DNA from: Escherichia coli
Lineage (GTDB): Bacteria > Pseudomonadota > Gammaproteobacteria > Enterobacterales > Enterobacteriaceae
Direction: 5' to 3' (one strand)
Length of the DNA: 64,000 nt
Assembly: GCF_024223415.1 (NCBI RefSeq)
Contig: NZ_CP100500.1
Notes under the pieces: generated by a model
The model's input: only the letters and a program-made list of their open reading frames with translations
What the model was told of the DNA's origin: nothing
The model's database searches: none
Shown: piece after piece, positions 1 through 64,000 of the stretch
How the letters are laid out: every line of letters starts with the position of its first letter
Numbering within the stretch: the first letter of the stretch is position 1
Position numbers and translations under genes: made by a program

Positions 1-2
1 TG

Positions 3-1004
3 GTTATCAATAACTTCTCATTAGGTATCGCGGGGATGCTCCTTTGCCTGCTGGGTTTTGAAGTGATCGGCCCGGCGGTGTTAATTGCCAATACTTTCGT
101 CAAAGAGTGTATTGAGGCGCTGGTACATGCGGGTTATCTGCCTCTGCTGTCAGTCATCAATGAACCGGCGAAAGTGCTTTTCCTTAATAATGCGATCGAT
201 CAGGGCGTCTATTATCCGCTGGGAATGCAACAGGCTTCGGTTAACGGTAAATCCATCTTCTTTATGGTGGCCTCTAACCCAGGTCCGGGCCTGGGGCTGC
301 TGCTGGCGTTTACCTTGTTTGGTAAAGGGATGAGTAAACGTTCTGCGCCCGGGGCGATGATTATTCACTTCCTCGGTGGGATCCACGAACTGTATTTCCC
401 ATATGTGCTGATGAAGCCGCTGACTATTATTGCCATGATTGCGGGCGGTATGTCTGGCACCTGGATGTTTAACTTACTGGACGGTGGTCTGGTGGCTGGC
501 CCAAGTCCGGGGTCTATCTTTGCTTACCTGGCGCTGACGCCGAAAGGTTCGTTCCTGGCGACAATTGCCGGTGTTACGGTAGGTACCCTGGTGTCCTTTG
601 CTATCACTTCGCTGATACTGAAGATGGAAAAAACGGTGGAAACGGAGAGCGAAGATGAGTTTGCTCAGTCAGCCAATGCGGTTAAGGCGATGAAACAAGA
701 GGGTGCATTCTCGTTAAGCAGGGTTAAGCGTATCGCCTTTGTTTGCGATGCGGGGATGGGCTCCAGTGCGATGGGCGCGACCACCTTCCGTAAACGCCTG
801 GAAAAAGCGGGGCTGGCAATTGAAGTAAAACATTACGCCATAGAAAACGTGCCTGCGGATGCGGATATCGTCGTTACTCATGCCAGTCTGGAAGGGCGCG
901 TGAAACGTGTGACGGATAAACCACTGATATTGATTAATAACTATATTGGCGATCCAAAACTCGACACTTTATTTAATCAATTAACCGCCGAACATAAACA
1001 CTGA
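3..1004 (+). CDS. cmtA: PTS mannitol-like EIICB component, 5'-truncated by window edge
   Basis: Frame open from position 3 with no stop; C-terminal EIIB-like region with CDAGMGSS cysteine motif; synteny with yggP. Confidence 0.8.
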   Translation, partial: VINNFSLGIAGMLLCLLGFEVIGPAVLIANTFVKECIEALVHAGYLPLLSVINEPAKVLFLNNAIDQGVYYPLGMQQASVNGKSIFFMVASNPGPGLGLLLAFTLFGKGMSKRSAPGAMIIHFLGGIHELYFPYVLMKPLTIIAMIAGGMSGTWMFNLLDGGLVAGPSPGSIFAYLALTPKGSFLATIAGVTVGTLVSFAITSLILKMEKTVETESEDEFAQSANAVKAMKQEGAFSLSRVKRIAFVCDAGMGSSAMGATTFRKRLEKAGLAIEVKHYAIENVPADADIVVTHASLEGRVKRVTDKPLILINNYIGDPKLDTLFNQLTAEHKH

Positions 1005-1018
1005 TTACAGAGGTAAAA

Positions 1019-2296
1019 ATGAAAACCAAAGTTGCTGCTATTTATGGCAAGCGGGATGTCCGTCTGCGCGAATTTGAACTGCCAGAAATTACCGATAATG
1101 AATTACTGGTGAGTGTGATTTCTGACAGCGTCTGTTTATCCACCTGGAAAGCGGCGTTACTCGGTAGTGAACATAAACGCGTACCCGACGATTTAGAAAA
1201 TCATCCGGTCATTACCGGGCATGAATGTGCCGGGGTTATTGTCGAAGTGGGTAAAAATCTCACTGGCAAATATAAAAAAGGCCAGCGTTTTGTATTGCAA
1301 CCGGCGATGGGGTTACCAAGCGGATATTCAGCGGGCTACAGCTACGAATATTTTGGCGGCAATGCCACTTATATGATTATTCCCGAAATCGCCATTAATT
1401 TGGGCTGCGTATTACCGTATCACGGCTCTTATTTTGCTGCGGCGTCGCTGGCAGAGCCTATGTGCTGCATTATTGGTGCTTATCATGCCAATTATCACAC
1501 CACGCAATATGTTTATGAGCATCGCATGGGCGTCAAACCTGGCGGTAATATTGCACTGCTGGCGTGTGCAGGTCCGATGGGCATTGGCGCTATCGATTAC
1601 GCCATTAACGGCGGCATACAACCGTCGCGGGTGGTGGTGGTCGATATCGACGACAAACGTCTGGCGCAGGTACAGAAGCTGCTGCCGGTGGAACTGGCGG
1701 CCAGTAAAGGCATTGAGCTGGTGTATGTGAATACCAAAGGGATGAGCGATCCTGTCCAGATGCTGCGGGCGCTGACAGGAGATGCCGGGTTCGATGACAT
1801 TTTTGTTTATGCGGCGGTGCCTGCTGTCGTTGAGATGGCTGATGAATTACTGGCGGAAGATGGCTGTCTGAACTTCTTTGCCGGGCCGACGGATAAAAAC
1901 TTCAAAGTGCCGTTTAATTTCTACAACGTTCATTACAACAGCACGCACGTCGTCGGTACATCCGGCGGTTCAACGGGCGACATGAAAGAGGCGATTGCCC
2001 TTAGCGCCACTGGGCAGTTACAGCCGTCGTTTATGGTGACCCATATCGGTGGCCTGGATGCGGTGCCAGAAACCGTGCTCAATCTGCCGGATATCCCTGG
2101 CGGTAAAAAACTCATTTATAACGGCGTGACCATGCCGCTCACTGCCATTGCCGATTTTGCCGAAAAAGGCAAAACCGATCCGCTGTTTAAAGAGTTGGCG
2201 CGGCTGGTTGAGGAAACGCACGGCATCTGGAATGAACAGGCCGAGAAATATCTGCTGGCACAATTTGGCGTTGATATCGGGGAGGCCGCGCAATGA
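1019..2296 (+). CDS. yggP: putative zinc-binding alcohol/polyol dehydrogenase
   Basis: 425-aa ORF; synteny downstream of cmtA. Confidence 0.85.
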   Translation: MKTKVAAIYGKRDVRLREFELPEITDNELLVSVISDSVCLSTWKAALLGSEHKRVPDDLENHPVITGHECAGVIVEVGKNLTGKYKKGQRFVLQPAMGLPSGYSAGYSYEYFGGNATYMIIPEIAINLGCVLPYHGSYFAAASLAEPMCCIIGAYHANYHTTQYVYEHRMGVKPGGNIALLACAGPMGIGAIDYAINGGIQPSRVVVVDIDDKRLAQVQKLLPVELAASKGIELVYVNTKGMSDPVQMLRALTGDAGFDDIFVYAAVPAVVEMADELLAEDGCLNFFAGPTDKNFKVPFNFYNVHYNSTHVVGTSGGSTGDMKEAIALSATGQLQPSFMVTHIGGLDAVPETVLNLPDIPGGKKLIYNGVTMPLTAIADFAEKGKTDPLFKELARLVEETHGIWNEQAEKYLLAQFGVDIGEAAQ

Positions 2297-3258
2297 TGTC
2301 CCTGGCGTGGCCATTATTTCGCGTTACGGAACAGGCAGCGTTGGCTGCCTGGCCGCAAACCGGATGTGGCGACAAAAATAAAATTGATGGCCTGGCGGTC
2401 ACCGCGATGCGCCAGGCATTAAACGACGTCGCTTTTCGTGGACGAGTGGTTATCGGCGAAGGAGAAATTGACCATGCGCCGATGCTGTGGATTGGCGAAG
2501 ATGTGGGCAAAGGCGATGGACCAGAAGTCGATATCGCGGTTGATCCCATTGAAGGCACGCGGATGGTGGCGATGGGGCAGAGCAATGCGCTGGCGGTCAT
2601 GGCTTTCGCCCCTCGAGATAGCCTGTTACATGCGCCCGATATGTATATGAAAAAGCTGGTTGTTAATCGACTGGCTGCCGGGGCGATTGATCTGTCTTTG
2701 CCTCTGGCGGACAACTTGCGTAACGTGGCGCGGGCGTTAGGTAAACCGCTGGACAAGCTGCGCATGGTTACGCTGGATAAACCGCGTCTGAGTGCCGCGA
2801 TTGAGGAAGCAACACAGCTGGGGGTGAAAGTTTTTGCCCTGCCGGATGGCGATGTCGCCGCCAGCGTGCTGACCTGCTGGCAGGATAATCCTTACGATGT
2901 GATGTACACCATCGGCGGTGCGCCAGAAGGCGTGATTTCTGCCTGTGCCGTTAAAGCATTAGGCGGGGATATGCAGGCCGAGCTGATTGACTTTTGTCAG
3001 GCTAAAGGGGATTACACGGAAAATCGGCAGATTGCAGAGCAGGAGCGCAAGCGTTGCAAGGCAATGGGCGTTGACGTTAACCGTGTGTACTCGCTCGATG
3101 AACTGGTGAGGGGGAACGATATCCTCTTTAGCGCTACGGGCGTCACGGGCGGCGAGTTGGTGAACGGTATCCAACAGACGGCGAATGGGGTGCGGACGCA
3201 GACATTACTGATCGGCGGCGCGGACCAAACGTGTAATATAATAGACTCCCTGCATTGA
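2293..3258 (+). CDS. yggF: fructose-1,6-bisphosphatase class II (GlpX paralog)
   Basis: 321-aa ORF; 4-bp overlap with yggP stop; synteny. Confidence 0.85.
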   Translation: MMSLAWPLFRVTEQAALAAWPQTGCGDKNKIDGLAVTAMRQALNDVAFRGRVVIGEGEIDHAPMLWIGEDVGKGDGPEVDIAVDPIEGTRMVAMGQSNALAVMAFAPRDSLLHAPDMYMKKLVVNRLAAGAIDLSLPLADNLRNVARALGKPLDKLRMVTLDKPRLSAAIEEATQLGVKVFALPDGDVAASVLTCWQDNPYDVMYTIGGAPEGVISACAVKALGGDMQAELIDFCQAKGDYTENRQIAEQERKRCKAMGVDVNRVYSLDELVRGNDILFSATGVTGGELVNGIQQTANGVRTQTLLIGGADQTCNIIDSLH

Positions 3259-3279
3259 TGGTGATCTATCGGAAGACCA

Positions 3280-3789
3280 ATGGCGACGCTGACAGAAGAT
3301 GATGTGCTTGAGCAACTGGATGCACAGGACAATTTATTTTCATTTATGAAAACTGCGCATTCTATTTTGCTCCAGGGGATACGCCAGTTTCTGCCGTCGC
3401 TGTTTGTCGATAACGATGAAGAGATCGTCGAATATGCAGTGAAGCCGTTACTCGCCCAAAGCGGCCCGCTTGACGATATTGATGTCGCACTGCGTTTGAT
3501 TTATGCGCTGGGGAAAATGGATAAATGGCTGTACGCCGATATCACGCATTTTTCCCTGTTCTGGCATTACCTGAACGAACAGGATGAAGCGCCCGGATTT
3601 GCCGATGACATGACCTGGGATTTTATCAGCAACGTCAATAGCATAACCTGCAATGCGACGCTCTATGACGCGTTGAAAGCGATGAAGTTCGCCGATTTCG
3701 CCGTCTGGTCAGAGGCGCGTTTTAGCGGAATGGTCAAAACGGCGCTGACGCTGGCAGTAACGACCACCTTAAAGGAATTAACGCCGTGA
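3280..3789 (+). CDS. yggD: MtlR-like small protein (reported as fumarase E)
   Basis: 169-aa ORF; synteny. Confidence 0.8.
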   Translation: MATLTEDDVLEQLDAQDNLFSFMKTAHSILLQGIRQFLPSLFVDNDEEIVEYAVKPLLAQSGPLDDIDVALRLIYALGKMDKWLYADITHFSLFWHYLNEQDEAPGFADDMTWDFISNVNSITCNATLYDALKAMKFADFAVWSEARFSGMVKTALTLAVTTTLKELTP

Positions 3790-4499
3790 AAATTGAATTA
3801 ACGGTGAATGGGCTGAACGTGCAAGCGCAGTACCATGATGAAGAGATAGAACGCGTGCATAAACCGTTGCTGCGTATGCTGGCGGCCTTACAGACGGTAA
3901 ATCCGCAGCGCCGAACCGTGGTTTTTCTTTGCGCTCCGCCGGGGACGGGGAAATCTACCCTAACCACCTTCTGGGAATACCTCGCGCAACAAGACCCGGA
4001 ACTGCCCGCTATTCAGACGCTGCCGATGGATGGTTTTCACCATTACAATAGCTGGCTGGATGCGCATCAATTGCGCCCCTTCAAAGGCGCACCAGATACA
4101 TTCGATGTGGCGAAACTGGCGGAAAATCTGCGCCAGGTAGTGGAAGGGGATTGTACGTGGCCGCAATACGATCGACAAAAGCATGATCCGGTTGAAGATG
4201 CGTTGCACGTTACCGCACCACTCGTCATCGTCGAAGGAAACTGGTTGTTGCTGGACGACGAGAAGTGGTGCCAGCTTGCGCAATTTTGTGATTTCTCGAT
4301 CTTTATCAACGCGCCAGCTACTGCGTTGCGGGAACGACTGGTAGGGCGCAAGCTGGCGGGAGGGGTATCGCTGGCAGATGCAGAAGCTTTTTATGACCGT
4401 ACCGACGGGCCGAATGTTCGCCGGGTGCTGGAAGAGAGTCTGCCTGCAAATTTGACTTTAATGATGACCGCTACGGGTGAATATCGTCTGGTGGATTAA
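3786..4499 (+). CDS. yggC: P-loop nucleoside/pantothenate-kinase-like protein
   Basis: 237-aa ORF with Walker A motif PPGTGKST; overlaps yggD stop. Confidence 0.85.
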   Translation: MKIELTVNGLNVQAQYHDEEIERVHKPLLRMLAALQTVNPQRRTVVFLCAPPGTGKSTLTTFWEYLAQQDPELPAIQTLPMDGFHHYNSWLDAHQLRPFKGAPDTFDVAKLAENLRQVVEGDCTWPQYDRQKHDPVEDALHVTAPLVIVEGNWLLLDDEKWCQLAQFCDFSIFINAPATALRERLVGRKLAGGVSLADAEAFYDRTDGPNVRRVLEESLPANLTLMMTATGEYRLVD

Positions 4500-5148
4500 C
4501 GTTCCTGATTAGACCATCTTCCAGTCGCACCACACGAGAGAAATGACGCCGGGTAAATGCGGCGTCATGACTGATTGCTACGACGCTCGTGCCTCGCTGG
4601 CGGCACTTCTCCAGCCAGCTTTCAAACACGCTCAACCAATTTTCGTCAAAATCCCGACTCGGCTCGTCCAGCAGCAATAGTGGCGGAGAGAGTGCTTCCA
4701 GGCAGGCGACGGCGACCATCCGTCGCTGCGCACTATGCAGATCCAACGGGTGCGCGTTGGCAGTGTCTGCTAACTGACAACATTGCAGGGCAGCATGGGT
4801 ACGTTGAGTGATTTCATCCGCCGGGCATTTTTGCAGTTTCAAACCAAATGCGATCTCGTCAGCGACGGTGCTGTGAAAAAGTTGGTTTTCCGCTTCCTGA
4901 AACAGTACGCCAATCTTTGCCGCGCGCTGGCGGTTTTTCAGGTTTTTCATCGCCTGTTGTTGCAGCATAACCGTACCGGCTGTGGGCGTAAGAAGACCTG
5001 CCATTACTCGTAACAGCGTCGATTTCCCTGCGCCATTGTCGCCGGTCAGCGCCAACCATTCACCTTGTTTGAGTTGCAGAGAAATGTCGCAAAGACAATC
5101 CGTTGCCGCGCCAGGCCAGCGATAAGATATCTGATTTAACGTTAACAT
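4471..5148 (-). CDS. ECF/ABC transporter ATPase, second subunit, degenerate signature motif
   Basis: Walker A GDNGAGKST, Walker B LLLLDEP, H-loop ISHD, but LHSAQRR in place of LSGGQ; ATG at 5148 lies 1 nt upstream of the stop of the preceding ATPase gene (ATGnTAA); 3' end overlaps yggC convergently. Confidence 0.7.
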   Translation of the reverse strand: MLTLNQISYRWPGAATDCLCDISLQLKQGEWLALTGDNGAGKSTLLRVMAGLLTPTAGTVMLQQQAMKNLKNRQRAAKIGVLFQEAENQLFHSTVADEIAFGLKLQKCPADEITQRTHAALQCCQLADTANAHPLDLHSAQRRMVAVACLEALSPPLLLLDEPSRDFDENWLSVFESWLEKCRQRGTSVVAISHDAAFTRRHFSRVVRLEDGLIRNVNPPDDIHP

Positions 5149-5825
5149 AGTGGCTGGAGCGCTCCGTTTTGCAATTGCCACGCTTGCTGGCAGTAGTTCA
5201 GGAAAGGTGTGCGATGACGTTCAAAAAGAATAATCAGCGAACCACGTTCAAACGCCCAGTGTTGTAAGCGCTGCAACAGCATTTCGCTGGCCTGCGGCGT
5301 CAGGCGGCTAAAGGCTTCATCAAGAATTAATAGCTTTGGCTGCATCGCGATGGCGCAGGCGATGACCACGCGCTGTGTCTCTCCACCGGAGAGTGTTGCC
5401 GGGTGACGATGGCGCAACGGCTGGCACTCGGTCAGAGTCAGGGCGGCATCAATCCGAGCCATAATCTCTGCTTCAGCAAGACACAGATTTTCTGGCCCAA
5501 AGGCAACTTCTTCTTCCACGCTAAAGGTACAGCCGGAGAGCTGCAAATAGGGCGATTGCTGGACGAGCTGGATGGTGGCGGATTGTTCATTAAGCGGGAG
5601 ATGCCCAATGGGCGTACCGAGGAGCGTCCCCGTGCCTGTTATCTCTCCTGGCAGAAAGTCCGGATACCAGCCCGCCATCAGCTGTGCCAGCGTACTTTTG
5701 CCACTGCCGTTGTCACCAAAGATGGCGACCATCCCCGGTTTGACATAGTGAAAGTCATAACAGAACGGAGGATGTGTTGAGTGTGTCGGGCAATAACGGA
5801 ACTGTTCTAACGTAACCATATCCAC
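5142..5825 (-). CDS. ECF/ABC transporter ATPase, first subunit
   Basis: Walker A GDNGSGKST, canonical signature LSGGETQR, Walker B LLILDEA. Confidence 0.75.
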   Translation of the reverse strand: MDMVTLEQFRYCPTHSTHPPFCYDFHYVKPGMVAIFGDNGSGKSTLAQLMAGWYPDFLPGEITGTGTLLGTPIGHLPLNEQSATIQLVQQSPYLQLSGCTFSVEEEVAFGPENLCLAEAEIMARIDAALTLTECQPLRHRHPATLSGGETQRVVIACAIAMQPKLLILDEAFSRLTPQASEMLLQRLQHWAFERGSLIILFERHRTPFLNYCQQAWQLQNGALQPLC

Positions 5826-6514
5826 GCTCCGAATTCTGTCAGCATCAGCAAGATCATGGTGTAACGCGCTACGCGTTGTAGGGTGCTATCGGCTGGTGCC
5901 CACAACGTTGTTCGTCGATTGTGGATCCGAAATGCCCGCATATCCAGCGCCGCACCACGGACAGCAAGATCGTTTAGCGCATTGTGTGTTAGCGGAATAA
6001 TTAACGCGGGCATCGCACGTAAACGCTGATACCAGCCCTCATCCAGCGGCACGCCGCGGGCACGCTGCGCTTCATGAATAATCGCTAATTGCCGTTTTAA
6101 CTGCTCAACGACCAATAACGGCCCGGCAAACAGATAAGCGACGCCTGGCGGCAGGCGAGAAGCAAACAGAGCGCGGATAAAACATTGCACGGGGACGTAC
6201 TGCATCCACAACTGTGAGGTTGAAACAATCGCCAGAATCCGCAACCAGAGCGTAATAGCATGCGTCCAACGCTCCGGCGAACGCGGCGTGCCGCTTAGCC
6301 ATTCTGTTAGCCAGCCACCGTGTACCAGCCACAGCCCGGCTCCCAGCGAGAACATCAGCCAGACGACATATTTTGCCCGCCGCCGCGTGGCCTTTAGCGC
6401 AATAAGGCAGAAAAAGGTCGCCGCGCTATAGATCGGCAAAATGGTCTGCGCGGGCAGGATAAGCGTGGTGCAGGCCGCCAATGCCCACAGTGTTAATGAG
6501 GTAAATGGATGCAT
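5807..6514 (-). CDS. ECF transporter transmembrane T component (CbiQ/EcfT-like)
   Basis: Hydrophobic 235-aa protein with Ala-Arg-Gly motif (EAQRARGVP); start ATG directly abuts stop of upstream S gene (TAAATG). Confidence 0.65.
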   Translation of the reverse strand: MHPFTSLTLWALAACTTLILPAQTILPIYSAATFFCLIALKATRRRAKYVVWLMFSLGAGLWLVHGGWLTEWLSGTPRSPERWTHAITLWLRILAIVSTSQLWMQYVPVQCFIRALFASRLPPGVAYLFAGPLLVVEQLKRQLAIIHEAQRARGVPLDEGWYQRLRAMPALIIPLTHNALNDLAVRGAALDMRAFRIHNRRTTLWAPADSTLQRVARYTMILLMLTEFGAWIWLR

Positions 6515-7093
6515 TTAGCGCACGGCAGCCATTGCCGGAAAATGGCGCGTGGTGCGAATCGGCAGCTGGCGCAGTAAAAGCCAGACAATCACCGCTGTAA
6601 GAGTTTTATCGACCAGGTTCGCGCCTATCACCGTAATCGCCACCGACTCCACCAGGTTTTGCCCCATCGAGTGCATCCAGGCAACGAACAAATCGGCTCC
6701 GCTACCGGTGACACCGCCGAACAGCGCAGTACGCAGCGGTACAGCGACGACCGTTACCGCAAGCGTAATAATCACGCCGCTGACAACGACTTTTGGCAGG
6801 GTGCGGAACCAACCCGCTCGCGCCAGCCAACCGGCGACCAGGCCGATGACCATCGCCACGGGCGCAAATGCGGCGGCGATCGGGTCGGTCAGCAATCCCC
6901 AGAGTAAATTGGTCAGTAAACCGGTCAGCATCCCGATCACCGGACCAAGCAGTACCGCGCTAATAAGTGTGCCGATGGAGTCGAGAAATATAGGTAATTT
7001 GACCATGCTGGCCAGTTGCCCGCCGATCATATTGATGGCGATAGATATAACGATTAACACCAGCGCCTGACTGGAAAAGTGGCTACGCGCCAT
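6515..7093 (-). CDS. small integral membrane protein, candidate ECF substrate-specific S component
   Basis: About 192 aa of mostly hydrophobic helices; preferred start ATG 7093 with GAGAGG Shine-Dalgarno upstream (track ORF extends to 7192); position immediately upstream of T and A genes. Confidence 0.55.
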   Translation of the reverse strand: MARSHFSSQALVLIVISIAINMIGGQLASMVKLPIFLDSIGTLISAVLLGPVIGMLTGLLTNLLWGLLTDPIAAAFAPVAMVIGLVAGWLARAGWFRTLPKVVVSGVIITLAVTVVAVPLRTALFGGVTGSGADLFVAWMHSMGQNLVESVAITVIGANLVDKTLTAVIVWLLLRQLPIRTTRHFPAMAAVR

Positions 7094-7115
7094 AAGAAAA
7101 CCTCTCTGAAAGTAG

Positions 7116-7547
7116 TTATTTAACGGGGGAAATATGCAACTCGTCGTAACCAGAAAGCGCGCAAGGTTGGCGGCTAAACGCCAGTTCCTCAAGGCTACCG
7201 ATCACCAGTTCAAGCGTGGTCCGCACGGTACAGCCGGGCATCATATGACCGCCAAGCATCGTGCCGTGTGGATCGGAAACGCAGAGATGAAGATGCTCAC
7301 CACTCTGTTCCAACGTGCCGTTTAGTGAGATCACTTCGAATGTACCGTTCAGGAGCGTGGTGCCTTCTTGCCCGGCATAGCGCAAGGCGATGTCAGTCAG
7401 GCTACCGGTACAGCCTGCAATCCAGGCGGCATGAAGTTGCTGCTGCTGTGCAAAAGCGTGTAGCTGGGAAAAAACTTCCTGCCCGGGGAGGAGGCGCAGT
7501 GCGTAAAAGCGTGCGGAGGAAGAATATGGGTAGGGCAATGTCATCAT
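7116..7547 (-). CDS. small soluble protein, possibly DUF296/PPC-domain family
   Basis: 143-aa ORF, first gene of the minus-strand operon; family assignment from memory of sequence character only. Confidence 0.45.
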   Translation of the reverse strand: MMTLPYPYSSSARFYALRLLPGQEVFSQLHAFAQQQQLHAAWIAGCTGSLTDIALRYAGQEGTTLLNGTFEVISLNGTLEQSGEHLHLCVSDPHGTMLGGHMMPGCTVRTTLELVIGSLEELAFSRQPCALSGYDELHISPVK

Positions 7548-7918
7548 TGGAGTACTCCGAAACTCGGACGTATTGCGGATAATATCGACGCTGCATCAGT
7601 CATATTCTGATATAAGTCAGGGTTTGTGACGGCACAACGAAAAGATTTTGCTACGCTTATTCGTGATTCTGCAAAGTGGAATAAATTCCACAGGGGCGGG
7701 GCTGAAAACGTGACGTAAGTCAGATAATTGTCTTCTTTGACTGGACAATCATTCCTTTTATTCCACGTTTCGCTTATCCTAGCTGAAGCGTTTCAGTCGA
7801 TTAAATGTTCGACAATTAACCAATCAGTCGCAGTTTGCGACAGGTAAGGTTTCCCCGGACGATTTGCTGGATTACTCTGTCTGGCAAATTTGCTCAGGGA
7901 AAACCTTGCAGGAGATCT

Positions 7919-8938
7919 ATGACCGTACGCGTAGCGATAAATGGCTTCGGTCGCATCGGGCGTAATGTGGTTCGTGCTTTGTATGAATCCGGACGCCGGG
8001 CGGAAATTACCGTGGTGGCAATCAACGAACTGGCGGATGCTGCGGGCATGGCGCATTTGTTGAAATATGACACCAGCCATGGCCGTTTTGCATGGGAAGT
8101 ACGACAGGAACGCGATCAACTTTTTGTTGGTGATGACGCCATCCGCGTATTGCATGAACGTTCACTGCAATCGCTCCCCTGGCGTGAACTTGGCGTTGAT
8201 GTAGTCCTCGACTGCACCGGCGTATATGGCTCCCGCGAGCATGGCGAAGCGCATATTGCCGCCGGGGCCAAAAAAGTGCTCTTTTCACATCCTGGCAGTA
8301 ACGATCTCGACGCGACCGTTGTTTACGGCGTCAATCAGGATCAACTTCGTGCGGAACACCGCATCGTTTCTAACGCTTCCTGTACCACGAATTGCATAAT
8401 TCCCGTCATCAAATTGTTAGATGATGCGTACGGTATTGAGTCCGGCACTGTGACCACAATTCACTCCGCCATGCACGATCAACAGGTTATTGATGCATAC
8501 CATCCTGACCTGCGTCGCACCCGGGCAGCCAGCCAGTCGATCATTCCGGTCGATACTAAACTGGCCGCCGGTATCACACGATTTTTTCCGCAATTTAACG
8601 ATCGCTTTGAAGCGATTGCGGTACGTGTGCCAACCATAAATGTGACGGCAATCGATTTAAGCGTGACGGTGAAGAAACCTGTAAAAGCCAATGAAGTCAA
8701 CCTGTTGCTGCAAAAAGCAGCACAAGGTGCATTTCATGGTATAGTTGACTATACGGAATTGCCGTTGGTCTCTGTAGATTTTAACCACGATCCGCACAGT
8801 GCCATTGTCGATGGCACCCAAACCCGGGTCAGTGGCGCACACCTGATCAAAACGTTGGTCTGGTGCGATAACGAATGGGGCTTTGCTAACCGAATGCTCG
8901 ACACGACGTTAGCTATGGCTACTGTTGCTTTCAGGTAA
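7919..8938 (+). CDS. epd: D-erythrose-4-phosphate dehydrogenase
   Basis: Starts [15 protein letters not shown] (GAPDH-family NAD-binding motif), 339 aa; AGGAG Shine-Dalgarno; upstream part of the track ORF rejected. Confidence 0.95.
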
Positions 8939-8987
8939 GACGCAAGCAGCGTCTGCAAAACTTTTAGAATCAACGAGAGGATTCACC

Positions 8988-10151
8988 ATGTCTGTAATTA
9001 AGATGACCGATCTGGATCTTGCTGGGAAACGTGTATTTATCCGTGCGGATCTGAACGTACCAGTAAAAGACGGGAAAGTAACCAGCGACGCGCGTATCCG
9101 TGCTTCTCTGCCGACCATCGAACTGGCCCTGAAACAAGGCGCAAAAGTGATGGTAACTTCCCACCTGGGTCGTCCTACCGAAGGCGAGTACAACGAAGAA
9201 TTCTCTCTGCTGCCGGTTGTTAACTACCTGAAAGACAAACTGTCTAACCCGGTTCGTCTGGTTAAAGATTACCTCGACGGCGTTGACGTTGCTGAAGGTG
9301 AACTGGTTGTTCTGGAAAACGTTCGCTTCAACAAAGGCGAGAAGAAAGACGACGAAACCCTGTCCAAAAAATACGCTGCACTGTGTGACGTGTTCGTAAT
9401 GGACGCATTCGGTACTGCTCACCGCGCGCAGGCTTCTACTCACGGTATCGGTAAATTCGCTGACGTTGCGTGCGCAGGCCCGCTGCTGGCAGCTGAACTG
9501 GACGCGCTGGGTAAAGCACTGAAAGAACCTGCTCGCCCGATGGTGGCTATCGTTGGTGGTTCTAAAGTATCTACCAAACTGACCGTTCTGGACTCCCTGT
9601 CTAAAATCGCTGACCAGCTGATTGTTGGTGGTGGTATCGCTAACACCTTTATCGCGGCACAAGGCCACGATGTGGGTAAATCCCTGTACGAAGCTGACCT
9701 GGTTGACGAAGCAAAACGTCTGCTGACCACCTGCAACATCCCGGTTCCGTCTGATGTTCGCGTAGCAACCGAGTTCTCTGAAACCGCTCCGGCTACCCTG
9801 AAATCTGTTAACGACGTGAAAGCTGACGAGCAGATCCTGGATATCGGTGATGCTTCCGCTCAGGAACTGGCTGAAATCCTGAAGAATGCGAAAACCATTC
9901 TGTGGAACGGTCCGGTTGGCGTGTTCGAATTCCCGAACTTCCGCAAAGGTACTGAAATCGTGGCTAACGCTATCGCAGACAGCGAAGCGTTCTCCATCGC
10001 TGGCGGCGGCGACACTCTGGCAGCAATCGACCTGTTCGGCATTGCTGACAAAATTTCCTACATCTCCACTGGCGGCGGCGCATTCCTCGAATTCGTGGAA
10101 GGTAAAGTACTGCCTGCAGTAGCGATGCTCGAAGAGCGCGCTAAGAAGTAA
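8988..10151 (+). CDS. pgk: phosphoglycerate kinase
   Basis: Starts [25 protein letters not shown], 387 aa; GAGAGG Shine-Dalgarno upstream. Confidence 0.95.
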
Positions 10152-10158
10152 AAAATCA

Positions 10159-10186
10159 CAGGGCAGGGAAACCTGCCCTTGTTTCA
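10159..10186 (+). terminator. hairpin after pgk (agggcagg gaaa cctgccct) with short T tract
   Basis: Inverted repeat read directly from sequence. Confidence 0.5.
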
Positions 10187-10227
10187 GCGCGCTTTTAGAG
10201 CACGCATTTTTTCATACTCTAAATAAT

Positions 10228-10340
10228 TCGAGTTGCAGGAAGGCGACAAGAGAGTGAATCCCCAGGAGCTTACATAAGTAAGTGACTGGGGTGAGCGAAC
10301 GCAGACGCAGCACATGCAACTTGAAGTATGACGAGTATAA
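10228..10340. repeat. ERIC/IRU intergenic repeat
   Basis: Contains GTGAATCCCCAGGAGCTTACATAAGTAAGTGACTGGGGTGAGCG, matching the ERIC core (ERIC1R/ERIC2 primer sites) as I remember it. Confidence 0.8.
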
Positions 10341-10365
10341 GGCCCGACGATACAGGACAAGAGAC

Positions 10366-11445
10366 ATGTCTAAGATTTTTGATTTCGTAAAACCTGGCGT
10401 AATCACTGGTGATGACGTACAGAAAGTTTTCCAGGTAGCAAAAGAAAACAACTTCGCACTGCCAGCAGTAAACTGCGTCGGTACTGACTCCATCAACGCC
10501 GTACTGGAAACCGCTGCTAAAGTTAAAGCGCCGGTTATCGTTCAGTTCTCCAACGGTGGTGCTTCCTTTATCGCTGGTAAAGGCGTGAAATCTGACGTTC
10601 CGCAGGGTGCTGCTATCCTGGGCGCGATCTCTGGTGCGCATCACGTTCACCAGATGGCTGAACATTATGGTGTTCCGGTTATCCTGCACACTGACCACTG
10701 CGCGAAGAAACTGCTGCCGTGGATCGACGGTCTGCTGGACGCGGGTGAAAAACACTTCGCTGCTACCGGCAAGCCGCTGTTCTCTTCTCACATGATCGAC
10801 CTGTCTGAAGAATCTCTGCAAGAGAACATCGAAATCTGCTCTAAATACCTGGAGCGCATGTCCAAAATCGGCATGACTCTGGAAATCGAACTGGGTTGCA
10901 CCGGTGGTGAAGAAGACGGCGTGGACAACAGCCACATGGACGCTTCTGCACTGTACACCCAGCCGGAAGACGTTGATTACGCATACACCGAGCTGAGCAA
11001 AATCAGCCCGCGTTTCACCATCGCAGCGTCCTTCGGTAACGTACACGGTGTTTACAAGCCGGGTAACGTGGTTCTGACTCCGACCATCCTGCGTGATTCT
11101 CAGGAATATGTTTCTAAGAAACACAACCTGCCGCACAACAGCCTGAACTTCGTATTCCACGGTGGTTCCGGTTCTACTGCTCAGGAAATCAAAGACTCCG
11201 TAAGCTACGGCGTAGTGAAAATGAACATCGATACCGATACCCAATGGGCAACCTGGGAAGGCGTTCTGAACTACTACAAAGCGAACGAAGCTTATCTGCA
11301 GGGTCAGCTGGGTAACCCGAAAGGCGAAGATCAGCCGAACAAGAAATACTACGATCCGCGCGTATGGCTGCGTGCCGGTCAGACTTCGATGATCGCTCGT
11401 CTGGAAAAAGCATTCCAGGAACTGAACGCGATCGACGTTCTGTAA
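10366..11445 (+). CDS. fbaA: fructose-bisphosphate aldolase class II
   Basis: Starts MSKIFDFVKPGVITGDDVQKVF, 359 aa; the track ORF N-terminal extension runs through the ERIC repeat and is rejected. Confidence 0.95.
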   Translation: MSKIFDFVKPGVITGDDVQKVFQVAKENNFALPAVNCVGTDSINAVLETAAKVKAPVIVQFSNGGASFIAGKGVKSDVPQGAAILGAISGAHHVHQMAEHYGVPVILHTDHCAKKLLPWIDGLLDAGEKHFAATGKPLFSSHMIDLSEESLQENIEICSKYLERMSKIGMTLEIELGCTGGEEDGVDNSHMDASALYTQPEDVDYAYTELSKISPRFTIAASFGNVHGVYKPGNVVLTPTILRDSQEYVSKKHNLPHNSLNFVFHGGSGSTAQEIKDSVSYGVVKMNIDTDTQWATWEGVLNYYKANEAYLQGQLGNPKGEDQPNKKYYDPRVWLRAGQTSMIARLEKAFQELNAIDVL

Positions 11446-11470
11446 GATATTCCTTTCTGCTTATCTCAAG

Positions 11471-11494
11471 GCCCGCTCTGCGGGTCTTTTTTTT
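11471..11494 (+). terminator. rho-independent terminator of epd-pgk-fbaA
   Basis: cccgc-tct-gcggg hairpin followed by T8. Confidence 0.8.
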
Positions 11495-11509
11495 GCCAAA
11501 AGAAAAATT

Positions 11510-11610
11510 GCCTGATGCGCTACGCTTATCAGGCCTACACGTATCCTGCAATATATTGAATTCGCAGGTTTTTGTAGGCCGGATAAGGCGTTCACGCCGC
11601 ATCCGGCATG
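11510..11610. repeat. BIME: two REP palindromic units in opposite orientation
   Basis: gcctgatgcgctacgcttatcaggcctac and gtaggccggataaggcgttcacgccgcatccggcatg. Confidence 0.8.
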
Positions 11611-11638
11611 ACAAAGCGCACATTGATATCTGTCTGAG

Positions 11639-11661
11639 CCCCGCTCTGCGGGTCTTTTTTT
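11639..11661 (+). terminator. second copy of the fbaA terminator hairpin plus T7
   Basis: Near-identical cccgctctgcgggtcttttttt repeated about 165 bp downstream of the first copy, on the far side of the BIME. Confidence 0.6.
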
Positions 11662-11803
11662 CGCCAAAAGCAAGGTGATACAGATGAGAAATCTGTGATC
11701 TATTTGGCAAAATTATGCTTTATTGTTTACCCTTGTCAGACTGCCCGTCATAAGGCGGCGGAGTGTATTTCTCCATTTTGAGTCAGTTGAAAAGGAATAT
11801 TGA

Positions 11804-12679
<876 letters not shown>

Positions 12680-12688
12680 TCATGTGAA

Positions 12689-12711
12689 GCGCCCATGAAA
12701 TTCATGGGCGC
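12689..12711. terminator. hairpin gcgcccatg-aaatt-catgggcgc between convergent mscS and downstream gene
   Basis: Perfect 9-bp inverted repeat; no strong T tract on either side. Confidence 0.4.
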
Positions 12712-12720
12712 ACTACCAAT

Positions 12721-13764
12721 TTAACGCATTGTTTCATCAAGTATATTGGCAACTTTTTGCATGACTTCCCCGGCATTATCCACGCCTTCAGTTTTTTGCT
12801 GTTCTACCCACTGCGTTTGCTCTTGCTGATAACCAATCGCTTTCTGCCAGGCGTCCAGCTCTGATTTTTTCAAATAGCGAACCTGTGCACCTTCCTGCTC
12901 AAGCGTTTTTACCATGCTGATCAGGTTGTTATCTAATGCCTTGCCCAGCGCTTTCTCGGTTGTAATGGCCGCTCGTTGAATAGCCTCACGATCTCTGTTA
13001 TCAAGGTTTTCCCACGTTTGTTTATTCATTACCAACAGATAAACATGACCAAGCCAGAGCGAAGGGGAGAGCAACACATTCGGCGCAGCACGTTCAGCAT
13101 GGATGTCATATCCGCTATCAAGATTGACCATTAAGCCATCGAGTTGTCCGTCGCGGAGTGCTGTCGTAATTTGCTCATTCCACGGTAAGGTTACGGTTTT
13201 TGCCCCCGTATGAGTTAAATAAGCCCGGTGCCAGAAACTGGCTGTTCGCCAGGTGGTTCCCTGAAGTGCAGTCAATTTATCAATGGGCCTGGTAGAGAAA
13301 AAGCCTACCGGGTAGCCAAGGAAAAACTGTAAATTCACGATATTGTTACGCTCAAGTTCAGCGTTAAACTCGGGAATTTCCGCATATACGCGACGAAAGA
13401 ATTCTACCTGACTGGCTCCATGATCCGGGCCAATAGCAAAGCTCTTGAAGATTTGATGAAGCGGTAATTGTTTCGCTGTGTATTCCGGTACCACTATACC
13501 CATATCAGCTTTGCTACCATCACTTATTGTCGTCAGAGCGTCATAGCTGATGGCGGTTTCACCGTTCCAGTGTGGTTCGATTTTCAAACGCCCCTGCGAC
13601 TCTTTTTCAATTTCTGCAAAAAATATCTCTTTAATTATTTGTGTACGCATTCCCCCGTAGGGTTCATGGTCTGTATAACGAAGAATTTTTTCAGCGGCAA
13701 CGTTGTGGGAAGATATCAGAAGTAATCCTGATACCAGAGAAAGTAAAAAGTGTTTGAATGTCAT
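12721..13764 (-). CDS. secreted DctP-like (TRAP-type) solute-binding protein, orphan
   Basis: Signal-peptide-like N-terminus MTFKHFLLSLVSGLLLISSHNVAA when started at ATG 13764 (track ORF starts 13806); FFAEIEKESQGRLKIEPHWNG resembles the conserved N-terminal region of DctP-family binding proteins as I recall it; no permease genes adjacent. Confidence 0.55.
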   Translation of the reverse strand: MTFKHFLLSLVSGLLLISSHNVAAEKILRYTDHEPYGGMRTQIIKEIFFAEIEKESQGRLKIEPHWNGETAISYDALTTISDGSKADMGIVVPEYTAKQLPLHQIFKSFAIGPDHGASQVEFFRRVYAEIPEFNAELERNNIVNLQFFLGYPVGFFSTRPIDKLTALQGTTWRTASFWHRAYLTHTGAKTVTLPWNEQITTALRDGQLDGLMVNLDSGYDIHAERAAPNVLLSPSLWLGHVYLLVMNKQTWENLDNRDREAIQRAAITTEKALGKALDNNLISMVKTLEQEGAQVRYLKKSELDAWQKAIGYQQEQTQWVEQQKTEGVDNAGEVMQKVANILDETMR

Positions 13765-13818
13765 CTCAGTTCCATCTGTAATTTTATTGGTCGTCATTAA
13801 TATCAAAAACCGTGAACT

Positions 13819-14748
13819 TTAACAACTAAAATCGAACTTCATATTTTTAAAGTCCAGCCACGCATTGCCAGTACCAAAATTATACCCGCCGAAGTATTCT
13901 TCAAATTCAATATAAAAAGGTGACATTCCATCTGGTATAGATTGAAATGGAACCATTGAACCACCGAGATGATCGGGTTGATGTGCACTATGCCACTGGT
14001 GAGTTTCACATTTACTCTTTCCCTCTGCATCTTTAGAAAAATAACGAATGGACTGATATTCCGTATTATTTCTTTCTGTGGGGCTAATTCCCGCATTAGG
14101 ATCAAAAGCGCGCGGCTTACATGAAATCGCCAGATTGAAAGCCAGCGACTGCTCAGGAATGGTGCCCATTTTACGGTATACAAAATTGCTTTCAGGCGTA
14201 TCTTTTGGTCTGACGCTTGCCTGAAAATAACTAAACGCACTGCCGGTGGTCATCCATTCTGGTGTATCTTGCTGGTTGCGATAGTGATTAGGTATAAGTT
14301 CAGGCGGTTCACAAAATGGGCCGTTGAACTCTTGCTGGGTGAGTAAAATCACCGCATAAGAACAACCTAATATATCTTCCATCCGAAATAGCCGTGGATG
14401 TCGTTGCTTTTCTGCCAGCCAGAAAACATAAAGGTCTGGATCTTCGGGGGGGGTGCAGGACTCGAAACTCTCAAACACATCCAATATTTCTTCTGTACAT
14501 GGTGTTCTGCCATCGTTGTGCTCGGGCGCAACAGCAAAGAAAGATAACGCGACAATCTCTGGCCCATAAATCCGATAATCTTCTGGCAACAACAGGGTAA
14601 ATCCATGATTCAATGGGAAACCATTATTTGGATCCAGCGGCCACTGTTCGGGCGTTATGCCTGGCGGTAGGCCAAAGCACCAACCTTGTTGGCGCGGTAT
14701 ATTTTCGCGAATAGGATGGGGCAAGAGGGTAAGATCATAAGCATGCAT
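13819..14748 (-). CDS. hypothetical cytoplasmic protein, 309 aa, unknown function
   Basis: ATG at 14748 preceded by AAGGA Shine-Dalgarno; no signal peptide or transmembrane segment evident; hand-counted 60-nt stretches give roughly 37-40% GC versus about 50% in neighbouring genes. Confidence 0.6.
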   Translation of the reverse strand: MHAYDLTLLPHPIRENIPRQQGWCFGLPPGITPEQWPLDPNNGFPLNHGFTLLLPEDYRIYGPEIVALSFFAVAPEHNDGRTPCTEEILDVFESFESCTPPEDPDLYVFWLAEKQRHPRLFRMEDILGCSYAVILLTQQEFNGPFCEPPELIPNHYRNQQDTPEWMTTGSAFSYFQASVRPKDTPESNFVYRKMGTIPEQSLAFNLAISCKPRAFDPNAGISPTERNNTEYQSIRYFSKDAEGKSKCETHQWHSAHQPDHLGGSMVPFQSIPDGMSPFYIEFEEYFGGYNFGTGNAWLDFKNMKFDFSC

Positions 14749-14759
14749 TGTGTGAGTCC

Positions 14760-14951
14760 TTTATAAAGCGAGGCCGTAATGGCCGTAGCACGATTCCTGT
14801 GAGCGATATTGTTATCCAAAAAATAGCCACGCATCCTGACTGTTCGTTTTTTTATTAATATTATTAATATGCTATTAAAAATATCCATTTCCGCTAATGA
14901 TGCTCACACGCTATAGTCTGCAAATCAGATAATTAGCTCGGAATAAATTAC
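14760..14951 (+). promoter_or_regulatory. argO upstream control region (expected ArgP/Lrp-regulated promoter)
   Basis: AT-rich intergenic stretch upstream of the argO GTG start; individual sites not resolved. Confidence 0.4.
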
Positions 14952-15587
14952 GTGATTTCTTATTACTTTCAAGGTCTTGCACTTGGTGCTGCTATGATCC
15001 TACCGCTCGGTCCACAAAATGCTTTTGTGATGAATCAGGGCATTCGTCGTCAGTACCACATTATGATTGCCTTACTTTGCGCTATCAGCGATTTGGTCCT
15101 GATTTGCGCCGGGATTTTTGGTGGCAGCGCGTTATTGATGCAGTCGCCGTGGTTGCTGGCGCTGGTCACCTGGGGCGGCGTAGCCTTCTTGCTCTGGTAT
15201 GGTTTTGGCGCTTTTAAAACAGCGATGAGCAGTAATATTGAGTTAGCCAGTGCCGAAGTCCTGAAGCAAGGAAGATGGAAAATTATCGCCACCATGTTGG
15301 CAGTGACCTGGCTGAATCCGCATGTTTACCTGGATACTTTTGTTGTACTGGGCAGCCTTGGTGGGCAGCTTGACGTCGAACCAAAACGTTGGTTTGCGCT
15401 CGGGACAATTAGCGCCTCTTTCCTGTGGTTCTTTGGTCTGGCTATTCTCGCAGCCTGGCTGGCACCGCGCCTGCGCACGGCAAAATCACAGCGCATTATC
15501 AATCTGGTAGTGGGATGTGTCATGTGGTTTATAGCCTTGCAGCTGGCGAGAGACGGTATTGCTCATGCACAAGCCTTGTTCAGTTAG
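14952..15587 (+). CDS. argO: arginine exporter, LysE family
   Basis: GTG start, 211 aa, [26 protein letters not shown]. Confidence 0.9.
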
Positions 15588-15679
15588 GCGCTATCTGATG
15601 GAAAAATAAAACAGAGGCGCTAAGCTTGCCTCCAGAGGTCCTGAATTTTGGGCAAGTCAATTAACACGGAGAGACTAAC

Positions 15680-16420
15680 GTGAAGTTCAAAGTTATCGCC
15701 CTGGCGGCATTAATGGGTATTAGCGGGATGGCAGCGCAGGCTAACGAATTGCCGGATGGACCGCATATTGTCACCTCCGGTACGGCAAGCGTGGATGCGG
15801 TGCCAGACATTGCCACTCTTGCGATTGAAGTTAACGTGGCCGCGAAGGATGCCGCTACTGCCAAGAAACAGGCAGATGAGCGCGTCGCACAATACATTTC
15901 CTTCCTTGAACTCAATCAGATCGCGAAAAAAGATATCAGCTCAGCGAACTTACGCACCCAGCCAGATTATGATTATCAGGATGGTAAAAGTATCCTGAAA
16001 GGCTACCGCGCAGTGAGAACGGTGGAAGTCACGCTCCGTCAGTTAGACAAACTGAATTCCTTGCTGGACGGCGCGCTGAAGGCGGGTCTTAACGAAATTC
16101 GTTCTGTGTCGCTGGGCGTGGCGCAGCCGGATGCCTATAAAGACAAAGCGCGTAAGGCAGCGATTGATAACGCGATTCATCAGGCGCAGGAACTGGCGAA
16201 CGGCTTTCATCGTAAACTGGGGCCGGTATATAGCGTGCGCTACCATGTTTCCAACTATCAGCCCAGCCCAATGGTGCGGATGATGAAAGCCGATGCCGCG
16301 CCGGTCTCAGCCCAGGAAACTTACGAGCAGGCCGCTATTCAGTTTGATGATCAGGTCGATGTGGTCTTCCAGTTAGAACCTGTGGATCAACAACCCGCTA
16401 AAACACCTGCAGCACAATAA
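15680..16420 (+). CDS. yggE: periplasmic DUF541/SIMPL-domain protein
   Basis: GTG start, signal peptide MKFKVIALAALMGISGMAAQA, 246 aa; synteny. Confidence 0.85.
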   Translation: MKFKVIALAALMGISGMAAQANELPDGPHIVTSGTASVDAVPDIATLAIEVNVAAKDAATAKKQADERVAQYISFLELNQIAKKDISSANLRTQPDYDYQDGKSILKGYRAVRTVEVTLRQLDKLNSLLDGALKAGLNEIRSVSLGVAQPDAYKDKARKAAIDNAIHQAQELANGFHRKLGPVYSVRYHVSNYQPSPMVRMMKADAAPVSAQETYEQAAIQFDDQVDVVFQLEPVDQQPAKTPAAQ

Positions 16421-16587
16421 TACTTGTAGCCCGACGTATTCGTCGGGCTAATGCCTTTACCCGATATTGCCTCCTTTTTCTGTAATTTTCTGTAAAACCA
16501 TGACGTAATCACCTATCTTTGCTCGCGGTTTCATCAAGGATAGGCTGACTGAAACGGTTAAGCGGACAAGGATGCGGGGGAGGGGGG

Positions 16588-17484
16588 ATGGACATTTTTA
16601 TTTCGAAAAAGATGCGCAATTTCATTTTATTAGCGCAAACCAATAATATTGCCCGGGCGGCAGAAAAAATCCATATGACGGCTTCGCCATTTGGTAAAAG
16701 CATTGCCGCGCTGGAAGAACAAATTGGCTATACGCTATTTACCCGTAAAGATAATAATATCAGTCTCAATAAAGCCGGTCAGGAACTGTATCAAAAGCTG
16801 TTCCCGGTTTATCAACGGCTTTCTGCGATTGATAATGAAATCCATAACTCAGGACGTCGTTCACGAGAAATTGTGATAGGCATAGATAATACTTATCCGA
16901 CAATTATTTTTGATCAGTTGATTAGTCTCGGAGATAAGTATGAAGGCGTGACCGCCCAGCCAGTTGAGTTCAGCGAAAATGGCGTTATCGATAATCTTTT
17001 TGACCGCCAGTTAGATTTTATTATCTCCCCACAGCATGTATCTGCACGAGTTCAGGAACTGGAAAACCTGACTATCAGTGAACTACCACCGCTGCGATTA
17101 GGCTTTCTCGTTTCTCGCCGTTATGAAGAGCGTCAAGAGCAAGAGCTGCTTCAGGAGCTGCCCTGGCTACAAATGCGCTTTCAGAACCGGGCCAACTTCG
17201 AAGCAATGATTGATGCGAATATGCGACCTTGTGGGATCAATCCAACCATTATTTATCGTCCCTACAGTTTTATGGCCAAAATCAGCGCCGTGGAGCGCGG
17301 ACATTTTCTGACGGTGATCCCGCATTTTGCCTGGCGACTGGTGAATCCGGCAACGCTGAAATATTTTGATGCACCGCACAGGCCGATGTATATGCAGGAA
17401 TATCTTTATTCAATCAGAAATCATCGTTATACCGCCACGATGCTTCAGCATATTGCTGAAGATCGTGACGGGACGAGTCATTAA
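16588..17484 (+). CDS. ygfI: LysR-family transcriptional regulator
   Basis: 298 aa with N-terminal helix-turn-helix; synteny next to scpC. Confidence 0.8.
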   Translation: MDIFISKKMRNFILLAQTNNIARAAEKIHMTASPFGKSIAALEEQIGYTLFTRKDNNISLNKAGQELYQKLFPVYQRLSAIDNEIHNSGRRSREIVIGIDNTYPTIIFDQLISLGDKYEGVTAQPVEFSENGVIDNLFDRQLDFIISPQHVSARVQELENLTISELPPLRLGFLVSRRYEERQEQELLQELPWLQMRFQNRANFEAMIDANMRPCGINPTIIYRPYSFMAKISAVERGHFLTVIPHFAWRLVNPATLKYFDAPHRPMYMQEYLYSIRNHRYTATMLQHIAEDRDGTSH

Positions 17485-18959
17485 CCCAGCATCGAGCCGG
17501 TTGCAATTAAATTACGGTGTAAGTCGAAGACGTGGCTAAGATCGTGGTGAATATGTCCGCCAGGCGCATTTTCCAGATAGCGATGCAGATAATCCCGATA
17601 CATAGGATGTGCACAATTATCAATGATCGTGCGGGCGCGTTGAAGCGGGGAAAGACCGCGCAGATCGGCGATCCCTTGTTCGGTGATGATCACTTTGACG
17701 CTGTGTTCGCTGTGATCAACATGGCTGCACATTGGCACGACGGTTGAGATCTTGCCTTCTTTAGCAATCGACGGGGCCATAAAGATCGACAGATACGCGT
17801 TGCGTTCAAAATCACCGCTGCCGCCGATGCCGTTCATCAGATCGACCCCGGCTACGTGCGTTGAGTTGGCATGCCCGTAAATATCAAACTCCAGGCCGAC
17901 GTTCAGAGCGATGACGCCCAGACGACGGATGATTTCCGGGTTATTGGAAATCTCCTGCGGACGCAACACAATGCGGCTGGCAAAGTAATCCATATTGTCG
18001 TAAATCTTGCGCAGGGAATCGGCCGAGATTGTCAGGCTGGAGGCGCTGGCCCCGCTGATTTTGCCGGTTTCCAGTAAATGCACCACCGATTCCTGTAGCA
18101 CTTCCGAATACATCATAAACGGAGGAATTTCCGGGTTTTCCCCCAGACGCGCCATTACCGCATTATTGATATTGCCCACGCCACTTTGCAGCGGCAGAAA
18201 TTCCGGCGGAATACGCCCATGCGCCATTTCCTGCAATAAGAACGTGACCACGTTATCGGCAATCTGCTGGCACATGGGATTTTGCTTATCCAGCATATTA
18301 CCGGCGTCAGGCAAGTTGGTTTCCACGACGGCGACAATCTTTTTCGGATCGATTTGCACATAGCGGGTACCGACGCGATCCATTGCATGGAAGATCGACA
18401 CGCTATTACGCCGCGGTGGCGCGCCAGGAATCACAATATCTGCCAGTTCTGCAACGCGCGGATCGTGATAGTGATTAAGTTCAATGATCACTTTCTTCGC
18501 CCGCAGCAGCCATGTCGGCGCATTACCGATCCCGCTGGTTAACCAGACTCGACCATCCGGTGCCAGTGCCGATGCTTCGATGACGGCAACATCAATGTCG
18601 CCGAAGAAACCGTAATTGACCATTTGCGCCACTTCGCTCAAATGCAGGTCAACGAAACTCACCGCGCCCTGATTGATCTTTTTACGTAAACCGGACGATG
18701 TTTGATATGGCGCACGCCAGGAAACAGCATCGGCGTCAGAAAGTACATCGTCAGCGGCGGCGCTGATTGACGCCCCCGTCAGCAGGCGAATTTGATACGG
18801 CTTTTTGGCCTCATGCTGTTCGTTAGCTCTGCGGGCAATCGCGGTGGGTAGGGCTTTCGGCGAACCCGCTGGGGTAAAGCCGCTAAATGCCACCATGTCG
18901 TTATGCTGGATAATTTCTGCCGCTTCATCGGCGGTCATCCTTGTCCACTGAGTTTCCAT
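17481..18959 (-). CDS. scpC: propionyl-CoA:succinate CoA transferase
   Basis: 492-aa CoA-transferase-family ORF; synteny in sbm operon. Confidence 0.9.
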   Translation of the reverse strand: METQWTRMTADEAAEIIQHNDMVAFSGFTPAGSPKALPTAIARRANEQHEAKKPYQIRLLTGASISAAADDVLSDADAVSWRAPYQTSSGLRKKINQGAVSFVDLHLSEVAQMVNYGFFGDIDVAVIEASALAPDGRVWLTSGIGNAPTWLLRAKKVIIELNHYHDPRVAELADIVIPGAPPRRNSVSIFHAMDRVGTRYVQIDPKKIVAVVETNLPDAGNMLDKQNPMCQQIADNVVTFLLQEMAHGRIPPEFLPLQSGVGNINNAVMARLGENPEIPPFMMYSEVLQESVVHLLETGKISGASASSLTISADSLRKIYDNMDYFASRIVLRPQEISNNPEIIRRLGVIALNVGLEFDIYGHANSTHVAGVDLMNGIGGSGDFERNAYLSIFMAPSIAKEGKISTVVPMCSHVDHSEHSVKVIITEQGIADLRGLSPLQRARTIIDNCAHPMYRDYLHRYLENAPGGHIHHDLSHVFDLHRNLIATGSMLG

Positions 18960-18982
18960 TTTTACTCCTTCGTTCGCAGGGA

Positions 18983-19768
18983 TTAATGACCAACGAAATT
19001 AGGTTTACGTTTTTCGAGGAAAGCGCTCATCCCTTCCTGGTAATCTTCGCTGTCATAAACCGCGCGGCGCATCCCCTGAATACGTTCAAATTCATCGGAG
19101 TTCATGGTGTGCGCTTCGCCCAGTACACGCAGCTCTTCTTTGATAACGGCAATGGCTAACGGCGCTTTCTCAGAGATGTGGTGCGCCATTTGTAAGGTGA
19201 AATCTTCCAGTTCTTCCACTTCCACAACATGGTTGAGGATGCCGACAGCCAGCGCGCGTTGGGCGGTGATTGGCGAAGCGGTAAAAATCAGCTCTTTGAC
19301 AATGTGGAAGCCCGCGTCGCGGGTCAGGTTGTGAATGCCGACCAGGTTATACGGGACGCCGAGGTTTACAGGCGTCATTGAGAAGGTTGAGGTACTGGCG
19401 GCGATGATCAGATCGGAACTCATGATCATTTCAAATGCTCCACCCCAAACACTACCTTCCACCATCGAAATGATCGGTTTCGGGAATTTTTGGATCATGC
19501 GGGTGATTTGACGCAATGGATCATCATAGGAGAGCGGATCGCGACCGCCAGACGGCAGTTCGTGAATATCGTGACCTGCGGAGAAGACTTTGGATCCACT
19601 CGGCGCGCGCAAAATGATACAGCGAATTTCCGGCCGGTTGAGATCGCTTAACGCCTGCATAAGATCATCAATAAAGACTTTACTTAAGGCATTAAGTTTT
19701 CGGCCATAGTTAAACTCAATGACCGCCACTTTGTTGATAGTGGCAACGTTCACATACTGATAAGACAT
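18983..19768 (-). CDS. scpB: methylmalonyl-CoA decarboxylase (crotonase fold)
   Basis: Start chosen at MSYQYVNVATINKVAVIEFNYG, 261 aa; overlaps argK stop. Confidence 0.85.
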   Translation of the reverse strand: MSYQYVNVATINKVAVIEFNYGRKLNALSKVFIDDLMQALSDLNRPEIRCIILRAPSGSKVFSAGHDIHELPSGGRDPLSYDDPLRQITRMIQKFPKPIISMVEGSVWGGAFEMIMSSDLIIAASTSTFSMTPVNLGVPYNLVGIHNLTRDAGFHIVKELIFTASPITAQRALAVGILNHVVEVEELEDFTLQMAHHISEKAPLAIAVIKEELRVLGEAHTMNSDEFERIQGMRRAVYDSEDYQEGMSAFLEKRKPNFVGH

Positions 19769-19778
19769 AAAAATTCCT

Positions 19779-20774
19779 TTAATCAAAATATTGCGTCTGG
19801 ATAAATTCACTGAGCTGCCGCAGGCCGGTGCGCGGTGAGAGCGTATTGTTTTTGACCGCTAAAAGCGTCTGGCGGTAATAGCGATCGAAATCTTCATTCG
19901 CGAACAGGTGATTCAGTACTTCTTCTTCGGTCTGCTTACGCAGCCATTCCACCGATTGTTGTTGCCGCACTTGTTGTAAACGACCACTGGCAGTTAGCGC
20001 GGTTTTGAAGTCGATGATGGCGTGCCAGATCTCATCGATTCCACGTTTTTCCAGTGCGCTACAAGTCAGAACCCGTGGCTGCCATTCGTCGTATTTACGT
20101 CGCAGAATATGCAGGGCACTCTCGTACATATGCCGGGCAATGGCGACATTGGTATGGTTATCGCCATCGTCTTTGTTGATAACGATCAGATCAGCCACTT
20201 CCATCAGCCCTTTTTTAATGCCCTGCAGATCATCGCCGCCACCGGCAATTTGCAACGAGATAAAACAGTCCACCATGCGGGCGACTTCCGTTTCCGACTG
20301 CCCGACGCCAACCGTTTCGACAATCACTACGTCATAACCCGCCGCTTCGCATAACAGCATTAATTCCCGCGCTCGCTGACTGGCACCGCCCAGATGACCG
20401 GAGGATGGTACCGGGCGAATAAACGCCGTCTCGGCACGCGCCAGGTCATTCATGCGGGTTTTATCCCCGAGAATGCTACCGCCAGTGACCGGACTGCTGG
20501 GATCGACCGCAATAACCGCAACCTTTAATCCATCACGAATCAACAACATGCCAAAGGCTTCAAGAAAGGTACTTTTCCCCGCGCCGGGTGTGCCGGTAAC
20601 GCCCAGTCGCAGGGCGTTACCGCAGTACGGCATAATGGCATCAAGCAGTTGCGTACTTAGCGCCTGATGACGCGGGTGACGGCTTTCCACCAGCGTCATG
20701 GCTTGGGCGAGTGTGGCACGCTCACCCTGACGTAAGCGGCGAATACTTTCTGCCAGCGTGGCTTCATTAATCAT
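19779..20774 (-). CDS. argK: methylmalonyl-CoA mutase-associated GTPase (MeaB/ArgK)
   Basis: 331 aa, P-loop GTPGAGKST. Confidence 0.9.
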
Positions 20775-22911
20775 GATGCTGGCTTATCAGATTCAGTACG
20801 TCGCGCACACTGTCGAGCATAGGTGTACCTGGACCATAAATCGCCGCCACGCCGCGCTCTTGCAGGAAGGCGTAATCCTGCGGTGGAATGACGCCACCGG
20901 CGACTACGCAGATATCTTCGCGTCCCCATTTTTTCAGCGCTTCGACCAGTTCCGGGATCAGCGTTTTATGACCGGCAGCCAGTGAGGATGCGCCCACTAC
21001 GTGAACGTCATTTTCTACTGCCAGGCGGGCGATCTCTTCAGGTGTAGAGAACATCGGGCTTAAATCTACGTCGAAACCGAGATCGGAATAGGCGCTGGCG
21101 ATCACTTTCGCGCCGCGATCGTGCCCATCCTGGCCCATTTTGGCGATCAGAATGCGCGGGCGACGACCATTGTCGGCAAGGAACTGCTCCGTTTGCGCAA
21201 CAATGGCATCGAACTCGGAGGCCGATTTCTCAGATTGATGATAGCTTTGCGCAATCACGCCGGTAACACACTGGCTTGGCACCAGATAACGGTCGAAAGC
21301 GGCTTCCAGCGCATCGGAAATTTCACCCAGGGTGGCGCGAACGCGAGCGGCATTAACAGCGGCAGCCAGCAGGTTTTCGTTATGCTGTGCGGCGTGAGTC
21401 AGGGCGTTCAACGCGGCGGTTACGGCGGCATTATCACGGGTGGCGCGAATGCGTTCCAGCGAAGCAATTTGCTCGTTACGCACCATCACGTTGTCGATCT
21501 CAAGTACATCGGTTTCGTCTTCGTGATCCAGTTTGTACTTGTTGACACCAACGATGACACGTTTGCCCTGGTCGATAAGCGACTGTTCGCGCGCTGAGGC
21601 CTCTTCGATCATTCGTTTTGGCAGACCTGCTTCGATCGCTTTCGCCATGCCACCGGCTTCGTCGATCTGTTGGATAATAGCTCTGGCTTGTTTGACGATT
21701 TGATCGGTCAGCGACTCAATGTAATAGGATCCGGCCAGTGGATCGACGGTGCGGCAGAGTTCTGATTCTTCCTGGATGATGATCTGGGTGTTGCGGGCAA
21801 TGCGTGCTGAGAAATCGGTAGGCAAACCAAGCGCTTCGTCAAAGGCGTTGGTATGCAGTGACTGAGTACCGCCCAGCGTCGCAGCCAGTGCTTCAATGGT
21901 GGTGCGGATAACGTTGTTATACGGATCCTGTTCAGTCAGGCTCCAGCCTGAGGTCTGGCAGTGGGTACGCAGCGCCAGTGATTTCGGGTCCTGTGCGCCA
22001 AATCCACTGACCGCTTCGCTCCATAAATAACGTGCCGCACGCAACATGGCGACGTTCATAAACAGATCCATGCCGATGCCGAAGAAGAACGACAGGCGAG
22101 GAGCGAAGTCATCAATTTTCAGTCCGGCAGAGATTGCTGCTTTGATGTACTCAATCCCATCAGCGAGCGTAAATGCTACCTGCTGCACGCAGTTGGCACC
22201 CGCTTCACCCATGTGGTAACCGCTGATACTGATGGTATTAAATCGCGGCATGTTGCCGGAACACCAGGCGATGATGTCGGCGATAATGCGCATTGACGGT
22301 TTTGGCGGGTAAATATAGGTGTTGCGGCAGAGGTACTCTTTGAGGATATCGTTCTGAATGGTGCCGGTCAGTTTATCAGGTGTAACACCTTGCTCTTCCG
22401 CGGCGACGATATAAAACGCCAGTACTGGTAGCACTGCGCCATTCATGGTCATCGAAACCGACATTTTATCCAGCGGGATCTGGTCGAACAGGACTTTCAT
22501 ATCTTCCACGGTGTCGATAGCGACGCCCGCTTTGCCGACGTCGCCCGCCACGAGCGGGTTATCGGAGTCGTAGCCTCGGTGGGTGGCAAGGTCAAACGCA
22601 ACGGAAAGACCTTTTTGCCCGGCGGCCAGGTTACGGCGATAAAAAGCGTTGGACTCTTTTGCTGTTGAAAAACCAGCATACTGACGGATGGTCCACGGTT
22701 GGGCGGTATACATAGTGGCACGCGGGCCACGAACGTAGGGCGGCAAACCTGGAAGGGTACCTGTCACCTCCAGATTATCGAGATCGGCTTCGGTATACAG
22801 CGGCTTGATGGCGATCCCTTCCGCGGTTTGCTGAACCAGCGAGTCGACAGTTTTCTCCCGACGGCTCAATTCCTTGTTGGCAAGCTGTTGCCACTCCTGC
22901 ACGTTAGACAT
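20767..22911 (-). CDS. scpA: methylmalonyl-CoA mutase
   Basis: Start at [10 protein letters not shown], 714 aa; C-terminal B12-binding domain. Confidence 0.9.
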
Positions 22912-23114
22912 TATTTGCTCCGTAAAACGCAATCAAAATGAGGGTATTTGCGCCTACGGTGAGCTTTTTACGTGGGTTTGTCGCCAGCAAAAAAAATGCA
23001 TTCAGACGTCGTTTTTTGCCGCCTGAGATTTGTCTATTTTGTGATGTGATTCAAGGAATACAAAAAGAAGTGAGGGCAACGCCTGATATGTGCTATCAGG
23101 CATTATTTGGTGGA

Positions 23115-24008
23115 TTAATCCTGACGAAGGACTTTGTGACCATAATCGAGTAACGCATCAGTGACTTTACGCATCATGCGGCTTTCAGGAGCAAAGCGGT
23201 GCCAGTAGAGCATCCGTCGTTGAAATAGCCCAGGCGTTAAGTCAATCAGTTCACCGCAGGCCAGCTCTTTCTCGATTTGCAGGTGCGGGATCATACAGCA
23301 GGTGGTGCCCTGGCGAGCAAGTTGTACGAACGCTTCTGAAGAATTAACGATATGGCAGGGCACGCTGCCTGGAGGCAGATCGAAGTTTTGCTGCAAAAAG
23401 GCCTGGTGCATATCGTCAAGATGGTCAAACGCGACCACTGGCGCTTTCAGTAATGCCGAACGCGTTACGCCGTTAGGGAAATATTTTTCGGCAAAGGGTT
23501 TTGAGCTGACGAACAGATAGTCGAGCGCACCAAGTTTATCGACAAGACAACTCGGCAGCGCCTGATGTTGAATACTCACCGCGCCGACCACTTCGCCGCG
23601 ACGCAGACGTTCCTGAGTGCGGGTTTCATCTTCTACCTGCAAGTTGAGGCGGATAGGCGAATCAGCCAACACAGGAGCCAGTGCCGGAAGCAACCACGTC
23701 GCCAGACTGTCGGCATTGACCGCCAGTGAAAGCAGCAGCGGAGTCGAACCGGTTTGTTCATCGCCCAGCCACTCTTCTTCCAGCAACTCCACCTGGCGCA
23801 GCAGTGCCAGCAGTTTTTGACCTTGTTCCGTTGGGCGCGGCGGTACGGTACGCACCAACAGCGGCTGCCCGAACATATTTTCCAGTTGCTTAATGCGCTG
23901 TGAGACGGCTGATTGTGTAATGCACAGCTTTTGTGCCGCGCGCTCAAATCCTCGTTCACGTATCACCGCATCCAGTGCCTGTAATGTTCTGTAGTCCGGG
24001 CGTTTCAT
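23115..24008 (-). CDS. argP: LysR-family regulator ArgP (IciA)
   Basis: Start [43 protein letters not shown], 297 aa. Confidence 0.9.
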
Positions 24009-24428
24009 TGCTGTTGTCTGCTCCTGGTAAATGCTTTTTCCTGCACTATGACACAATTTTGTGTCAGGTTGCATATACCGAAGCCGTCGGCGGGTAACAT
24101 TTGTATTCGTGGTTAAACGCGCAGCTTAAAAGATCAGGGATTTGCGCTAATGCATTTCGCTCAGCGAGTTCGCGCCCTGGTTGTGTTGAATGGCGTGGCG
24201 TTATTGCCTCAATTTGCCTGTAAACAGGGGCTTGCGAACGGTGAACTGGTGCGCCTGTTTGCACCGTGGAGCGGCATACCCAGATTGTTGCATGCCTTAT
24301 TTGCGGGGCGAAAGGGGATGCCTGGCGATATTTTATGGATGAGTTAACCACGCGGCTTGCCAACGGGGTCTGAATCTCTTTTTTTGTATATAATGCGTGT
24401 GAAATTTCATACCACAGGCGAAACGATC

Positions 24429-25088
24429 ATGACGCAGGATGAATTGAAAAAAGCAGTAGGATGGGCGGCACTTCAGTATGTTCAGCCCGGCACCATTGTT
24501 GGTGTAGGTACAGGTTCCACCGCCGCACACTTTATTGACGCGCTCGGTACAATGAAAGGCCAGATTGAAGGGGCCGTTTCCAGTTCAGATGCTTCCACTG
24601 AAAAACTGAAAAGCCTCGGCATTCACGTTTTTGATCTCAACGAAGTCGACAGCCTTGGCATCTACGTTGATGGCGCAGATGAAATCAACGGCCACATGCA
24701 AATGATCAAAGGCGGCGGCGCGGCGCTGACCCGTGAAAAAATCATTGCTTCGGTTGCAGAAAAATTTATCTGTATTGCAGACGCTTCCAAGCAGGTTGAT
24801 ATTCTGGGTAAATTCCCGCTGCCAGTAGAAGTTATCCCGATGGCACGTAGTGCAGTGGCGCGCCAGCTGGTGAAACTGGGCGGTCGTCCGGAATACCGTC
24901 AGGGCGTGGTGACCGATAATGGCAACGTGATCCTCGACGTCCACGGCATGGAAATCCTTGACCCGATAGCGATGGAAAACGCCATAAATGCGATTCCTGG
25001 CGTGGTGACTGTTGGCTTGTTTGCTAACCGTGGCGCGGACGTTGCGCTGATTGGCACACCTGACGGTGTCAAAACCATTGTGAAATGA
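24429..25088 (+). CDS. rpiA: ribose-5-phosphate isomerase A
   Basis: Start [18 protein letters not shown], 219 aa. Confidence 0.9.
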
Positions 25089-25343
25089 TCTGACGGGGGA
25101 ACCTCCCCCGTTAAAAAAATTCTCTTCATTAAATTTGGTGACATGTGTCACGTTTTTACCTGGCTATTGTCGATTGCTCTAAATAAATCCTCTAAACCAG
25201 CATATTCATCCAAGAATTACCTTTGCGTGATATTTCCTCAACATCGCGACGCAAACGTTCATATTGCCGCAATATTATTTTTTGATATGTTGAAAGGCGG
25301 ACGCAAATCCGCACACAACATTTCAAAAGACAGGATTGGGTAA

Positions 25344-26576
25344 ATGGCAAAGGTATCGCTGGAGAAAGACAAGATTAAGTTTCTGCTGGTAGAAGGCGTG
25401 CACCAAAAGGCGCTGGAAAGCCTTCGTGCAGCTGGTTACACCAACATCGAATTTCACAAAGGCGCGCTGGATGATGAACAATTAAAAGAATCCATCCGCG
25501 ATGCCCACTTCATCGGCCTGCGATCCCGTACCCATCTGACTGAAGACGTGATCAACGCCGCAGAAAAGCTGGTCGCTATTGGCTGTTTCTGTATAGGAAC
25601 AAACCAGGTTGATCTGGATGCGGCGGCAAAGCGCGGGATCCCGGTATTTAACGCACCGTTCTCAAATACGCGCTCTGTTGCGGAGCTGGTGATTGGCGAA
25701 CTGCTGCTGCTATTGCGCGGCGTGCCGGAAGCCAATGCTAAAGCGCACCGTGGCGTGTGGAACAAACTGGCGGCGGGTTCTTTTGAAGCGCGCGGCAAAA
25801 AGCTGGGTATCATCGGCTACGGTCATATTGGTACGCAATTGGGCATTCTGGCTGAATCGCTGGGAATGTATGTTTACTTTTATGATATTGAAAATAAACT
25901 GCCGCTGGGCAACGCCACTCAGGTACAGCATCTTTCTGACCTGCTGAATATGAGCGATGTGGTGAGTCTGCATGTACCAGAGAATCCGTCCACCAAAAAT
26001 ATGATGGGCGCGAAAGAAATTTCACTAATGAAGCCCGGCTCGCTGCTGATTAATGCTTCGCGCGGTACTGTGGTGGATATTCCGGCGCTGTGTGATGCGC
26101 TGGCGAGCAAACATCTGGCGGGGGCGGCAATCGACGTATTCCCGACGGAACCGGCGACCAATAGCGATCCATTTACCTCTCCGCTGTGTGAATTCGACAA
26201 CGTCCTTCTGACGCCACACATTGGCGGTTCGACTCAGGAAGCGCAGGAGAATATTGGCCTGGAAGTTGCGGGTAAATTGATCAAGTATTCTGACAATGGC
26301 TCAACGCTCTCTGCGGTGAACTTCCCGGAAGTCTCGCTGCCACTGCACGGTGGGCGTCGTCTGATGCACATCCACGAAAACCGTCCGGGCGTGCTAACTG
26401 CGCTGAACAAAATCTTCGCCGAGCAGGGCGTCAACATCGCCGCGCAATATCTACAAACTTCCGCCCAGATGGGTTATGTGGTTATTGATATTGAAGCCGA
26501 CGAAGACGTTGCCGAAAAAGCGCTGCAGGCAATGAAAGCTATTCCGGGTACCATTCGCGCCCGTCTGCTGTACTAA
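25344..26576 (+). CDS. serA: D-3-phosphoglycerate dehydrogenase
   Basis: 410 aa, MAKVSLEKDKIKFLLVEGVHQ, NAD-binding GIIGYGHIG. Confidence 0.95.
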   Translation: MAKVSLEKDKIKFLLVEGVHQKALESLRAAGYTNIEFHKGALDDEQLKESIRDAHFIGLRSRTHLTEDVINAAEKLVAIGCFCIGTNQVDLDAAAKRGIPVFNAPFSNTRSVAELVIGELLLLLRGVPEANAKAHRGVWNKLAAGSFEARGKKLGIIGYGHIGTQLGILAESLGMYVYFYDIENKLPLGNATQVQHLSDLLNMSDVVSLHVPENPSTKNMMGAKEISLMKPGSLLINASRGTVVDIPALCDALASKHLAGAAIDVFPTEPATNSDPFTSPLCEFDNVLLTPHIGGSTQEAQENIGLEVAGKLIKYSDNGSTLSAVNFPEVSLPLHGGRRLMHIHENRPGVLTALNKIFAEQGVNIAAQYLQTSAQMGYVVIDIEADEDVAEKALQAMKAIPGTIRARLLY

Positions 26577-26597
26577 TTCCCCTTCTCTGAAAATCAA

Positions 26598-26627
26598 CGG
26601 GCAGGTCACTGACTTGCCCGTTTTTTT
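26598..26627 (+). terminator. serA rho-independent terminator
   Basis: gggcaggtc-act-gacttgccc hairpin followed by T7. Confidence 0.75.
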
Positions 26628-26764
26628 ATCCCTTCTCCACACCGTTGCCGCGTTGCGCATTCTACTTTGCGAGTCTGCTCCAGAAAATAAATCAAAGTCA
26701 GATCAATGCGTTGTGTTTATTTAATGGGGATTTACGATGGCGGGACAGCACAGGGCTGTAACGC

Positions 26765-26905
26765 TAAAGCCCTCACCGAAGCGAGGGCTTGAAGGAGAAG
26801 GGTTATGATGCGACTTGTCATCATACTGATTGTACTGTTACTCATAAGTTTCCCAGCTTATTAACAGTCAGTCTCAGGGGAGGAGTCATCCTCCCTTACC
26901 CTTAC
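26765..26905 (-). ncRNA. sibC: Sib antitoxin sRNA antisense to ibsC (ends approximate)
   Basis: Minus-strand sigma70-like promoter TTGACA (26940-26935), 18-nt spacer, TAATTT (26916-26911) downstream of the ibsC stop; known ibs/sib architecture. Confidence 0.55.
26805..26864 (+). CDS. ibsC: type I toxin, Ibs-family hydrophobic peptide (19 aa)
   Basis: atgatgcgacttgtcatcatactgattgtactgttactcataagtttcccagcttattaa encodes MMRLVIILIVLLLISFPAY; GAAGGAGAAG Shine-Dalgarno upstream; below the length cutoff of the ORF track. Confidence 0.75.
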   Translation: MMRLVIILIVLLLISFPAY

Positions 26906-26964
26906 TCACTAAATTAGGTTAAAGAATCAACGATGTCAATCAGGGCGATGCAGGTGTGTCGCCC

Positions 26965-27513
26965 TTACCACTCCCAGACTTTCGACGGTGTAATCACCGC
27001 AGGCAGTGGGATATCCCACTCTTCAGTGGGGAGTTTTTCCACCAACTGACAATCATGCGCATAACCCACCGGTTGCATTTTATAGTGCTGCCAGTTTTGT
27101 AAGGTCCGATCATAAAAACCACCGCCCATTCCCAGGCGCTGACCGTACTCATCAAAGGCGACCAGCGGTGTGATCAACACGTCTAATCGGGAAAGGGGTA
27201 GCACGTCACGCACATCCAATTTTGGCTCATGGATCTTCAACCTGTTCATCACCAGTTCGCTTTGCGGATGGTAATTCAGGAACAGCAAATTACCGGCACT
27301 AAAGGGATGCAAAACTGGAAGATATACGCGCTTACCGGCGCGCCAGAGTTGTTCTATGAGTGGCTGGGTGTCGAGTTCGCCATCAAAAGAGAGGAATACA
27401 GCGACCGTATGTGCCATCACCACCGGGGGATAAGTCATCATCCGGGTAGCGGCTTGTTGACCCATTTCCTGCTGTTGTTCCGGCGTTAACGTACGACGAC
27501 GTTGCCGAATCAT
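26965..27513 (-). CDS. ygfA: 5-formyltetrahydrofolate cyclo-ligase
   Basis: Start chosen at MIRQRRRTLTPEQQ (182 aa); alternative start MTQLPELPL at 27567. Confidence 0.8.
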   Translation of the reverse strand: MIRQRRRTLTPEQQQEMGQQAATRMMTYPPVVMAHTVAVFLSFDGELDTQPLIEQLWRAGKRVYLPVLHPFSAGNLLFLNYHPQSELVMNRLKIHEPKLDVRDVLPLSRLDVLITPLVAFDEYGQRLGMGGGFYDRTLQNWQHYKMQPVGYAHDCQLVEKLPTEEWDIPLPAVITPSKVWEW

Positions 27514-27585
27514 TTTGCGGATTTCTTGTCGGGATAATGTCAGTGGGAGTTCTGGTAGTTGCGTCATGGCTGGTGCCAGATAAGA

Positions 27586-27771
27586 AGGGAATCTCCGAGA
27601 TGCCGCCGCAGGCTGTAACCCTTGAACCCTTGGTTCAAGGTGAATGTGTCGTCGCAGTTTTAAGGCTTCTCGGACGGACCGAGCATGCTCACCAACCGCG
27701 GAGCGCCACATTCTTGTGGTATGAAATATCGGCTCAGGGGACTGGCCCGCTTGCGAACATCTCAGAGAAAT
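27586..27771 (-). ncRNA. ssrS: 6S RNA
   Basis: Reverse complement of AUUUCUCUGAGAUGUUCGCAAGCGGGCCAGUCCCCUGAGCC...GGCAUCUCGGAGAUUCCCU matches over the whole length. Confidence 0.9.
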
Positions 27772-27812
27772 TTTGTCTTCACGGTTACTCTACCACAGTA
27801 AACCGAAAAGTG

Positions 27813-28208
<396 letters not shown>

Positions 28209-28309
28209 CTATAGCTACCCTGATGAGAAGAGACAAGCCCTTTTCTGGTCCACCAGGGCCCAAAGTGGTAGCATATCATGAATATTCCTCCCTTTGACGA
28301 CGAATGCTT

Positions 28310-28888
28310 ATGTCTATACAGAACGAAATGCCTGGTTACAACGAAATGAACCAGTATCTGAACCAACAAGGGACGGGTCTGACCCCTGCTGAGATGCATG
28401 GTTTAATCAGTGGGATGATATGTGGCGGTAACGATGACAGCTCATGGCTGCCGCTACTTCACGACCTGACGAACGAAGGCATGGCTTTCGGTCATGAGCT
28501 GGCACAGGCACTGCGTAAAATGCACTCTGCCACCAGCGATGCCCTGCAAGATGACGGCTTCCTTTTTCAGCTTTATCTGCCTGATGGCGATGATGTCAGC
28601 GTTTTCGATCGGGCTGATGCACTGGCAGGTTGGGTCAATCACTTCCTGCTTGGTCTTGGCGTTACGCAACCGAAGCTGGACAAAGTGACCGGAGAAACCG
28701 GTGAAGCCATCGACGATCTGCGTAACATCGCGCAGCTGGGCTACGACGAAGACGAAGATCAGGAAGAGCTTGAAATGTCGCTTGAAGAGATCATCGAATA
28801 CGTTCGTGTTGCCGCGCTGTTATGCCACGACACCTTTACTCATCCGCAACCGACCGCGCCAGAAGTACAAAAACCGACTCTACACTAA
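28310..28888 (+). CDS. ygfB: UPF0149-family protein
   Basis: Start [13 protein letters not shown], 192 aa; synteny. Confidence 0.85.
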
Positions 28889-28913
28889 AAACAAAAAACG
28901 TAAGGAGAGTGTT

Positions 28914-30239
28914 ATGAGTGAGATATCCCGGCAAGAGTTTCAGCGTCGCCGTCAGGCCCTGGTGGAGCAAATGCAACCCGGCAGCGCCGCGCTGATTTTT
29001 GCTGCACCAGAAGTAACACGTAGCGCCGACAGCGAATACCCCTATCGTCAGAACAGTGACTTCTGGTACTTCACCGGCTTTAACGAACCGGAAGCGGTGC
29101 TGGTGCTGATTAAAAGCGATGACACTCATAACCACAGCGTTCTGTTTAACCGCGTTCGCGACCTGACGGCGGAGATCTGGTTTGGCCGTCGTTTAGGTCA
29201 GGATGCCGCGCCAGAGAAACTGGGCGTTGACCGCGCACTGGCATTCAGCGAAATTAATCAGCAACTTTATCAACTACTTAATGGTCTGGATGTGGTTTAC
29301 CACGCCCAGGGCGAATATGCATATGCTGATGAAATCGTGAACAGCGCGCTTGAGAAACTGCGTAAAGGTTCGCGGCAAAATCTCACCGCGCCGGCAACGA
29401 TGATCGACTGGCGTCCCATTGTTCATGAAATGCGCCTGTTCAAATCGCCGGAAGAGATTGCCGTACTTCGCCGCGCGGGTGAAATCACCGCCCTGGCGCA
29501 TACTCGGGCGATGGAAAAATGCCGTCCGGGAATGTTCGAGTACCACCTGGAAGGCGAAATTCACCACGAATTTAACCGCCACGGCGCGCGCAATCCTTCC
29601 TATAACACCATTGTCGGCAGCGGTGAAAACGGCTGCATTCTGCATTACACCGAAAACGAGTGTGAACTGCGCGACGGCGATCTGGTGTTGATTGACGCGG
29701 GTTGCGAATACAAAGGTTACGCTGGCGATATTACCCGCACCTTCCCGGTCAACGGCAAATTCACTCAGGCTCAGCGTGAAATCTACGACATTGTGCTGGA
29801 GTCTCTCGAAACCAGCCTGCGCCTGTATCGTCCGGGAACTTCCATTCAGGAAGTCACCGGTGAAGTGGTGCGCATCATGGTTAGCGGCCTGGTAAAACTC
29901 GGCATCCTGAAAGGTGATGTTGATGAACTGATCGCTCAGAACGCCCATCGTCCTTTCTTTATGCATGGCCTTAGCCACTGGTTAGGACTGGATGTCCATG
30001 ACGTGGGTGTTTATGGTCAGGATCGCTCGCGCATTCTGGAACCGGGCATGGTACTGACCGTAGAGCCAGGGCTGTATATTGCGCCGGATGCAGAAGTGCC
30101 AGAACAATATCGCGGTATCGGCATTCGTATTGAAGACGACATTGTGATTACCGAAACCGGTAACGAAAACCTCACCGCCAGCGTGGTGAAAAAGCCGGAA
30201 GAAATCGAAGCGTTGATGGCAGCTGCGAGAAAGCAATGA
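28914..30239 (+). CDS. pepP: Xaa-Pro aminopeptidase
   Basis: Start MSEISRQEFQRRRQAL, 441 aa; AGGAGAG Shine-Dalgarno. Confidence 0.9.
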   Translation: MSEISRQEFQRRRQALVEQMQPGSAALIFAAPEVTRSADSEYPYRQNSDFWYFTGFNEPEAVLVLIKSDDTHNHSVLFNRVRDLTAEIWFGRRLGQDAAPEKLGVDRALAFSEINQQLYQLLNGLDVVYHAQGEYAYADEIVNSALEKLRKGSRQNLTAPATMIDWRPIVHEMRLFKSPEEIAVLRRAGEITALAHTRAMEKCRPGMFEYHLEGEIHHEFNRHGARNPSYNTIVGSGENGCILHYTENECELRDGDLVLIDAGCEYKGYAGDITRTFPVNGKFTQAQREIYDIVLESLETSLRLYRPGTSIQEVTGEVVRIMVSGLVKLGILKGDVDELIAQNAHRPFFMHGLSHWLGLDVHDVGVYGQDRSRILEPGMVLTVEPGLYIAPDAEVPEQYRGIGIRIEDDIVITETGNENLTASVVKKPEEIEALMAAARKQ

Positions 30240-31414
30240 GCGTAATCATCGTCGGTGGCGGCATGGCGGGCGCGACGCTGGCGCTGGCTATTTCCCGGTT
30301 AAGTCACGGGGCGCTGCCGGTACATTTGATTGAAGCGACCGCGCCAGAATCACATGTTCATCCGGGCTTTGATGGGCGAGCGATTGCGCTGGCGGCGGGT
30401 ACCTGTCAGCAACTGGCGCGCATTGGCGTCTGGCAATCTCTGGCGGATTGCGCAACCGCCATCACTACCGTGCATGTCAGCGATCGTGGTCATGCCGGAT
30501 TCGTCACCCTCGCCGCAGAAGATTACCAACTGGCGGCGCTGGGGCAGGTTGTCGAATTGCACAATGTCGGGCAACGGCTGTTTGCATTGCTGCGCAAAGC
30601 ACCTGGCGTAACGCTGCATTGCCCGGATCGCGTGGCTAACGTTGCCCGTACTCAGAGTCATGTTGAAGTGACGCTGGAGTGTGGCGAGATGCTGACGGGC
30701 CGCGTGCTGGTAGCCGCTGATGGCACCCATTCAGCGTTAGCCACTGTGTGCGGCGTTGACTGGCTGCAGGAGCCTTACGAACAACTGGCTGTGATTGCCA
30801 ACGTTGCGACTTCCGTTGCGCATGAAGGGCGCGCTTTTGAACGCTTTACGCAACATGGCCCGCTGGCGATGTTGCCGATGTCTGACGGACGCTGTTCGCT
30901 GGTCTGGTGTCATCCACTGGAACGGCGCGAAGAGGTGCTGTCGTGGAGCGATGAGAAGTTTTGCCGTGAACTCCAGTCGGCCTTTGGCTGGCGACTTGGG
31001 AAAATTACCCACGCTGGTAAACGCAGTGCTTATCCGCTGGCGTTAACCCACGCCGCCAGATCTATTACCCATCGTACCGTGCTGGTGGGCAATGCGGCGC
31101 AAACCCTGCACCCGATTGCCGGGCAAGGGTTCAACCTCGGTATGCGAGATGTCATGAGTCTTGCGGAAACCCTGACTCAGGCGCAGGAGCGCGGAGAAGA
31201 CATGGGTGATTACGGCGTATTGTGTCGTTATCAGCAGCGTCGACAGAGCGATCGCGAAGCAACCATTGGCGTCACGGACAGCCTTGTACATCTTTTTGCC
31301 AACCGATGGGCGCCGCTGGTTGTCGGGCGCAACATCGGGCTGATGACGATGGAATTATTTACCCCGGCACGCGATGTGCTGGCGCAGCGCACCCTCGGTT
31401 GGGTGGCGCGTTGA
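30236..31414 (+). CDS. ubiH: 2-octaprenyl-6-methoxyphenol hydroxylase
   Basis: 392 aa, FAD-binding IVGGGMAGATLA. Confidence 0.9.
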   Translation: MSVIIVGGGMAGATLALAISRLSHGALPVHLIEATAPESHVHPGFDGRAIALAAGTCQQLARIGVWQSLADCATAITTVHVSDRGHAGFVTLAAEDYQLAALGQVVELHNVGQRLFALLRKAPGVTLHCPDRVANVARTQSHVEVTLECGEMLTGRVLVAADGTHSALATVCGVDWLQEPYEQLAVIANVATSVAHEGRAFERFTQHGPLAMLPMSDGRCSLVWCHPLERREEVLSWSDEKFCRELQSAFGWRLGKITHAGKRSAYPLALTHAARSITHRTVLVGNAAQTLHPIAGQGFNLGMRDVMSLAETLTQAQERGEDMGDYGVLCRYQQRRQSDREATIGVTDSLVHLFANRWAPLVVGRNIGLMTMELFTPARDVLAQRTLGWVAR

Positions 31415-31436
31415 AGGCGGTTTTAAGGAATAAACA

Positions 31437-32639
31437 ATGCAAAGTGTTGATGTAGCCATTGTTGGCGGCGGCATGGTGGGGCTGGCGGTTGCCTGCGGCT
31501 TACAGGGTAGCGGCTTACGCGTTGCCGTACTGGAGCAGCGCGTACCGGAACCTCTGGCGGCGGATGCACCACCACAACTGCGCGTTTCGGCTATCAATGC
31601 CGCCAGCGAAAAATTACTCACCCGTCTTGGCGTCTGGCAGGACATTCTCTCTCGTAGGGCCAGTTGCTATCACGGCATGGAAGTGTGGGACAAAGACAGT
31701 TTTGGTCACATTTCGTTTGACGATCAAAGCATGGGCTATAGCCATCTTGGGCATATCGTTGAAAACTCAGTGATTCACTACGCGCTGTGGAACAAAGCGC
31801 ATCAGTCGTCAGATATCACTCTGTTGGCCCCCGCAGAATTACAGCAGGTCGCCTGGGGAGAAAACGAAACCTTCCTGACGCTGAAAGATGGCAGCATGTT
31901 AACGGCGCGTCTGGTGATTGGTGCGGATGGCGCTAATTCCTGGTTGCGCAACAAAGCCGATATTCCGCTGACTTTCTGGGATTATCAGCATCACGCGCTG
32001 GTGGCGACCATTCGCACGGAAGAACCGCATGATGCGGTGGCGCGGCAGGTTTTCCACGGCGAAGGCATTCTGGCCTTTTTGCCGCTTAGCGATCCGCATC
32101 TTTGCTCGATTGTCTGGTCCCTATCGCCAGAGGAAGCGCAGCGGATGCAGCAGGCAGGGGAAGGCGAATTTAATCGCGCGTTAAATATCGCTTTTGATAA
32201 TCGCCTGGGCTTATGCAAGGTCGAGAGCGAGCGTCAGGTGTTCCCGCTGACGGGGCGTTATGCGCGCCAGTTTGCCGCACATCGTCTGGCGCTGGTGGGC
32301 GACGCCGCGCATACCATTCACCCACTGGCGGGGCAGGGCGTTAATCTCGGCTTTATGGACGCCGCAGAGCTGATTGCTGAACTGAAACGGTTGCATCGTC
32401 AGGGTAAAGACATCGGGCAGTACATTTATCTGCGCCGCTATGAGCGTAGTCGCAAGCACAGTGCGGCACTGATGCTGGCAGGTATGCAGGGCTTTCGCGA
32501 TCTCTTTTCCGGCGCTAATCCGGCGAAAAAACTGCTGCGCGATATTGGTCTGAAACTGGCTGATACACTTCCTGGCGTTAAGCCGCAACTTATCCGTCAG
32601 GCAATGGGATTAAACGATTTGCCTGAGTGGCTGCGTTAA
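31437..32639 (+). CDS. ubiI: 2-octaprenylphenol hydroxylase
   Basis: 400 aa, FAD-binding IVGGGMVGLAVA. Confidence 0.9.
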   Translation: MQSVDVAIVGGGMVGLAVACGLQGSGLRVAVLEQRVPEPLAADAPPQLRVSAINAASEKLLTRLGVWQDILSRRASCYHGMEVWDKDSFGHISFDDQSMGYSHLGHIVENSVIHYALWNKAHQSSDITLLAPAELQQVAWGENETFLTLKDGSMLTARLVIGADGANSWLRNKADIPLTFWDYQHHALVATIRTEEPHDAVARQVFHGEGILAFLPLSDPHLCSIVWSLSPEEAQRMQQAGEGEFNRALNIAFDNRLGLCKVESERQVFPLTGRYARQFAAHRLALVGDAAHTIHPLAGQGVNLGFMDAAELIAELKRLHRQGKDIGQYIYLRRYERSRKHSAALMLAGMQGFRDLFSGANPAKKLLRDIGLKLADTLPGVKPQLIRQAMGLNDLPEWLR

Positions 32640-32683
32640 AAATTTCTCTTCTGCTGTTTATTTGATACGCATCACACTTTCAT

Positions 32684-32710
32684 CTCCCGGTTTTTTCGCC
32701 GGGAGATTTT
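32684..32710 (+). terminator. hairpin ctcccgg...ccgggag plus T-rich tail after ubiI
   Basis: Inverted repeat read directly. Confidence 0.5.
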
Positions 32711-32749
32711 CCTCATTTGAAATAAACTAATTTCACTTCCATTTTCGCA

Positions 32750-33086
32750 TTATATTTTCTAATGTCATGAATTTTTGATTTAGTGATTTTTGACATTTTT
32801 TCAGCTCTTAATATTGCCTTATTCAAATTAACTTTCTCATTGCATCATCTTTGTATAGAAACTGGTGTGTTTTTTGGTTTTTTATTCTGTTGCGATTTTT
32901 GCGTTTTCTAACCATAAGCTAATGTGATGATCAATTTTACCTTATGGTTAACAGTCTGTTTCGGTGGTAAGTTCAGGCAAAAGAGAACGATTGCGTTGGG
33001 GACCGGGAGTGGCTCCGATGCTGGGTTTCGTGGTGATAATTTCACCATGAAAAAGTTGTCAGCCCCGCTTATTCAATGAGGACAAG
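32750..33086 (+). promoter_or_regulatory. gcvTHP control region (GcvA/Lrp/PurR/CRP-regulated promoter)
   Basis: Long AT-rich region upstream of gcvT; individual sites not resolved. Confidence 0.5.
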
Positions 33087-34181
33087 ATGGCACAACAGAC
33101 TCCTTTGTACGAACAACATACGCTTTGCGGCGCTCGCATGGTGGATTTCCACGGCTGGATGATGCCGCTGCATTACGGTTCGCAAATCGACGAACATCAC
33201 GCGGTACGTACCGACGCCGGAATGTTTGATGTGTCACATATGACCATCGTCGATCTTCGCGGCAGCCGCACCCGGGAGTTTCTGCGTTATCTGCTGGCGA
33301 ACGATGTGGCTAAGCTCACCAAAAGCGGCAAAGCCCTTTACTCGGGGATGTTGAATGCCTCTGGTGGTGTGATAGATGACCTCATCGTCTACTACTTTAC
33401 TGAAGATTTCTTCCGCCTCGTTGTTAACTCCGCCACCCGCGAAAAAGACCTCTCCTGGATTACCCAACACGCTGAACCTTTCGGCATCGAAATTACCGTT
33501 CGTGATGACCTTTCCATGATTGCCGTACAAGGGCCGAATGCGCAGGCAAAAGCTGCCACACTGTTTAATGACGCCCAGCGTCAGGCGGTGGAAGGGATGA
33601 AACCGTTCTTTGGCGTGCAGGCGGGCGATCTGTTTATTGCCACCACTGGTTATACCGGTGAAGCGGGCTACGAAATTGCGCTGCCCAATGAAAAAGCGGC
33701 GGATTTCTGGCGCGCGCTGGTGGAAGCGGGCGTTAAGCCATGCGGCTTGGGCGCGCGTGACACGCTGCGTCTGGAAGCGGGTATGAATCTTTATAGTCAG
33801 GAGATGGACGAAACCATCTCTCCTTTAGCCGCCAATATGGGCTGGACTATCGCCTGGGAACCGGCAGATCGTGACTTTATCGGTCGTGAAGCTCTGGAAG
33901 CGCAGCGTGAACATGGCACAGAAAAACTGGTTGGTCTGGTGATGACCGAAAAAGGCGTGCTGCGTAATGAACTGCCGGTACGTTTTACCGATGCGCAGGG
34001 CAACCAGCATGAAGGCATTATCACCAGCGGGACTTTCTCCCCGACGCTGGGTTACAGCATTGCGCTGGCGCGCGTGCCGGAAGGTATTGGTGAAACAGCG
34101 ATTGTGCAAATTCGCAACCGTGAAATGCCGGTTAAAGTGACGAAACCTGTTTTTGTGCGTAACGGCAAAGCCGTCGCGTGA
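33087..34181 (+). CDS. gcvT: glycine cleavage T protein (aminomethyltransferase)
   Basis: 364 aa, [11 protein letters not shown]. Confidence 0.95.
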
Positions 34182-34204
34182 TTTACTTTTTTGGAGATTG
34201 ATTG

Positions 34205-34594
34205 ATGAGCAACGTACCAGCAGAACTGAAATACAGCAAAGAACACGAATGGCTGCGTAAAGAAGCCGACGGCACTTACACCGTTGGCATCACCGAACAC
34301 GCCCAGGAGCTGTTAGGCGATATGGTGTTTGTTGACCTGCCGGAAGTAGGCGCAACGGTTAGCGCGGGCGATGACTGCGCGGTTGCTGAATCAGTAAAAG
34401 CGGCGTCAGACATTTATGCGCCAGTAAGCGGTGAAATCGTGGCGGTAAACGACGCACTGAGCGATTCCCCGGAACTGGTGAACAGCGAACCGTATGCAGG
34501 TGGCTGGATCTTTAAAATCAAAGCCAGCGATGAAAGCGAACTGGAATCACTGCTGGATGCGACCGCATACGAAGCATTGTTAGAAGACGAGTAA
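34205..34594 (+). CDS. gcvH: glycine cleavage H protein
   Basis: Start ATG 34205 (track ORF begins at upstream TTG), 129 aa. Confidence 0.95.
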
Positions 34595-34712
34595 CGGCTT
34601 TATTCCTCTTCTGCGGGAGAGGATCAGGGTGAGGAAAATTTATGCCTCACCCTCACTCTCTTCGCAAGGAGAGAGGTTCACAATTCACTGCACGTTTCAG
34701 GAACCATCGCTC

Positions 34713-37586
34713 ATGACACAGACGTTAAGCCAGCTTGAAAACCGCGGCGCTTTTATTGAACGCCATATCGGACCGGACGCCGCGCAACAGCAAGAAATGC
34801 TGAATGCCGTTGGCGCGCAATCGTTAAACGCGCTGACCGGCCAGATTGTACCGAAAGATATTCAGCTTGCGACCCCGCCGCAGGTTGGCGCACCGGCGAC
34901 CGAATACGCCGCGCTGGCGGAACTCAAGGCTATTGCCAGTCGCAATAAACGCTTCACGTCTTACATCGGCATGGGTTACACCGCCGTGCAGTTACCGCCG
35001 GTTATCCTGCGTAACATGCTGGAAAATCCGGGCTGGTATACCGCGTATACTCCGTATCAACCTGAAGTCTCGCAGGGCCGCCTTGAGGCACTGCTCAATT
35101 TCCAGCAGGTAACGCTGGATTTAACCGGGCTGGATATGGCCTCTGCTTCTCTTCTTGACGAAGCCACCGCTGCCGCCGAAGCAATGGCGATGGCGAAACG
35201 CGTCAGCAAACTGAAAAATGCCAACCGCTTCTTCGTGGCTTCCGATGTGCATCCGCAAACGCTGGATGTGGTCCGTACTCGTGCCGAAACCTTTGGTTTT
35301 GAAGTGATTGTCGATGATGCGCAAAAAGTGCTCGACCATCAGGACGTCTTCGGCGTGCTGTTACAGCAGGTTGGCACTACCGGTGAAATTCACGACTACA
35401 CTGCGCTTATCAGCGAACTGAAATCACGCAAAATTGTGGTCAGCGTTGCCGCTGATATTATGGCGCTGGTGCTGTTAACTGCGCCGGGTAAACAGGGCGC
35501 GGATATTGTTTTTGGTTCGGCGCAACGCTTTGGCGTACCGATGGGTTACGGTGGCCCCCACGCGGCATTCTTTGCGGCGAAAGACGAATACAAACGCTCA
35601 ATGCCAGGCCGTATTATCGGTGTATCGAAGGATGCAGCTGGCAATACCGCGCTGCGCATGGCGATGCAGACTCGCGAGCAACATATTCGTCGTGAGAAAG
35701 CGAACTCCAACATTTGTACTTCCCAGGTGCTGCTGGCAAACATTGCCAGTCTGTATGCCGTTTACCACGGTCCGGTTGGCCTGAAACGTATCGCAAACCG
35801 CATTCACCGTCTGACCGATATCCTGGCAGTGGGCCTGCAACAAAAAGGTCTGAAACTGCGCCATGCGCACTATTTCGACACTTTGTGTGTGGAAGTAGCC
35901 GACAAAGCGGGCGTACTGGCGCGTGCCGAAGCGGCTGAAATCAACCTGCGTAGCGATATTCTGAACGCGGTGGGGATCACCCTTGATGAAACCACCACGC
36001 GTGAAAACGTGATGCAGCTTTTCAGCGTGCTGCTGGGGGATAATCACGGGCTGGACATCGACACGCTGGACAAAGACGTGGCTCACGACAGCCGCTCTAT
36101 CCAGCCTGCGATGCTGCGCGACGACGAAATCCTCACCCATCCGGTGTTTAATCGCTACCACAGCGAAACCGAAATGATGCGCTATATGCACTCGCTGGAG
36201 CGTAAAGATCTGGCGCTGAATCAGGCGATGATCCCGCTGGGTTCCTGCACCATGAAATTGAACGCCGCCGCCGAGATGATCCCAATCACCTGGCCGGAAT
36301 TTGCCGAACTGCATCCGTTCTGCCCGCCGGAGCAGGCCGAAGGTTATCAGCAGATGATTGCGCAGCTGGCTGACTGGCTGGTGAAACTGACCGGTTACGA
36401 CGCCGTTTGTATGCAGCCGAACTCTGGCGCACAGGGCGAATACGCGGGCCTGCTGGCGATTCGTCATTATCATGAAAGCCGCAACGAAGGGCATCGCGAT
36501 ATCTGCCTGATCCCGGCTTCTGCGCACGGCACTAACCCTGCTTCTGCACATATGGCAGGAATGCAGGTGGTGGTTGTGGCATGTGATAAAAACGGCAACA
36601 TCGATCTGGCTGATCTGCGCGCGAAAGCGGAACAGGCGGGCGATAACCTCTCCTGTATCATGGTGACCTATCCTTCCACCCACGGCGTGTATGAAGAAAC
36701 GATCCGTGAAGTGTGTGAAGTCGTGCATCAGTTCGGCGGTCAGGTTTACCTTGATGGCGCGAACATGAACGCCCAGGTTGGCATCACCTCGCCGGGCTTT
36801 ATTGGTGCGGACGTTTCACACCTTAACCTACATAAAACTTTCTGCATTCCGCACGGCGGTGGTGGGCCGGGTATGGGACCGATCGGTGTGAAAGCGCATC
36901 TGGCTCCGTTTGTACCGGGTCATAGCGTGGTGCAAATCGAAGGCATGTTAACCCGTCAGGGCGCGGTTTCTGCGGCACCGTTCGGTAGCGCCTCTATCCT
37001 GCCAATCAGCTGGATGTACATCCGCATGATGGGCGCAGAAGGGCTGAAAAAAGCAAGCCAGGTGGCAATCCTCAACGCCAACTATATTGCCAGCCGCCTG
37101 CAGGATGCCTTCCCGGTGCTGTATACCGGTCGCGACGGTCGCGTGGCGCACGAATGTATTCTCGATATTCGCCCGCTGAAAGAAGAAACCGGCATCAGCG
37201 AGCTGGATATTGCCAAGCGCCTGATCGACTACGGTTTCCACGCGCCGACGATGTCGTTCCCGGTGGCGGGTACGCTGATGGTTGAACCGACTGAATCTGA
37301 AAGCAAAGTGGAACTGGATCGCTTTATCGACGCGATGCTGGCTATCCGCGCAGAAATTGATCAGGTGAAAGCCGGTGTCTGGCCGCTGGAAGATAACCCG
37401 CTGGTGAACGCGCCGCACATTCAGAGCGAACTGGTCGCCGAGTGGGCGCATCCGTACAGCCGTGAAGTTGCGGTATTCCCGGCAGGCGTGGCAGACAAAT
37501 ACTGGCCGACAGTGAAACGTCTGGATGATGTTTACGGCGACCGTAACCTGTTCTGCTCCTGCGTACCGATTAGCGAATACCAGTAA
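34713..37586 (+). CDS. gcvP: glycine dehydrogenase (decarboxylating), P protein
   Basis: Start [22 protein letters not shown], 957 aa. Confidence 0.95.
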
Positions 37587-37608
37587 TTCACTGATTCGAC
37601 TATCTTCT

Positions 37609-37631
37609 AAAGGCGCTTCGGCGCCTTTTTA
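37609..37631 (+). terminator. gcvTHP rho-independent terminator
   Basis: aggcgc-ttcg-gcgcct hairpin plus T-run. Confidence 0.75.
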
Positions 37632-37704
37632 GCTTGTTAATAAAGTGCGCTTTGTGTGTCGGATGAAGCGTAAATATAAAATCCTGGAGTTCAATATATG
37701 ACAG

Positions 37705-37740
37705 GAGCGCCAGGCCTGATGAGCGGGGCGCATCAGGCAC
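37705..37740. repeat. REP-like palindrome between convergent gcvP and bglA
   Basis: gccaggcctgatgagcggggcgcatcaggc. Confidence 0.5.
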
Positions 37741-37749
37741 ATCGGGTAA

Positions 37750-39210
<1,461 letters not shown>

Positions 39211-39227
39211 TTACAGGAAATAGTACC

Positions 39228-39539
39228 ATGCAGCCAAACGACATCACTTTTTTTCAACGTTTCCAGGATGACATTCTGGCTGGGCGTAAAACCATCACCA
39301 TCCGCGACGAGTCTGAATCGCACTTCAAAACGGGTGATGTGCTTCGTGTCGGGCGTTTTGAAGATGACGGTTATTTTTGCACGATTGAAGTCACCGCAAC
39401 CTCAACCGTAACGCTGGATACGCTGACGGAAAAACATGCAGAGCAGGAAAATATGACCCTGACTGAACTGAAAAAGGTCATTGCCGACATCTATCCCGGT
39501 CAGACACAGTTTTATGTGATTGAATTTAAATGTCTTTAA
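39228..39539 (+). CDS. yqfB: ASCH-domain protein
   Basis: 103 aa; synteny. Confidence 0.85.
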
Positions 39540-39699
39540 ATTGAACTCACGCCTGTTAGTTGAAATTTCGCATTTAATTTCATGATTTTTAGGGGATTAG
39601 TCTCAAATCAGAATTTATTTTAGCTAACAGGTGTTCACTGGAACTATTCTCAGTTACGCTGGAGAGGTATACATGTGCGTGTACGTTTCTCCGGAGTAA

Positions 39700-40362
<663 letters not shown>

Positions 40363-40371
40363 TGGGTATGC

Positions 40372-40397
40372 CTTTGTAGGCCTGATAAGACGCGCCA
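40372..40397. repeat. left half of a REP palindromic unit split by the IS
   Basis: gcctttgtaggcctgataagacgcgcca ending in GCCA at the IS boundary. Confidence 0.7.
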
Positions 40398-40927
40398 TGA
40401 ACTGCACCCCAAATGTTGGACATAATCTGACATCTGAAGGTGCAGTTTATGAAACATTCATTTGAAGTAAAACTTGCCGCTGTAAATCATTACCTGGCCG
40501 GTCATGCAGGCATCATTTCTACGGCAAAACTCTTTCAACTTTCTCACACCAGCCTCTCACACTGGATTAATCTTTTTCTTCTTCACGGTCCTCAGGCACT
40601 GGATTGCAGACACAAGCGTAGCTATTCTCCTGAAGATAAACTTTGCGTGGTTCTTTATGCTCTCGGGCATTCTGAGTCTCTACCCCGGGTAGCTGCCCGG
40701 TTTAACATTCCCAGCCACAACATGGTTAAAAACTGGATAAAAGGCTACCGCAAATCTGGTAATGAGGCCTTTATCAGGCGCAGGAAGGAGAAAAGCATGA
40801 CCCGTTCTGATGATACCCATGAAAACGAGGCAAACATGACGCCGGAAGAGATGAAGAATGAGCTGCGTTATCTTCGCGCAGAAAATGCATATCTGAAAGC
40901 CATGCAGGAGCATCTCCTGGAAAAAAA

Positions 40928-41829
<902 letters not shown>

Positions 41830-41870
41830 GCCAGCGTCGCATCAGGCGATAAATGCCTGATGCGACACAG
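41830..41870. repeat. right half of the REP palindromic unit split by the IS
   Basis: gccagcgtcgcatcaggcgataaatgcctgatgcgac. Confidence 0.7.
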
Positions 41871-41874
41871 AGAT

Positions 41875-42855
41875 TTACTCTTCGAGCGAATACGGCAGCG
41901 GCTCGATATGCAATGTATTCGCATCGTCACGCACGCGGAAGATGCTGTCCGGTTCCATATCGTTATTCATGACGACCTGTACCACGACCTGACCATCTTC
42001 CAGTTTTACCGCAGCCAGCACCGTACCGGTGCGACGCCAGTTCTCGCCCATTTTCAGCTCTAAATCTTCACCAGCTTCCGGCAGTCGGCTGGCACTACCT
42101 GTCAGCAACCAGAGCGCGCGTTTGTTGGCACCACGGAATTTTGCTCGCGCCACCATCTCTTGTCCGGTATAGCAGCCTTTCTTAAAGCTGATACCGCCCA
42201 GCGCCTGGAGATTGGTCGCCTGTGGAATAAACTGCCCGCTGTTGGCGGCATCAATCACCGGGAAACCCGCTTCAATGTTTAATGCCAGCCACTGTTGGCT
42301 ATTGTTCAGTTCCGCTTCACCGCGCAGTTTATCGGTCAGCATATTGGCAGTAGCTTCATCGGTTACGATCAGGAAACGTTCTGCCGGGTGTTCAAACCAT
42401 AGCAAAGTGGTCGCGCCTTCTTTAACTACCTGTTTTTCTTTCGAAGGCAGTTCACTAAAGAGATTGGCCAGTGCGGCGCGCGCCTGAAAACCGGCAACAC
42501 CAAGCAGCACACGCTCGTCGTCTGGCGCGATGGTCACTTTAGAGAATACCGCATATTTTTTCAGTTCAGTCAGCTGCGGTTCACGCACGCTGCGCCGTTC
42601 AATCCACGCAAAGCCATCGCCGTCGCGGAACAGACGTAAATTGCTCCACATTTTACCTTTGGCGTCGCAATGGGCGGCCAGCAGGTGCTGATCTACTGTC
42701 ATCTGGCTGACGTCTGCTGTCACCTGACCCTGCATATATTTTTCGCTGTCCGCGCCAGTAATGGTGGCAAGCGCCCAGTCATCAAGCGTCATCAGTGTCA
42801 GTGGCAAACGGGCAGAAGCCGTAGGCTGACGGGGAGGAAAAGGTGTAAAAGCCAT
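41875..42855 (-). CDS. ygfZ: folate-binding Fe-S cluster repair protein
   Basis: 326 aa; synteny. Confidence 0.85.
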
Positions 42856-43085
42856 AATAGAGTCCTGAGTTGCTTAACGGCGTATTAATAACTAATGGTA
42901 AAAGAGCTATGAGGCAATGCAAGTGCTTTCACTACGCGATCTGTGCCTTCTGCGAGGCGACTTCCAAAAAAATGAAGCCCTTGAATTGTTGTGAATTAAT
43001 TTCGCGATCGCGATTGTGTTTACTGATATTCCCGTAAAAGAAGTCGAAAAACACGTTACAATAGCGGGGTACTGGATTTTCGTGA

Positions 43086-43752
<667 letters not shown>

Positions 43753-43791
43753 AGATGACGGCAAAGCATATGCGCTAAGCCGTCAGTGAGA

Positions 43792-44313
43792 TCAGGCGTA
43801 ATGCTCTGCCATTTCGTTGAGGATTTGCTCGCACCAGCTCTGAATACGCTCGTCGCTAAGGTCATACTGGTTAGTTTCATCCAGCGCCAGACCCACGAAC
43901 AGTTGCCCGTCAGCAATCACCGGTTTCGGGCTGGTAAATTCATATCCTTCCGTTGGCCAGTAGCCGACGAACTTTACGCCTTTGGTCGAGAGTTTGTCAT
44001 GCAGCATACCGAGCGCATCGAGGAACCACTCGCCGTATCCCAGTTGATCGCCAAGCCCATACAGCGCAACAATTTTACCTTCGAGGTTCAGGTCGTCGAG
44101 CTGATCCCAGACGGCTTCCCAGTCTTCCTGGATTTCACCAAAATCCCAGGTCGGGATACCCAGAATGAGCACATCGTACTGCTCCATTAATTTCGGGGAG
44201 TCGTCCTTGAGGTTATGTAAGGTCACCAGTTCTGGGCCGATAATATCGCGGATTTTTTCTGCCGCCATTTCGGTGTAACAGGTGCTGGAACCGTAAAAAA
44301 GACCCATATTCAT
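43792..44313 (-). CDS. fldB: flavodoxin 2
   Basis: 173 aa, [15 protein letters not shown]. Confidence 0.9.
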
Positions 44314-44424
44314 AACGTAAGCTTCTCGATTCTGCTGTGGCTTTTGCGGCTAGTGTATCAGAATCGCTTTAGTCACGGCACAATAAGGCATAATGGATCA
44401 AATGAGTGACCATAAGGGGCGCAA

Positions 44425-45321
44425 GTGAAACAGGATCTGGCACGCATCGAGCAGTTTCTTGATGCTCTGTGGCTGGAAAAAAATCTGGCTGAAAATACGT
44501 TGAACGCTTACCGTCGCGATCTGTCAATGATGGTGGAGTGGTTGCATCACCGCGGGTTGACGCTGGCGACGGCGCAATGTGACGATTTGCAGGCATTACT
44601 GGCAGAACGGCTGGAGGGCGGGTATAAAGCCACCAGCTCAGCGCGTTTGCTGAGTGCAGTGCGCCGATTGTTCCAGTATCTTTATCGCGAAAAGTTTCGT
44701 GAAGACGATCCCAGTGCGCATCTCGCTTCACCGAAATTGCCCCAGCGTTTGCCAAAAGATTTAAGCGAAGCGCAGGTTGAACGTTTATTACAGGCTCCAT
44801 TAATTGATCAGCCACTGGAGCTACGCGATAAAGCCATGCTTGAAGTGTTGTATGCTACCGGGCTGCGTGTCTCTGAACTGGTCGGACTGACAATGAGTGA
44901 TATCAGCCTGCGTCAGGGCGTAGTGCGGGTCATTGGTAAAGGCAACAAAGAGCGCCTGGTGCCGTTAGGTGAAGAGGCGGTTTACTGGCTGGAAACCTAT
45001 CTGGAACATGGGCGTCCGTGGCTGCTGAATGGTGTGTCAATTGACGTGTTGTTTCCCAGCCAGCGTGCGCAGCAGATGACGCGACAGACCTTCTGGCACC
45101 GTATTAAACATTATGCCGTGCTGGCGGGTATCGACAGCGAAAAGCTGTCACCGCATGTGTTGCGTCACGCTTTTGCCACTCATTTATTAAATCATGGTGC
45201 GGATTTACGCGTGGTGCAGATGCTACTGGGCCACAGCGATCTTTCCACCACGCAAATTTATACGCATGTCGCTACCGAGCGTCTGCGGCAACTTCATCAA
45301 CAGCATCACCCGCGGGCGTGA
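44425..45321 (+). CDS. xerD: tyrosine recombinase XerD
   Basis: 298 aa, C-terminal RHxxxxH...Y catalytic region. Confidence 0.95.
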   Translation: MKQDLARIEQFLDALWLEKNLAENTLNAYRRDLSMMVEWLHHRGLTLATAQCDDLQALLAERLEGGYKATSSARLLSAVRRLFQYLYREKFREDDPSAHLASPKLPQRLPKDLSEAQVERLLQAPLIDQPLELRDKAMLEVLYATGLRVSELVGLTMSDISLRQGVVRVIGKGNKERLVPLGEEAVYWLETYLEHGRPWLLNGVSIDVLFPSQRAQQMTRQTFWHRIKHYAVLAGIDSEKLSPHVLRHAFATHLLNHGADLRVVQMLLGHSDLSTTQIYTHVATERLRQLHQQHHPRA

Positions 45322-45345
45322 TGTCTGAAAAGAACGGGAAGATTT

Positions 45346-46056
45346 ATGAAGAAAGGTTTTATGTTGTTTACTTTGTTAGCGGCGTTTTCAGGCTTTGCTC
45401 AGGCTGATGACGCGGCAATTCAACAAACGTTAGCCAAAATGGGCATCAAAAGCAGCGATATTCAGCCCGCGCCCGTAGCTGGCATGAAGACAGTTCTGAC
45501 TAACAGCGGTGTGTTGTACATCACCGATGATGGTAAACATATCATTCAGGGGCCAATGTATGACGTTAGCGGCACGGCTCCGGTCAATGTCACCAATAAG
45601 ATGCTGTTAAAGCAGTTGAATGCGCTTGAAAAAGAGATGATCGTTTATAAAGCGCCGCAGGAAAAACACGTCATCACCGTGTTTACTGATATTACCTGTG
45701 GTTACTGCCACAAACTGCATGAGCAAATGGCAGACTATAACGCGCTGGGGATCACCGTGCGTTATCTTGCCTTCCCGCGCCAGGGGCTGGACAGCGATGC
45801 AGAGAAAGAAATGAAAGCTATCTGGTGTTCGAAAGATAAAAACAAAGCGTTTGATGATGTGATGGCAGGTAAAAGCGTCGCACCAGCCAGCTGCGACGTG
45901 GATATTGCCGACCATTACGCACTTGGCGTCCAGCTTGGCGTTAGTGGTACTCCGGCAGTTGTGCTGAGCAATGGCACACTTGTTCCGGGTTACCAGCCGC
46001 CGAAAGAGATGAAAGAATTCCTCGACGAACACCAAAAAATGACCAGCGGTAAATAA
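45346..46056 (+). CDS. dsbC: thiol:disulfide interchange protein DsbC
   Basis: 236 aa, signal peptide, CGYC active site. Confidence 0.95.
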   Translation: MKKGFMLFTLLAAFSGFAQADDAAIQQTLAKMGIKSSDIQPAPVAGMKTVLTNSGVLYITDDGKHIIQGPMYDVSGTAPVNVTNKMLLKQLNALEKEMIVYKAPQEKHVITVFTDITCGYCHKLHEQMADYNALGITVRYLAFPRQGLDSDAEKEMKAIWCSKDKNKAFDDVMAGKSVAPASCDVDIADHYALGVQLGVSGTPAVVLSNGTLVPGYQPPKEMKEFLDEHQKMTSGK

Positions 46057-46061
46057 TTCGC

Positions 46062-47795
46062 GTGAAACAACAGATACAACTTCGTCGCCGTGAAGTCGAT
46101 GAAACGGCAGACTTGCCCGCTGAATTGCCTCCCTTGCTGCGCCGTTTATACGCCAGCCGGGGAGTACGCAGTGCGCAAGAACTGGAACGCAGTGTTAAAG
46201 GTATGCTGTCCTGGCAGCAACTGAGCGGTGTCGAAAAGGCCGTTGAGATCCTTTACAACGCCTTTCGCGAAGGAACGCGGATTATTGTGGTCGGTGATTT
46301 CGACGCCGACGGTGCCACCAGCACGGCTCTAAGCGTGCTGGCGATGCGCTCGCTTGGTTGCAGCGATATCGACTACCTGGTACCAAACCGTTTCGAAGAC
46401 GGTTACGGCTTAAGCCCGGAAGTGGTCGATCAGGCCCATGCCCGTGGCGCGCAGTTAATTGTCACGGTGGATAACGGTATTTCCTCCCATGCGGGGGTTG
46501 AGCACGCTCGCTCGTTGGGCATCCCGGTTATTGTTACCGATCACCATTTGCCAGGCGACACATTACCCGCGGCGGAAGCGATCATTAACCCTAACTTGCG
46601 CGACTGTAATTTCCCGTCGAAATCACTGGCAGGCGTGGGTGTGGCGTTTTATCTGATGCTGGCGCTGCGCACCTTTTTGCGCGATCAGGGCTGGTTTGAT
46701 GAGCGTAACATCGCAATTCCTAACCTGGCAGAACTGCTGGATCTGGTCGCGCTGGGGACAGTGGCGGACGTCGTGCCGCTGGACGCTAATAATCGCATTC
46801 TGACCTGGCAGGGGATGAGTCGCATCCGAGCCGGAAAGTGCCGTCCAGGGATTAAAGCGCTGCTTGAAGTGGCAAACCGTGATGCACAAAAACTCGCCGC
46901 CAGCGATTTAGGTTTTGCGCTGGGGCCACGTCTCAATGCTGCCGGACGACTGGACGATATGTCCGTCGGTGTGGCGCTCTTGCTGTGCGACAACATCGGC
47001 GAAGCGCGCGTGCTGGCAAATGAACTCGATGCGCTAAACCAGACGCGAAAAGAGATCGAACAAGGAATGCAGGTTGAAGCCCTGACCCTGTGCGAGAAAC
47101 TGGAGCGCAGCCGTGACACGCTACCCGGCGGGCTGGCAATGTATCACCCCGAATGGCATCAGGGGGTTGTCGGTATTCTGGCTTCCCGTATTAAAGAGCG
47201 TTTTCACCGTCCGGTTATCGCCTTTGCGCCCGCGGGTGATGGTACGCTGAAAGGTTCTGGTCGCTCCATTCAGGGGCTGCATATGCGTGATGCGCTGGAG
47301 CGATTAGACACACTCTACCCTGGCATGATGCTGAAGTTTGGCGGTCATGCGATGGCGGCGGGTTTGTCGCTGGAAGAGGATAAATTCGAACTCTTTCAAC
47401 AACGGTTTGGCGAACTGGTTACTGAGTGGCTGGACCCTTCGCTATTGCAAGGCGAAGTGGTGTCAGACGGTCCGTTAAGTCCAGCCGAAATGACCATGGA
47501 AGTGGCGCAGCTGCTGCGCGATGCTGGCCCGTGGGGGCAGATGTTCCCGGAGCCGCTGTTTGATGGTCATTTCCGTCTGCTGCAACAGCGGCTGGTGGGT
47601 GAACGTCATTTGAAAGTCATGGTCGAACCGGTCGGCGGCGGTCCGCTGCTGGATGGTATTGCTTTTAATGTCGATACCGCCCTCTGGCCGGATAACGGCG
47701 TGCGCGAAGTGCAACTGGCTTACAAGCTCGATATCAACGAGTTTCGCGGCAACCGCAGCCTGCAAATTATCATCGACAATATCTGGCCAATTTAG
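46062..47795 (+). CDS. recJ: single-strand DNA-specific exonuclease RecJ
   Basis: 577 aa, DHH motifs (VGDFDADG, TDHH). Confidence 0.95.
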   Translation: MKQQIQLRRREVDETADLPAELPPLLRRLYASRGVRSAQELERSVKGMLSWQQLSGVEKAVEILYNAFREGTRIIVVGDFDADGATSTALSVLAMRSLGCSDIDYLVPNRFEDGYGLSPEVVDQAHARGAQLIVTVDNGISSHAGVEHARSLGIPVIVTDHHLPGDTLPAAEAIINPNLRDCNFPSKSLAGVGVAFYLMLALRTFLRDQGWFDERNIAIPNLAELLDLVALGTVADVVPLDANNRILTWQGMSRIRAGKCRPGIKALLEVANRDAQKLAASDLGFALGPRLNAAGRLDDMSVGVALLLCDNIGEARVLANELDALNQTRKEIEQGMQVEALTLCEKLERSRDTLPGGLAMYHPEWHQGVVGILASRIKERFHRPVIAFAPAGDGTLKGSGRSIQGLHMRDALERLDTLYPGMMLKFGGHAMAAGLSLEEDKFELFQQRFGELVTEWLDPSLLQGEVVSDGPLSPAEMTMEVAQLLRDAGPWGQMFPEPLFDGHFRLLQQRLVGERHLKVMVEPVGGGPLLDGIAFNVDTALWPDNGVREVQLAYKLDINEFRGNRSLQIIIDNIWPI

Positions 47796-47885
47796 CGTCA
47801 TCTTCTCTATAAAAAAGAGCGTGGATTGGGTACAATCCCGCTCTTATCACCGCATTTTGACTAGCTCAATAAAAGAAATCAGACC

Positions 47886-48984
47886 ATGTTTGAAATTAAT
47901 CCGGTAAATAATCGCATTCAGGACCTCACGGAACGCTCCGACGTTCTTAGGGGGTATCTTTGACTACGACGCCAAGAAAGAGCGTCTGGAAGAAGTAAAC
48001 GCCGAGCTGGAACAGCCGGATGTCTGGAACGAACCCGAACGCGCACAGGCGCTGGGTAAAGAGCGTTCCTCCCTCGAAGCCGTTGTCGACACCCTCGACC
48101 AAATGAAACAGGGGCTGGAAGATGTTTCTGGTCTGCTGGAACTGGCTGTAGAAGCTGACGACGAAGAAACCTTTAACGAAGCCGTTGCTGAACTCGACGC
48201 CCTGGAAGAAAAACTGGCGCAGCTTGAGTTCCGCCGTATGTTCTCTGGCGAATATGACAGCGCCGACTGCTACCTCGATATTCAGGCGGGGTCTGGCGGT
48301 ACGGAAGCACAGGACTGGGCGAGCATGCTTGAGCGTATGTATCTGCGCTGGGCAGAATCGCGTGGTTTCAAAACTGAAATCATCGAAGAGTCGGAAGGTG
48401 AAGTGGCGGGTATTAAATCCGTGACGATCAAAATCTCCGGCGATTACGCTTACGGCTGGCTGCGTACAGAAACTGGTGTTCACCGCCTGGTGCGTAAGAG
48501 CCCGTTTGACTCCGGCGGTCGTCGCCATACGTCGTTCAGTTCCGCGTTTGTTTACCCGGAAGTCGATGACGATATCGATATCGAAATCAACCCGGCGGAT
48601 CTGCGCATTGACGTTTATCGCGCGTCCGGCGCGGGCGGTCAGCACGTTAACCGTACCGAATCTGCGGTGCGTATTACTCACATCCCAACCGGGATCGTGA
48701 CCCAGTGCCAGAACGACCGTTCCCAGCACAAGAACAAAGACCAGGCCATGAAGCAGATGAAAGCGAAGCTTTATGAACTGGAGATGCAGAAGAAAAATGC
48801 CGAGAAACAGGCGATGGAAGATAACAAATCCGACATCGGCTGGGGCAGCCAGATTCGTTCTTATGTCCTTGATGACTCCCGCATTAAAGATCTGCGCACC
48901 GGGGTAGAAACCCGCAACACGCAGGCCGTGCTGGACGGCAGCCTGGATCAATTTATCGAAGCAAGTTTGAAAGCAGGGTTATGA
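47886..48984 (+). CDS. prfB: peptide chain release factor 2, made by programmed +1 frameshift
   Basis: ATG 47886, 25 codons, then CUU UGA C slip site at 47958-47964 preceded by AGGGGG; downstream frame continues to 48984. Confidence 0.95.
47949..47964 (+). promoter_or_regulatory. prfB autoregulatory +1 frameshift site
   Basis: agggggtatctttgac read directly. Confidence 0.9.
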
Positions 48985-48993
48985 GGAACCAAC

Positions 48994-50511
48994 ATGTCTG
49001 AACAACACGCACAGGGCGCTGACGCGGTAGTCGATCTTAACAATGAACTGAAAACGCGTCGTGAGAAGCTGGCGAACCTGCGCGAGCAGGGGATTGCCTT
49101 CCCGAACGATTTCCGTCGCGATCATACCTCTGACCAATTGCACGCAGAATTCGACGGTAAAGAGAACGAAGAACTGGAAGCGCTGAACATCGAAGTCGCC
49201 GTTGCTGGCCGCATGATGACCCGTCGTATTATGGGTAAAGCGTCTTTCGTTACCCTGCAGGACGTTGGCGGTCGCATTCAGCTGTACGTTGCCCGTGACG
49301 ATCTGCCGGAAGGCGTTTACAACGAGCAGTTCAAAAAATGGGACCTCGGCGACATCCTCGGCGCGAAAGGTAAACTGTTCAAAACCAAAACCGGCGAACT
49401 GTCTATCCACTGTACCGAGCTGCGTCTGCTGACCAAAGCACTGCGTCCGCTGCCTGATAAATTCCACGGCTTGCAGGATCAGGAAGCGCGCTATCGTCAG
49501 CGTTATTTGGATCTCATCTCTAACGATGAATCCCGTAACACCTTTAAAGTGCGCTCGCAGATCCTCTCTGGTATTCGCCAGTTCATGGTGAACCGCGGCT
49601 TTATGGAAGTTGAAACGCCGATGATGCAGGTGATCCCAGGCGGTGCCGCTGCGCGTCCGTTTATCACCCACCATAACGCGCTGGATCTCGACATGTACCT
49701 GCGTATCGCGCCGGAACTGTACCTCAAGCGTCTGGTGGTCGGTGGCTTCGAGCGTGTATTCGAAATCAACCGTAACTTCCGTAACGAAGGTATCTCCGTA
49801 CGTCATAACCCAGAGTTCACCATGATGGAACTCTACATGGCTTACGCAGATTACAAAGATCTGATCGAGCTGACCGAATCGCTGTTCCGTACTCTGGCAC
49901 AGGATATTCTCGGTAAGACGGAAGTGACCTACGGCGACGTGACGCTGGACTTCGGTAAACCGTTCGAAAAACTGACCATGCGAGAAGCGATCAAGAAATA
50001 TCGCCCGGAAACCGACATGGCGGATCTGGATAACTTCGACTCTGCGAAAGCGATTGCTGAATCTATCGGTATCCACGTTGAGAAGAGCTGGGGTCTGGGC
50101 CGTATCGTTACCGAGATCTTCGAAGAAGTGGCAGAAGCACATCTGATTCAGCCGACCTTCATTACTGAATATCCGGCAGAAGTTTCTCCGCTGGCGCGTC
50201 GTAACGACATTAACCCGGAAATCACAGACCGCTTTGAGTTCTTCATTGGTGGTCGTGAAATCGGTAACGGCTTTAGCGAGCTGAATGACGCGGAAGATCA
50301 GGCGCAGCGCTTCCTGGATCAGGTTGCCGCGAAAGATGCAGGTGACGACGAAGCGATGTTCTACGATGAAGATTACGTTACCGCACTGGAACATGGCTTA
50401 CCGCCGACAGCAGGTCTAGGGATTGGCATCGACCGTATGGTAATGCTGTTCACCAACAGCCATACCATCCGCGACGTTATTCTGTTCCCGGCGATGCGTC
50501 CGGTGAAATAA
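48994..50511 (+). CDS. lysS: lysyl-tRNA synthetase
   Basis: 505 aa, [20 protein letters not shown]. Confidence 0.95.
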
Positions 50512-50531
50512 GCATTACGTTATGCTCACAA

Positions 50532-50556
50532 CCCCGGCAAATGTCGGGGTTTTTTA
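50532..50556 (+). terminator. lysS rho-independent terminator; T tract overlaps the idi stop codon
   Basis: ccccg-gcaaatgt-cgggg hairpin plus T6. Confidence 0.7.
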
Positions 50557-51102
50557 TTTAAGCTGGGTAAATGCAGATAATCGTATTCTGGCTTCGCGAT
50601 TTGTCGCCTGCATCACCATCCACGGACTGAACGCCCACGGCGTGGCATCAATACCGCGTAATACATCAGCTAAATCACACCATTGATAATCCATCACTTC
50701 ATCATCGTTGATCTGTAACGCACTGGTGGTGCGTGCGGCAAATACCGGACACACTTCATGTTCCACAATGCCATTCGGATCGGTGGCGCGATAGCGAAAG
50801 TCAGGATAGATAGATTCAGGAGGCGTAATTTCCACGCCAAGCTCATAACGGCAACGGCGGATCACCGCGTCTTCGTTGCTTTCTCCTAGTTGTGGGTGCC
50901 CACAAACCGAGTTAGTCCACACGCCAGGCCATGCTTTTTTGCTCAGAGCGCGACGGGTAACTAATAATTGTCCTTTGGCATTAAACAGCCAACTGGAGAA
51001 CGCGAGATGTAAGCGGGTGTCTGCCGTGTGTGCGGCATACTTTTCCAGCGTACCCGTGGGAACTCCCTGTGCATTCAATAAAATGACGTGTTCCGTTTGC
51101 AT
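50554..51102 (-). CDS. idi: isopentenyl-diphosphate delta-isomerase (Nudix)
   Basis: 182 aa; synteny. Confidence 0.9.
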
Positions 51103-51351
51103 AATTTCTCACATGTAATTCTGATCACTCATCATTATAGATAATTGAAGAGTGAAATGATTAACCAAGTGAGCGTTTATCGACAACCGCCCGTTTTGAG
51201 CGGATGTCGACAGGTAAAAACCATTTAAAAAAGTAGCATCATATATTTGAAGCGACTTTCAATGGCCATTGCAACACAGTCAGAAATGACAGGAATAGAG
51301 AGAGTAAAAAGCAACAACAGACTGAATATAGCGCGCATTAAAAGATTCATA

Positions 51352-52800
51352 TTATTCTCCATGCTCATTTTTCTTCAGCTTGCGCATCAGAAGCCACATA
51401 CGTACTGTCCTGACTTTTAAATCTTTATCAGAGACGGATTCCTTCACCAGGTCAGCATGATGCTGATAGCCATTAAAGAAGACGTTCAGCACAACGGCGC
51501 TAAGGGTTGCGAGCATAATGCCGCTATGTAGCAGCGGTTGCAGTACGGCCGGTAACTTAGAAAAGAAATCGTGAGAGAGCGTCGGAGTCATGCCAACGCC
51601 GAGACTGATCGCCACAATATAGAGGTTGTAACGGTTGGTGGTGTAGTTACAGCGCGACAGAATTCGAATCCCTGTCGCCAGTACCATGCCGAACATCACC
51701 AGCCCAGCGCCGCCCAGCACAAATTGCGGAATGGAGGCTACCAGCACCGCCATTTTTGGCACCATGCCAAACAGTATTAATATAATTCCCGAAGAAATAC
51801 ACACCCAGCGGCTATGAACGCGCGTCACGCTAACCAGGCCAACGTTTTGAGAAAATGACGTGTGGGGGAAGCTGTTAAACGTGCCACCAATCATTGTCCC
51901 TACGCCATCGACACGCAGCCCGCGAATAATATCGTGCGAAGAGAGTTTACGACCGACTATTTCACCCAGTGCCAGGAACATCCCCATCGACTCGATAAAC
52001 ACGATGATTAACACGGCAGTCATGGTCAGAATGGAAACGGGATCGAAAATCGGCATACCAAACGACATCGGCGTAACAATCGCAAACCACGAGGCATCAT
52101 GTAGCCCGGATAAATTGACTTCATTCATCATCCACGAAAGTAAAAAGCCAAATACAATCCCCAGTAATACGGCGACGTTGGACATAAATCCTTTCGCATA
52201 GCGAGTAATGAGCAAGATAAAAATTAAGACGGCAAAGGAGATACCTAAATAAACGGGATTACCATATTGCGGATTCCCTTTACCTCCGGCGGCCCAGTCA
52301 ATACCCACCTGAATGATGCTAAGCCCGATAGAAGTAATAACCACACCGGTAACCAGTGGCGGGAATAAAGGCATCAAGCGACCGATAAGTGGCGCTAATA
52401 ATGTGGTGATAAAACCCGCGGCGATAGTGGCACCAAATATACCCAGCAGGTCGATATCCGGGTTCATCCCAATGGCTATCATTGGTGTTACAGCAGCAAA
52501 GGTCACCGACATAATCACCGGCAGGCGGATCCCCATAAAGCGGCCGATACCTATACATTGCAATAATGTGACGATCCCGCAGCAAAAGAGATCCGAGCTA
52601 ATGAGCATCGCAATAGCTTCTTTTGAGAGGCCCAGTCGGTCACCAATCATAAGAGGAACAGCGACTGCACCTGCGTACATGACAAGGACGTGTTGCAGAC
52701 CGAGTATGATCAGCTTTCCTGGTGATAATATGCGGTCAACCTCATCAGTTGGGCGGTCTTGCCCAGAAGATGAGGGAAGTTGGGAATCTATGGCGCTCAT
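51352..52800 (-). CDS. uacT: uric acid:H+ symporter, NCS2 family
   Basis: Start MSAIDSQLPSSSGQ, 482 aa, polytopic membrane protein. Confidence 0.85.
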   Translation of the reverse strand: MSAIDSQLPSSSGQDRPTDEVDRILSPGKLIILGLQHVLVMYAGAVAVPLMIGDRLGLSKEAIAMLISSDLFCCGIVTLLQCIGIGRFMGIRLPVIMSVTFAAVTPMIAIGMNPDIDLLGIFGATIAAGFITTLLAPLIGRLMPLFPPLVTGVVITSIGLSIIQVGIDWAAGGKGNPQYGNPVYLGISFAVLIFILLITRYAKGFMSNVAVLLGIVFGFLLSWMMNEVNLSGLHDASWFAIVTPMSFGMPIFDPVSILTMTAVLIIVFIESMGMFLALGEIVGRKLSSHDIIRGLRVDGVGTMIGGTFNSFPHTSFSQNVGLVSVTRVHSRWVCISSGIILILFGMVPKMAVLVASIPQFVLGGAGLVMFGMVLATGIRILSRCNYTTNRYNLYIVAISLGVGMTPTLSHDFFSKLPAVLQPLLHSGIMLATLSAVVLNVFFNGYQHHADLVKESVSDKDLKVRTVRMWLLMRKLKKNEHGE

Positions 52801-53235
52801 CAGTGTTTCTCCTTTCGCCCGCCAGAGTAAAAAGCAACCGTTTACGTTAATGAAACTGTCTAAACACATGCTCGTGGAGTGCCAGTTTTTGCGAGGAAGG
52901 GGAGTTAGAGACAGGAATTGCGGAGGCAATCACATAATCGTGCTTAAACCACGAAAATGACAAGAGAACCTGACAATGGAATTATCTGTAATTTTCTCAT
53001 ATTGATATTTCATTAATCATTCTGGCATGTCGCACTCTCGCATTTAATCGTTTTTATCTGGATAGCGCTCTTTTGATCGGCAATGTTGAAATAATGAAAG
53101 CGGCATAGATTGAGGGGCAATAATTTGAACTCAGTAGCAAAATTATAATTAAAACGGTCATGCTACCTAATATATGCCCGTTTATTGCATCGCGAAATTT
53201 GAGAAGACATAACTCATTAAATGAAAGGGATGCAA

Positions 53236-55155
53236 ATGAATAAGTTTATCGCTGCTGAAGCTGCGGAATGTATAGGCTGTCATGCTTGTGAAATTGCCTG
53301 TGCGGTGGCACACAATCAAGAAAACTGGCCGCTGAGTCACAGTGACTTTCGACCGCGTATCCACGTTGTAGGGAAAGGCCAGGCTGCGAATCCGGTGGCC
53401 TGCCATCACTGCAACAATGCCCCTTGCGTTACGGCTTGTCCGGTTAATGCTCTGACTTTCCAGTCCGATAGCGTACAACTGGACGAGCAAAAATGTATTG
53501 GTTGTAAAAGATGCGCAATCGCTTGCCCCTTTGGCGTCGTTGAGATGGTCGATACGATTGCGCAGAAATGCGACCTTTGTAACCAGCGCAGTTCCGGCAC
53601 GCAAGCCTGTATTGAAGTCTGCCCAACACAGGCGTTACGGCTGATGGACGATAAAGGGTTACAGCAGATAAAGGTGGCCCGCCAGCGCAAAACGGCAGCA
53701 GGAAAAGCGTCATCAGACGCTCAGCCATCTCGCAGTGCAGCGTTGCTCCCCGTTAACTCGCGTAAAGGCGCAGATAAAATTTCAGCGAGTGAACGGAAAA
53801 CCCACTTTGGCGAAATCTATTGCGGGCTGGATCCACTGCAAGCGACTTATGAGAGTGACCGCTGTGTTTATTGTGCCGAAAAAGCTAACTGCAACTGGCA
53901 TTGCCCGCTGCATAACGCTATTCCGGATTACATCCGTCTGGTACAGGAAGGAAATATTATTGAAGCGGCAGAACTTTGCCACCAGACCAGTTCCTTACCA
54001 GAAATCTGCGGCAGGGTATGCCCACAGGACCGTCTTTGTGAAGGCGCATGTACTTTGAAAGATCACTCTGGCGCAGTCACTATCGGTAATCTGGAACGCT
54101 ACATCACCGATACCGCGCTGGCGATGGGCTGGCGTCCCGATGTCAGCAAAGTTGTTCCCCGTAGCGAAAAAGTGGCGGTGATTGGGGCTGGGCCAGCAGG
54201 GTTAGGGTGTGCTGATATTCTGGCGCGCGCAGGAGTTCAGGTTGATGTCTTTGATCGCCATCCAGAAATTGGCGGTATGCTGACTTTTGGCATACCTCCT
54301 TTCAAACTCGATAAAACGGTATTAAGCCAGCGGCGAGAGATATTCACCGCAATGGGAATCGACTTTCATCTTAACTGTGAAATTGGCCGCGATATTACCT
54401 TTAGCGATTTAACTTCTGAATATGATGCAGTTTTCATCGGCGTGGGGACTTACGGGATGATGCGAGCTGATCTGCCGCATGAAGATGCGCCCGGTGTCAT
54501 TCAGGCTCTACCGTTCTTGACTGCCCATACCCGCCAGCTCATGGGGTTGCCGGAGTCTGAAGAGTATCCGCTGACGGACGTGGAAGGTAAGCGAGTCGTG
54601 GTATTGGGCGGTGGCGATACGACAATGGATTGTTTGCGGACTTCCATCCGCCTCAATGCCGCCAGCGTGACCTGCGCGTATCGTCGTGATGAAGTCAGTA
54701 TGCCGGGCTCGCGCAAAGAGGTGGTCAATGCGCGCGAGGAAGGTGTCGAGTTTCAATTCAATGTTCAGCCGCAATATATCGCTTGTGACGAAGATGGGCG
54801 TTTAACTGCGGTGGGCCTGATTCGTACCGCCATGGGTGAGCCGGGGCCGGATGGTCGCCGTCGTCCTCGTCCGGTTGCGGGTTCAGAGTTTGAATTGCCC
54901 GCCGATGTTCTCATTATGGCCTTTGGTTTCCAGGCGCATGCCATGCCGTGGTTGCAGGGCAGCGGAATTAAACTCGATAAATGGGGCCTGATTCAAACCG
55001 GCGACGTTGGGTATTTACCTACCCAGACGCATCTGAAAAAAGTCTTTGCTGGTGGGGATGCAGTTCATGGCGCGGATCTGGTTGTCACTGCCATGGCCGC
55101 AGGAAGGCAGGCGGCGCGCGATATGTTAACTCTGTTTGATACGAAGGCATCGTGA
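53236..55155 (+). CDS. ygfT: Fe-S/FAD oxidoreductase (glutamate synthase small-subunit-like)
   Basis: N-terminal 4Fe-4S cysteine clusters plus C-terminal dinucleotide-binding GAGPAG; start MNKFIAAEA. Confidence 0.85.
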
Positions 55156-55643
55156 TGAAATCGTTAATTATCGTTAATCCGGCTGACTGTATTGGCTGCC
55201 GTACTTGTGAAGTGGCCTGTGTGGTCGCTCACCCTTCAGAACAGGAGTTGAATGCCGATATCTTTTTACCCCGGCTGAAGGTACAGCGACTGGACTGCAT
55301 CAGTGCGCCGGTGATGTGCCACCAATGTGAAAACGCCCCTTGTGTTGGCGCTTGCCCCGTGGGGGCGCTGACGATGGGCGAGCAGGTGGTGCAGACCAAT
55401 TCTGCCCGTTGTATTGGCTGTCAGAGTTGCGTCAGTGCGTGCCCGTTTGGAATGATCACCATTCAGTCGTTGCCGGGGGATACCCGGCAACAAATCGTGA
55501 AATGCGATCTCTGTGAACAGCGGGAAGAGGGGCCTGCCTGCGTTGAATCTTGCCCAACACAGGCGCTGCAGTTGCTTACTGAAAGAGAACTCAGGCGAGT
55601 CCGCCAGCAGCGTATTGTTGCCAGCGGTGAGAATCCTCTGTGA
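55152..55643 (+). CDS. ygfS: 4Fe-4S ferredoxin-type subunit
   Basis: 163 aa with multiple CxxCxxCxxxCP motifs; overlaps ygfT stop. Confidence 0.85.
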
Positions 55644-55678
55644 AAGAAATCTCCGCGCTGAAAGGCGCGGAGAATCTA

Positions 55679-57046
55679 TTAGATTGCCCAACCACCTGCG
55701 TAAAATGCGACCAGTGCGGCAGTAATGATCACCGTACCAATATTCAGCTTTTGCCATTCGCGTGCAAAGACGCGGCCTACGACCAGTGTCACAAAGCCCA
55801 GCATAATACCGGTAACGATATTACAAGTCAGAACGATGAACACGGCACACACCAGGCCAGCCATAGCGTCAATAAAATCATTGAAATCCAGCTTCGAGAC
55901 GTTACTTAACATCAGCAAACCTACGTACATCAGGGCGGGTGCAGTGGCGTAACCAGGGATCAAAAATGACAGCGGTGATAAGAACAGAATCAGCAGGAAT
56001 AACGCCCCCACTACGGTTGCGGTTAACCCTGTTTTACCCCCGGCGGCGGTTCCTGCCGCTGATTCGATATAAACCGCTGCGGGCGCTGCGCCCACCAGGC
56101 CGGAGAATATTGAACTTACTGAGTCACTGGTCAGGGCTTTGCCGCCGTTGATGATCTGGTTGTCTTTATCCAACAAATTCGCCTGACCGGCGACGGCACG
56201 GATGGTGCCAGTAGCGTCGAACACTGCGGTCATCACCAATGCCAGTACACTCGGAAGTACAGTTGGCTGGAGTGCGCCCATAATATCGAGGCTGAAAATC
56301 AGAGACTTACCATCTTCGCCAGTCAGGCTTGGCATCGCCACCAGACCGTGGTATTTCACCGCTGGGTCAAAGATTAAGCCGATGATCGAAATTGCAATAA
56401 TCACCAACAAGATCCCGCCGGGTACGCGACACTTCTCCAGACCGAAGATGACCGCCAGCCCCAGCAAGCTCATCATCACCGGGAAGGAGGTAAACGCACC
56501 GAGCGCCACTGGCAAGCCTTCAATCGGGTTTTTGATAACCATTCCCACACCGTTAGCAGCAATCAGCAGCAGAAACAGCCCGATACCGATACCTGTACCG
56601 TGAGCGATCCCCATCGGTAAATTACGTAAGATCCAGGTACGCACACCGGTTACGGAAATGGCGGTGAAGATGACGCCCATCAGAAATACCGCGCCCAGTG
56701 CGACAGGAACGCTAATTTGTTGCCCGAGTACCAGACTGAATGCGGTAAACGCCGTCAAGGAAATCGCGCAACCAATCGCCATTGGCAAATTGGCCCATAA
56801 TCCCATCAGCAACGAGCCGAAGCCCGCGACCAGACAGGTGGCAACAAACACAGCTGCGGGAGGAAAACCTGCTTTGCCCAGCATTCCCGGAACGACGATA
56901 ACGGAATAAACCATGGCCAGAAAGGTCGTTAAGCCAGCCAGTACTTCCTGACGAACGGTACTGCCACGAGCGGTAATTTTAAAATAATTATCCAGCGCGC
57001 CCTGTGGCTTTGGTGCGTCCGGTGTTTGTAGGATGTCTCCAGACAT
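55679..57046 (-). CDS. ghxQ: guanine/hypoxanthine permease
   Basis: 455 aa, polytopic membrane protein; synteny. Confidence 0.85.
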
Positions 57047-57081
57047 AATGATGTCCTCACGAGGATGTAAAAGTTTTATTA

Positions 57082-58401
57082 TTAGTTGCGTTCGTACACC
57101 AGACGACCATCAACGTAGGTGCGGTAGATCGAACGGTCATCGCCCAACGTCATCATCACGAACAATTTGTCGACTAAAGAAACAGAGTTGTCATAGCGCA
57201 GCTGCTGTAGCGGAGTGGCGGTGGGTTCCATCACCACGAAATCAGCCTCTTTGCCAGGTAAAAAGTTGCCAATCAAATCGTCAAGGCCCAGAGATTTCGC
57301 TCCGCCGAGCGTGGCCAGGTAAAACGCTTCATATGCCGAGAGGCGATAGCCTTGTAATTGCAACACTTTGTAGGCTTCGTTCAGCGTTTGCAGCATGTTG
57401 AAAGTGGTTCCGGCACCGATATCCGTTCCCATGCCCACTTTGACTTTCTTCTGCCATGCTTTTTTCAAGTTGAATAAGCCGCTGCCGAGGTAAAGGTTGG
57501 AGGTCGGACAGAAAGCAATGCTGGATTTGGTTTCGCTGAGACGATCCCACTCTTTTTCTTCGAGATGGACGCAGTGAGCAAAGACACAGTTTTTACCGGT
57601 CAGGCCGTACTGATGGTAAACATCCAGATAACCATCATGGTCAGGATAAAGCGATTTCACCCAGGCAATTTCATCTTTGTTTTCACAGAGATGGGTATGT
57701 ACCCACGTATCTGGATATTCCTCTTTCAGGCGTTGCGCCATCGCCATCTGTTCAGGAGATGAGGTAGGGGCGAATCGTGGCGTAATCGCATACAACAGAC
57801 GACCATTTTTGTGCCAGCGTTCGATCAGTTCTTTGCTTTGGTGATAGCTGCTTTCGGCAGTGTCGAGCAGATAATCCGGTGCGTTGCGGTCCATCATCAC
57901 CTTACCGGCAATCATACGCATATTGATATGACTGGCGGCTTCAAACAGCGCATCAACAGATTGCGGATGAACAGTGCCAAACACCAGCGCCGTGGTGGTT
58001 CCGTTACGTAAAAGCTGCTTGATGAAGAACGCCGACATTTCGCGGGCGTACTCTAAATCCTCATAACGACGTTCAGTAGGGAAGGTGTGTTTATTCAACC
58101 ACTCCAGCAATTGCTCACCATAGGCCCCCACCATTTCACTTTGCGGATAATGGATATGTGTATCGACAAAGCCCGGTACTATCAGTTTGCCGCGATAGTC
58201 GCGCACGCGAATGGTGTCAGGAATTTGATGCCTTCCGTCTTCCCATTCGCCAAACCATTCCACTTTTCCCTGTTTAATGAGTAATAAACCATCCTCAATA
58301 AACCGCAGCGCAGAGGCAATCTCTTCCGGGTTATCGACCGTACGGGTGACATCAATAAAACTGCCTCGTACCGCTTTTAACGTGTGTTCTCCTGACATCA
58401 T
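57082..58401 (-). CDS. guaD: guanine deaminase
   Basis: Start [15 protein letters not shown], 439 aa, amidohydrolase HxH motif. Confidence 0.9.
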
Positions 58402-58415
58402 TGACTCCTTTACTG

Positions 58416-59816
58416 TTAATCCATCTCTTCCGCTGAGGTAATACCAGGCAGAACGTTTTCCTGTCGGTAGCCACCAGGGAGGATAATATTTAATAAAATC
58501 GCAGTTAACCCGCCAGCACAAATAGGGTTTTCAACTAATACATAAATAGAGGCTGGCAATATTTTAAAAATTTCGGGATCGTAGGAGACGCCAAGCCCTA
58601 AACCTAAAGAAGTGGCGACAATAAGTGTTTCACGCCGCTTTAATCCGTTGGTGATGATGATGCGAATCCCAGCGATGGCAATCATGGAAAACATCAACGT
58701 CATTGCGCCTCCCAGAACTGCCGAGGGAATGGTCGTGAAGAAGCCGCCAATCATCGGAAATAAGCCGAGGATAACCAGCATTACCGCGATGGTTCGCCCG
58801 ACATAACGTGAAGCGACGCCAGTCATCTGAATAACCCCATTATTTTGCGCAAACGTGGTTAATGGTAATGAACCAACAGCGGAGGCGATAACAGAAACCA
58901 GACCATCTGCCAGCACGCCGCCTTTCAGTCGGGACTGATACTCTTCCCCCTGAATGGGGCGGCGGGAAACCATTGCCGTGGCGGTGATATCGCCGACTGC
59001 TTCCAGCACGCTAAGCAGATAAATCGTGCCAACCACCAGGAACTGATGGAAGCTAAAACTAAAGCCGTATTTGAACGGATGCGGGATGGTGATTAACGGC
59101 AGATTGCGCATACTGCTGAAATCCACCATGCCCAGGCATAACGATGCGATATAGCCGACACATAGCCCAATGGCGATCCCTCCCATGCGTAGCAACGGAC
59201 TGCGACAGCAGTTAAATCCGATCACCACAATTAAAACCAATAAACCAACGCCGAGATGTTCGTAATTGCCGAACGTACCGCTGCTTTTGGCTGCAAATCC
59301 TCCACCAAAATCGATAATGCCGACTTTAATCAGGCTTAAGCCGATCATCAGTACCACAATACCGCTGACGGTAGGCGTAATAACCCGACGTAAATAGGGC
59401 AAGATAAATGAAGATCCGACAACCAGAAATGCGCCAACGAAGGAGACGCCGAGAAGCGACGACATGATTAACTCTTCGTGAAAACCGTCGCTTTTCATGC
59501 TGCTGCCCAGCGCAATCATGACCGTAACAAATGAAAAATTGACTGACTGAATTGAGAGTAGGCCAGAACCGACGATGCCGTAGCGGTTTACTTGTAACCA
59601 GGTACCAATACCAGAGGCGATCATCGCCATAGAAACAAGATAGGCGGTTGTTTCAGCGGAAAGCTGTAAGGCCGCACCCACGATTAACGCGGGGGTTACC
59701 ATCGGAACGAAAATTGCCAACAGATGGGTAATGGCACCAACGAGAGCCTGATGAAAGGGAGGGCGATCCTCCAGTTCAAATATAAGGTCAGAACCTGCAT
59801 GGTTTATATCAGACAT
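58416..59816 (-). CDS. xanQ: xanthine permease, NCS2 family
   Basis: Start MSDINHAGSDLIFELEDRPPFHQ, 466 aa. Confidence 0.9.
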   Translation of the reverse strand: MSDINHAGSDLIFELEDRPPFHQALVGAITHLLAIFVPMVTPALIVGAALQLSAETTAYLVSMAMIASGIGTWLQVNRYGIVGSGLLSIQSVNFSFVTVMIALGSSMKSDGFHEELIMSSLLGVSFVGAFLVVGSSFILPYLRRVITPTVSGIVVLMIGLSLIKVGIIDFGGGFAAKSSGTFGNYEHLGVGLLVLIVVIGFNCCRSPLLRMGGIAIGLCVGYIASLCLGMVDFSSMRNLPLITIPHPFKYGFSFSFHQFLVVGTIYLLSVLEAVGDITATAMVSRRPIQGEEYQSRLKGGVLADGLVSVIASAVGSLPLTTFAQNNGVIQMTGVASRYVGRTIAVMLVILGLFPMIGGFFTTIPSAVLGGAMTLMFSMIAIAGIRIIITNGLKRRETLIVATSLGLGLGVSYDPEIFKILPASIYVLVENPICAGGLTAILLNIILPGGYRQENVLPGITSAEEMD

Positions 59817-59980
59817 CCCTTCACTCCTTTTAAAGTAAATTTGATCATCTGAATTAGTAAAATAAATTCCCACGAATTTGGGGCGCAGGACGCCTTGAGA
59901 ACGGCTTATCTCATTTTCGCAGTCACTATTTAGTCATCGTTCAAACAGAGAAACAGGCCGCCGAAGCGGCCATTTATTAC

Positions 59981-62851
59981 TTATATTTTTTCCAGCGCGG
60001 TGAGTATTTTCTCCGGTGTGAAATGCCATTCGCGTAACCAGATGCCGCAGGCATCGTGAATTGCGGTAGCAATCGCCGGAGCTGCGCCATTTACACCAAT
60101 TTCCGAGATCGATTTCGCCCCGAACGGGCCGACTTTATCGTCGCTCGGCACCAACACAGCGCGGAAATCACGCGGAATGTCACCAATTTTCGGTGCGCCG
60201 TAACTGCGTAAATCACGCGTTAACGGGTGACCTTCGGCGTCATAAATGATCTCTTCGCTCATACTGTGGCCGATAGCACGCAGGGTGGCACCGTAGATTT
60301 GTCCCAACGCTAACTCTGGATTGACCGGTGTACCGCAGTCCAGCAGGGCGTAGAATTTATCCAGGCGGATTTCACCCGTACGCGTGTTGACGGCAACTTC
60401 AGCGAAGTTTGCGCCATACGGGAAAGCGAAATCAGGCGTGATATAACTGCCAGTTCCCACCAGTGAACCAAAGCCGGTGCCGGTTTCGCCTTTATGGGCA
60501 ATATCCCCGAAACTAACTTCGCCTTTCTTGCCGCGCACGACGCCCGGCGTTGCTAGTTGAACATCTGCCACTGGCTCACCCAACATTTGCGCGCCGTGGA
60601 ACAGAATTTTCTCCCGCAGATTTTCCGCTGCCAAACGCGCCGCGTTACCCGAGAAGCAAGTACCGGACGAGGCATATGCGCCTTTATCAAACAACGCATG
60701 ATCGGTATCACCGGAGATAACATGCACGTCCTGCGGTGGGCAGTGCAGCACTTCTGCTGCCAGTTTCGTCACTACAGTATCCAGACCAGTACCAATATCC
60801 GCACCGCCAGAATGAACGATAAAGGTGCCGTCCGATTCCAGTTTGATCATGCAGTTAGCCTGATCGATATCCGGGATACCCGATTTCTGCATGATAATGG
60901 CGACGCCGCGACCGATGTGCCAGTCACCATTTTGCGGTTTCGGTGAAGACCATTGGATCATCTCGCGACCCTGGCGCAGGATCTCTTCCAGTGCGCAGCT
61001 GGCGGCGGAAGGAACGGAGGTTGGCGCTTTACCTTCACCAATTGCACCGAGAATTTTCAGCTCTTGCCCTTCGTGTACCCGGTTACGTTCGATAATTTCC
61101 AGTTGGTCGATCTGTAACTGTTCAGCAAGTTCCGCTAATGCCATGGTGATAGCGAAGTTACCTTTCGGTGCTCCATAACCCTGATAAGCACCATTTGGGC
61201 AAATGTTGCTGTAGTAGGTGGTGACCTGGAAATCGACGTTATCGCACGGATATAAGGGCAGCGACAGCGCCGGTCCGTTACACGGTACGGTGAGTGAGTG
61301 GTTGCCGTAAGGGCCAGTGTTGGCGCGGAAATCCATCTTCACTGCCGTCAGGCGACCATCTTTTTTCGCTCCCAGTTTGACGGTGACTTTCGCGACGTGA
61401 CGAGAGGTGTTAGCAATAAACTCTTCTTCACGGGTGTAGCGGAACAGTACCGGACGCCCGGTCACGCAGGTTGCCCATGCGCACACTTCTTCCAGCAGGA
61501 TGTCCTGTTTGGAACCAAAACCGCCGCCAACTCGCTCTTTAATGACATGAACTTTATGCTGTTTCATGCCCACGAGGCGCGCGACCTGGCGGCGTAAGTG
61601 CCATGGTACCTGGGTGGAGGCGTGGATAACCAGACGATCGCCATCCATGCGGGTAAAGCAGATATGTGTTTCAGTCGGGCACTGCTGCGCCTGCGTTGAG
61701 TTATAGGTTCGCTCAATGATCACATCGGCATCGGCAAAGCCTTTGTCCATATCGCCAATATGACCATGAATACTGGCGGCGATATTTTTGCGGGGGCGAG
61801 AACCGATCGGGAAGTTAATGATCATATGCTCGCCGCGCTGGGCTGCATGGCTGTTATCGTCTTCCAGAGTATCTGGCGCACCAGCAACATACACCACCGG
61901 TTCATCGTGCACGACAGGCGCATCTTCCGCCATTGCTTCGTCGATCGACATTACCGGCTTAAGCACTTCATATTCAACGTCGATAAGCTTCAGTGCTTCG
62001 AGCGCAATTTCTTCACTTTCTGCGACCACCGCAGCAACACGATCGCCGACGTGACGCATTTTCTTGCCGAACATACGGCGGTCAAGCGGTGACGGTTCCG
62101 GTGCGCTCTGCCCCCCCGGGGTATAGTAGATATCCGGGCAATTCAGATGAGTAATAACGTGAACGACGCCCGGTAAGGCTTCAGCTTTGCTGACATCCAG
62201 ATGAGTAATCAGTGCGTGAGCGTGTGGGCTACGTAACATTTTAATGACGCAGGCGTCAGCCGTTACGCGGTCTTCAACATAGCAGGGTTTCGCCTGCACC
62301 ATTTTCGCGGCATCAGTTTTAGGATAATGCTTGCCAATGACTTCAAGGTCGTCACGGAAAGTCGGAGCGATATCAATGGTGGCCTGCGGATTATTTTTAC
62401 GTGCAACCGCCAGTTCAATGACCTGATAGTATTGCTGCCAGCCAGCATCGCGGCTGAACAAACCAGAAAGCGCGTCGTCGATCTCTTCGCGGGTAGGTGC
62501 GGCGATACGATCGAGAAGATCGGTGATAATCAGAGCCGCAGCTGGATCGTTATAACCAGACTGCACCACGCCAACATCAACCATTGCCTGTTGAACCAGA
62601 CTTAACTCGTTCCATTTGCCCAGAGATTCTGCGGTACGAATATCTGCCTTCTCTAACTGTGCGGCAATAAGCAAGGACGCGTTAACGATATTACCGTTAA
62701 AGATTATTGCGTCAGAACCGGCAAACCCGAAGCCATCATCACTGTTGCGTACAGAGTGCATTCCCATGTTAAACAACAGCTTTTGCACGTTTTCGCCTGG
62801 ATTAACGGTTAGCTCCTGAGGCGCGCCATTTAAAGTAAAGTGGATGATCAT
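59981..62851 (-). CDS. xdhD: molybdopterin-dependent xanthine-dehydrogenase-family oxidoreductase (fused 2Fe-2S and Mo-binding domains)
   Basis: 956 aa; synteny. Confidence 0.9.
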   Translation of the reverse strand: MIIHFTLNGAPQELTVNPGENVQKLLFNMGMHSVRNSDDGFGFAGSDAIIFNGNIVNASLLIAAQLEKADIRTAESLGKWNELSLVQQAMVDVGVVQSGYNDPAAALIITDLLDRIAAPTREEIDDALSGLFSRDAGWQQYYQVIELAVARKNNPQATIDIAPTFRDDLEVIGKHYPKTDAAKMVQAKPCYVEDRVTADACVIKMLRSPHAHALITHLDVSKAEALPGVVHVITHLNCPDIYYTPGGQSAPEPSPLDRRMFGKKMRHVGDRVAAVVAESEEIALEALKLIDVEYEVLKPVMSIDEAMAEDAPVVHDEPVVYVAGAPDTLEDDNSHAAQRGEHMIINFPIGSRPRKNIAASIHGHIGDMDKGFADADVIIERTYNSTQAQQCPTETHICFTRMDGDRLVIHASTQVPWHLRRQVARLVGMKQHKVHVIKERVGGGFGSKQDILLEEVCAWATCVTGRPVLFRYTREEEFIANTSRHVAKVTVKLGAKKDGRLTAVKMDFRANTGPYGNHSLTVPCNGPALSLPLYPCDNVDFQVTTYYSNICPNGAYQGYGAPKGNFAITMALAELAEQLQIDQLEIIERNRVHEGQELKILGAIGEGKAPTSVPSAASCALEEILRQGREMIQWSSPKPQNGDWHIGRGVAIIMQKSGIPDIDQANCMIKLESDGTFIVHSGGADIGTGLDTVVTKLAAEVLHCPPQDVHVISGDTDHALFDKGAYASSGTCFSGNAARLAAENLREKILFHGAQMLGEPVADVQLATPGVVRGKKGEVSFGDIAHKGETGTGFGSLVGTGSYITPDFAFPYGANFAEVAVNTRTGEIRLDKFYALLDCGTPVNPELALGQIYGATLRAIGHSMSEEIIYDAEGHPLTRDLRSYGAPKIGDIPRDFRAVLVPSDDKVGPFGAKSISEIGVNGAAPAIATAIHDACGIWLREWHFTPEKILTALEKI

Positions 62852-63627
62852 ACGGCTTCCTCCCCAGCCTGTTGGCAGTCGGCATACAGGTCGGCTACCA
62901 GAACTCCCGTGATATAGCGTTTATAGGCCACGCTGCCCCGCAAATCTTCCTGCGGGAAAATGGCGTTGGCGACAGCCTGTTCAAGTGCATTGCCTTCCAG
63001 ATTTTGTTTTTCGACATCGTGCAGACGCAGTGCTTTACTGGCGACGCCATCCAGCGCAATTCGCATACCGTCGTGGTCTGTCATTGCAACGGCTGCCGTC
63101 ACGACGGTTAAACCTGCCTGAGAACGGCTAATTTTCCGGGTCGCACAGGTGCGATACGGATCTTTAATGATAATTTCGGTTAGCAGGCGATCGCATGGGC
63201 AGGCCAGGTAGTCCTCGATTGACAGCGTTTCGCCGTTGCCAAAAACCAGTTCAGCATCCAGTGCCAGCAGGACGGGAAGCAGCACCGACTCTTCCTGGCG
63301 GGCGGCGATTTCACCACCAATGGTCGACTGATTACGAACATGGCGTGAGTAAACAAAACCGAGGGCTTCACGCAGTGCTGCAGGAATAAATCGCGCATCA
63401 CGCAGTGGCTGCAAGCGAGACATTGCACCAATCCGCAGAGCACCGTTATCCCAGTCAACCCAGTCTAGTTCCAGATCCTGTAAGGAAATGGCAATCTTTT
63501 TATCGGTACGGGTTGGTGTAGCGTTGAGTTTGCTGCCCCCGGCGAACCAGACGGCTTCATCCTGGTAGCGGCGCTTCAGTTCCAGCGCCTGTTCGACAGA
63601 GTCGGGCCTGAAAAATTGTTCAATCAT
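62848..63627 (-). CDS. ygfM: FAD-binding subunit of xanthine-dehydrogenase-like enzyme
   Basis: 259 aa; overlaps xdhD start. Confidence 0.85.
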   Translation of the reverse strand: MIEQFFRPDSVEQALELKRRYQDEAVWFAGGSKLNATPTRTDKKIAISLQDLELDWVDWDNGALRIGAMSRLQPLRDARFIPAALREALGFVYSRHVRNQSTIGGEIAARQEESVLLPVLLALDAELVFGNGETLSIEDYLACPCDRLLTEIIIKDPYRTCATRKISRSQAGLTVVTAAVAMTDHDGMRIALDGVASKALRLHDVEKQNLEGNALEQAVANAIFPQEDLRGSVAYKRYITGVLVADLYADCQQAGEEAV

Positions 63628-63677
63628 CTTCTTTCCTTATTTAACCCTCTTCCCTGCGGGAAGAGGGCATCTGTCAT

Positions 63678-64000
63678 TTATGCCAGCGCATCCATCCGAC
63701 GCCACATACTGGCAGCGGCTTTTCTGGCTTGTGCATAAATGGAATCGCAATCGAAGTTAAACTGACGGTCTTCATAGACCATCACACCATTGACCATCAC
63801 GCTGTGAACGCTGCCTGAGCCCATACCGAAAGCGATATGCCCGGCGATATTGTCTGCCAGCAGCGGCGTCGGCGAGTTGTAATCGCAAATGGTTAAATCA
63901 GCTTTGTAACCGGCTTCCAGAAGCCCAAATTTCGCGCCAAAGTTGCGGCTCATCAGTTCGTTACCGTTAGTCAGGGCTTTGGCAAAACTGTCAGGCCACA
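63678..64000 (-). CDS. ssnA: putative aminohydrolase (chlorohydrolase family), C-terminal part; 5' end beyond window
   Basis: Open minus-strand frame running to the window edge; synteny. Confidence 0.75.
   Translation of the reverse strand, partial: WPDSFAKALTNGNELMSRNFGAKFGLLEAGYKADLTICDYNSPTPLLADNIAGHIAFGMGSGSVHSVMVNGVMVYEDRQFNFDCDSIYAQARKAAASMWRRMDALA

Follow-up and report, generated by a model that had tools for sequence, protein, structure and literature searches.

O-island 119 of Escherichia coli encodes a predicted ECF-type importer with the PCC-domain protein LmiA as its fixed partner

O-island 119 (OI-119) of EHEC O157:H7, which carries the genes z4267-z4271 between yggC and epd, has a published size of 3267 bp in strain EDL933 (PMC8565820). 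Its first gene, lmiA, encodes a regulator that acts on LEE and gad genes and is itself activated by PhoP (PMC7667037, PMC8565820, PMC11657066), and the lmiA operon, with a published 5' UTR of 90 nt, is induced at low Mg2+ in a PhoP-dependent manner (PMC7667037). One group has reported gel shifts and footprints of purified LmiA on the LEE1, gadA and gadBC promoters, together with enrichment there in ChIP-qPCR (PMC7667037, PMC8565820, PMC11657066). In the LmiA literature, His85, His87 and His101 were proposed as a zinc site, 'Nucleotide transport and metabolism' was enriched among the up genes of a delta-lmiA mutant, and deleting z4268-z4271 one at a time changed neither adherence nor LEE, so that the output of LmiA does not depend on the transporter under those conditions. 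In the OI-119 papers the island is considered a product of horizontal transfer, z4268 and z4269 are labelled 'hypothetical', and no ECF transporter is recognised (PMC7667037, PMC8565820, PMC11657066).

The dedicated (group I) ECF importers BioMNY, CbiMNQO and YkoEDC likewise co-encode an S component, a CbiQ/EcfT-type T component with XRG motifs and two EcfA-type ATPases, with no solute-binding protein. Unlike these importers, the locus described here has a cytoplasmic PCC-domain protein as a fixed fifth gene, its ATPases are short (225 aa) in Enterobacteriaceae, and the signature of the second ATPase is degenerate. The CD3073-family S component (NF045596) with its CD3072-family TudS-related desulfidase (NF045597) shows the same layout, S-T-A-A plus one soluble cytoplasmic protein, but the soluble partner at our locus is a PCC protein and not a [4Fe-4S] TudS-like desulfidase.

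We analyzed a 64,000-nt stretch of E. coli DNA (contig NZ_CP100500.1), hereafter the window. Between yggC and epd, five minus-strand open reading frames form an operon (4471-7547) in the order PCC-S-T-A-A, and they agree with the RefSeq/PGAP models of a 100%-identical E. coli genome (Table 1). A sequence-only reading of this DNA had described five tightly packed genes with TAAATG and ATGnTAA junctions, and both junctions were read in the sequence, the former at the S stop/T start and the latter, as ATGTTAA, at the A1 stop/A2 start. The end of T overlaps the start of A1 by 13 nt, the PCC stop lies 22 nt before the S start with an AGAGAGG ribosome-binding site in the gap, and the 3' end of A2 overlaps that of the convergent yggC by 29 nt. 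The S gene starts at the ATG at 7093, not at the TTG at 7192, and the GC content of the operon is close to the genome average. The locus is OI-119, already known and annotated, since the 3267-bp extent, the PhoP footprint, the start site and His85, His87 and His101 all match, as do the five genes between yggC and epd. The operon and its ECF interpretation in the earlier reading stood, although that reading had not recognised the locus as the published OI-119. In contrast to the OI-119 of EDL933 and EHEC, the window comes from another strain and is 100% identical to the commensal-source strain SCU-316.

Table 1 Features of the OI-119 locus in the window
Feature	Position	Strand	Evidence
Presence/absence polymorphism, OI-119, 3267 bp	4431-7697		BLAST of K-12-type junction against the window
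EcfA'-type ABC ATPase A2, z4271, 225 aa	4471-5148	-	Best NCBIfam ECF_ATPase_2/1
EcfA-type ABC ATPase A1, z4270, 225 aa	5142-5819	-	Best NCBIfam ECF_ATPase_1, cbiO
ECF T (scaffold) component, z4269, 235 aa	5807-6514	-	PF02361 CbiQ, E=2.7e-4; ARG and VRG motifs
ECF S (substrate-capture) component, z4268, 192 aa	6515-7093	-	PF12822 ECF_trnsprt, E=8e-8
lmiA (z4267), 143-aa PCC/PPC (DUF296) protein, operon gene 1	7116-7547	-	PF03479 PCC, E=4e-28
Operon promoter and leader	7548-7727	-	Published elements and conservation
Published -10, TAGCAAAAT	7645-7653	-	Literature

The importer architecture proposed for this operon held on every test run, on the basis of Pfam, NCBIfam, a fold search and the RefSeq/PGAP names; uptake itself is predicted. 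The S component found no match in a PDB sequence search, and a fold search was needed instead. With an AlphaFold (AF2) model of pLDDT 93.9 as the Foldseek query, the top 19 PDB matches were all ECF S components (FolT, RibU, PanT, ThiT, BioY and the 4huq S subunit), with probabilities of 0.92-1.0 and TM scores of about 0.5-0.6. As to its family, the S component falls within PF12822, but its best NCBIfam match, the CD3073 family NF045596, scored 134.9 bits against a cut-off of 180, which places it in a related but distinct sister clade of that family. The T component matches PF02361 weakly; the Ala-Arg-Gly motif noted before is present at residues 152-154 as the first of two X-Arg-X coupling-helix motifs, the other being VRG at 185-187. 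T orthologs from 63 loci cluster with E. coli T, which PGAP names 'energy-coupling factor transporter transmembrane component T'. Both membrane proteins are therefore ECF-type and not of a non-ECF permease family. The two ATPases do differ from each other, as had been read from the sequence: both match ECF_ATPase_1/2 and cbiO best, all under the equivalog cut-offs, and both have intact Walker A and B motifs; A1 has canonical motifs kept in its orthologs (Walker A GDNGSGKST, signature LSGGETQR, Walker B LILDEA), whereas the A2 signature is degenerate across the whole clade (LHSAQRRM versus LSGGQ). Within or beside the operon there is no gene for a solute-binding protein.

We further explored how constant the module is by scanning genomes with an alignment of eight S-component sequences, which gave 80 loci with an S component. 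The order PCC-S-T-A-A on one strand is kept in 78 of these 80 loci, and the median distance from the end of the PCC gene to S is about 25 nt. The loci span Enterobacterales, Aeromonas, Wohlfahrtiimonas, Beta- and Alphaproteobacteria, Synergistaceae, Spirochaetaceae, Chloroflexota and Desulfobacterota, at least six phyla, and a metagenome variant also carries a PCC gene with the module. Among the loci there is no general sixth gene; the only recurring extra neighbor is a gene resembling the C-terminal part of YedF, in Chloroflexota and Betaproteobacteria. No fusion of PCC to S, T or A was found, and what lengthens the long S homologs is extra helices, a fused T component or a histidine-kinase module rather than PCC. 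In many phyla of bacteria the transporter thus comes with the PCC protein as a constant companion. A literature search found no publication on the transporter itself or on a PCC-ECF link. The product of the first gene, described in the earlier reading as a small soluble protein and an unusual opening for such an operon, is the characterised LmiA (PMC7667037, PMC8565820, PMC11657066) and a conserved hallmark of this transporter clade.

LmiA matches the PCC/PPC model PF03479 and a solved fold over its full length. The PCC proteins of the module are acidic (median pI 5.6) and share 17 invariant residues, including H85, H87, H101, E71, E113, E136, R18, R56 and R126. Outside the PCC family, the folds closest to theirs belong to zinc enzymes and not to DNA-binding proteins: alpha-acetolactate decarboxylase (ALDC) and PTD012 are three-His zinc proteins of related fold with only 9-17% identity, although the PCC protein is a single domain of half their size. 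Plant AHL proteins, which combine an AT-hook with a PPC domain, have the PF03479 domain in common with LmiA, including the G-x-F-E-I/V-x-S-L-x-G core, whereas LmiA is without an AT-hook. The name 'DNA-binding protein' that PCC proteins of bacteria carry seems to go back to this plant architecture.

The surroundings of related S components provided leads to the substrate. Sister S clades occur in operons with RihA/RihC-like nucleoside hydrolases, a uridine-phosphorylase-like PNP or a CD3072-family TudS-related desulfidase, in five informative contexts whose S components are just 40-42% identical; several S genes from distant relatives gave no such lead, as they stood alone, beside peptidase genes or on short contigs. 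The YedF-C-terminal-like gene, a sulfur/selenium carrier by similarity, stands directly before PCC in nine loci. Together with the enrichment of nucleotide genes in the delta-lmiA mutant, these neighborhoods hint at a pyrimidine-nucleoside-like substrate.

The published promoter elements were located in the window. The transcription start site is the T at 7637, 90 nt upstream of the lmiA ATG. The published PhoP footprint matches exactly at 7701-7719 (-82 to -64 from the start site) and lies within a CRP-like site of the TGTGA-N6-TCACA type at 7706-7727. Downstream, a TGAT-N4-ATCA-type palindrome (7607-7620) stands 29.5 nt upstream of a TATTAT at 7579-7584, and a hairpin at 7556-7568 takes in the GGAG Shine-Dalgarno sequence. 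These blocks are kept in 16 aligned Enterobacteriaceae sequences from 10 named genera, and not in Morganellaceae, Hafniaceae or other phyla. What had been read as a 370-bp leader (7548-7918) and a place to look for riboswitches is mostly a regulatory region shared by epd and lmiA, of which the published 5' UTR takes up only 90 nt. Rfam gave no riboswitch match in the whole window at the gathering threshold and one chance-level match (E=3) in 7400-8000 with E values up to 10. The published 17-bp LmiA motif had no match in the window with up to three mismatches.

These data are probably best explained if OI-119, as lmiA-ecfS-ecfT-ecfA-ecfA', encodes a dedicated group I ECF importer that has LmiA as a functional part of the module, a nucleoside-type compound as its leading candidate substrate and an ancestral place at epd. 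The acidic LmiA with its putative three-histidine metal site would then belong to the transporter module rather than being a passenger, most likely as a partner in the cytoplasm to which the imported compound binds or by which it is chemically converted, and LmiA may in this way report that the compound is present. Its effects on LEE and gad in EHEC would be a lineage-specific output on top of the ancestral role, and the best lead for the substrate would be a derivative of a pyrimidine nucleoside or base, perhaps with a thio or seleno modification. We regard it as rather unlikely that LmiA is instead a ligand- or metal-sensing transcription factor for its own ECF operon, later recruited to LEE and gad in EHEC and with no enzymatic or transport role. 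The EMSA, DNase I footprint and ChIP-qPCR data argue for such a factor, and so do the UniRef name of the Salmonella bongori ortholog ('putative regulator of transporter operon') and the first position of lmiA; a GntR regulator is the first gene of one sister-clade operon, so position alone cannot tell an enzyme from a regulator. Import of a transition metal or metal chelate, or an answer to divalent-cation limitation, with the His3 PCC protein as a PhoPQ-induced metallochaperone at low Mg2+, would fit the invariant His85, His87 and His101 of the proposed zinc site, the zinc proteins ALDC and PTD012 among the related folds and the PhoP-dependent induction. Just downstream of the module, copZ and copA-type genes are found in two Synergistaceae loci, but these are only two of 80, and the sister clades are tied to nucleoside enzymes, not metal genes. 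The S component, moreover, is of the PF12822 vitamin type, not the CbiM/NikM metal type, with no conserved N-terminal His motif, and the 'PhoP box' coincides with the conserved CRP-like site, which has a role on the epd side too. We therefore consider a metal importer improbable. A bolder version of the importer-partner reading, which we put forward as doubtful, would make the PCC (DUF296) proteins of this clade new His3-metal-dependent cytoplasmic enzymes for a modified pyrimidine nucleoside or base (e.g., thio- or seleno-uridine from gut RNA turnover) imported by their own ECF transporter; the effect of LmiA on virulence and acid resistance in EHEC would then be that of a trigger enzyme, or would run indirectly via the metabolite, and would not be that of a classical transcription factor gained by horizontal transfer.

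The history of the locus bears on the view taken in the literature, that OI-119 was horizontally acquired and that LmiA regulates virulence on its own, its place next to unrelated or redundant ABC genes being accidental. Absence from K-12, which defines O-islands, speaks for it, and so do the z4268-z4271 deletions without a virulence phenotype. The genes are indeed absent between yggC and epd in K-12-type genomes, as the sequence-only reading had supposed; in one such genome, 132 bp stand in place of window positions 4431-7697. However, comparison of the yggC-epd junction showed that the module adjoins epd-pgk-fbaA in 24 loci of 11 Enterobacteriaceae genera, a constant location at which there is no integrase or transposase gene, tRNA or flanking direct repeat. 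What K-12-type strains have kept of the lmiA regulatory region is its upstream half, as far as about the -35. The island occurs in 61% of complete E. coli genomes, whatever their kind (3319 of 5426), and 5425 of 5427 island places are chromosomal; 2106 genomes match the epd flank only, so that about 39% are without the island. With the five-gene order conserved over at least six phyla as well, the literature view is highly improbable. Since the module lies beside epd in 11 genera, we propose that Enterobacteriaceae had it at this locus ancestrally and that a deletion removed it from the K-12 lineage and from about 39% of E. coli, K-12 having lost it rather than EHEC having gained it.

Because K-12 has no ECF transporter, E. 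coli is often taken to have none. By the assignment given here, 61% of complete E. coli genomes carry one. LmiA, published as a horizontally acquired DNA binder, is the conserved companion of an old transporter module that occurs in six phyla or more, and it has a putative enzyme-like metal site; this would recast the route by which low-Mg/PhoP signaling reaches LEE in EHEC. The large and uncharacterised bacterial PCC/DUF296 family gains its first testable biochemical context, and the module is a candidate for the uptake of modified nucleosides.

A megablast search with window positions 4300-8000 found a match at 100% identity in E. coli SCU-316, and the RefSeq gene models of that strain fixed the coordinates used here. 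The five minus-strand genes that the sequence-only reading had described were all present at 4471-7547, and the annotation bore out their position between yggC and epd: flanked on one side by yggC, annotated as a nucleoside/nucleotide kinase family gene, and on the other by epd, RefSeq lists a 'PPC domain-containing DNA-binding protein', an 'ECF transporter S component', an 'energy-coupling factor transporter transmembrane component T' and two 'ABC transporter ATP-binding proteins'. We refer to them, in operon order, as PCC (the PPC/DUF296 protein), S (substrate capture), T (scaffold) and the ATPases A1 and A2 (A2 also written A'). The stop/start junctions quoted for this operon were likewise read in the sequence, TAAATG at S/T and ATGTTAA at A1/A2; T and A1 overlap by 13 nt, and a 22-nt spacer containing a ribosome-binding site separates PCC from S. 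The Ala-Arg-Gly motif expected of the T component was found, together with a VRG motif. A sequence search of the PDB returned no relative of S, and the top 19 PDB matches of its AlphaFold model (pLDDT 93.9) were ECF S components only, including FolT, RibU, PanT, ThiT, BioY and the S subunit of 4huq. No solute-binding protein gene is encoded with the module. The proposed importer class thus held on all features testable here (S fold, T and A components, no solute-binding protein gene), and the module is an ECF transporter; since it has its own T, A and A' genes, it is a dedicated (group I) system. The A1 signature is canonical (LSGGE). That of A2 is degenerate, LHSAQRRM and not LSGGQ, and the pattern LH[STAV][AG]QRRM is kept clade-wide (the window and compared loci L011-L090), which argues that one of the two ATP sites is probably non-catalytic. 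Compared with the ATPases of Proteus, Providencia and other taxa, the Enterobacteriaceae ones are ~55 residues shorter.

Positions of the operon genes, control elements and RNAs in the window, and of a gene found upstream of PCC in other loci
Feature	Position	Strand	Basis or remark
PCC	7116-7547	-	Pfam PCC PF03479, 4e-28
S	6515-7093	-	Pfam ECF_trnsprt PF12822, 8e-8
T	5807-6514	-	Pfam CbiQ PF02361, 2.7e-4; ARG 152-154, VRG 185-187
A1	5142-5819	-	best matches are ECF ATPase and CbiO models
A2	4471-5148	-	best matches are ECF ATPase and CbiO models
Hairpin including GGAG Shine-Dalgarno	7556-7568	-	one compensatory change in Superficieibacter
TGAT-N4-ATCA palindrome	7607-7620	-	conserved; downstream of published start site
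Candidate CRP-like site, TTATCTGA-N6-TCAC(G/A)	7706-7727	-	conserved in 16/16; coincides with published lmiA 'PhoP box' and footprint
Cra-like box, ACTGAAACGCTTCAGCT	7781-7797		conserved block in 16-sequence alignment
ES036 sRNA downstream of fbaA	11531-11573		Rfam match, ordinary E. coli feature
SIB RNA	26789-26939		Rfam match, ordinary E. coli feature
6S RNA (ssrS)	27588-27771		Rfam match, ordinary E. coli feature
YedF-C-like gene	loci L057, L063, L064, L066, L068, L070, L072, L086, L087		~800-960 nt upstream of S

In line with the sequence-only reading, K-12-type E. coli lacks the operon: the K-12-type junction has 132 bp in place of window positions 4431-7697. The replaced stretch is exactly 3267 bp, and 3267 bp is the length given in a review for O-island 119 (OI-119) of EHEC O157:H7 (PMC8565820). 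The window has a single copy of the published PhoP footprint CTTACGTCACGTTTTCAGC, a perfect match at 7701-7719; counted from the T that lies 90 nt before the ATG, it spans -82 to -64, in agreement with the published start (PMC7667037). The product of z4267 (lmiA) was described as a DUF296 'DNA-binding protein' with conserved His85, His87 and His101, and the window protein has the three histidines at these positions. Since size, footprint, start site and histidines all match, the window carries OI-119 and lmiA. According to the published work, lmiA is under PhoP activation when Mg2+ is low, its product binds the LEE1, gadA and gadBC promoters, and single deletions of z4268-z4271 leave adherence and LEE expression unchanged; z4268 and z4269 were labelled 'hypothetical'. 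The ECF transporter is recognised in none of the LmiA/OI-119 papers (PMC7667037, PMC8565820, PMC11657066), and nothing on a PCC-ECF link was found in the literature searched for DUF296 plus ECF, PF03479 and CD3073. The observation is therefore real and its ECF interpretation right, at a locus already published and annotated.

We then placed the island in its phylogenetic setting. Of 5426 complete E. coli genomes, 3319 have the whole island and the remainder match the epd flank only; 5425 of 5427 island placements in these genomes were chromosomal. Scanning an S-component alignment against one genome per species yielded 80 loci. In 24 of these, representing 11 Enterobacteriaceae genera, the module stands divergent beside epd-pgk-fbaA and the spacing matches that of the window; carriers are Escherichia albertii, E. 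whittamii, an 'Escherichia sp.', Atlantibacter, Kluyvera, Citrobacter, Silvania, Klebsiella, Pseudescherichia, Superficieibacter, Phytobacter and a MAG, and yggC-fumE-glpX lies on the opposite side in 11 of the 24. Acquisition by EHEC is disfavoured by this shared location, by the lack of mobility signs (no tRNA, integrase or flanking direct repeat was found at the island), by a GC content of 53-57%, near the window mean of 52%, and by a remnant in K-12-type strains, in which the lmiA control region survives on its upstream side, to about the -35. The module is most simply read as vertically inherited in Enterobacteriaceae and deleted in some E. coli lineages.

The window allele of yggC (3786-4499) is 85.8% identical to that of an island-negative comparison E. 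coli (L002, 4212-4925), with the last 69 bp unaligned, and 91.2% identical to that of E. albertii; between the island-negative genome and the window, fumE is 97.5% and epd 100% identical. These alignments indicate a very local, deep allelic divergence of yggC tied to island presence or absence. Downstream of mscS, at window ~12720-13765 (14422-15465 in locus L001), lie genes for a TRAP-transporter substrate-binding protein and for a hypothetical protein; the island-negative genome has argO directly at this position, which may be another presence/absence difference.

The PCC gene had been regarded as an unusual first gene for such an operon. It is instead the clade-wide first gene: the order PCC-S-T-A-A on one strand was found in 78 of the 80 loci, with a median gap of ~25 nt between the PCC stop and S. 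Such loci extend to Morganellaceae, Hafniaceae, Budviciaceae, Aeromonas, Wohlfahrtiimonas, Beta- and Alphaproteobacteria, Synergistaceae, a spirochaete, Chloroflexota and Desulfobacterota, at S identities down to 49%. Partner genes were missing only at two Kaistia loci (S 47-49%), and relatives with ~40% S identity have no PCC gene. No other conserved neighbour genes were found around the module. LEE is known only from a few enterobacterial pathogens, and therefore the conserved role of PCC must lie with the transporter.

Gene fusions were also observed. At the metagenomic locus L004, PCC comes first, and then three S paralogs surround a fused T-A-A gene; T, A and A' are fused in one 684-910-aa protein there and in Synergistaceae (L058, L067, L074 and L076). 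We also found S-T fusions (463-491 aa) and S-like domains of this family fused to sensor histidine kinases (447-935 aa; proteins P0211, P0218 and P0230). The ECF S fold may be reused as a ligand-sensing input domain.

Across 75 PCC orthologs, 17 positions are invariant, including H85, H87, H101, E71, E113, E136, R18, R56, R126, T110 and T111, a pattern that looks like a metal-and-ligand site. ALDC (alpha-acetolactate decarboxylase) and PTD012, with which the PCC fold was compared, bind zinc through three histidines. Plant AHL proteins contact DNA by an AT-hook, not by the PPC domain; unlike them, LmiA has no AT-hook. PCC orthologs are acidic (median pI 5.6; below 6.5 in 71 of 75), and a search of the window allowing up to 3 mismatches gave no match to the published LmiA motif near the lmiA operon. 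The structure of the Salmonella ortholog (2HX0/2NMU) was solved as a structural-genomics target only. These points favour PCC as a ligand-binding or catalytic partner, without refuting the DNA binding reported for LmiA.

Alignment of the epd-lmiA intergenic region for 16 Enterobacteriaceae sequences revealed strongly conserved blocks, read here at the level of consensus. The Cra-like box is presumably part of the epd promoter. The CRP-like site is retained in island-negative (K-12-type) E. coli; because it is both conserved and kept there, it may act for the divergent epd promoter as well. From the centre of the palindrome to a conserved TATTAT downstream of it (7579-7584) the distance is exactly 29.5 nt, the geometry of a class II CRP/FNR-type promoter. 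Together with the hairpin, which would occlude the GGAG Shine-Dalgarno, this arrangement suggests a second CRP/FNR-type promoter and translational control, both absent from the description in the LmiA papers. The alignment comparison found no conservation of these blocks outside Enterobacteriaceae, and the Rfam scan of the leader for riboswitches matched no family; the blocks appear to be local regulation, not a family-wide riboswitch.

Substrate leads came from the relatives of S. The nearest family is the NCBIfam 'CD3073 family putative ECF S component'; the E. coli S scored 134.9 bits, under the 180-bit cut-off, and therefore belongs to a sister clade. Among S relatives at 40-42% identity, the informative operons all carried pyrimidine-nucleoside enzymes. 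One has GntR and a RihA/RihC-like nucleoside hydrolase ahead of S-T-A-A, and a second module there adjoins two PNP/UDP-type phosphorylases; in others, a RihC-like hydrolase immediately precedes S, a uridine-phosphorylase-like gene precedes A-A-S-T, or S-T-A-A is followed by a CD3072-family TudS-related desulfidase (141 bits, above cut-off). TudS enzymes remove sulfur from thiouracil and 4-thio-UMP (PMC10611767). In 7 Chloroflexota and 2 betaproteobacterial loci, a gene for 116-120 aa matching the C-terminal half of YedF ('sulfurtransferase-like selenium metabolism protein YedF', TIGR03527, 107 bits) lies immediately upstream of PCC, giving a six-gene version of the module. TsuA/YeeE homologs lie near the module in Morganella and Brucella, and the 2024 LmiA paper reported that genes up-regulated in delta-lmiA were enriched for COG classes including 'nucleotide transport and metabolism'. 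From these few and distant gene contexts we tentatively propose, as possible rather than probable, that the substrate is a derivative of a pyrimidine nucleoside or base, perhaps carrying a sulfur or selenium modification, and that PCC fills the slot of the hydrolase, phosphorylase or desulfidase of sister operons.

What is new here is the recognition of OI-119 as an ECF importer, with evidence for the island as ancestral rather than acquired, and evidence that a transporter module found across many phyla has LmiA as its conserved, enzyme-like fifth component.

Follow-up and report, generated by a model that had tools for sequence, protein, structure and literature searches.

An accessory island of Escherichia coli encodes an ECF-type importer whose two ATPases are predicted to form a motor with unequal ATP sites

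Results

The accessory island between yggC and epd

The window analysed here is a stretch of 64,000 nucleotides of the E. coli chromosome. Its part from 4300 to 7700 matches SCU-316 and other strains at 100% identity. In this part, an island of approximately 3.27 kb is located between yggC and epd, and it carries a five-gene ECF cassette (Table 1). Homology to K-12, as determined by blastn, ends at position 4430 of the window and restarts at 7698. In K-12, yggC directly adjoins epd and the ECF cassette is absent, and thus the island is to be regarded as accessory. It was found in 3330 out of 5426 complete E. coli genomes (approximately 60%) and is missing from 39%. In 3318 complete E. coli genomes the island is 95-100% identical and the ORF of ATPase-2 is intact.

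Table 1. Features of the island and motifs of its transport proteins (positions refer to the window).
Feature	Position	Strand	Basis or remark
Accessory island	4431..7697	.	K-12 blastn break points
PCC/DUF296 (PF03479) gene, first of the cassette	7116..7547	-	RefSeq 'PPC domain-containing DNA-binding protein'
ECF S component, membrane substrate-binding subunit, CD3073-like	6515..7093	-	RefSeq 'ECF transporter S component'
ECF T component	5807..6514	-	RefSeq annotation
T component, Arg-Gly motif QRARGV	6053-6061	-	residues 152-154 = ARG
T component, Arg-Gly motif AVRGAAL	5954-5962	-	residues 185-187 = VRG
ATPase-1, 225 aa	5142..5819	-	translation; PF00005
ATPase-1, Walker A GDNGSGKST	5691-5717	-	translation
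ATPase-1, signature LSGGETQR	5370-5393	-	translation
ATPase-1, Walker B and D-loop	5295-5333	-	translation
ATPase-1, H-loop position FERH	5214-5225	-	translation
ATPase-2, 225 aa, last cassette gene	4471..5148	-	RefSeq CDS WP_000956883.1, 'ABC transporter ATP-binding protein'
ATPase-2, Walker A GDNGAGKST	5017-5043	-	translation
ATPase-2, variant signature LHSAQRR	4720-4740	-	translation
ATPase-2, Walker B LLLLDEP	4660-4680	-	translation
ATPase-2, H-loop ISHD	4564-4575	-	translation

Read along the minus strand, the cassette encodes a PCC protein, an ECF S component, an ECF T component, ATPase-1 and ATPase-2, in this order. The stop of the S gene lies one base ahead of the T start; the T gene shares 13 nt with the gene of ATPase-1, which in turn shares 7 nt with that of ATPase-2. 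The overlaps of these three genes are consistent with coupled translation. As is characteristic of group I ECF systems, the S gene is located in one operon with the genes of the T component and the ATPases, and there is no gene for a solute-binding protein. The proteins of the island are already present in databases under generic names.

The S component scores 134.9 bits against NCBIfam NF045596, which is under the cut-off of 180; its orthologues bear PF12822, and a PDB sequence search with the S component gave no match. ECF T components are defined by two Ala/X-Arg-Gly coupling-helix motifs, and two Arg-Gly coupling motifs are present in the T component of the cassette. The T component itself has no match in NCBIfam and only chance matches in a PDB sequence search, and a weak match with PF02361 (CbiQ) comes from the T part of a fused relative (P0135, see below). 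For the PCC protein, a close homologue has been solved as 2HX0/2NMU (E = 7e-75).

The sources named for the clusters of homologues include Salmonella, Citrobacter, Klebsiella, Atlantibacter and Leclercia. Split orthologues at 55-58% identity, as well as fusions, show the PCC-S-T-ATPase-ATPase cassette in unrelated genomic contexts. The PCC gene stands ahead of S-T-A-A in loci L083, L084, L085 and L089/L090, while the fused-ATPase loci L086-L088, which encode P0135, are without it. Orthologue pairs were taken from the contigs encoding the homologues, and not from a profile scan of contigs. A contig search with the ATPase-2 family alignment retrieved 80 unrelated ABC ATPases (24-38% identity) and was driven by the Walker A pattern NGAGKSTLL. 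An Rfam scan of positions 3500-8500 at E <= 1 revealed no riboswitch or other RNA, and thus provides no clue to the substrate.

In the genome paper of E. coli W, the island is named 'cobalt transport system cbiQ-O2' (PMC3032704). We find this label unsupported, because the island holds no CbiM and CbiN genes and its S component is CD3073-like, albeit under the cut-off of the respective model. The cbiO model TIGR01166 is partly similar to both ATPases and yields 128.1 and 107.6 bits, which is under its cut-off of 211.8. CbiO is encoded by a single gene and forms a homodimer, and the S component of the present cassette (PF12822) is a further difference from CbiMNQO. The name 'cobalt transporter' should therefore be corrected.

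A variant signature in ATPase-2

ATPase-2 is recognised by PF00005 (ABC_tran) with E = 1.8e-27. In both ATPases, the positions of Walker A, Q-loop, Walker B and H-loop follow one another in the expected sequence. The initial annotation had assigned Walker A, Walker B and H-loop motifs to this protein, together with LHSAQRR at the place of the ABC signature, and a canonical LSGGETQR to ATPase-1. All five strings are found in the minus-strand translation (Table 1). Where ABC ATPases have LSGGQxQR, ATPase-2 has LHSAQRR, and two alignments bear out the claim that both are positionally equivalent. In a phmmer comparison with PDB chains, the segment of ATPase-2 that comprises LHSAQRRMVAVA (with LHSAQRR) and LLLLDEP is placed without a gap opposite the segment of ABCB4/ABCB1 that comprises LSGGQKQRIAIA and ILLLDEA. 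In a MAFFT L-INS-i alignment of 292 ECF-type ATPase domains, L137 of ATPase-2 shares its column with L143 of the LSGGE motif of ATPase-1. The whole of ATPase-2 was also searched for SGG, GGQ and GG; none of these is present, and thus no canonical LSGGQ exists elsewhere in the protein.

The variant is a property of the family. Approximately 97% (116 out of 120) of the close homologue clusters show LH[S/T/A]AQRR, and the remaining four gave no match. In an alignment of ten sequences, the pattern HPLDL[HN]x[AG][QE]RRMVA is kept down to 45% identity. Here, the flanks H133, P134, L135, D136 and L137 on one side and R142, R143, M144, V145 and A146 on the other are invariant, and only the four central residues 138-141 vary (H/N, S/T/A, A/G and Q/E). 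Conservation to this depth argues against the variant signature as a product of decay, and the near-identity of the island in 3318 genomes and the recurrence of the variant in the close clusters show that neither chance nor an error of sequencing accounts for it. At the equivalent positions, N-terminal or ATPase-1-type domains of the same family carry the canonical Ser in 142/142, Gly in 132/142 and Gly in 142/142 cases.

A complementary defect in ATPase-1

ATPase-1, which matches PF00005 (ABC_tran) with E = 3.1e-21, has a canonical Walker A and signature. Its Walker B and D-loop region, LLILDEAFSRLTP, retains the catalytic Glu, while the Asp of the D-loop is gone: the motif reads SRLT in place of SALD. 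At the position of the H-loop we find FERH, with Arg201 in the column of the switch His. In the 292-domain alignment, R201 of ATPase-1 falls into the column of H194 of ATPase-2, and E200 into that of S193. An ungapped phmmer alignment of ATPase-1-like N-domains with ATPase-2 agrees with this assignment.

Conservation in the ATPase-1 family was evaluated with 113 full-length sequences plus distant members. The family keeps LSGGE[T/S/A]Q[R/K], GxNGSGKST, DEAFSR, the Gln of the Q-loop and the Asp-Glu of Walker B, and the Lys of Walker A and the aromatic residue of the A-loop are conserved as well. The H-loop, on the other hand, follows the pattern [F/L]-E-R-x with x being N, R, H, T or A, and not (S/T)-H-D; its Glu-Arg pair is invariant.

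H202 of E. coli ATPase-1 was considered as a shifted switch His, since phmmer so aligns it by means of a gap of two to three residues. This is not a feature of the family, because the position is occupied by N, R, T or A in orthologues and the preceding Glu-Arg is invariant. In E. coli itself, H202 might still act in this manner. The complementary loss of the switch His in ATPase-1 was not part of the initial annotation.

Polarity of the degeneracy among fused relatives

We scored 142 two-domain proteins for Walker A, the Walker B Glu, the switch His and the signature. They derive from the best 150 representatives, which are mostly fused two-domain proteins and were chosen by similarity to ATPase-2, and thus do not form an unbiased census. 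ECF_ATPase_1/2 and cbiO are the NCBIfam models that fit them best. In the following, site 1 combines the P-loop of the N-domain (or ATPase-1) with the signature of the C-domain (or ATPase-2), and site 2 combines the P-loop of the C-domain with the signature of the N-domain. Only site 2 is consensus in 99 of the 142 fused ECF-type relatives, both sites are consensus in 30, neither site in 11, and only site 1 in 2.

The single motifs follow the same direction. C-domains have the switch His in 142/142 cases and N-domains in 109/142 (141/142 versus 110/142 in an independent MAFFT alignment), and a non-canonical signature occurs in 109 C-domains versus 13 N-domains. Loss of the His in the N-domain coincides with a degenerate signature in the C-domain in 32 out of 33 cases (Fisher p = 0.0008). 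In some distant fused relatives, site 1 additionally loses the Walker B Glu or residues of Walker A, as would be expected if one site were under relaxed constraint for catalysis.

Natural fusions of the two ATPases

The library of representatives at 50% identity contains proteins in which the separate E. coli subunits are joined in one chain. P0122 (503 aa) is a fusion of ATPase-1 and ATPase-2, and P0135 (683 aa) and P0149 (652 aa) are fusions of the T component, ATPase-1 and ATPase-2. The order of the domains is always ATPase-1, then ATPase-2. The first ATPase domain carries FERH, LERN or LERT, and the second carries LHAGQ or LNSAE. Such fusions support a 1:1 heterodimer of ATPase-1 and ATPase-2.

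Discussion

Two unequal composite sites

The ATP sites of ABC proteins are composite, and degenerate sites are typically altered in the Walker B Glu, the H-loop and the signature provided in trans (PMC7756269). The signature of ATPase-2 therefore completes the site on the P-loop of ATPase-1, and because ATPase-1 supplies Walker A, Walker B and the H-loop opposite to it, both defects fall into the same composite site. Judged by its motifs, site 1 (P-loop of ATPase-1, signature of ATPase-2) is non-consensus on both faces, and site 2 (GDNGAGKST, DE, Q-loop and ISHD of ATPase-2, LSGGE of ATPase-1) is fully consensus. The asymmetric heterodimer with one consensus and one degenerate site, as proposed by the initial annotation, thus holds at the level of sequence, and the loss of the switch His in ATPase-1 adds independent support to it.

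We consider it likely that the cassette encodes a dedicated importer of the group I ECF type, which is driven by an obligate heterodimer of ATPase-1 and ATPase-2 with two unequal ATP sites. Since the signature of ATPase-2 is a variant and ATPase-1 is without the catalytic His on the matching side, only one of the two sites of the pump probably consumes ATP. An exchange of the switch His for Arg is a classical inactivating change, e.g., H211R in HisP and H192R in MalK. By analogy with the roles of these motifs in other ABC proteins, we infer that hydrolysis at site 1 would be abolished or strongly lowered.

In the proposed mechanism, site 2 would be the catalytic site and would power the coupling helices of the T component. 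Site 1 most likely still binds ATP, as is expected from the conserved Lys of Walker A and the conserved aromatic residue of the A-loop, but hydrolysis there would be slow or absent. The site would hold the dimer together or act allosterically, stabilising or tuning the closure of the NBDs, as proposed for the degenerate sites of heterodimeric ABC exporters (PMC7756269, PMC3971661). As a counterpoint, the catalytic Glu (DEA) and the Gln of the Q-loop in ATPase-1 leave residual hydrolysis at site 1 possible, and with the catalytic Glu kept, turnover there may be slowed without being lost. In MRP1, some substitutions in the H-loop (Gln, Asn) retain transport (PMC7756269), and thus loss of the switch His is not always fatal.

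Alternative explanations

Site 1 could also be re-wired rather than degenerate. Arg201, in the manner of an arginine finger, and His138 from the opposite subunit would then replace the switch His and the Ser of the signature. In this case, ATP would be hydrolysed at both sites, or site 1 would be the sensor of another ligand. This is in agreement with the invariant Glu-Arg of the ATPase-1 family, with the retained catalytic Glu and Walker A, and with the conservation of His138 (Asn in distant relatives) and its flanks in ATPase-2. Furthermore, a group II model ECF transporter needs both sites for ATPase activity and transport (PMC10368641). However, the signature positions that contact the gamma-phosphate, 138-141, vary most within a stretch that is invariant elsewhere, and distant fused relatives lose the Walker B Glu and residues of Walker A at site 1, so that we regard a re-wired site as unlikely.

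It is very improbable, and largely refuted, that ATPase-2 or the entire island is a decaying, non-functional remnant with an odd signature that arose by drift. The accessory nature of the island, which K-12 and 39% of the complete E. coli genomes lack, and the existence of truncated ATPase-2 clusters (P0011, P0017) would fit such a decay, but the ORF of ATPase-2 remains intact and 95-100% identical in the 3318 genomes mentioned above. Down to 45% identity, the flanks of the signature are invariant in Escherichia, Salmonella, Citrobacter, Klebsiella and relatives from metagenomes. Apart from the signature, ATPase-2 has consensus catalytic motifs throughout, and the fused forms bear the same variant.

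Many group I ECF systems use one ATPase gene, the product of which is a homodimer. By this precedent, the two ATPases might be unpaired, each being homodimeric or serving alternative modules. Against this stand the single-chain ATPase-1/ATPase-2 and T/ATPase-1/ATPase-2 fusions that occur naturally, as well as the constant gene order and the gene overlaps. In addition, two ATPase-2 subunits paired with each other would have a degenerate signature at both sites, and in a pair of ATPase-1 subunits both sites would lack the switch His. This arrangement is extremely improbable. Finally, the notion that LHSAQ lies off the signature position and that the degeneracy is an alignment artefact is refuted by the gap-free ABCB1/ABCB4 alignment, the common column in 292 domains and the absence of SGG and GG from ATPase-2.

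Comparison with known ABC systems

The predicted heterodimer with one degenerate site has a close parallel in heterodimeric ABC exporters (TM287/288, TAP1/TAP2, CFTR, MRP1, Pdr5 and MsRv1273c/72c), which likewise possess two non-identical NBDs. There, too, the deviations converge on one composite site, affecting the H-loop and the signature in trans, while the other site is consensus, and the degenerate site likewise keeps Walker A, so that it probably binds ATP. This pattern of one degenerate site per exporter has been described (PMC7756269, PMC3971661). Those exporters are of type I/II, and their NBDs are either joined in one chain to their own transmembrane domains or associate with them, whereas the present system is an ECF (type III) importer with a T component. 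The catalytic Glu of Walker B, which exporters lose more often than any other residue, is kept here. Unlike in those exporters, a conserved Arg that follows a Glu stands in place of the switch His, and the signature reads LH[S/T/A][A/G]Q.

Within the library of papers searched, a search for ECF transporters with a degenerate site returned a general review alone, which assigns degenerate sites to exporters, and searches for a degenerate ECF site, for the ATP sites of YkoD and for DUF296 in combination with ECF found nothing specific. While the principle of one degenerate site is well established in exporters, we did not find the apparent case of an ECF importer described.

Two different ATPases and one T component are likewise present in the group II EcfA/EcfA' transporters of L. 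delbrueckii, L. brevis and T. maritima (5JSZ, 4HUQ, 4HLU), and the closest solved single-domain relatives of ATPase-2 are 4huq_B (E = 4.5e-30) and 5jsz_A (E = 1.1e-27). In the L. delbrueckii group II transporter, both subunits engage ATP through LSGGQ, and an exchange of E to Q in either subunit kills ATPase activity and transport (PMC10368641). Unlike in group II EcfA/EcfA', one of the E. coli sites is degenerate by its motifs. Neither protein reaches the equivalog cut-offs of TIGR04520/TIGR04521 (315/330 bits), with scores of 145.8/149.6 for ATPase-2 and 120.4/106.5 for ATPase-1. Both 225-aa ATPases end at approximately position 223 of the ECF ATPase models, which comprise 269/279 residues, and are thus without the approximately 45-55 C-terminal residues that form the extension of group II EcfA/EcfA'.

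From a biological point of view, the system bears on the number of ATP molecules used per toppling cycle of an ECF transporter, and on whether the two ATPase subunits differ in their role. Here, by its motifs, a natural ECF motor is degenerate on both faces of one site, and this arrangement is shared by E. coli and by fusions from metagenomes. In a host that is open to genetics, it can serve to examine if a single site of hydrolysis suffices and what the second site does. In addition, our analysis flags an accessory importer with a conserved PCC/DUF296 partner, which is present in approximately 60% of E. coli and also in Salmonella, Citrobacter and Klebsiella.

Two linked readings go beyond this, and taken together we put them forward as tentative and rather unlikely. 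According to the first, one-sided degeneracy with fixed polarity, in which the odd site is always the one on the P-loop of the first or N-terminal ATPase, may be a general rule in paired or fused ATPases of dedicated ECF motors; if this is true, one hydrolytic site would power a large class of ECF transporters, in contrast to the group II models, which need both. According to the second, the odd site of the Enterobacteriaceae may be a re-wired and conserved sensor of a nucleotide or another ligand, which gates transport from the cytoplasm. The basis of the latter is the invariant Glu-Arg and the conserved His of the signature, possibly with a link to the co-encoded PCC/DUF296 protein.

The fused group I ATPases of the YkoD type (YkoEDC) belong to the same domain family, and the same N-to-C polarity is seen in the 99 of 142 relatives that are consensus at site 2 only. 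The paper on the YkoE structure models YkoD without discussing the motifs of its ATP sites (PMC5037267). P0122 represents a direct fused orthologue, while in E. coli the two domains are encoded by separate, overlapping genes.

Asymmetry of the two ATPases and fused relatives

The two ATPases of the ECF cassette also differ in their D-loops. In ATPase-1 this element reads SRLT and the usual terminal Asp is missing, a form that is conserved in the family as DEAFSR-L/I/V-x, whereas ATPase-2 (SRDFD) keeps the Asp. Judged from these motifs, the difference would constitute a second asymmetry, located at the dimer centre. In metagenomic relatives the two ATPases, in part together with the T component, occur as single-chain fusions of 503-683 aa (P0122, P0135 and P0149, see table).

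T and S components

The T component itself found no match in NCBIfam and none by PDB sequence search, and Pfam has no match on record for its orthologues. Its two Arg-Gly coupling motifs are listed in the table. The protein is an EcfT/CbiQ of very divergent sequence. For the S component on the minus strand (end at 6515), RefSeq places the start at 7093 (MARSHF..., 192 aa), whereas the mechanical ORF begins with TTG at 7192 and overlaps the PCC/DUF296 gene. The RefSeq length is in agreement with that of the orthologues (190-193 aa). The S component is CD3073-like and neither CbiM nor CbiN is found in the island; hence, the label "cobalt transport system cbiQ-O2", under which the island appears in the E. 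coli W genome paper (PMC3032704), is probably an annotation artefact.

Gene neighbourhood and island borders

The first position of the PCC/DUF296 gene in the cassette is conserved across distant lineages, represented by the relatives' loci L083, L084, L085 and L089. A close homologue of its product has a solved structure (2HX0/2NMU), which is titled "putative DNA-binding protein". In L084 and L089, two loci unrelated to each other, TAXI-TRAP transporter genes adjoin the cassette. In L089, the PCC start and the DctM stop overlap by 4 bp, which suggests that TRAP genes and cassette share one operon there.

In comparison with K-12, which carries approximately 130 bp at this position, the cassette lies within an accessory island. 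Flank identity to K-12 is 99.2% on the epd side and only 92% on the yggC side, and this inequality points to the island as the site of a recombination boundary. The K-12-divergent stretch includes the final ~70 bp of yggC. The 3' ends of yggC and ATPase-2 overlap convergently by 29 bp (4471-4499).

Features of the cassette and its relatives (L loci in their own coordinates)
Feature	Sequence	Position	Strand	Remark
Accessory island	window	4431-7697		
yggC	window	3786-4499	plus	
ATPase-2	window	4471-5148	minus	
ATPase-1 D-loop	window	5295-5333	minus	
T component	window	5807-6514	minus	QRARGV, AVRGAAL
PCC/DUF296 (PF03479)	window	7116-7547	minus	first cassette gene
PCC/DUF296	L083	3606-4025		
PCC/DUF296	L084	3387-3815		
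PCC/DUF296	L085	919-1383		
PCC/DUF296	L089	4732-5190		
TAXI-TRAP (NMT1_3 + DctM)	L084	7782-10796		
TAXI-TRAP (NMT1_3 + DctM)	L089	1889-4735		
P0122	L085	2681-4192		ATPase-1/ATPase-2
P0135	L086	6001-8052		T/ATPase-1/ATPase-2
P0149	L089	6001-7959		T/ATPase-1/ATPase-2

Follow-up and report, generated by a model that had tools for sequence, protein, structure and literature searches.

The yggC-epd region

The stretch of DNA that we analysed, referred to as the window, comprises 64,000 nt of Escherichia coli contig NZ_CP100500.1 and contains two convergent gene strings whose last genes share their 3' ends. The plus-strand string, cmtA-yggP-glpX(yggF)-fumE(yggD)-yggC, is closed by yggC, which is assigned to the NCBIfam equivalog NF006742 with a score of 522 bits and a model coverage of 1-237/237. 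The five minus-strand genes, separated by small or negative spacers, form one cluster that starts with lmiA and ends with the ATPase gene that meets yggC. The features are the following:

3786-4499, plus strand: yggC-type gene (nucleoside/nucleotide kinase family, 237 aa), from the ORF list and PGAP
4497-4499, plus strand: yggC stop codon TAA, read from the sequence
4471-4499, both strands: convergent coding overlap of 29 nt, in which yggC ends as ...TGEYRLVD and the ATPase as ...(V)NPPDDIHP, each followed by its stop
4471-4473, minus strand: stop codon of the ATPase gene, cta in the window and hence TAG, read from the sequence
4471-5148, minus strand: second ECF/ABC ATPase gene (ABC ATPase 2, 225 aa, z4271 counterpart), from the ORF list, Pfam (ABC_tran, 1.3e-27), NCBIfam and PGAP
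5142-5819, minus strand: ABC ATPase 1 (z4270 counterpart), from PGAP, Pfam and NCBIfam
5807-6514, minus strand: ECF T component, named by PGAP, with a weak Pfam CbiQ match (21.6 bits, cut-off 25)
6515-7093, minus strand: ECF S component, Pfam ECF_trnsprt (PF12822, 33.2 bits, cut-off 30.7)
7116-7547, minus strand: lmiA (z4267 counterpart), PPC/DUF296 DNA-binding regulator, Pfam PCC (3.5e-28)
7701-7719, minus strand: published PhoP DNase I footprint of the lmiA promoter, CTTACGTCACGTTTTCAGC, an exact match to the motif in PMC7667037

The minus-strand cluster is the published O-island 119 (OI-119) of EHEC O157:H7 EDL933 (lmiA/z4267 plus z4268-z4271). It has five genes between epd and yggC (~3.1-3.3 kb), its LmiA (WP_000988700.1) is identical in O157:H7 F8092B, and the PhoP footprint has a single exact occurrence in the window, where 0 are expected by chance. 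OI-119 was described in EHEC O157:H7 by Liu et al., mBio 2020 (PMC7667037), and has been reviewed in PMC8565820; LmiA is an activator of ler/LEE that is itself activated by PhoP and induced by low Mg2+ (PMC7667037). In E. coli W, the cluster has been named the "cbiQ-O2 cobalt transport system in the epd-yggC region", and it is absent from three other strains compared, K-12 and B among them (PMC3032704). The overlap with the 3' end of yggC is not mentioned in the OI-119 papers (PMC7667037, PMC8565820) or in the E. coli W paper (PMC3032704).

The 29-nt overlap and the tail of the ATPase

The original prediction placed the two stops at 4499 and 4471, giving an overlap of 29 bp, and the ORFs, the sequence and the annotation all agree with it. 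The two genes lie on opposite strands and share 3' nucleotides, and both ORFs have homologs and conserved ends. RefSeq places both ends identically in all E. coli genomes checked; the SCU-316 chromosome (NZ_CP054371.1) is 100% identical to the window and is given the same two gene ends by PGAP, under the names nucleoside/nucleotide kinase family protein and ABC transporter ATP-binding protein, and the 29-nt overlap is also annotated in O157:H7 F8092B, one ST131 isolate and one river isolate. Of 5426 complete E. coli genomes, 3319 (~61%) matched a 201-bp probe of the junction at an identity of >=95%, and the 225-aa form is by far the commonest among the protein clusters of the ATPase. Because the overlap recurs in so many genomes and the 225-aa ATPase dominates the clusters, a wrong stop caused by a sequencing error or frameshift, which would have undermined the prediction, is excluded. 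The broader view that the overlap is an annotation artefact, one of the stops being non-functional, for instance in an ATPase pseudogene or in the case of an earlier stop, could appeal to the poor conservation of the overlapped ATPase tail and to its position beyond the ABC core. We nevertheless regard it as hardly credible: both ORFs are full-length, the yggC model is covered completely, the ATPase is matched through the ABC core and lacks an earlier in-frame stop, and the same ends are present in thousands of genomes as well as in sister species.

The ABC core of the ATPase ends near G212 of ...RVVRLEDG, as positions 1-213 of the 214-position FtsE model align to residues 1-212. The G212 codon (4513-4515) is located only 13 nt from the yggC stop and is followed by a 13-aa tail, LIRNVNPPDDIHP, the last nine codons of which constitute the overlap. 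This tail varies among close relatives, in which it reads PPDDIHP, PSDDIHP, PPDNIHP, PPGDIHP or PPEDIHP, and the lack of the Escherichia TAG in Citrobacter extends it by five codons (...DIHPQPSSPA). In Klebsiella and Leclercia, which lack yggC, the ATPase ends 2-6 residues past the glycine (RLEKGRLLSIS, RLEAGRLSP and RLEAGRL, each before the stop). A recurrent 279-aa variant has lost the stop and reads 142 nt into tktA, in an assembly of uncertain quality that also splits tktA; with this qualification, it appears to show that the ATPase stop is labile. The C-terminal motif of yggC, (L/M)EMT..GEYR, is kept in genomes with and without the island alike; it is therefore yggC that would set the sequence of the overlap, with the ATPase tail riding along. 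Only the poorly conserved tail, outside the ABC domain, falls in the overlap.

The length of the overlap depends on the frame in which the minus strand enters yggC. In one frame, a TAA at 4511-4509 would prevent any overlap; in a second one, the palindromic TTAA at the yggC stop supplies a TAA, for an overlap of 4 nt; in the frame that the ATPase uses, the first stop, and with it the end of the 29-nt overlap, comes at 4473-4471. The window has 11 annotated convergent junctions, of which three overlap, the other two being scpC/srsR and yqfG/yqfH with 4 nt each. E. coli K-12 contains 75 convergent overlapping pairs, which have been put down to stop-codon movement (PMC4161906). Judged by these figures, an overlap of 29 nt does not go beyond chance expectation, and no special explanation is required.

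Distribution, haplotypes and age of the junction

A scan for yggC in one genome per species returned 67 loci. An island of these five genes flanked by yggC and epd occurs in E. albertii, E. whittamii, several Citrobacter, C. koseri, Silvania, Superficieibacter, the enterobacterial MAG UBA5654 and Phytobacter, and Salmonella enterica serovar Djakarta and Atlantibacter hermannii add two genera with the overlapping pair, so that conservation of the island and its tail-to-tail overlap extends to eight or more enterobacterial genera. Wherever a sampled lineage has both genes, their 3' ends overlap, by 11-92 nt:

Escherichia (E. coli, E. albertii, E. whittamii): 29 nt
Citrobacter: 44 nt
C. koseri: 68 nt
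Silvania: 26 nt
Superficieibacter: 41 nt
UBA5654: 92 nt
Phytobacter: 11 nt
Salmonella enterica serovar Djakarta: 32 nt
Atlantibacter hermannii: 44 nt

In none of these lineages is there a spacer between the two genes, an observation that could reflect selection for overlap instead of inertia.

Between Escherichia and the other genera, identity to the window is 67-72% for ATPase 2, 86-91% for the S component, 65-78% for yggC and 72-86% for fumE; the island proteins diverge in step with the flanking genes. The presence of the island is patchy within E. coli (61%) and Citrobacter, yet it occupies the same site in at least eight genera. In the cryptic Escherichia L003 and L007, internal deletions have left the 3' part of the ATPase gene alone beside a window-type yggC, remnants that show decay of the island by deletion. 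Klebsiella pasteurii, Leclercia and a related metagenome contig have the lmiA-ECF operon beside epd and lack the whole cmt-ygg operon, including yggC. We rejected the idea that the functions of yggC and the ECF operon are necessarily linked, as K-12-like genomes on the one hand and Klebsiella/Leclercia on the other carry one without the other.

Within E. coli, about 2100 genomes, a K-12-like laboratory strain included, do not have the five genes and instead show yggC, 284 nt and epd. Alignment of this island-free haplotype with the window gave 97-100% identity over the upstream genes and most of yggC, and delimited the following two positions:

4250-4268, no strand assigned: approximate left haplotype breakpoint, inside yggC, where identity in 30-nt bins falls from 1.0/0.87 to 0.57
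7676-7685, no strand assigned: right boundary motif GTGGAATAAA, at which homology with island-free haplotypes resumes in E. coli and Citrobacter island-positive/island-negative alignments; it sits ~240 nt upstream of epd

Past the left breakpoint, identity is ~60% up to the yggC stop (30-nt bins 0.38-0.80). Because of this collapse, the left crossover is to be placed inside yggC, 230-250 bp before the overlap, and the 3' third of yggC travels with the island. Four-fold degenerate sites differ at 17/25 positions downstream of the break and at 9/62 upstream; the downstream value is as deep as that between E. coli and Citrobacter freundii (20/35). A comparison with the 3' end of K-12 yggC had been proposed as a check on whether the C-terminus is altered, and it does differ: identity over the last ~77-82 aa is 61%, at an equal protein length of 237 aa. 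The window-type C-terminus is 72-79% identical to Citrobacter outgroups, whether or not these have the island, and the K-12-type C-terminus reaches 57-65% identity to anything sampled, which makes the 3' third of K-12 yggC the odd allele.

These data bear on the original prediction that the ECF operon is a recent insertion, the left end of which is the overlap, with the ATPase 3' end fused onto a yggC whose C-terminus was altered in the process. This view may be supported by the existence of K-12-like genomes without the five genes, by the treatment of OI-119 as horizontally acquired in the literature (PMC7667037), and by Citrobacter, in which island-positive and island-negative sequences part exactly at the yggC stop codon. 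The homology break that an insertion junction requires at the overlap is, however, seen only there; in E. coli the break lies inside yggC, and the claim that the overlap marks one junction of inserted DNA therefore fails. The claimed polarity between a backbone gene and an accessory operon is not supported either: the pair overlaps across Escherichia species and at least eight genera, with a divergence parallel to that of its neighbours, outgroups share the window-type C-terminus so that the K-12 type is the outlier, and Klebsiella and Leclercia keep the ECF operon without yggC. Which operon is called "backbone" and which "accessory" depends on the reference chosen. In addition, no mobility genes or tRNA target are annotated near the island in the window, the GC content of the island (0.52-0.57) shows no anomaly relative to its flanks (0.48-0.56), and only short flanking repeats at chance level were found. 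We therefore consider a recent insertion very improbable. Inverted repeats that pair yggC (4245-4275) with the ATPase gene (4596-4677) were rejected as structural elements; they are accounted for by the resemblance of the LLLD(D/E)E and EK(W)C motifs in the two P-loop proteins, which are encoded on opposite strands.

The simplest reading of the 67 species representatives takes the island haplotype as the ancestral one in Escherichia, in which case the K-12 haplotype would be a replacement. If OI-119 is ancestral to Escherichia and many of its relatives, it follows that the K-12 state is derived; it may have been imported through homologous recombination from an unsampled island-free relative.

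Transcription termination at the junction

No canonical intrinsic terminator was found near the overlap on either strand (4300-4700), and a scan of 3700-8000 gave no more sites than were found in shuffled sequences. The prediction that there is no room for a terminator thus holds literally for the intergenic space. It should be noted that terminators may sit inside the opposing gene and need not be intergenic. Folding of the 181 nt downstream of each stop was no better than that of shuffles (z -0.59 and +0.97), and a search of 3500-8200 against Rfam at permissive E-values gave no match. The C/G ratio downstream of the stops ranges from 2 to 4.3, with maxima of 4.3 on the plus strand and 2.9 on the minus strand, the 95th percentile of the window being 2.14. 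Such C-rich, G-poor untranslated RNA is the kind of sequence on which Rho would be expected to terminate antisense transcripts. From sequence alone, it is plausible that transcription terminates inside the opposing gene with some overlap of antisense transcripts. Mutual interference of the lmiA-ECF and cmt-ygg operons, which the original prediction took to be implied by the overlap, is a possible and reasonable hypothesis that does not follow from the sequence.

One structure lies close to the junction:

4543-4568, plus strand: 9-bp GC-rich hairpin ATGACGCCG-GGTAAATG-CGGCGTCAT, within the ATPase coding sequence, with a folding energy of -15.5 kcal/mol

The hairpin begins 44 nt past the yggC stop, is not followed by a U-tract on the plus strand, and is retained in Escherichia, Citrobacter, C. 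koseri, Atlantibacter, Salmonella and UBA5654. In an alignment of 15 sequences, 89.6% of the cells are paired; as the sequences are few and related, the shuffle control cannot be read as a probability. Two pairs have changed on both sides, from C-G to U-A, by way of a synonymous change at Ala and an Arg-to-Gln replacement. Such compensatory changes hint at a selected RNA element, for which a neutral history of the overlap has no need. In most genera the hairpin is more stable on the plus strand, and the G-U pairs favour this strand in Citrobacter, C. koseri and UBA5654, with the Salmonella intermediate being the opposite: its wobble is compatible with the minus strand only. Superficieibacter and Phytobacter encode the peptide ISHDA.FT.RHF without the hairpin, though their genes overlap, and part of the hairpin is kept in Leclercia, which has a real terminator and no overlap. 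In view of its absence from the first two genera, the minus-strand wobble in Salmonella and the partial copy in Leclercia, we list the hairpin as an uncertain candidate for a 3'-end structure of yggC transcripts.

Two further possibilities were rejected. As a minus-strand intrinsic terminator, the hairpin would be followed by UUUCUCUC or UUUUUC, but it lies 64 nt before the ATPase stop, in the essential H-loop region; the U-run consists of His-Phe-Ser codons that sequences lacking the hairpin have as well, and is not a designed terminator. The idea that a remnant of the 5' arm of the island-free terminator hairpin persists past the yggC stop was discarded too, as the similarity between CGTTCCTGATTAG and ATTCCTGTTAAG is too weak.

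According to another explanation, the junction has been selected for its regulatory effect: expression of the lmiA-ECF and cmt-ygg operons would be made mutually antagonistic by convergent transcription or by RNase III cutting their complementary 3' ends, with the conserved hairpin being part of the mechanism. In line with this, neither a spacer nor a canonical terminator is ever present where both genes occur, whereas the same ATPase gene always has a bidirectional terminator where it faces tktA; the hairpin is kept, with two compensatory pairs and G-U pairs that are mostly compatible with the plus strand; and the lmiA promoter is inducible (PMC7667037). On the other hand, neither the length of the overlap nor the tail sequence is conserved, the occurrence of the hairpin does not follow that of the overlap in Superficieibacter, Phytobacter and Leclercia, RNA near the overlap folds no better than shuffles, and deletion of z4268-z4271 had no phenotype in the adherence assays performed (PMC7667037). 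Taken together, we consider such a device unlikely. A still less likely, more elaborate version would be a selected convergent-transcription switch, made up of the arrangement without a spacer and the hairpin, in which the lmiA-ECF operon, induced by low Mg2+ and PhoP, silences the cmt-ygg operon or is silenced by it through collision or dsRNA processing, and in which balancing selection maintains the two deeply diverged yggC-epd haplotypes in E. coli.

Origin of the overlap and comparison with known systems

The explanation that we favour, and consider probable, is that the overlap is an old, inherited tail-to-tail junction of two operons and not the scar of an insertion. The PhoP-activated lmiA-ECF operon (OI-119) and the cmt-ygg sugar-alcohol operon abut with zero spacer. 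Because there is no in-frame stop in the 13 nt before the yggC stop, the ATPase frame runs through yggC in antisense; the first in-frame stop 26 nt further on would add a short, unconstrained tail to the ATPase, and stop-codon and indel changes would let the length of this tail drift between lineages, resulting in the overlaps of 11-92 nt. Since there is no intergenic terminator, the transcript of each operon would have to end inside the last gene of the other. Termination may mostly be brought about by Rho acting on untranslated C-rich antisense RNA, and the hairpin at 4543-4568 possibly defines the 3' end of yggC transcripts. With both operons expressed at once, complementarity of their 3' ends would extend across tens to hundreds of nt, which may cause a modest mutual damping. 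The K-12 state (yggC, hairpin, epd) would be a separate ancient haplotype exchanged through homologous recombination, the left crossover having fallen within yggC.

In summary, the two operons meet in a convergent overlap that is ancient and ordinary and borders a gene cluster already in the literature, and convergent overlaps of this size are routine. The junction is unsuitable as an island boundary, and OI-119 does not look like an acquisition of the EHEC lineage but like an ancestral possession of Escherichia and many relatives. There is a practical caveat for published OI-119 knock-out work: a deletion of OI-119 or z4271 that extends to the annotated stop takes away or changes 9 codons at the end of yggC and may also affect the 3' end of its transcript. 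If the antisense coupling is true, the operon of a PhoP-regulated virulence regulator would be tied to a cryptic sugar-alcohol operon.

With respect to known modes of termination, bidirectional intrinsic terminators are reportedly common to convergent genes. The ATPase/tktA pairs of Klebsiella pasteurii and Leclercia, in which the same ATPase gene ends a convergent pair, conform to this: where yggC is missing, a canonical bidirectional terminator composed of an A-tract, a GC-hairpin and a T-tract follows the ATPase gene and is shared with tktA. Unlike these pairs, the junction in the window has neither a spacer nor the A-tract/hairpin/T-tract arrangement, and the terminator occurs only where yggC is absent. 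Antisense transcription is said to be suppressed in a Rho/NusG-dependent manner, and the 3' ends of Rho-terminated transcripts are reportedly defined by hairpins. The C-rich, G-poor untranslated RNA past both stops and the stable hairpin without a U-tract resemble such cases, and a similar mechanism may apply here.

The transporter genes themselves are like those of dedicated (group I) ECF transporters, as an S component (PF12822), a T component and two ABC ATPases are encoded together in one operon with small gene overlaps. Unlike the EcfA models, both ATPases in the window are short (225 aa) and have no C-terminal extension (aligned to 5-231 of 279). The S component is related to the CD3073 family and is not an equivalog of it, its score of 134.9 bits against NCBIfam NF045596 being under the cut-off of 180.

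As for the overlap, yggC and the ATPase gene share with the convergent overlapping pairs of PMC4161906 their location on opposite strands, a 3' overlap of a few to tens of nt and conservation across species, and, as in those pairs, the extension of one gene reaches the next in-frame stop within the antisense of its neighbour. They differ from the TTAA-type overlaps of 4 nt in the window in that the overlap is 29 nt and varies between 11 and 92 nt among genera. Finally, whereas the OI-119 papers, with K-12 as the reference, treat the island as a horizontal acquisition, it appears here to be ancestral to Escherichia and widespread in the Enterobacteriaceae.

Mosaic structure and 3' end of yggC

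When aligned to the K-12-type allele, the yggC gene of the window (3786..4499, + strand) is a mosaic. Its 3' third (window 4250-4499) shares only about 60% nucleotide identity with that allele, with four-fold sites near saturation, and a small second patch near the 5' end (window 3816-3875) is 73-77% identical, whereas the remainder of the gene is 87-100% identical. The 3' third of the K-12-type yggC itself finds a best match of at most 65% among the species sampled. Two sequence features were found within yggC and the second ATPase gene of the OI-119 island, and a third lies in a K-12-like locus (L002) lacking the island:

yggC (window 4245-4275) and the ATPase gene (window 4596-4677): imperfect inverted repeats, 14-22 nt, 77-93% complementary
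Window 4543-4568, + strand: 9-bp GC-rich hairpin within the ATPase coding sequence, beginning 44 nt past the yggC stop
L002 4504-4553: long hairpin directly 3' of the yggC stop, AATTATTCCAG...CTGGAATAATT

The repeats correspond to peptide motifs that resemble each other (LLLDDEKW versus LLLLDE and LEKC) in two P-loop proteins specified by opposite strands, and their position coincides, by happenstance, with the haplotype breakpoint. The hairpin within the ATPase gene is retained in several genera, with two compensatory pairs, and is missing in others that also have the overlap; it is a possible candidate for the 3'-end structure of the yggC mRNA.

The long hairpin is common to the island-free haplotypes of E. 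coli, Citrobacter and Raoultella (L002, and also L008, L014-L017 and L020), and together with its flanks reaches up to about -40 kcal/mol.

The epd-side boundary and the lmiA promoter

The 3' arm of the island-free hairpin, GGAATAA, recurs at window 7676-7685, where it forms the epd-side boundary of the island. The yggC genes of Lelliottia, Huaxiibacter and one Enterobacter MAG instead read into this motif, ending ...RME* with the stop inside GGAATAA. The PhoP footprint published for the lmiA promoter (window 7701-7719, - strand) falls within a zone that is alignable yet diverged between the island and K-12 haplotypes, the K-12 sequence at this position being GATAAAAGTGTGATGTGAG; therefore, the lmiA regulatory region is partly shared epd-upstream sequence.

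Other features of the window and of the public records

Elsewhere in the window, the following features were observed:

17482-17485: scpC/srsR convergent coding overlap, 4 nt
51226-51229: yqfG/yqfH convergent coding overlap, 4 nt
12721-14514, - strand: hypothetical protein gene and orphan C4-dicarboxylate TRAP-transporter substrate-binding protein gene, between argO and mscS
40450-41798: IS1397 transposase (IS3-family, programmed frameshift), between ygfZ and trhA

No TRAP-transporter membrane components are annotated near 12721-14514. Regarding the loci from other genomes, in the Citrobacter sp. HRGM_Genome_0066 MAG (L004, L019) the yggC locus of one contig is 93-98% Escherichia-like and a second contig bears a yggC of the Citrobacter type, and L024, titled 'Chryseobacterium sp. 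18061', carries a typical enterobacterial cmt-ygg-epd locus. These records probably reflect binning or labelling errors in public databases.

Decayed islands and other arrangements

Other forms of the locus were found in other genomes:

L003 (Escherichia sp. MOD1-EC7003) 6714-7305: decayed island
L007 (Escherichia sp. E1V33) 6714-7353: decayed island
L052 (Buttiauxella sp. B2) 1-884 and 2242-6690: different gene arrangement

In both decayed islands, the second ATPase gene keeps only its 3' part, which internal deletions have joined to the lmiA promoter and the first lmiA codons; the yggC/ATPase overlap and the hairpin are still present. In L072/L073 (Klebsiella pasteurii), L081 (Leclercia), L082 and L083, the cmt-ygg operon is absent and the lmiA-ECF operon adjoins epd; here, the ATPase gene is convergent with tktA across a spacer of 44-161 nt containing a canonical bidirectional terminator. 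One variant of the ATPase, 279 aa long, overlaps tktA by 142 nt. In Buttiauxella sp. B2, lmiA and the S-component gene lie upstream of, and divergent from, cmtA-yggP-glpX-fumE-yggC, and epd directly follows yggC; the two gene sets are neighbours once more, in another arrangement.

Follow-up and report, generated by a model that had tools for sequence, protein, structure and literature searches.

The intergenic region between lmiA and epd in Escherichia coli O157:H7 as a probable back-to-back promoter region

Introduction

In Escherichia coli O157:H7 the gene for erythrose-4-phosphate dehydrogenase, epd, is transcribed away from an operon that encodes an ECF transporter. What does the long stretch of DNA between the two operons do? 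Riboswitches often control ECF S components, and such control is frequent among the vitamin ECF transporters of Firmicutes. A sequence-only reading of the region had proposed that it must contain the epd promoter as well as a promoter and leader for the accessory operon, and had regarded regulatory cross-talk or a cis-regulatory RNA as possible. We examined these proposals in a window of 64,000 nucleotides of E. coli DNA that contains the locus; all coordinates refer to this window. A 1.2-kb query spanning the region gave a 100% match to O157:H7 chromosomes.

Results

Layout of the divergent genes

The intergenic gap extends from 7548 to 7918 and splits the lmiA start codon (7547, minus strand) from the epd ATG (7919–7921, plus strand). 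The distance of about 370 bp between the divergent starts given by the sequence-only reading is borne out, the exact figure being 371 bp. The description of the region as AT-rich also holds relative to its surroundings, as the GC content is 43.9% in 7548–7918 vs 53.2% in the flanking coding DNA. The several direct and inverted repeats that had been noted stood only in part. Inverted repeats (k=7–9) were mildly enriched over dinucleotide-preserving shuffles (P = 0.03–0.05), whereas direct repeats stayed at shuffle level, with 7 observed at k=7 vs 4.7 expected from dinucleotide-preserving shuffles (P=0.23). Direct repeats were rejected as a real feature because their count is not above chance. 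The notable inverted repeats coincide with functional palindromes or stems: the Cra box, a stem in the epd leader (7846–7859 with 7894–7907) and GTGGAATAAATTCCAC at 7676–7691. At about this last palindrome the homology to E. coli without the island (K-12/B type) sets in again. A related motif, TTATTCC/GGAATAA, recurs 5' of epd in many genera.

The left operon comprises five genes, of which lmiA is the first (z4267 or ECs3799; 7116–7547, minus strand). Its product carries a PPC/DUF296 domain (Pfam PF03479, E=3.5e-28; RefSeq annotation) and was named LmiA (PMC7667037). The other four genes encode the S component (CD3073 family) and the T component of an ECF transporter, together with two ABC ATPases. 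The operon corresponds to O-island 119, z4267–z4271, equivalent to ECs3799–3803 (tag mapping confirmed). On the right, epd (7919–8938, plus strand; Pfam Gp_dh_N/C, RefSeq) is the first gene of epd-pgk-fbaA.

The start sites reported for lmiA (7637) and epd (7787) lie 150 bp apart and are oriented divergently. A scan of 7400–8050 for sigma-70 promoters found no site with at least 9 of 12 matches to TTGACA-N16-18-TATAAT, and both promoters were accepted on published start-site mapping, not on the sequence scan. This is consistent with two promoters that are weak by consensus and activator-dependent, in keeping with their regulation.

The lmiA promoter P1

The lmiA promoter described by Liu et al. 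(mBio 2020; PMC7667037) is the same locus, and its elements map exactly onto 7637, 7645–7674 and 7701–7719. Primer extension in that study gave one major product and located the start 90 nt 5' of the ATG, at a T. This T is at 7637 on the minus strand, giving a 5' UTR of 90 nt (7548–7637). The P1 core promoter occupies 7645–7674 on the same strand, with the −10 element TAGCAAAAT (7653 to 7645) and the −35 element TTGCAG (7674 to 7669), both as reported there. The DNase I footprint of PhoP, CTTACGTCACGTTTTCAGC, extends from −82 to −64 relative to the lmiA start (7701–7719, minus strand), and the reported 'PhoP box' covers 7705–7721 (PMC7667037). The published footprint positions fall on 7719–7701 with no start other than 7637, which makes the mapping of the lmiA start self-consistent.

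PhoP acts at lmiA according to footprinting, EMSA and ChIP, and expression was lower in a phoP mutant (PMC7667037). Leftwards, P1 starts the lmiA-ECF transporter transcript at 7637 with its 90-nt leader, and PhoP activates it at low Mg2+. LmiA itself was reported as an activator of the LEE1/ler promoter (PMC7667037). Autoregulation by LmiA through its published 17-bp motif, TTAAAGTCGTTTGTTAA, was considered and rejected; the best match in the region has mismatches at 7 of the 17 positions, which is chance level.

The epd promoter and its regulators

The K-12 epd start was mapped 132 nt 5' of the ATG by 5'RACE and pyrosequencing (PMC2759082). The promoter sequence in Table 1 of that study (ACATTCC...CCTAGCTGAA) matches 7749–7787 and ends at 7787. 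For EDL933, Cappable-seq gave epd starts at 132 and 33 nt (7787 and 7886; PMC10469882 supplement), and in contrast to K-12, EDL933 is the only strain with a reported start at −33. The −10 hexamer, TATCCT (7775–7780, plus strand), precedes the mapped start by 7 nt and is conserved as TATyyT across genera. With both starts mapped by published experiments, the proposal that both the epd promoter and the accessory operon's promoter and leader lie in the region is supported. The leaders so defined, of 132 and 90 nt, differ from the short leader with a simple promoter that had been named as the contrary outcome.

Published work shows that epd is under Cra repression and CRP activation (PMC2759082). 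ChIP-exo in K-12 placed Cra over the epd −10 element and start and CRP upstream in a class I arrangement, given there without coordinates (PMC5888115), and epd was also recovered as a CRP target in genomic SELEX (PMC3105977). The Cra (FruR) operator, GCTGAAGCGTTTCAGT, lies at 7782–7797 and covers −5 to +11 of the epd promoter. It matches the palindromic Cra consensus GCTGAAACGTTTCAGC at 14 of 16 positions and is the sole match with two or fewer mismatches in 64 kb, where 0.37 sites with three or fewer mismatches would be expected. The operator was invariant in nine genome-derived intergenic regions; metagenome loci collected later were picked by an exact match that included the Cra box, and they are excluded from this count.

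The only good CRP-like site upstream of the epd promoter is CGTGAcgtaagTCAGA (CGTGA-cgtaag-TCAGA, 7709–7724), with 2 mismatches to TGTGA-N6-TCACA. Taken alone such a match is at chance level, as 33 matches with 2 mismatches were observed in 64 kb vs 27 expected. Its centre, 7716.5, is −70.5 from the epd start at 7787, 1 bp off the canonical −71.5 (class I centres were taken as near −61.5, −71.5, −82.5 or −92.5). We infer that 7709–7724 is the exact site from which CRP controls epd. Rightwards, a sigma-70 promoter starts the epd-pgk-fbaA transcript at 7787 with a 132-nt leader, CRP-cAMP at the predicted site 7709–7724 (class I) activates it, and Cra bound at 7782–7797, over the −10 element and start site, represses epd and overrides CRP.

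From about 7710 rightwards the O157 sequence is near-identical to the epd-pgk-fbaA promoter (epd P0/P1) of K-12/B-type strains, and the two share the −132 start, the Cra box and the position of the CRP site. They differ in the left CRP half-site, TGTGA in K-12 and CGTGA in O157, and in what lies further upstream. K-12 has the 3' flank of yggC there, whereas O157-type DNA upstream of about 7677 has the divergent lmiA operon.

Conservation follows the published elements

Identity across genera was 100% for the Cra box, 86–92% for the epd core promoter, 78–88% for the lmiA core promoter and 77–86% for the CRP/PhoP site. The epd leader reached about 80%, the spacers 48–70% and synonymous sites in epd about 51–57%. 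As judged from these identities, purifying selection maps onto the published elements, because identity there is far above that of spacers and synonymous sites. Strong conservation was also found where the published elements do not fully account for it, namely at 7556–7568, 7579–7584 and 7607–7620 and in the invariant GATTACTCTGTC of the epd leader.

History of O-island 119 at this position

O-island 119 has been treated as horizontally acquired (PMC7667037). Matches were obtained in 5,425 complete E. coli genomes, and in 3,328 of them the match took in the lmiA side of the region. The remaining matched genomes, of K-12/B type, match only from about 7698–7717 rightwards. A sharp right boundary of the island was rejected, since the homology to K-12-type DNA declines step by step over about 7644–7710 and does not break off cleanly; it is weak from 7677 and strong from about 7705–7710. 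The right junction is gradual, and therefore the core of lmiA P1 lies at the island edge, with its upstream activator site in DNA of the shared backbone.

E. albertii, E. whittamii and Silvania confinis have yggC, the ECF-PPC operon and epd in this order. In Citrobacter sp. Cu233 the operon adjoins yggC (the sequence examined stops before the epd side), and in Silvania hatchlandensis, a Leclercia MAG and Klebsiella oxytoca it adjoins epd (with no yggC recovered in the sequence examined). One Escherichia sp. genome carries a partial deletion scar, and the linkage of PPC and ECF genes is present even in alphaproteobacteria. Because of this synteny across at least four genera (Escherichia, Klebsiella, Leclercia, Silvania), the PPC-ECF linkage and the deletion scar, the O-island 119 operon is probably ancestral at this position and was probably lost in K-12-type strains. 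This reading, drawn from comparative gene order, contradicts the horizontal acquisition assumed in PMC7667037.

A site that may be shared by CRP and PhoP

The PhoP footprint (7701–7719) and the predicted CRP core (7709–7724) overlap by 11 bp, a coincidence with the epd CRP site that PMC7667037 does not mention. Among 65 unique enterobacterial sequences the CRP match had 1 mismatch in 52 and 2 in 13, whatever lay upstream (lmiA, yggC or other DNA), and the columns GTGA and TCA were invariant. The same DNA read as a PhoP box had 4–9 mismatches in related genera. In O157 the PhoP box, GACTTACGTCACGTTTT, has 4 mismatches to (T/G)GTTTA-N5-(T/G)GTTTA, above the limit of two set for a match. It was not among the 147 sites in the window with three or fewer mismatches, a number itself near chance (116 expected). 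Since the site is kept as a CRP site and not as a PhoP box across the 65 sequences, its ancient role is CRP control of epd, and the use of it by PhoP looks like a recent overlay. A C at 7709 was found only in island-carrying E. coli and in E. albertii among these sequences. With C in this place the TGTGA half-site is weaker, and the GTTT of a PhoP half-site arises.

Competition between CRP and PhoP at the overlapping site is plausible on this pattern. The overlap gives the earlier suggestion of regulatory cross-talk a basis that had not been foreseen. In a fuller form of cross-talk the two proteins, CRP for epd and PhoP for lmiA, would compete or cooperate at 7701–7724, so that Mg2+ would affect epd-pgk-fbaA and cAMP would affect lmiA. 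The 11-bp overlap favors this, as do the retention of the CRP site in all 65 sequences, those without lmiA included, and the restriction of C7709 to lineages in which it trades TGTGA for the GTTT of PhoP. However, the PhoP footprint required 2.5–5 µM protein (PMC7667037), the PhoP box is distant from its consensus, and the CRP centre, at 79.5 bp from the start of lmiA P1, does not fit the phasing usual for class I sites. We regard cross-talk of this kind as a tentative proposal that is rather unlikely as it stands.

A promoter-like module within the lmiA leader

Three of the conserved blocks outside the published elements lie in the 90-nt lmiA leader and form an ordered module. A candidate CRP/FNR-family palindrome, CTGATATAAGTCAG (7607–7620), whose core is TGAT-N4-ATCA in other genera, is followed after 22 nt by the −10-like hexamer TATTAT (TATnAT; 7579–7584, minus strand) and after a further 7–8 nt by a palindrome of the form TCCGA(G)-N-(C)TCGGA. 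In O157 the latter is TCCGA-AAC-TCGGA (7556–7568), and in other genera TCCGAG-A-CTCGGA. It overlaps the lmiA Shine-Dalgarno sequence GGAG (minus strand, 7558 to 7555) and is a candidate operator or a candidate 5'-terminal/Shine-Dalgarno hairpin; the hairpin energy is −8.5 kcal/mol (z −1.4). Between the centre of the first palindrome, 7613.5, and the first base of TATTAT there are 29.5 bp, a spacing that corresponds to class II (−41.5) geometry.

This arrangement raised the possibility of a second, proximal lmiA promoter (P2) inside the leader, with a CRP/FNR-family activator at −41.5, TATTAT as the −10 element and a predicted start at about 7572. The leader of P2 would be about 25 nt long and would begin with the TCCGA-N3-TCGGA hairpin or operator. 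P2 would switch the operon on under oxygen limitation (through FNR) or carbon limitation (through CRP), and it would add to P1 and the regulators described above, not replace them. The module is not mentioned in PMC7667037.

The sequence and spacing of the three blocks are kept in 24 diverse enterobacterial intergenic sequences, with the 7556–7568 palindrome nearly invariant. Within the hexamer, different genera share T1, A2, T3, A5 and T6 but not position 4, which is the conservation pattern of a −10 element. Each enterobacterial locus with the PPC gene has a single copy of the TCCGA-N3-TCGGA palindrome. Buttiauxella provides a further argument for P2. Its operon does not adjoin epd and the P1 block is absent, and the module CTGATATATGTCAT-22 nt-TATTAT-8 nt-ACGTCCGAGGTTCGGAG is retained, with the TCCGA palindrome about 110 nt from the start codon. 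In one of the alignments a mis-oriented sequence is to be disregarded. Expression data point the same way. In a microarray study of strain Sakai, ECs3799, ECs3800 and ECs3802 rose 2.3–2.9-fold as oxygen became limiting and clustered with the FNR-activated pflB, narK, adhE, yfiD and nrdDG (PMC2241611).

Several observations argue against P2. Primer extension gave its one major product at −90 (PMC7667037), and a strict pattern search by the microarray authors found no FNR site (PMC2241611). In O157, CTGATATAAGTCAG (CTGAT...GTCAG) has 3 mismatches to the FNR consensus TTGAT-N4-ATCAA, a match no better than chance (64 kb gave 299 such sites where 251 were expected), and the base that discriminates between FNR and CRP is a C, fitting neither; other genera carry CTGATATAAATCAG, with 2 mismatches to the FNR consensus. 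A plain CRP site at 7607–7620 was rejected, as the palindrome has 3 mismatches and FNR fits better, although the case is ambiguous. The conserved blocks could also work at the RNA level instead. The module shares with class II FNR/CRP promoters (activator at −41.5, no −35) a TGA-N6-TCA-type palindrome, the 29.5 bp to a −10-like hexamer, the lack of a recognisable −35 element and the co-induction of the lmiA operon with the FNR regulon under oxygen limitation. It differs from them in its imperfect consensus match and in lying within the transcribed leader of P1, and it is predicted from sequence. On balance we place the existence of P2 slightly below an even chance.

A riboswitch in the lmiA leader is very unlikely

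The possibility of a cis-regulatory RNA was examined with Rfam scans and folding. A permissive scan of 7400–8100 (E≤10) returned one chance hit, an Avashort thermometer at 15.6 bits vs a gathering score of 88 (E=3.5). At the gathering threshold the whole window yielded only 6S, Sib and ES036, all outside the region, and 15 related loci, 13 of them with the homologous operon and alphaproteobacterial loci included, yielded no riboswitch. The lmiA leader folded no better than shuffled sequence (z −0.14), and a structured lmiA leader was rejected on this result. A riboswitch or known RNA family was likewise rejected on the scans of the region, the window and the 15 related loci.

Control of the ECF transporter operon by a riboswitch or another ligand-sensing leader has two points in its favor, the length of the leader at 90 nt and the frequent riboswitch control of ECF S components. 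Operons of this type that are run by TPP, FMN or preQ1 leaders resemble the lmiA operon in having an ECF S gene behind a leader of about 90 nt. They differ from it in that the lmiA leader matches no covariance model and shows no extra folding stability, and the related loci scanned contained no riboswitch. Moreover, the conserved blocks of the lmiA leader, a palindrome and a −10-like hexamer, are signals of the DNA type. We consider ligand-sensing control by this leader very improbable, and the earlier suggestion of a cis-regulatory RNA was not supported here as regards a riboswitch or another known RNA family.

The epd leader may have a minor RNA-level role

The 132-nt epd 5' UTR (7787–7918, plus strand) gave a different result on folding. 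Its MFE was −50.4 kcal/mol (z −3.87), and none of 200 shuffles folded as well. The long-range stem formed by 7846–7859 with 7894–7907 ends beside the Shine-Dalgarno sequence AGGAG (7910–7914). The E. coli structure was paired in 79% of cells over 43 distinct leaders from genome and metagenome loci vs 27–54% in slid controls, a comparison that is biased because the E. coli sequence had itself supplied the structure under test. The covariation score was 0.130 vs 0.036–0.068 for the slid controls.

These values suggest that the epd 5' UTR could act in cis as an RNA, the stem beside the Shine-Dalgarno sequence limiting initiation and adding to the low level of Epd compared with Pgk and FbaA. Such a role agrees with the finding, credited in PMC2948425 to Bardey et al. 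2005, that epd is poorly translated. The consensus fold of the leaders in RNAalifold was weak, however (−7.6 kcal/mol), with 1 compensatory pair only. The inner helix was paired in only 65%, and the leader matched no Rfam family. The conserved blocks also fit the −35 and −10 elements of the Cappable-seq start at 7886. A conserved small ORF in the leader (ATGTTCGACAATTAA) was rejected; its ATG is not conserved and is ACG in Leclercia. An RNA-level role for the epd leader is possible but rather unlikely, and the structured leader may have a weak translational effect.

Discussion

The region between lmiA and epd is very probably a compact bidirectional ('back-to-back') promoter region that is controlled by DNA-binding proteins, Cra, CRP and PhoP, and not by RNA. 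The feature is real, and its main parts were already published; experiments by others had shown both transcription starts, the control of epd by Cra and CRP, and the binding and activation of lmiA by PhoP. To this extent the answer to the question raised by the locus was largely already known. What appears to be new is the overlap of the predicted CRP site with the PhoP footprint, the promoter-like module in the lmiA leader and the revised history of the island.

These three points can be joined in one proposal, which comparative sequence analysis suggests and which we judge doubtful as a whole. A site of about 20 bp would serve both CRP and PhoP by way of a lineage-specific T to C change at 7709, which in island-carrying E. 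coli and in E. albertii would have turned part of an old CRP site into half of a PhoP box; the ancestral PPC-ECF promoter would be the proximal one, of class II CRP/FNR type with an operator or hairpin at its start; and O-island 119 would be ancestral and lost in K-12.

The residual value of the locus lies in EHEC regulation, since lmiA activates the LEE pathogenicity island. If the proposal is true, the dual site would couple Mg2+ sensing, carbon status and an activator of LEE virulence at a single bidirectional promoter. The class II proximal promoter would give induction of lmiA under oxygen or carbon limitation in the gut. If P2 drives lmiA, or if PhoP and CRP compete beside the glycolytic operon, signals of oxygen, carbon and magnesium would converge on virulence.

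Position and history of O-island 119

O-island 119 occupies 4471-7676 of the window and was compared with the related loci L004, L005, L007, L008, L009, L011 and L021. The order yggC, lmiA-ECF operon, epd is common to E. albertii, E. whittamii and Silvania confinis, and the operon adjoins epd in S. hatchlandensis, a Leclercia MAG and K. oxytoca. What is left in Escherichia sp. E1V33 (L021) corresponds only to residues 1-27 of the PPC protein and residues 176-236 of an ATPase. The published view of this island is horizontal acquisition (PMC7667037). The conserved position of the operon across genera, together with the E1V33 remnants, suggests on the contrary an ancestral O-island 119 that K-12-type strains have lost by deletion.

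Epd and Pgk are 100% identical between the window and island-free E. coli (L002), whereas YggC of the latter (L002 2212-2925) shares only 84% identity with that of the window (3786-4499). The sequence flanking the island there thus represents a divergent allele, an observation suggestive of recombination or an old polymorphism. At 4471-4499, 29 bp are shared by the operon's last ATPase gene (4471-5181, minus strand) and the 3′ end of yggC (3786-4499, plus strand), which converges on it.

Locus L003 carries the label of a Citrobacter sp. MAG, yet over 7548-7918 its intergenic region is essentially identical to that of the E. coli window, and its proteins show 92-98% identity. This bin is probably E. 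coli DNA under the wrong taxonomic label.

The epd promoter and other elements of the window

At 7709, in the left half-site of the CRP site (CGTGA), C instead of T is confined to E. albertii and island-carrying E. coli; this base also gives the reported PhoP half-site its GTTT core. Around the epd promoter, in the window and in many other loci, a TTATTCC/GGAATAA motif is found repeatedly. It takes the form of a palindrome, GTGGAATAAATTCCAC, at 7676-7691 and, within the -35/spacer region of the epd promoter (7751-7764), of two ATTCC copies 9 bp apart. In genera without lmiA, one or two more copies lie upstream of the CRP site.

In EDL933, Cappable-seq lists a second start for epd at 7886 of the window, 33 nt ahead of the ATG (PMC10469882); this start is not reported for K-12. 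The invariant GATTACTCTGTC block (TACTCT, 7873-7878) could serve as its -10 element.

Elsewhere in the window, Rfam gathering-level matches were obtained on the minus strand for ES036/CssrF sRNA (11531-11573, within the REP-rich spacer that follows fbaA), a Sib antitoxin RNA (26789-26939) and 6S RNA (27588-27771).

Linkage of PPC and ECF genes in distant bacteria

At loci L013-L016 and L019, from alphaproteobacteria and an unclassified proteobacterial MAG, a PPC/DUF296 gene is followed by genes for the ECF S component and ATPase; the T component is also present in all but L015. Aestuariivirga and Paracoccus are among these distant carriers. Given this linkage, the ancestral role of the PPC protein was probably tied to the transporter, a role that sits oddly with the description of LmiA as a dedicated LEE transcription factor.

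Follow-up and report, generated by a model that had tools for sequence, protein, structure and literature searches.

The spacer between pgk and fbaA in Escherichia coli contains a repeated palindrome within the transcript of a glycolytic operon. This locus raises the question of what the palindrome is, how old its insertion is, and whether it affects the RNA in which it lies. The DNA analyzed here is a 64,000-nt stretch of an E. coli chromosome (contig NZ_CP100500.1), referred to as the window. ERIC (or IRU) repeats have been known since 1990–91, and we know of no transposase for them. We find that the pgk-fbaA spacer holds one full-length ERIC/IRU element, an ordinary and already catalogued representative of its family.

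Identity and boundaries of the element

The element spans positions 10213–10339 (+ strand, forward orientation, 127 nt), as delimited by consensus alignment, fold, covariation, and the empty sites of relatives. Within it lies the 44-nt core GTGAATCCCCAGGAGCTTACATAAGTAAGTGACTGGGGTGAGCG (10254–10297, + strand), which matches the ERIC core at 44 of 44 positions and reads GTGAATCCCC...GGGGTGAGCG on the transcribed strand. The core has a single match in the 64-kb window, against a chance expectation of 0 (100 shuffles). These 44 nt are contained in the published ERIC consensus as quoted in PMC2759123 and correspond to the ERIC1R/ERIC2 primer region.

Two references were taken from Table 1a of Delihas 2007 (PMC2759123): the 127-nt E. 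coli consensus of Wilson and Sharp 2006 and Salmonella SeRU-1. The element matches the E. coli consensus in 115 of 129 columns, with one compensating pair of 3-nt indels, and SeRU-1 in 117 of 126, ungapped; both alignments run from the first base to the penultimate base. All mismatches to the E. coli consensus fall outside the core, and with the core excluded the match is 71 of 85 columns for the E. coli consensus and ~79 of 82 for SeRU-1. A first-pass annotation of the window had placed an ERIC/IRU core in the fbaA 5′ leader and had regarded poor alignment outside the core as grounds for giving up this assignment. The core proves to be exact, the alignment extends end to end, and the match is good outside the core as well. 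The extent proposed at that time, 10228–10340, does contain an ERIC, but it starts 15 nt too far into the element and runs 1 nt past its end.

The left terminal inverted repeat (10214–10237, + strand) includes an A/U-rich stretch, CUCUAAAUAAUUCGAG; its 24 nt are 79% complementary to the right terminal inverted repeat (10315–10338, + strand). The arms of the inner hairpin of the core lie at 10260–10273 and 10278–10291. The element ends in TA on the right and in CA on the left, where the outermost base is C and not T. TA occurs at both ends in 31 of the 59 full-length copies collected below, and the empty sites of relatives carry a single TA or CA. The element agrees with classic ERIC/IRU in its length of 127 nt, exact core, terminal inverted repeats, long hairpin, right-hand TA, and dispersed copies, and it is extragenic and transcribed, as these elements are, lying in a spacer within one operon. 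The reading of CA for the left TA is a difference, and nothing essential differs. All sequence-level marks of ERIC/IRU are thus present, with the TA duplication alone ambiguous because its left copy reads CA. Among subfamilies, the window copy is of the E. coli/Salmonella SeRU-1-like type (...GCAGACGCAGCACATGCAAC...) and not of the majority consensus (...GCAGCCAACGCA...).

Since the family is long described, the K-12 copies are catalogued, and the K-12 element is identical to that of the window over its whole length, the pgk-fbaA element counts as already known. About 20 K-12 copies have been catalogued (19–21 cited in PMC2267715), and our literature search found no paper naming fbaA together with ERIC.

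We also compared the element with Rfam at permissive and gathering thresholds, and no family reached threshold. The model of Vibrio RNA AS5 (RF02818, V_AS5; model positions 1–129) aligns end to end to 10212–10331 on the + strand (E 1.9e-6), but membership was rejected, as the score of 38.9 bits is below the gathering score of 96; a match to BSnc120 was due to chance. The partial likeness to V_AS5 fits the ERIC homologs reported in Vibrio cholerae (PMC2267715).

Organization of the pgk-fbaA spacer

The upstream gene of the operon, pgk (8988–10151, + strand, 387 amino acids), was assigned by translation, tblastn, and the RefSeq annotation of the identical K-12 locus, and fbaA (10366–11445, + strand, 359 amino acids) by RefSeq WP_000034372.1 on identical sequence. 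The spacer from the pgk stop (10151) to the fbaA ATG (10366) is 214 nt in length. Over positions 10052–10466, identity is 100% to strain SCU-316 and 99.5% to K-12.

A GC-rich hairpin is located 3′ of the pgk stop (10160–10179, + strand) and consists of a perfect 8-bp inverted repeat, AGGGCAGG-GAAA-CCTGCCCT, which is kept with compensatory changes across 11 enterobacterial spacers. It is followed by a second small hairpin (10187–10205), identified from folds and an inverted repeat, and a U6 tract (10207–10212); this segment (10187–10212, + strand) ends where the ERIC inserted. On the other side of the element is the native fbaA leader (10340–10365, + strand), which lies outside the ERIC hairpin and carries the Shine-Dalgarno sequence AGGA (10354–10357). 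Its 26 nt are identical in E. albertii (0 of 26 differ). In the fold of the whole spacer, the ERIC forms an independent module after the two small post-pgk hairpins, and neither the Shine-Dalgarno sequence nor the AUG is in its stem. A direct effect of the element on fbaA translation would not be expected, since 26 nt separate the end of the predicted hairpin from the start codon and the ribosome-binding site is left accessible.

A separate inverted repeat of 17 nt (88% complementary) relates the last pgk codons (10126–10142) to the spacer (10186–10202). This pairing would enclose the pgk stop codon and the first hairpin, with the U6 tract directly 3′, and it dominates the single-sequence fold (−51.1 kcal/mol, z −5.8). 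It resembles a composite terminator that might be opened by translating ribosomes. Because the pairing is absent from the RNAalifold consensus over 11 genera, we keep it as an unconfirmed side observation.

Downstream of fbaA (11462–11672), two near-identical terminator segments, ...GCCCGCTCTGCGGGTCTTTTTTT.GCCAAAAG, occur at ~11470–11503 and 11630–11672, with a REP/BIME cluster between them (~11505–11610); Term-seq 3′ ends follow both segments in K-12. The REP cluster also contains a match to Rfam ES036/CssrF (11531–11573, − strand) that scores 42.5 bits, the gathering score being 37.6. Elsewhere in the window are 6S RNA (ssrS; 27588–27771, − strand, 139.8 bits) and a Sib antitoxin RNA (26789–26939, − strand, 136.5 bits), both expected for this part of an E. 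coli chromosome.

Reading frames that cross the element

The list of mechanically called open reading frames extends fbaA to 10282–11445, and the first-pass annotation had attributed the additional N-terminus to the repeat. This explanation is correct: the GTG start at 10282 is inside the element, and the RefSeq ATG is at 10366. The spurious extension comprises 28 codons, or 84 nt (10282–10365, + strand), 58 of which are within the ERIC. Its GTG falls in the descending arm of the core hairpin, after an in-frame TAA in the loop (10279–10281), and its peptide, VTGVSERRRSTCNLKYDEYKARRYRTRD, precedes MSKIFDF. Homologs of fbaA start at MSKIFDF in all 80 loci examined, and the RefSeq start is equivalent to 10366.

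On the opposite strand, an open reading frame (10184–10360) gives a peptide of the published RU-1 type (YTRHTSSC...NSNYLEY; compare PMC2759123). We rejected it as a peptide gene, as it runs antisense to an operon with high expression and a scan of 9700–10500 showed no promoter. These two mechanical frames warn against calling genes or small RNAs from frames that cross an ERIC.

Folding and covariation of the family

The + strand of the element folds as one long imperfect hairpin (−48.9 kcal/mol, z −5.8); the antisense strand gives −40.9 kcal/mol (z −4.05). Metagenome contigs scanned for the core yielded 122 copies, of which 59 are non-redundant, full length, and at distinct sites, and the resulting alignment has 60 sequences. 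In this alignment, 95.7% of pair cells hold standard pairs, and 21 of the 31 pairs show compensatory two-sided changes (8.0 ± 1.6 in shuffles). As a control, partners were slid by 1–3 columns, upon which pairing fell to 32–42%.

The alignment also bears on which strand is kept paired. Among the 60 copies, read in forward orientation and with the part fixed by the search pattern excluded, G-U/U-G cells number 115 and A-C/C-A cells 14. This excess of G-U over A-C shows that it is in RNA of the forward strand that pairing is maintained. Between co-directional open reading frames, 19 copies are forward and 7 reverse, counts that rest on crude calls of reading frames and on phylogenetically non-independent copies. 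The pgk-fbaA copy is forward. This strand asymmetry suggests that selection on pairing acts on the forward-strand RNA.

Copies in E. coli and other contexts

Of 5426 complete E. coli genomes, 5417 have the element-bearing spacer at a coverage of 80% or more. ERIC-like places detected by blastn number 11 per E. coli genome at the median and 19 at most, and the 122 metagenomic copies have 95 distinct flank pairs. The pgk-fbaA copy is 94–99% identical to ten copies elsewhere, and its nearest paralogs in E. coli lie between cusC and cusF (99.2%) and between ybhI and ybhJ (98.4%). Five divergent E. coli strains differ from the window at 2–3 positions within the element, and these polymorphisms sit in the core and include a 1-nt deletion at 10260.

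Two metagenomic contigs depart from the usual arrangement. Contig Ga0308159_1002189 (L154, 148–581) carries 3.4 head-to-tail copies with a period of 126 nt and 95% matches, a tandem array unlike the usual dispersed single copies. In contig OKVW01000499.1 (L149), the ERIC at 9536–9662 has the left flank of the pgk side (ACGCATTTTTTC) and the right flank of the ybhI-ybhJ spacer (TTTACAGCATGT). Such flanks probably result from chimeric assembly across the repeat, with recombination between two ERICs as the less likely source.

Insertion history

We scanned one genome per species, which gave 80 fbaA loci; spacers of Salmonella, Klebsiella, Shigella, and E. fergusonii are not among them. No ERIC is present in the pgk-fbaA spacer in ~30 sampled enterobacterial genera, the exceptions being Escherichia, Citrobacter sp. 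FP75, and one soil metagenome-assembled genome (MAG). Spacers lacking the element are 62–162 nt long, and those of the closest Enterobacteriaceae 66–109 nt. The polymorphism of presence and absence that the first-pass annotation had proposed as a check is thereby found across enterobacteria, with the element nearly universal in E. coli and the site empty in these other genera. Clean empty sites, TTTCCA|AGGCC being one example, mark this position in other genera: Citrobacter werkmanii and Kluyvera have ...CCCTTTCCA|AGGCCGAAGATACAGG, Enterobacter cloacae has ...TTTTCTA|ACGGCC, and Phytobacter has ...TTTTTTA|AGGCCCGACG. The element inserted at the TA (or CA) that closes the U-rich tract 3′ of the second post-pgk hairpin.

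The spacer of E. albertii is 142 nt in length and has lost 72 nt, equivalent to 10231–10302 of the window. In the remnant (2919–2974 of L073, corresponding to window 10213–10339), the core is gone, and both terminal repeats are retained and can still pair. As E. albertii keeps these arms, the insertion is older than the split between E. coli and E. albertii. The surviving arms differ between the two species at 3 of 55 positions and the left part of the spacer at 7 of 61; the divergence at four-fold degenerate sites is 9.4% for pgk and 7.3% for fbaA. Since the divergence of the arms is close to that of the four-fold sites, this sequence comparison, which has low power at 55 sites, gives no sign of constraint on the arms beyond roughly neutral change. 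Any effect of the element is dispensable, as it is absent in most relatives and its inner hairpin is lost in E. albertii.

The two other lineages with an ERIC at this locus, Citrobacter sp. FP75 (L003, 2848–2974) and the soil MAG (L013, 2848–2973), have it in the same position and the same orientation. The FP75 element is 75.6% identical to the E. coli copy and belongs to a different subfamily (TACACAAAATCA...GGATGAxGTGTA); 43 of the 59 other copies are nearer to the window copy than it is. That FP75 carries an ERIC of another subfamily while the site in Citrobacter werkmanii is clean and empty suggests either independent insertions at one TA, which would be a hot spot, or homogenization within genomes by concerted evolution.

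Much of this history would also suit an element without any function. Under such a reading, the insertion would be no more than a neutral fossil, and bulk decay would leave the RNA 3′ end described below as a by-product without consequence for Pgk or FbaA. The empty orthologous spacers of ~30 genera, the deletion of the inner hairpin in E. albertii, the change of the arms at about the four-fold rate, and the polymorphisms in the core of E. coli copies all favor a neutral fossil. Its fixation in 5417 of 5426 E. coli genomes counts against this to some degree, although fixation is also expected of a neutral element.

Transcription and RNA 3′ ends

A scan of 9700–10500 found no sigma-70-like promoter, and the element was rejected as a promoter donor for want of a promoter-like site in that range. 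Olvera et al. 2009 detected no transcription start by 5′RACE of the 214-nt spacer and concluded that fbaA relies on upstream promoters (PMC2759082). Together, the 5′RACE result and the lack of a promoter-like site indicate that the ERIC is co-transcribed in the pgk-fbaA RNA.

RNA 3′ ends were taken from the curated Term-seq table of MG1655 in Adams et al. 2021 (PMC7815308 Supplementary file 1). The 'primary' 3′ end of pgk (K-12 3071427, − strand) was recorded in two of three conditions with a peak score of ~46000 (PMC7815308); its 61-nt tag maps uniquely in the window to 10133–10193, which places the end of the pgk mRNA at 10193 (+ strand). A second, 'orphan' 3′ end (K-12 3071314, − strand) was recorded in all three conditions, LB at OD 0.4, LB at OD 2.0, and M63 glucose, with peak scores of 24316, 48771, and 35983, respectively, of the same order as the pgk end (PMC7815308). 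Its tag maps uniquely in the window to 10246–10306, and the end thus lies inside the ERIC at 10306 (+ strand), 10 nt past the last pair of the inner hairpin (10295–10296) in the predicted fold. The 61-nt tag includes a base private to this copy (10251), and read mapping in repeats is delicate. In the same table, a 3′ end is listed in the forward ERIC between aceF and lpd (K-12 127845, + strand), 67 nt before lpd and in two conditions, and none is listed in any reverse-oriented ERIC (PMC7815308). The aceF-lpd element of K-12 may be compared with that at 4023–4149 of L090. That the end at 10306 occurs in three conditions supports participation of the ERIC in the processing or decay of pgk-fbaA RNA, an influence that the first-pass annotation had raised as a possibility.

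How the end at 10306 might arise can be narrowed down. RNase E favors A/U-rich sites. A direct cut by this enzyme is unlikely, since the bases around the end (CAGAC|GCAGC) are not rich in A/U. Intrinsic termination is unlikely as well, since neither the inner nor the outer stem is followed by a U-tract; a terminator scan found none on the + strand in the element, and its only call was the pgk hairpin on the minus strand. The end lies ~10 nt downstream of a GC-rich stem-loop, where stalled 3′ exonucleases leave an end, and we infer that it arises in this way.

These observations also bear on whether the ERIC could be an attenuator or terminator that sets the read-through from pgk into fbaA. In favor of such a device, the untranslated spacer forms a very stable hairpin, inside which a 3′ end has been mapped. 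The missing U-tracts and the empty + strand scan speak against it, as does the abundant expression of fbaA with no promoter detected in the spacer. Moreover, a coordinate search of the supplementary files of PMC7815308 found no spacer entry outside the Term-seq list, so that the Rho-termination table appears to be without any for this spacer. We regard attenuation or termination by the ERIC as very improbable.

A protective cap for the downstream message has to be weighed too. The ompA 5′ stem-loop protects from 5′-end-dependent RNase E attack. By analogy, an endonuclease might cut at the U-rich 10206–10213, and the ERIC hairpin would then shield the 5′ end of the fbaA mRNA. Single-stranded AUUUUUUCA between hairpin 2 and the ERIC stem would offer a site, the stem begins within a few nucleotides of it and leaves the ribosome-binding site free, and fbaA is highly expressed, with a strong 3′ end of its own listed (PMC7815308). 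On the other hand, the end at 10306 implies that at least some RNA molecules are cut or trimmed within the hairpin, an event that would do away with the cap, and relatives do without the element. Protection of fbaA in this manner is thus improbable in our estimation.

A very strong 'internal' Term-seq 3′ end is also present in the 3′ part of epd (K-12 3072734, − strand), ~100 nt 5′ of pgk (8988); its distance to pgk is −112 in the table and ~−102 by coordinate conversion. This end fits published work on the processing of the epd-pgk transcript by RNase E.

A possible role in RNA decay

On balance, we consider it probable that the ERIC is a fixed, immobile copy whose local effect is mainly on RNA decay, with the inner hairpin blocking exonucleases and giving rise to the 3′ end at 10306. 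According to this scheme, the element would have inserted at a TA just 3′ of the U-tract after the terminator-like hairpins of pgk, before E. coli and E. albertii separated. Being promoterless, it would be transcribed in the forward direction within the pgk-fbaA message, and its RNA would form a long imperfect hairpin with a GC-rich inner stem-loop. The weaker outer stem would be opened or cut first, and the inner hairpin would then halt 3′-to-5′ exonucleases. Transcripts carrying pgk, or intermediates of their decay, would build up with a defined 3′ end at 10306. This end may in turn alter the output of Pgk or FbaA, or it could be a decay intermediate without an effect on expression.

The neutral fossil introduced above differs from this in attaching no consequence to the end. 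A reproducible 3′ end with peaks comparable to that of the pgk terminator argues against pure passengership, though a 3′ end would also be expected of a neutral hairpin, and so do the orientation-dependent effects of ERICs in Yersinia, as far as these are related in later papers (see below). We take a purely passive element to be a serious possibility but not a likely one.

Comparison with ERICs of Yersinia and with REP elements

ERICs of Yersinia alter the stability of co-transcribed RNA in an orientation-dependent manner (De Gregorio et al. 2005, as summarized in PMC2229807, PMC3184786, and PMC10969869). By these summaries, one orientation exposes an RNase E site, and the other has been suggested to stabilize upstream RNA (PMC2229807, PMC3184786, PMC10969869). 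As described there, the Yersinia elements resemble the pgk-fbaA copy in being co-transcribed between operon genes, forming an RNA hairpin, and being associated with RNA ends. The destabilizing orientation in those accounts is next to a stop codon, with the RNase E site in the right-hand repeat, whereas 61 nt separate the pgk stop from the pgk-fbaA element, whose A/U-rich arm is on the 5′ side. Based on the position of this arm and the 61-nt distance, the pgk-fbaA copy would, by analogy, be in the non-destabilizing orientation, for which a stabilizing role was suggested only. An exonuclease barrier at the inner hairpin would agree with this suggestion.

The element considered here shares with REP/BIME an intercistronic repeated palindrome whose hairpin would set a stable upstream 3′ end. 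REP elements are barriers to 3′ exonucleases that stabilize upstream mRNA, with malE-malF as the paradigm. The two families are unrelated, and REP units are ~35–40 nt long and do not form one 127-nt inverted repeat. Assignment of the region itself to REP/BIME was rejected: it aligns to ERIC over the full 127 nt and, when read directly, is unlike the REP units at 11505–11610.

Implications

This analysis corrects the boundaries of the pgk-fbaA ERIC and adds a comparison with empty sites, a deletion derivative in E. albertii, an ERIC of a different subfamily at the same site in two other lineages, and the connection of the element with a Term-seq 3′ end inside it that had been published but gone unremarked.

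A more general pair of propositions may be drawn from these data, that the TA after the pgk terminator is a hot spot for ERIC insertion and that the inner hairpin of forward copies generally determines RNA 3′ ends in E. coli. We put these forward jointly as speculation and rather doubt that both hold. If the first were true, different ERIC subfamilies would have inserted independently and in the same orientation in the Escherichia lineage, FP75, and the soil MAG, and the target would be chosen by local structure (the 3′ edge of a terminator) and not by TA alone. If the second were true, the hairpin, as in pgk-fbaA and aceF-lpd, would tune the ratio of upstream to downstream products in highly expressed operons of central metabolism, or, alternatively, a stable ERIC-core RNA would be released.

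The pgk-fbaA locus offers a tractable case, in a glycolytic operon of K-12, where an RNA 3′ end has been mapped to a hairpin derived from a repeat. Regulatory effects of ERICs have so far been studied by experiment mainly in Yersinia, and this locus could serve to test regulation by ERICs in E. coli, where a small effect would be expected.
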